From the NCBI RefSeq assembly GCF_003334765.1, contig NZ_QOWT01000082.1: a DNA stretch of 1,221 bases. The stretch is one strand, 5' to 3'. Positions 1-1,221 of the stretch are shown here, piece after piece. The position numbers and the translations under genes are program-made. Numbering within the stretch: the stretch's first letter is position 1; every line of letters begins with the position of its first letter. Below the pieces are notes generated by a model. That model had not been told where the DNA came from and did no database searches. It was given only the letters and a program-made list of their open reading frames with translations. The DNA is from Escherichia coli. Lineage in GTDB: Bacteria; Pseudomonadota; Gammaproteobacteria; Enterobacterales; Enterobacteriaceae.

Positions 1-26
1 TGTAGATTCAATCTGTCAATGCAACA
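1..26. repeat. Terminal inverted repeat, distal to transposase start (IRR in IS30 convention)
   Basis: Plus strand 1-26 TGTAGATTCAATCTGTCAATGCAACA compared with the reverse complement of 1196-1221, TGTAGATTCAATTGGTCAACGCAACA: 23/26 identical, mismatches at positions 13, 14 and 20 from the tip. The first 12 bp are perfectly conserved. Confidence 0.93.
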
Positions 27-1159
27 CCCCTTTCAATTATCTCTTTCGGTGTTTTGAACTTCAGTGTCTTTCTCGGTCTGTTGTTTAGCTGAGCAGCAAC
101 CAGATCTAGTTCATGTTGAGTATATTGGGCAAGACATGTCTTTTTAGGAAAGTACTGCCGAATTAGCCCATTTGTGTTCTCATTTGTTCCCCGCTGCCAA
201 GGACTCTGAGGATCGCAGAAGTAAACTTTAACGCCGGTGCTGACAGTAAATTCTAGATGTCTGGCCAGTTCCATTCCTCTGTCCCATGTCAGTGATTTTC
301 TGAGTTCTGACGGTAAACTCAGGAATTTGTCGGTAAGAGCCTGATTTACTGAGACAGAATCTTTGCCCCTGAGTCTAAGGATGATCGTATAACGTGATTT
401 TCGGTCTACAAGTGTGGCTATATGAGAGTTTTTTGTACCTGAGACTAAATCGCCCTCCCAATGCCCCAGAGAGCGTCTGTTATCGATATTTCGGGAACGT
501 TCGTGAATTGGTGTTCCGTTCACTATGTTAATCGTACCTCTTTCGCCTTTGCGGGTATGACGCCTGCCATGGCGAAGGCTATGCGACCGTCGCAGATGCT
601 GTATATTCAGGTGGTGTAGCGCTTCACGGCTACGAAAGTACAGCGTTTTATAAATTGTCTCAGGTGATATTCGCAGCGTTTTTTGACGTGGTTTTGTTCG
701 CCTTAACCATCCTGATATTTGCTCTGGAGACCATTTCATCTCCAGCTTTTCCAGAACAAGCTTTCGCAATGGTAAATTTTGATCCAGTAAGCACGGTTTT
801 GGCCTTTTCGCCATTCTGTTGGCTCGGTTATTAGCATCAACAGCTTTGTAATAGCGTCTGCCCCGATTACGCTGAACTTCACGTGAGATCGTCGAAGGAC
901 TGCGATTCAGCGCAGTAGCTATCGCACGAATGCTCATTTTGGCTGACAAACCAGCTCGTATCTCCTCGCGCTCAGACAGTGTCAGGTGAGCTACAGCCCG
1001 CTTATGCTCATGGGGTTTTATGCCGCCAGTATCCCTTAACATAGTGAAGATCGTTCCGGGTTTTGAACCCAGGATATTCGCTATTTCACTGAAGCCTGTT
1101 CCGTTCTTCCATAGTTCAAAAACAGAGGCTTTTTCCTCTGCTGTAAATGTTCGTCTCAT
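8..1159 (-). CDS. insI: IS30-family DDE transposase (InsI-like), 383 aa
   Basis: Seen in sequence: uninterrupted 383-codon ORF, ATG at 1157-1159 (minus) and TGA stop at 8-10 (minus) inside the inverted repeat. Very basic, Arg/Lys-rich protein. N-terminal helix-turn-helix-like segments (approx aa 20-45 GTGFSEIANILGSKPGTIFTMLRDTG, and aa 68-95 RAGLSAKMSIRAIATALNRSPSTISREV). Candidate catalytic residues by my residue count: D237 (HWEGD, codon 449-451), D293 (TWD, codon 281-283), E327 (TNE, codon 179-181). Spacing of 33 residues between the second D and E matches the DD(33)E signature of the IS30 family (established knowledge). The translation matches my recollection of E. coli InsI essentially throughout; not verified by search. 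Confidence 0.96.
   Translation of the reverse strand: MRRTFTAEEKASVFELWKNGTGFSEIANILGSKPGTIFTMLRDTGGIKPHEHKRAVAHLTLSEREEIRAGLSAKMSIRAIATALNRSPSTISREVQRNRGRRYYKAVDANNRANRMAKRPKPCLLDQNLPLRKLVLEKLEMKWSPEQISGWLRRTKPRQKTLRISPETIYKTLYFRSREALHHLNIQHLRRSHSLRHGRRHTRKGERGTINIVNGTPIHERSRNIDNRRSLGHWEGDLVSGTKNSHIATLVDRKSRYTIILRLRGKDSVSVNQALTDKFLSLPSELRKSLTWDRGMELARHLEFTVSTGVKVYFCDPQSPWQRGTNENTNGLIRQYFPKKTCLAQYTQHELDLVAAQLNNRPRKTLKFKTPKEIIERGVALTD
14..19 (-). promoter_or_regulatory. Outward-facing consensus -35 hexamer (TTGACA) inside the distal inverted repeat
   Basis: Plus strand tgtcaa at 14-19 = TTGACA on the minus strand, 13 bp from the element tip and directed out of the element. Established knowledge: IS30 forms a strong promoter when two ends are joined with a 2-bp spacer, with -35 in one inverted repeat and -10 in the other; such a -35 can also pair with a fortuitous flanking -10. 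Confidence 0.6.
179..451 (-). other. DDE catalytic core of transposase (D237-D293-E327 by my numbering)
   Basis: Codons read directly from the sequence: plus-strand atc 449-451 = GAT (D), gtc 281-283 = GAC (D), ctc 179-181 = GAG (E). Residue context HWEGD...TWD...(33 aa)...NE fits the DD(33)E pattern of the IS30 family. Confidence 0.75.
875..1102 (-). other. N-terminal DNA-binding region of transposase (two HTH-like motifs, approx aa 20-95)
   Basis: Inference from translated sequence: helix-turn-helix-like segments in the first ~100 residues. Established knowledge: IS30-family transposases carry N-terminal HTH DNA-binding domains. Boundaries are approximate. Confidence 0.6.
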
Positions 1160-1167
1160 TCAAAAAA

Positions 1168-1172
1168 CCTCC
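1168..1172 (-). promoter_or_regulatory. Shine-Dalgarno sequence (GGAGG) for the transposase
   Basis: Plus strand cctcc at 1168-1172 = GGAGG on the minus strand, separated from the ATG (1157-1159) by an 8-nt spacer TTTTTTGA. Confidence 0.8.
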
Positions 1173-1202
1173 GCAACCCCATGTTTTCACATAACTGTTG
1201 CG

Positions 1203-1208
1203 TTGACC
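1203..1208 (+). promoter_or_regulatory. Outward-facing -35-like hexamer (TTGACC, 5/6) inside the proximal inverted repeat
   Basis: Plus strand ttgacc at 1203-1208, 13 bp from the right tip, directed out of the element. It is the counterpart of the TTGACA in the other repeat, degraded by one of the three repeat mismatches. Confidence 0.35.
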
Positions 1209-1213
1209 AATTG

Positions 1214-1219
1214 AATCTA
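1214..1219 (-). promoter_or_regulatory. -10-like hexamer (TAGATT) at positions 3-8 of the proximal inverted repeat; -10 half of the predicted end-to-end junction promoter
   Basis: Minus strand reads TGTAGATT from the tip. If the distal end is abutted with a 2-bp spacer, TTGACA + 13 bp + 2 bp + TG gives a 17-bp spacer to TAGATT (4/6 match to TATAAT, with T1, A2 and T6 preserved). In the isolated element this hexamer has no -35 within the element. Confidence 0.45.
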
Positions 1220-1221
1220 CA

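Follow-up and report, generated by a model that had tools for sequence, protein, structure and literature searches.

IS30 has been under study since the 1980s. It is a copy-out-paste-in element: the transposase nicks one end and connects it to the opposite end through a bridge of 2 bases, and replication then gives an IS30 minicircle or a tandem dimer with the left and right terminal inverted repeats (IRL and IRR, each 26 bp) abutted over 2 bp (PMC9333248). Integration uses this abutted IRL-IRR junction as its active substrate; it generates a 2-bp duplication and favors two kinds of target, IS30 ends and hot spots that are nearly palindromic (PMC9333248). A more distant relative, ISApl1, mobilises mcr-1 and shares the 2-bp duplication and the circle intermediate with IS30 (PMC10916398).

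The 1221-base stretch of DNA analyzed here (the window) is very probably one full-length, structurally intact IS30 copy of the IS30 family; the strand given is the reverse complement of the usual orientation, and the single gene encodes a 383-aa DDE transposase. The element and its exact allele are already known; this is ordinary IS30, annotated in hundreds of genomes.

Three other relatives have the same length as the window and the same first 11 nucleotides at both ends. IS30H, from a Klebsiella michiganensis plasmid, also has the outward-facing TTGACA and a 383-aa transposase, but its nucleotide identity to the window is 89.8% and its transposase has Arg52. IS30-like elements from Aeromonas and Edwardsiella retain TTGACA in IRR at nucleotide identities of 76.3% and 75.7%, respectively, and both have Arg52. 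The Edwardsiella element encodes a 383-aa transposase, as in the window, whereas in the Aeromonas copy the transposase frame is interrupted by stop codons. ISApl1 matches the same family model, has the DD(33)E triad in aligned columns and conserves the second helix-turn-helix region (HTH2); it differs in being a shorter element whose transposase has 37% amino acid identity and lacks the first ~55 residues, including the first helix-turn-helix region (HTH1).

Identity and ends of the element

The length of the window is the curated length of IS30A, IS30C, and IS30D, the mobile-element features of E. coli K-12 MG1655 that carry insI1-3. These copies have the same 26-bp ends, an ORF at canonical positions 63–1214 that encodes 383 amino acids, and the same DDE and helix-turn-helix (HTH) residues as the window. 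Compared with IS30A, the window has 3 substitutions in 1221 bases (positions 176, 379, and 1005); compared with IS30C and IS30D, it has 2 (positions 467 and 1005). No indels or frameshifts were found in any of these alignments, all of the differences fall outside the terminal repeats, and those at window positions 176 and 467 are silent. An earlier note on this DNA had described it as a complete, intact IS30 and a known element, not substantially divergent from the reference, and the alignments bear this out: both terminal repeats are present, the 383-aa ORF is uninterrupted, and the exact sequence is widely annotated as IS30. Near-identity to InsI was also expected and was found, but the protein is not identical to any K-12 version. 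It differs by R52H only from IS30C and IS30D and from the common plasmid form (WP_001254932.1), and by R52H and V261L from IS30A; all three K-12 copies have Arg52 where the window has His52, and Val261, in place of Leu261, is peculiar to K-12 IS30A.

Annotated IS30 copies in many E. coli chromosomes and plasmids are 100% identical to the window across the 1221 bases. These copies, which include those in E. coli ATCC 11775, S88, and plasmid pE105-1, are annotated as "IS30-like element IS30 family transposase", WP_001254876.1. A megablast search of 5426 complete E. coli genomes detected IS30-like sequence in 3825; the median number of places in a genome is 2, and the highest is 23. IS30-bearing plasmids numbered 1363, from Escherichia, Citrobacter, Klebsiella, Enterobacter, Salmonella, and others. 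The G+C content of the window is 45%. A phage origin is unsupported, as a search of a phage collection returned only one 280-bp IS30 fragment. The practical use of these results is in annotation: the window can be labeled as IS30, intact, with a minus-strand transposase, and any sequence that this copy disrupts in its source contig is best regarded as an insertion allele.

Table 1. Features of the window, with positions counted from its first base
Feature	Position	Strand	Basis
Right terminal inverted repeat (IRR, canonical orientation)	1..26	.	Inverted-repeat pair, 26 nt, 88% complementary; same as K-12 IS30A/C/D ends
Transposase gene (ORF-A / insI), 383 aa plus TGA stop	8..1159	-	ORF scan; NCBIfam NF033563; annotated WP_001254876.1
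Perfect -35 hexamer TTGACA inside IRR, pointing outward; upstream half of predicted junction promoter	14..19	-	Sequence; in silico junction
Codon E327, predicted catalytic Glu, 33 residues after D293	179..181	-	Invariant column; aligns with ISApl1 E251
Integrase-core (rve, RNase H-like) catalytic domain, codons 229–320	200..475	-	Pfam rve, E 9.8e-14 (sequence-profile match)
Codon D293, predicted second catalytic Asp	281..283	-	Invariant column; aligns with ISApl1 D217
Codon D237, predicted first catalytic Asp	449..451	-	Invariant column; aligns with ISApl1 D163
HTH2, main helix-turn-helix DNA-binding region, codons 58–98	866..988	-	Pfam HTH_38, E 1.3e-18
Codon 52, CAC (His) versus CGC (Arg) in the common IS30 transposase	1004..1006	-	One derived amino acid difference
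HTH1, weaker helix-turn-helix region, codons 6–41	1037..1144	-	Pfam HTH_38, E 0.014
Shine-Dalgarno-like GGAGG, 8 nt upstream of ATG; putative function	1168..1172 (canonical 50–54)	-	Read from sequence
Left terminal inverted repeat (IRL, canonical orientation)	1196..1221	.	Upstream of transposase gene; flanks of ten copies diverge right after 1221
TAGATT inside IRL, putative -10 hexamer in an IRR-IRL junction with a 2-bp spacer	1214..1219	-	In silico junction

The two terminal repeats are complementary at 23 of 26 positions, with 3 mismatches; the chance of at least 23/26 complementarity at fixed ends is approximately 1.6e-11. The 26-bp inverted repeats claimed in the earlier note are thus present at the exact ends, but their pairing is imperfect. 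The first 11 nucleotides of IRR, TGTAGATTCAA, are invariant in relatives at 76–90% identity, and the transposase stop codon together with the last 6 codons sits within this repeat. The window ends at the repeat tips and has no flanking sequence of its own, as had been noted; boundary and duplication checks were made on ten identical or near-identical copies elsewhere. When these copies were fetched with their flanks, similarity stopped exactly at window bases 1 and 1221, which confirms the repeats as the true element boundaries.

Seven of the ten copies are flanked by a perfect 2-bp direct repeat (AC, GT, AG, GC, GT, and others), one has an imperfect repeat, and two have rearranged flanks. The imperfect case is the copy in agaC of strain O157:H16 98-3133, which has the exact window sequence with flanks AC–IS–AT. 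Compared with the intact agaC gene of K-12, these flanks show a 2-bp overlap on the target dinucleotide AT, and the insertion has produced a 2-bp duplication with one base changed. The copies with rearranged flanks are K-12 IS30D and that of WCHEC035148. In both, the two flanks are unrelated and each is half of a different hot spot, which indicates recombination between IS30 copies.

Transposase, junction promoter, and internal features

The single long ORF of the window reads from position 1159 to 8 on the minus strand, with an ATG start and no internal stop, and occupies canonical positions 63–1214 with the same offsets as insI1. With its transposase ORF on the minus strand, a point on which the earlier note was silent, the window runs opposite to the canonical direction of IS30. 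The NCBIfam model NF033563 (transpos_IS30) was matched along its entire length (model positions 1–267 of 267) with a score of 277 bits, against a cut-off of 80. A PDB sequence search returned no relative at E ≤ 0.01.

The window protein was aligned with eight plasmid-derived IS30-family transposases at 29–47% identity: those of ISCfr4, ISApl1, and ISLpl1 and of elements from Rhodococcus, Acinetobacter, Lactiplantibacillus, Enterococcus, and Rhizobium. D237, D293, and E327 are invariant across all nine sequences, and their spacing, D237-(55)-D293-(33)-E327, fits the family rule of D-(54–61)-D-(33)-E (PMC2516522). The ISApl1 residues D163, D217, and E251, numbered from a shorter published start codon, fall in the D237, D293, and E327 columns, respectively; alanine mutants at each of these three positions abolished circle formation (PMC10916398). 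Four residues of HTH2 (R64, T90, E94, and R97) are also invariant among the nine family members. The DDE triad and N-terminal HTH regions had both been described as intact, in agreement with the invariant triad and with the Pfam HTH_38 matches. The N-terminal extension, consisting of the first ~55 residues and containing HTH1, is common only to ISCfr4 and the Rhodococcus element among the relatives aligned; the six other members begin near IS30 residue 53–58.

In an in silico IRR-NN-IRL join, TTGACA and TAGATT are separated by 17 nt and read into the transposase gene. This arrangement matches the known behavior of the IS30 IRR-IRL junction, which forms a strong promoter, Pjunc (PMC9333248). 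The outward-facing TTGACA in IRR is kept in the IS30H, Aeromonas, and Edwardsiella relatives (76–90% identity), and in an integrated copy it could add to a hybrid promoter with the flanking DNA. The older literature on IS30 describes a resident promoter and internal terminators. A simple sigma-70 scan of the window found no stand-alone promoter for the transposase gene, which is compatible with a weak resident promoter. No intrinsic terminator was found in a scan of the window, and Rfam returned no match for either strand at E ≤ 1.

The window holds the parts needed for the copy-out-paste-in cycle, the steps of which are taken from the literature. The N-terminal HTH region would bind the 26-bp terminal repeats, and the DDE domain would nick one end of the element and then join it to the opposite end. 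Host replication would convert this product into a circle or a tandem dimer, with a 2-bp spacer separating the two repeats. The junction would assemble the strong promoter (TTGACA in IRR, 17 nt, TAGATT in IRL) and so drive transposase expression; it would then be pasted into a nearly palindromic hot spot or another IS30 end, with a 2-bp duplication as the result.

Several other internal features were considered and set aside. A perfect 13-nt internal inverted repeat (519–531 and 1036–1048) was taken as chance because 6% of codon-shuffled ORFs reach at least 13 nt, and because the repeat decays in relatives (13, 11, 11, and 9 nt) without consistent compensation. Plus-strand antisense ORFs of 59, 52, and 45 aa were rejected as genes, since stops are gained in relatives. 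A 64-aa plus-strand ORF (1020–1214) stays open in IS30H and in the Edwardsiella element but is closed by a stop in the Aeromonas copy, and a 35-aa ORF (237–344) is open in all four sequences compared. These two were also rejected as genes: they overlap a strongly constrained coding region and are unannotated in K-12 and the other full-length copies examined. The sole annotation exception is in ATCC 11775, where a short PGAP pseudogene fragment overlaps the element at its left-repeat end.

The His52 allele and alternative readings of the window

Arg52 was found in every relative examined, namely K-12 IS30A/C/D, IS30H, ISCfr4, and the Edwardsiella, Aeromonas, and Rhodococcus elements. The basic stretch that separates the two HTH motifs contains residue 52; neither of the Pfam HTH cores nor the catalytic domain includes this position. 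Replacement of a conserved Arg in this stretch may reduce or alter DNA binding by the His52 protein.

The distribution of the allele was assessed by megablast of a 55-nt query, centered on the variant base, against the 5426 complete E. coli genomes; every 28-mer seed of this query contains the variant, and therefore only the His52 allele is seeded. The allele is present in 372 of 5426 genomes (~7%), at 524 places, of which 506 are chromosomal and 18 are on plasmids, with a median of 1 and up to 8 places per genome. In a full-length search sampled at 60 evenly spaced ranks, 5 of 60 matches were 100% identical to the window, consistent with the His52 frequency. Many of the occurrences represent the same inherited site near fec, at ~4.1–4.2 Mb. 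Copies with the exact window sequence were seen in at least four contexts. One sits inside IS911 next to the fec genes, and another, on an IncF plasmid, is inserted in the opposite orientation at that same IS911-like site; a third is in agaC, and a fourth is at a rearranged site. His52 is found at each of the two chromosomal IS30 places of WCHEC035148. An allele found at several sites, with up to 8 copies per genome, has evidently moved. IS30 transposase can act in trans (PMC9333248); therefore, the spread of the His52 allele does not prove autonomy. We predict that the window copy is transposition competent despite His52, and the multi-site spread of the exact allele supports this prediction.

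It is unlikely that the window copy is structurally intact but functionally impaired, with R52H weakening the transposase so that the element moves only with the help of an Arg52 copy in trans. Such help is a documented property of the IS30 transposase (PMC9333248), Arg52 is conserved in all relatives examined, and His52 is the minority form, found in 372 of the 3825 IS30-bearing genomes at a median of one copy each, often by descent from the single site near fec. However, the allele also occupies many different chromosomal coordinates, 18 plasmid places, and up to 8 places in one genome, and WCHEC035148 has His52 at both of its chromosomal IS30 places. The exact allele has also inserted into agaC in a strain-specific event, and the altered residue sits outside the Pfam HTH cores and the catalytic domain.

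Improbable too is the idea that the window was cut at the repeat tips from something other than a solitary insertion: a tandem (IS30)2 dimer, a compound transposon bounded by IS30, or a copy with recombination-swapped flanks. IS30 normally gives rise to dimers and compound transposons (PMC9333248), and the non-matching flanks of 2 of the 10 copies surveyed (K-12 IS30D and WCHEC035148) point to recombination between copies, but the other 8 are simple insertions with a 2-bp duplication, one of them imperfect, and junctions between inverted repeats are reportedly very unstable (PMC9333248). We give almost no credence to the window being some other family member (IS30H or another named isoform) instead of IS30. 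Relatives with the same length and the same tips do exist (IS30H at 89.8% identity; Aeromonas and Edwardsiella elements at ~76%), but the window has just 2–3 differences in 1221 bases from curated K-12 IS30 and is 100% identical to copies annotated as IS30; IS30H is ruled out by its identity of only 89.8%. A single, structurally intact IS30 copy remains the preferred reading.

We tentatively raise a further possibility, which we consider doubtful: since the basic linker between the HTH motifs otherwise has a conserved Arg at position 52, the His52 allele could differ in function from other IS30 variants, for instance in its activity or its choice of hot spots; separately, imperfect duplications, such as the AC/AT pair in agaC, could keep a base of the donor circle-junction spacer. 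If true, this carry-over from the donor spacer would allow the donor copy to be traced, in this case to the IS911-embedded copy with AC flanks. The R52H allele, the imperfect duplication, and insertion downstream of the IS3-family frameshift signal are modest side leads for transposition specialists. With respect to the last of these, repeated IS30 insertions were seen in IS3-family elements, a short distance downstream of the frameshift signal.

Recurrent insertion sites and their flanks

The same dinucleotide, located 3 nt past an A6G/A7G run, has been used again and again by IS30, as seen in the flanks of the copy within IS911 near fec (L001 2976-3000 and 4222-4246), of K-12 IS30A (L004) and of further copies (L007, L008, L009 and L010).

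Comparison of the flanks placed IS30 in both orientations at the recurrent A6G/A7G sites, which shows that these insertions struck a hot spot independently of one another. The IS30 target in IS911 looks like the IS911 programmed -1 frameshift window, which is composed of an SD-like GGAG, AUU and A_AAA_AAG (PMC4066793). Insertion of IS30 at this position would part the slippery heptamer of IS911 from its downstream stem-loop. PMC4066793 itself prints no IS911 sequence, so the equivalence of the target and the frameshift window is tentative.

IS30 target sites and features that lie in or overlap the transposase gene (positions are those of the window; brackets in the sequences mark the target dinucleotide)
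Feature	Position	Strand	Sequence
IS30 site in IS911			...GGAGAATGAAATATTAAAAAAGGCT[AC]CGCGC...
Second, similar IS30 site			...ATATTAAAAAAAGCC[GC/GT]GGCG...
Antisense ORF, 64 aa	1020-1214	+
Antisense ORF, 35 aa	237-344	+
Perfect 13-nt inverted repeat, separation 504 nt	519-531 / 1036-1048
Codon 52 (R52H)	1004-1006

No target duplication was found around K-12 IS30D (L006 7460-8680) or the WCHEC035148 copy (L002 3001-4221). At each, one flank is half of the IS911 hot spot and the other is half of another, in IS600 or unrelated sequence. Because each flank is half of a different hot spot, the arrangement indicates that IS30 copies have recombined or inverted with one another at these two sites in the past.

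Imperfect duplication at agaC

The duplication around agaC::IS30 of O157:H16 strain 98-3133 is imperfect: the flanks are AC and AT (L003 2999-3000 and 4222-4223), and comparison with intact K-12 agaC (L022) identifies AT as the target dinucleotide. The odd flank, AC, is the same dinucleotide as the duplication around the IS911-embedded IS30. It would fit the carry-over, after mismatch repair, of one base from the donor's 2-bp circle-junction spacer, a mechanism for which is sketched in PMC9333248; alternatively, the AC/AT difference could be a point mutation that arose later.

Features of the transposase gene

R52H is the sole derived amino acid change of the window transposase, and Arg is kept at this position in all relatives examined. 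The His52 allele was present in 372 of the 5426 complete E. coli genomes, at no more than 8 copies per genome.

Both antisense ORFs overlap constrained coding region. In IS30H and the Edwardsiella element both ORFs remain open; the Aeromonas element keeps the 35-aa ORF open and has a stop within the 64-aa ORF. The copies examined carry no gene annotation over either ORF, save one short PGAP pseudogene fragment in the ATCC 11775 copy, which overlaps the 64-aa ORF's end of that copy. The 13-nt inverted repeat was judged to be chance, because 6% of codon shuffles reach it and it is not conserved in relatives.

IS30 in other genomes, a phage and a plasmid

Among the phage records, Escherichia phage phi456 alone matched the window: at 54505-54784 it carries 280 bp from the interior of IS30 (window 108-387, 98.9%), and the annotation there is a hypothetical protein. 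Plasmid 5 of Aeromonas salmonicida A449 holds a 1221-bp IS30-like element (L020 301-1521, 76% identity), without annotation in the PLSDB table; its repeat tips are the same as the window's, stop codons lie in the transposase frame and the longest ORF is 309 aa.

Three O157:H7 chromosomes (H132-H134) have 6-7 IS30 places apiece. The best-matching place of each aligns in two pieces with 96% query cover and spans ~1175 bp, which suggests that IS30 copies of this lineage carry an internal deletion of ~46 bp. IS30 disrupts nfsA in two isolates (H103 and H120) and mhpC in Keio strain JW5503, a K-12 laboratory derivative (H105); in these cases the K-12-type allele has inserted recently.

Follow-up and report, generated by a model that had tools for sequence, protein, structure and literature searches.

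A weak resident promoter, a junction promoter and a predicted leader fold-back at the left end of the insertion sequence IS30

The DNA analysed here (the window, 1221 bp of Escherichia coli sequence at its full length) is a complete IS30, and its left end very likely belongs to a circuit in which a weak resident promoter keeps transposase scarce, a junction promoter (Pjunc) arises in the transposition intermediate and transcription entering from outside is probably damped. The anatomy, matrix scores, conservation and predicted folding come from this analysis, the existence and strength of Pjunc from published papers; what we infer is which hexamers make up the resident promoter, where transcription starts and that translation is blocked.

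Results

Identity and layout of the element

The window carries the well-studied IS30 itself, with its left end at window 1157–1221. It lies on the reverse strand and matches, without any difference, annotated E. coli copies labelled ‘IS30-like element IS30 family transposase’; IS30 matches are present in 3825 of 5426 complete E. coli genomes, as thousands of copies. The encoded protein scores 277 bits against the NCBIfam model NF033563 transpos_IS30 (cut-off 80) and is a DDE transposase of the IS30 family. Its reading frame, the only one, nearly fills the element between imperfect terminal repeats that match at 23 of 26 positions, the layout of IS30-family elements with their repeats of 20–30 bp. 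The 26-bp repeats, the 383-residue transposase, an outward-facing -35 in the right repeat and a junction promoter with a 2-bp spacer are likewise those of IS30 of E. coli K-12. The main features are as follows, with element coordinates counted from the tip of the left repeat.

1..1221, minus strand (the transposase-sense strand): complete insertion sequence IS30, 100% identity over 1221 bp
8..1159, minus strand: transposase open reading frame, 383 aa, alias insI or ORF-A (from the list of open reading frames and the NCBIfam match)
1196..1221, minus strand: left terminal inverted repeat IRL, element 1–26, 26 nt, 88% complementary to window 1–26
1..26, minus strand: right terminal inverted repeat IRR, containing the transposase stop codon
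1157..1159, minus strand: transposase start codon ATG, element 63–65

Window positions 1157–1221 comprise IRL (26 bp), a 36-bp subterminal leader and the start codon; the 65-nt string discussed in an earlier, sequence-only reading is exactly the minus strand of this segment. The core of IRL, TGTAGATTCAA...GCAACA, is kept across relatives, and the leader length stays near 60–62 nt throughout the IS30 group, at 47–100% transposase identity. The window is without flanks, and single examples elsewhere show 2 bp at the ends of the element, namely AT on both sides of a mini-IS30 (L084) and an AC spacer in a fossil junction (L085). A scan of the window against Rfam at E ≤ 1 returned no known RNA family. 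A 13-nt perfect inverted repeat within the reading frame was rejected as a structure, as it decays in relatives without compensating changes.

The junction promoter

The promoter formed by abutted ends was rebuilt by setting the element’s last 40 nt, a 2-bp spacer and its first 40 nt end to end, and was scored with an approximate sigma-70 matrix of our own. Under this matrix the junction presents TTGACA-17-TAGATT at 14.66 bits, compared with 14.27 bits for lacUV5, 10.6 for lac P1 and 18.1 for the consensus, and 0.23% of shuffled junctions reach its score. Its halves lie at opposite ends of the element.

14..19, minus strand: TTGACA, perfect outward-facing -35 in IRR and -35 half of Pjunc (from the junction reconstruction)
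1214..1219, minus strand: TAGATT, -10 half of Pjunc at the IRL tip, element 3–8, without a -35 partner in the isolated copy

Spacers of 0, 1, 2 and 3 bp between the repeats gave 11.0, 12.9, 14.7 and 13.3 bits, respectively, so that the natural 2-bp spacer, which sets the hexamers 17 bp apart, is the best of those tried. An outward -35 in IRR, an inward -10 in IRL and a spacing in the functional range of 16–18 bp are the elements of a Pjunc, and the creation of this kind of promoter, one of the two routes to expression suggested by the sequence-only reading, is thus borne out. The rebuilt promoter is the published Pjunc of IS30, and its strength is taken from the papers: passages in PMC9333248 (citing Dalrymple 1987) call it strong, explain by it the extreme instability of IR–IR junctions facing ORF-A and attribute high transposase levels specifically to it, and a passage in PMC9330008, also citing Dalrymple 1987, lists IS30 among elements with promoters of this kind. 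Because the IS30 junction is nearly palindromic, a mirror promoter, TTGACC-17-TAGATT (12.8 bits), forms there as well.

All of the 16 nearest distinct relatives, which reach down to 68% protein identity, retain the junction promoter or a variant with one base changed in the -35. So do 18 of the 30 distinct elements at ≥63% identity; most relatives at 47–52% identity have lost it. Since the junction hexamers lie inside repeats that transposase binding also keeps conserved, this conservation is no proof of selection for promoter function.

Intact abutted IRR–IRL junctions were searched for in sequenced genomes, and none was found among 14,348 IS30 end matches in the 5426 complete E. coli genomes or among 2,988 end matches in plasmids, in line with the published instability of IR–IR junctions. 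The sole junction encountered, on a plasmid of Shigella dysenteriae, is a fossil that reads IRR, AC and the first 14 bp of IRL before an IS2 cuts off the second IS30 copy; it shows the same Pjunc arrangement. Other apparent junction matches were rejected, being a truncated IS30 and a mini-IS30 of 126 bp.

Ribosome-binding site and predicted leader fold-back

The transposase start codon is preceded by a Shine-Dalgarno sequence that is strong at the sequence level, as had been claimed earlier from GGAGG (element 50–54) with an 8-nt spacing to ATG, both of which are exact.

1167..1172, minus strand: Shine-Dalgarno GGAGGT, element 50–55, pairing with the anti-Shine-Dalgarno at the 3′ end of 16S rRNA at -10.2 kcal/mol

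Just 1.1% of the 20-nt windows of the element reach this pairing energy, and the Shine-Dalgarno core sits at the same place in 18 of 25 close relatives. In longer transcripts predicted RNA structure masks the Shine-Dalgarno partly or largely. A pairing of the Shine-Dalgarno with a downstream CCUCUG (element 94–99) was discarded as a candidate (z = -1.9, not kept in relatives). A leader transcript that begins upstream of the element is predicted to fold back from IRL onto its own translation start.

1158..1216, minus strand: predicted leader RNA fold-back, -19.5 kcal/mol, z = -3.2, four helices
Helix 1 (predicted): IRL 6–11 with 59–64, UUGAAU, which takes in the first two bases of AUG
Helix 2 (predicted): element 14–17 with 53–56
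Helix 3 (predicted): IRL 20–25 with 45–50, GUUGCG, which adjoins the Shine-Dalgarno
Apical stem (predicted): element 28–33 with 38–43

When 18 leaders are aligned without gaps, 81% of the cells of the helix set are paired, versus 36–46% when the partners are slid against each other. Column-wise covariation on the fixed alignment of leaders is weak, and RNAalifold, run on the 18 leaders, did not recover the fold-back and returned only a trivial 7-pair stem within IRL. The weakness of the column-wise signal is due in part to the outer stem, whose register differs by one between clades without loss of pairing, and register-free tests were therefore used. In 60 elements, opening the stretch from the Shine-Dalgarno to AUG costs on average 10.6 kcal/mol with the full IRL present, 6.9 kcal/mol with the upstream sequence shuffled and 4.3 kcal/mol in short transcripts; the cost lies above the shuffle mean in 53 of them. 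For IS30 itself the values are 10.3 kcal/mol against 5.9 ± 1.8 kcal/mol with shuffled upstream sequence, and 3% of the shuffles reach 10.3. A mean of 8.3 of the 17 bases between Shine-Dalgarno and AUG pair with IRL, compared with 3.4 when IRL is shuffled. Exchange of repeats between elements gave a similar picture across the group, as the cognate IRL occludes the start region more than the IRLs of relatives in 39 of 47 elements, by a mean of 2.0 kcal/mol; in IS30 itself, the cognate repeat performed no better than non-cognate ones in this swap (10.3 versus 10.0 kcal/mol). Family-wide, the end-proximal sequence is thus complementary to the Shine-Dalgarno and AUG beyond chance, as would be expected of an IS10/IS50-type arrangement, in counts over relatives that share ancestry and are not independent.

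We tentatively suggest, at somewhat less than even confidence and on the strength of these folding models, that IRL co-evolves with the Shine-Dalgarno-to-AUG segment across the IS30 group and that transcripts bearing IRL may hide their own ribosome-binding site behind a shield of the IS10/IS50 kind. The same complementarity could act in DNA, as an additional inverted transposase-binding site or a subterminal enhancer site. Szabo et al. reportedly found in 2008 that subterminal sequences beside IRL modulate IS30 transposition, which would suit such a role. Moreover, the complementary segment reproduces in inverted orientation the repeat core (GCAAC/GTTGC), the sequence that, according to a passage in PMC3299598, transposase binds. 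G-U wobbles, however, are frequent at the covarying pairs (20–50 is CG in 9 leaders and UG in 7; 21–49 is GC in 13 and GU in 5), which fits pairing in RNA and not a repeated DNA site, and the change of register between clades with pairing retained points the same way; we regard a purely DNA-level function as unlikely, though worth taking seriously. The fold-back is kept as a prediction because the relatives are not independent, because IS30’s own IRL fared no better than others in the swap and because of this possible role in DNA.

Read-in transcription

The sequence-only reading had proposed read-in transcription as its other route to transposase expression. If transcripts from neighbouring host genes were the major natural source of transposase, the strong Shine-Dalgarno would let them be translated as they enter, and two further observations are compatible with this: the consensus scan detected no terminator-like site from the IRL tip to ATG, and in about 2.7% of random flanks a -35 would be on hand with which the TAGATT of IRL makes a hybrid promoter scoring 10 bits or more. 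Against it stand the predicted pairing of IRL 6–11 with the AUG segment and of IRL 20–25 with the neighbour of the Shine-Dalgarno, the opening costs in excess of shuffled controls (53 of 60 relatives) and the advantage of cognate over non-cognate repeats (39 of 47), and we consider a major contribution of read-in improbable. Of the earlier interpretation, weak transcription and the junction promoter are therefore retained, whereas dependence on read-in is not, given that IRL-bearing transcripts are predicted to fold onto the Shine-Dalgarno and AUG. That interpretation also leaves out two controls which, according to excerpts of the published work, act on IS30, namely an antisense RNA driven by a central promoter and the binding of transposase over the promoter.

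The resident promoter

The earlier statement that the leader holds only poor -35/-10 pairs agrees with our scans. A consensus promoter and terminator scan gave no sites in the whole element, and the leader was consequently scored with the approximate matrix described above, promoter prediction by position weight matrix also having been proposed in the sequence-only reading. The best candidate between IRL and ATG reaches 7.25 bits, a value at chance level under this matrix (attained by 24% of dinucleotide shuffles) and far from the 14.3 bits of lacUV5. By all sequence measures, then, the resident promoter is weak. The pair given earlier as an example, TTCAAT and TATGTG, is exact in its positions and its 16-nt spacer and scores 1.8 bits.

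1210..1215, minus strand: TTCAAT, -35 of the earlier example, element 7–12, 1.8 bits together with TATGTG
1188..1193, minus strand: TATGTG, -10 of the earlier example, element 29–34, without the critical final T
1204..1210, minus strand: TTGGTC/TGGTCA, likelier resident -35, inside IRL, element 12–18, part of the best leader candidate
1181..1191, minus strand: TGTGAAAACAT, likelier resident -10 region, element 31–41, read as TGn plus GAAAAC (34–39) or TGn plus AAACAT (36–41)

A passage in PMC9783932, citing the IS30 sequence paper, puts the -35 of IS30 in the left repeat and assigns the -10 to a symmetrical internal sequence. The only palindrome at the right place is ATGTgaaaACAT (element 30–41), which holds both GAAAAC and AAACAT; each of these is preceded by TG in the extended -10 position and lies 16–18 bp from TTGGTC/TGGTCA. 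Among the relatives sampled (80, at 47–97% protein identity), many carry TAAAAT or TAAAAC at the position homologous to element 34–39, and one, L016, has TTGATC-16-TAAAAT there, at 12.1 bits. The region of the -10 is conserved although it is non-coding. From the cited placement together with the hexamers of the relatives, we infer that the resident promoter is most likely TTGGTC in IRL combined with a TG-extended GAAAAC or AAACAT, in a version that is degraded in IS30; the native transcription start would then fall at about element 46–48, judging from the candidate -10. The earlier pair is probably not the published promoter and probably a coincidence, even though the weakness that it was meant to illustrate holds. 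As described in a passage of PMC3299598 from work cited there, the footprint of a 17-kDa N-terminal transposase fragment overlaps the IS30 promoter, which agrees with a -35 inside IRL, and transposase on IRL probably represses it.

That the resident promoter might exceed its hexamer score, with help from the TG extension, from an UP-like element or from an activator or a different sigma factor, such that an isolated copy is not limited by transcription, is improbable: the TG ahead of both -10 readings, the 12.1-bit relative and the conserved non-coding region speak for it, but both readings match the -10 at 3 of 6 positions, GAAAAC is without the first and last T, the best score equals chance and the passage in PMC9333248 credits high transposase levels to Pjunc specifically.

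Discussion

In the circuit that we propose, an integrated single copy would have only a weak sigma-70 promoter at its disposal, with the -35 in IRL (TTGGTC) and a degenerate TG-extended -10 (GAAAAC/AAACAT). Owing to this weak promoter basal transposase synthesis would be low, and transposase bound at IRL would probably lower it further. Copy-out would abut IRR and IRL across a 2-bp gap, whether in a minicircle or in an (IS30)2 tandem dimer, and the joined halves, 17 bp apart, would make a promoter equal to lacUV5 by matrix score. A burst of transposase would thus be confined to the transposition intermediate, and integration would part the promoter halves again. Transcripts entering from outside would carry the whole IRL, which is predicted to fold onto the Shine-Dalgarno and AUG; as a consequence of this fold, read-in transcription would probably be damped and not exploited.

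The first part of this circuit resembles that of IS911, IS2 and IS3 of the IS3 family and of IS21, which likewise combine a weak resident pIRL with a strong pjunc that appears on circle or dimer formation. As outlined in a passage of PMC9330008, their shared logic is a -35 in IRR and a -10 in IRL that come together only once the ends abut in the intermediate and part upon integration. IS30 differs from the IS3-family elements and IS21 in its transposase family, in doing without frameshifting, in its 2-bp spacer and in its nearly palindromic junction with a mirror promoter.

The predicted part of the circuit has its counterpart in other elements. IS10 and IS50 are reportedly shielded from external promoters by a fold-back over the ribosome-binding site (Davis, Simons and Kleckner 1985; Krebs and Reznikoff 1986). 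In both of these and in IS30, sequence close to the end of the element complements the region of translation initiation, and both arms are present only in transcripts started outside, which for IS30 is a prediction. Unlike in IS10 and IS50, the fold-back of IS30 is a prediction only, and Pjunc transcripts, with a predicted start near element 15, would retain the arm 20–25. If the shield operates as modelled, it would spare resident-promoter transcripts altogether and Pjunc transcripts in part. As far as we found, such a shield against read-in is apparently undescribed for the IS30 family in the literature.

The weak resident promoter, the strong Shine-Dalgarno and the Pjunc arrangement are already described for IS30, the resident promoter and Pjunc reportedly by Dalrymple and Arber in 1985, by Dalrymple in 1987 and by Olasz, Kiss and co-workers. 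The left end read by itself thus re-derives the textbook circuit of a copy-out-paste-in element, in which resting copies hold transposase low and only the abutted-end intermediate turns it on. None of this is new for IS30, and at most the predicted fold-back across the family adds a little. If real, the fold-back would explain quiet IS30 copies inside transcribed genes and would furnish a simple annotation rule for IS30-family elements, namely that IRL complements the region of translation initiation.

Promoter-like sequences antisense to the transposase gene

The junction formed when IRR abuts IRL is almost palindromic, and a second, mirror promoter therefore arises there alongside the published Pjunc. 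As scored with an approximate sigma-70 matrix, this mirror sequence reaches 12.8 bits in the abutted junction, and transcription from it would run out of IRL into the right end of the adjacent copy, antisense to the transposase gene. Within the element, the same scoring places the top antisense-strand match at a candidate with a TG extension.

Window 1203-1208 combined with 3-8, plus strand: TTGACC-17-TAGATT, the mirror promoter of the abutted junction (12.8 bits)
Window 748-778, plus strand: antisense promoter candidate TTTCCA-19-TAAATT with TG extension (9.9 bits)

The latter candidate is distinct from the published IS30 antisense promoter, since that site lies at element positions 730-760, corresponding to window 462-492 (review PMC9330008).

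Junction and deletion remnants in other replicons

Two loci with matches to IS30 ends carry remnants of the element.

L085 1580-1613: fossil IS30 IR-IR junction, Shigella dysenteriae plasmid NZ_CP026830.1
L084 1501-1626: 126-bp IS30 with an internal deletion, E. coli K-12 AG100 (NZ_LN832404.1), in pgpC/yfhB

In the plasmid, an intact IS30 right end is followed by AC and the first 14 bp of the left end of a second IS30, which is interrupted at this point by an IS2 insertion. This fossil is the sole abutted IS30 junction in the complete E. coli genomes and the plasmids searched. The mini-IS30 of AG100 consists of the first ~88 bp of the element fused to its last ~38 bp; it interrupts pgpC and is bordered by AT on each side. 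It represents either a genuine deletion derivative or an assembly collapse.

Self-complementary sequences in the transposase reading frame

Two self-complementary features lie in the transposase ORF.

Window 1118-1142 (element 80-104), minus strand: predicted hairpin ACAGCAGAGG aaaaag CCUCUGU, then a U-run
Window 519-531 and 1036-1048: perfect 13-nt inverted repeat, arms 504 nt apart

The hairpin is located 18 nt inside the ORF and, with a predicted folding energy of -11.1 kcal/mol (z = -3.5), looks like a terminator or attenuator. A terminator scan of the IS30 window did not call it, because the G-U extension of the stem uses up the U-run. Among relatives the stem is less strong (61% of cells paired), and positions G84 and C95 of IS30 are mismatches in close relatives.

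About 0.01 inverted repeats of the 13-nt kind are expected by chance per 1.2 kb. The repeat probably reflects chance and coding constraint, as in relatives the complementarity of its arms decays from 13/13 to 5-10/13 with the amino acids unchanged, and no compensating changes occur among the relatives compared.

Sequences flanking IS30 relatives

Several relatives carry the same short sequence, for example GCCGC, in inverted orientation directly outside both element tips, and in some others a AAAAAGGC-like sequence is found outside both tips. Such inverted flanks, present at IS30-relative loci L001, L002, L011, L012, L014 and others, lengthen the apparent inverted repeat past the tips. This continuation outside the element suggests that these relatives inserted into palindromic target sites.

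Follow-up and report, generated by a model that had tools for sequence, protein, structure and literature searches.

Position 14 of the IS30 terminal inverted repeats: a conserved difference between the ends that may serve two overlapping -35 elements

The two terminal inverted repeats of IS30 differ at three positions, and a comparison of related elements indicates that only one of these differences, at position 14 from the tip, is an asymmetry that is consistently kept, with G in the left repeat (IRL) and T in the right repeat (IRR). By the same comparison, position 13 would matter only in IRL, and position 20 appears to drift at both ends. The explanation that we favour, with a probability of about 0.65, is that position 14 is a base pair common to two -35 elements that lie on opposite strands and exclude each other, namely that of the junction promoter Pjunc in IRR and that of the resident transposase promoter in IRL.

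IS30, its junction promoter and its left-end promoter are already known and were described in the 1980s; the addition made here is comparative, namely that the asymmetry at position 14 is conserved and those at positions 13 and 20 are not. The result suggests that departures from perfect symmetry in terminal repeats are not always noise, as one mismatch seems to be under an end-specific selection that fits promoter function and the other two drift. It is useful for interpreting the ends of newly discovered elements of the IS30 group, and it has a bearing on whether an inserted copy can activate an adjacent gene, the consensus -35 sitting at the IRR end. Little otherwise rides on it, IS30 being a textbook insertion sequence.

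The element and its imperfect repeats

The window (the whole stretch of DNA analysed, 1221 bp) is a complete IS30 in reverse orientation, and copies annotated as 'IS30-like element IS30 family transposase' are 100% identical to it over positions 1-1221. It shows no sequence difference from the IS30 of E. coli K-12 (Dalrymple, Caspers, Arber 1984), the same element with the same three repeat mismatches. Among 5426 complete E. coli genomes, 3825 contain matches to IS30, at 9766 places in all, and 4237 of the 4350 E. coli IS30 records stand at an identity of at least 99%. The E. coli copies are thus nearly clonal, so the fixity of any base within E. coli is weak evidence when taken alone.

The single long open reading frame in the window (8-1159, minus strand) encodes the IS30 transposase of 383 amino acids and has its Shine-Dalgarno sequence, GGAGG, at 1168-1172 on the same strand. 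The protein is 99% identical to cluster P0004, 'IS30-like element IS30 family transposase', for which the precomputed Pfam domains are HTH_38 (PF13936) and rve (PF00665). Because this frame lies on the minus strand, window positions 1196-1221 are IRL and positions 1-26 are IRR. IRL, which adjoins the start of the transposase gene, is on the minus strand and reads TGTAGATTCAATTGGTCAACGCAACA from its tip inward; IRR is on the plus strand, reads TGTAGATTCAATCTGTCAATGCAACA from its tip inward, and overlaps the final five transposase codons and the stop codon. Just inside IRL there is a small palindrome or hairpin (1179-1194, minus strand; IS positions 28-43), whose pair 32-39 changes from GC to AU in seven relatives. 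The window itself has no flanks, and target-site duplication was judged at related loci, where duplications of 2 bp (AC/AC, TT/TT and GT/GT) flank complete copies and some copies are without one.

The transposase gene also contains a perfect 13-nt inverted repeat (window positions 519-531 and 1036-1048, 504 nt apart), which would be unlikely to arise by chance in 1.2 kb. We rejected it as a functional feature because its complementarity falls to only 7-11 of 13 in relatives, with no compensating changes; it looks incidental.

When the two 26-bp arms are aligned, 23 of the 26 positions (88%) are complementary, and the identity of the window as IS30 shows that this repeat did not arise by chance. 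The mismatches are at positions 13, 14 and 20 from the tip, where IRR has C, T and T and IRL has T, G and C, and the arms are identical at positions 1-12, 15-19 and 21-26. The original prediction, which had given these three differences and an identical terminal 12 bp, is borne out by this alignment. It had also placed a perfect outward -35 hexamer in the distal repeat and an imperfect one in the proximal repeat, and this too is correct, as are the labels proximal and distal given a frame on the minus strand: TTGACA, which forms the -35 of Pjunc, occupies repeat positions 14-19 of IRR (window positions 14-19, minus strand), 13 nt from the tip, and TTGACC lies at the same repeat position of IRL (1203-1208, plus strand), again 13 nt from the tip. 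The further claim that the asymmetry is concentrated in the region of this hexamer can be refined, position 14 being the only mismatch inside it and positions 13 and 20 its immediate neighbours.

Although IRR overlaps coding sequence, its positions 14 and 20 are third codon positions, and the bases found in IRL would be synonymous there. The T at position 14 of IRR is therefore not dictated by coding, and coding constraint was ruled out as the reason for its presence.

End-specific conservation among IS30 relatives

Relatives were collected from viral, genome and metagenome collections by pattern scans in which the repeat was left degenerate at positions 13, 14 and 20. These patterns fixed positions 15-19 at the matched end and yielded 23 of the 29 complete lineages, so that those 23 are unbiased only at the other end and at the N positions. 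The remaining six were chosen by transposase similarity only and come from Salmonella, a JGI genome, ISAhy3 of Aeromonas, Edwardsiella, Plesiomonas and a Shewanella MAG. Together the 29 lineages span 59-100% transposase identity, with a median internal DNA divergence of 0.32 that reaches 46% at most. Minimum numbers of changes were obtained by parsimony on a neighbour-joining tree, on which the average internal column has 3.56 changes. A wider count of ends that includes contig-end fragments covers 32 IRR lineages and 24 IRL lineages.

Some loci carry less than a complete element. IS30-type repeats with no adjoining IS30-like transposase (tblastn, E < 1e-3) were seen at L005, L057, L058, L083, L092 and L114, which may be solo ends or remnants, and the repeat at L094 is what remains of an IRR truncated by an IS3-family element.

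Among the 29 complete lineages, position 14 requires a minimum of one change in IRL and one in IRR, with G at the former end and T at the latter. Its neighbours behave differently at the two ends. The minimum numbers of changes in IRL and IRR, respectively, are 1 and 4 at position 12, 2 and 7 at position 13, 6 and 1 at position 15 (one of the positions fixed by the patterns at the matched end), and 7 and 3 at position 20; in 16 of the 29 lineages both ends have T at position 13. The wider count of ends gives the same picture for position 14, as 30 of 32 IRR lineages have T14 and 23 of 24 IRL lineages have G14, with T14 never found in IRL. In the lineages selected by protein, G14 is present in IRL in all six and T14 in IRR in five. 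This end-specific conservation, like the geometry of the hexamers, is a matter of direct observation.

Within E. coli, canonical 40-mers occur at 7072 places for IRL and 6985 places for IRR, and ends with position 14 swapped (IRL G14T or IRR T14G) occur at zero places in the E. coli genomes. In the wider set, the outward hexamer of IRL is TTGACA in none of the 24 lineages, and in relatives it degrades to TTGATC, TTGTTC, TTGAAC and GTGATC. Exceptions in IRR are few. A true IRR with G14, and hence TTGACC, is present in a Woeseia MAG (L066, 100-125, and L067, 11834-11859) and in L122 (106-131); these are contig-end fragments without a left end, and the reverse strands of the Woeseia MAG and L122 encode transposase C-termini that end in VALTN and VALTS. 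Two further lineages have variant IRR hexamers, TTGACT in L148 and TTGAAA in L084. The existence of these variants indicates that a perfect hexamer is not indispensable.

The original prediction had called for a check on whether the three mismatched positions are consistently asymmetric across IS30 copies and relatives. This is so for position 14, in about 30 lineages, and is not so for position 20, which flips freely, or for position 13, which drifts in IRR. Likewise, where the choice had been framed as one between fixed and random mismatches, position 14 is not random in the relatives, and position 13 in IRR and position 20 at both ends drift.

The junction promoter and the resident promoter

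A scan of the linear window for consensus sigma-70 promoters gave no match. Since the promoter at issue arises only when two ends are joined, we modelled the junction instead. IS30 moves by a copy-out-paste-in route whose intermediates are minicircles or tandem dimers with IRL and IRR abutted across a 2-bp spacer (PMC9333248). The modelled IRR-NN-IRL sequence has TTGACA-17-TAGATT (10 of 12 consensus matches) on the sense strand, pointing into the transposase gene, and TTGACC-17-TAGATT (9 of 12) on the antisense strand. The -10 element of the junction promoter, TAGATT, is formed by IRL positions 3-8 read inward (1214-1219, minus strand), and it is invariant in all lineages. It follows from this geometry that position 14 is the sole mismatch that alters a promoter hexamer. 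In the junction model the 17-bp promoter spacer arises only with a junction spacer of 2 bp; junction spacers of 1 and 3 nt also occur (PMC5821093) and would give promoter spacings of 16 and 18.

The sense junction promoter scores higher than the antisense one in 28 of the 29 lineages, with one tie, and in all six of the lineages chosen by protein alone. In the model, TTGACC of IRL would drive antisense transcription in the junction. The predicted difference in strength between TTGACA and TTGACC would be modest, one hexamer match, and it falls at the final base of the -35, where sigma-70 promoters are least conserved. The difference between the ends would have its setting mainly in the transient IRR-2bp-IRL junction promoter rather than in free-standing outward promoters. 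We take the existence and directionality of Pjunc from the literature, where the IRL-IRR junction is described as a strong, directional promoter that yields high levels of transposase (Dalrymple 1987, as summarised in PMC9333248). The outward -35 of IRR is experimentally known in hybrid and junction promoters (Dalrymple 1987, as summarised in PMC9330008 and PMC9333248), and a review places IS30 among the elements whose outward -35 in IRR can form fusion promoters (PMC9330008).

Intact IRR-2bp-IRL junctions were found in none of the 5426 E. coli genomes and in none of 72,556 plasmids, as expected from the literature, which describes the junction as an unstable intermediate. Four matches that cover more than 80% of the junction query consist of two ends 60-500 bp apart. 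Among the arrangements of this kind, E. coli K-12 AG100 has IS30 right and left ends head-to-tail and ~60 bp apart (H87; NZ_LN832404.1, 2694580-2694705), and NC_017627.1 has them head-to-tail and ~500 bp apart (H88; 36880-37434); both are close tandem or nested copies and not 2-bp junctions. A natural junction with a shortened left end is present on the Shigella dysenteriae plasmid NZ_CP026830.1 (L153, 164-198), where IRR-AC-IRL(1-14) retains TTGACA-17-TAGATT intact and IRL gives way, beyond position 14, to the end of an IS2 element. The IS2 insertion has apparently frozen an otherwise unstable dimer junction.

At the left end, a -35 of a potential promoter within the left IR and a -10 in the internal symmetrical sequence have been described (Dalrymple et al. 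1984, as related in PMC9783932), and it is from there that we take the placement of a -35 in IRL. Our candidate for the -35 of the resident transposase promoter is the inward TTGGTC at IRL positions 12-17 (1205-1210, minus strand), and our candidate for its -10 is an extended element, TG-n-AAACAT, at IS positions 33-41 (1181-1189, minus strand); the exact bases of both are putative assignments. AAACAT lies 18 bp downstream of TTGGTC, inside the small palindrome. With 3 of 6 matches in each hexamer, TTGGTC-18-AAACAT would be a weak promoter, and the linear consensus scan found nothing here.

Conservation of the left end fits this placement. The inward TTG at positions 12-14 is found in 25 of 29 IRLs against none of 29 IRRs. 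In IRL, T12-T13-G14 are kept and positions 15-16 vary; in IRR, positions 12-13 drift and positions 14-19 are kept. Since T12-T13-G14 are kept while position 15 drifts, G14 of IRL does not look like a relaxed outward -35, and these three bases, read inward, are probably part of the -35 of the resident transposase promoter. Within the candidate -10, IS position 37 is A in 27 of the 29 lineages, IS position 41 is T in 24, and the TG is present in 18.

The two sets of observations can be combined as follows. T14 in IRR would complete the outward TTGACA. In a circle or tandem dimer, where IRR abuts IRL with a 2-bp spacer, this hexamer would come to lie 17 bp away from the TAGATT of the IRL tip, and the abutted ends would create a strong, transient Pjunc that fires into the transposase gene. 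G14 in IRL would be the third base of the inward TTG (TTGGTC), most likely the -35 of a weak resident transposase promoter with its -10 in the small palindrome just inside IRL, and a side effect of G14 would be an antisense junction promoter that is one match weaker (TTGACC). As G14 in the inward TTG and T14 in the outward TTGACA exclude each other, each end would be specialised. We infer that selection on the two hexamers maintains position 14.

In 11 of 28 relatives the IRL hexamer is TTGATC, which creates a Dam site, GATC, at positions 14-17, over the candidate -35 (for example L137, 1452-1455, L144 and L148). GATC is found at that site in no IRR, and IS30 itself has GGTC at IRL positions 14-17. 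By analogy, a GATC over the candidate resident -35 suggests Dam-coupled control in part of the IS30 group. We know of no report of Dam control or of read-through protection for IS30, and to our knowledge methylation-coupled control is undescribed for the IS30 group. The more extended proposition, that the base pair at position 14 is common to overlapping -35 elements, that the ends have stayed specialised over more than 40% DNA divergence, and that GATC in the IRL of ~40% of relatives points to an IS10-like, methylation-coupled control, is a tentative one, to which we would give somewhat less than an even chance.

Competing explanations and known systems

The mismatches might be neutral accidents whose apparent fixity reflects no more than the youth and near-clonality of IS30 copies. 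The near identity of the E. coli records (4237 of 4350 at 99% or above) is in keeping with this, as are the drift of position 20 at both ends and of position 13 in IRR and the two IRR lineages that tolerate G14. For position 14, this reading is largely refuted by the retention of G in IRL and T in IRR up to 46% divergence, when an average column changes 3.56 times; drift also fails to predict the complementary, end-specific conservation of the neighbouring bases, 12-13 in IRL and 15 in IRR, and we consider accident very improbable. A role for the asymmetric bases in letting the transposase distinguish the ends, through affinity or through donor and target roles, would be consistent with the protection of bp 9-35, which covers positions 13, 14 and 20, by an N-terminal transposase fragment (Stalder 1990, as described in PMC7780238), with the finding that IR-targeting yields only IRL-IRR junctions (PMC9333248), and with the use that IS2 makes of end differences in such a manner (PMC3299598). 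Set against this, positions 12, 13, 15 and 20 vary at one or the other end where every other IR position is invariant, which indicates that the stretch tolerates change; the suggestion in the original prediction that the two ends may differ in transposase affinity finds no support. We also count against end discrimination that the two IS30 IRs are said, in a 2010 abstract by Szabo et al., to be equivalent in recombination; the same work reportedly assigned function to positions 2-3, 4-11, 16-17 and 20-26 and not to 12-15. Recognition of the ends is, in our judgement, a decidedly unlikely reason for the asymmetry.

Compatible with the two-promoter explanation, and not exclusive of it, is the proposal that G14 is kept in IRL chiefly as a means of disabling the antisense or outward promoter, by which antisense transcription and the activation of upstream genes would be avoided. 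The antisense junction score is never above the sense score, and the outward hexamer of IRL degrades further in relatives, to the four forms given above. Any base other than T would serve this end, however, whereas 23 of 24 lineages have G, and the proposal leaves unexplained why T12 and T13 are kept in IRL and free in IRR; we think it unlikely. RNA structure could be a constraint of another kind, if positions 14 and 20 of IRL were held by a 5' leader that pairs IRL with the region of the ribosome-binding site and start codon and so silences read-through transcripts. IS positions 1-75 fold at -19.7 kcal/mol (z = -3.1). In 20 relatives the paired cells amount to 85.8%, as opposed to 33-46% in slid controls; 17 of those 20 retain G14-U56, and the pair 20-50 is CG in 11, UG in 6 and UA in 2. 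Yet most of the pairs involve repeat bases whose invariance has other causes, and the fold itself was obtained from a member of the alignment. Covariation is weak, the observed score being reached in 12 of 500 shuffles, and the pair 15-55 is unpaired in 18 of the 20 relatives, so that the helix containing position 14 is poorly supported. With a consensus structure that is weak in both energy and covariation, an origin of the asymmetry in the leader RNA seems to us highly improbable.

The two-promoter explanation places IS30 among elements with a familiar arrangement. In IS911, IS2, IS21 and IS256, as in IS30, IRR supplies an outward -35 and IRL an inward -10, and the two come together only when the ends abut in a circle or dimer, which gives the transposase a strong promoter for a short time (PMC9330008, PMC3299598). 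IS2 requires a 1-bp junction spacer for the 17-bp promoter spacer (PMC3299598), whereas IS30 requires 2 bp, and the limitation of donor and recipient roles by end differences in IS2 is not indicated for IS30.

Within the IS30 family, end-specific outward -35 boxes appear to recur, to judge from the repeats of two more distant elements. ISApl1, upstream of mcr-1.5 (L151, 396-418 and 1439-1461), has an outward TTGACA in IRR and TTGTAA in IRL; the hexamer takes in two of the three mismatches between its IRs, as it does position 14 in IS30. In an ISAba125-like element (L152), IRR has TTGAAT, which is the reported -35 of ISAba125 fusion promoters (PMC9330008). The transposases of these elements are only ~38% identical to that of IS30, the hexamer lies ~5 nt from the putative tip as against 13 in IS30, and, unlike IS30, neither has a good sigma-70 -10 at the matching place in IRL. 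No comparable sigma-70-type junction promoter was found in the closest outgroups (L149 and L150, 47% identity), and the exact geometry is therefore specific to the IS30 subgroup.

IS10 and IS50 offer a parallel for the left end. Their transposase -35 lies in the terminal repeat over a Dam site, and a leader structure blocks the translation of read-through transcripts. IS30 resembles them in that the candidate resident -35 is inside IRL and in having a leader able to pair IRL with the region of the start codon, and it departs from them in having GGTC instead of GATC, GATC being present only in the 11 of 28 relatives. For a transcript entering from outside (window positions 1158-1221, minus strand; IS positions 1-64), a long hairpin is predicted, in which IRL positions 6-11 pair with positions 59-64 and cover the AUG, and IRL positions 20-25 pair with positions 45-50, adjoining the Shine-Dalgarno sequence. 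A transcript starting near IS position 48 is without any of this hairpin, which, by analogy, could provide an IS10-style protection against read-through expression.
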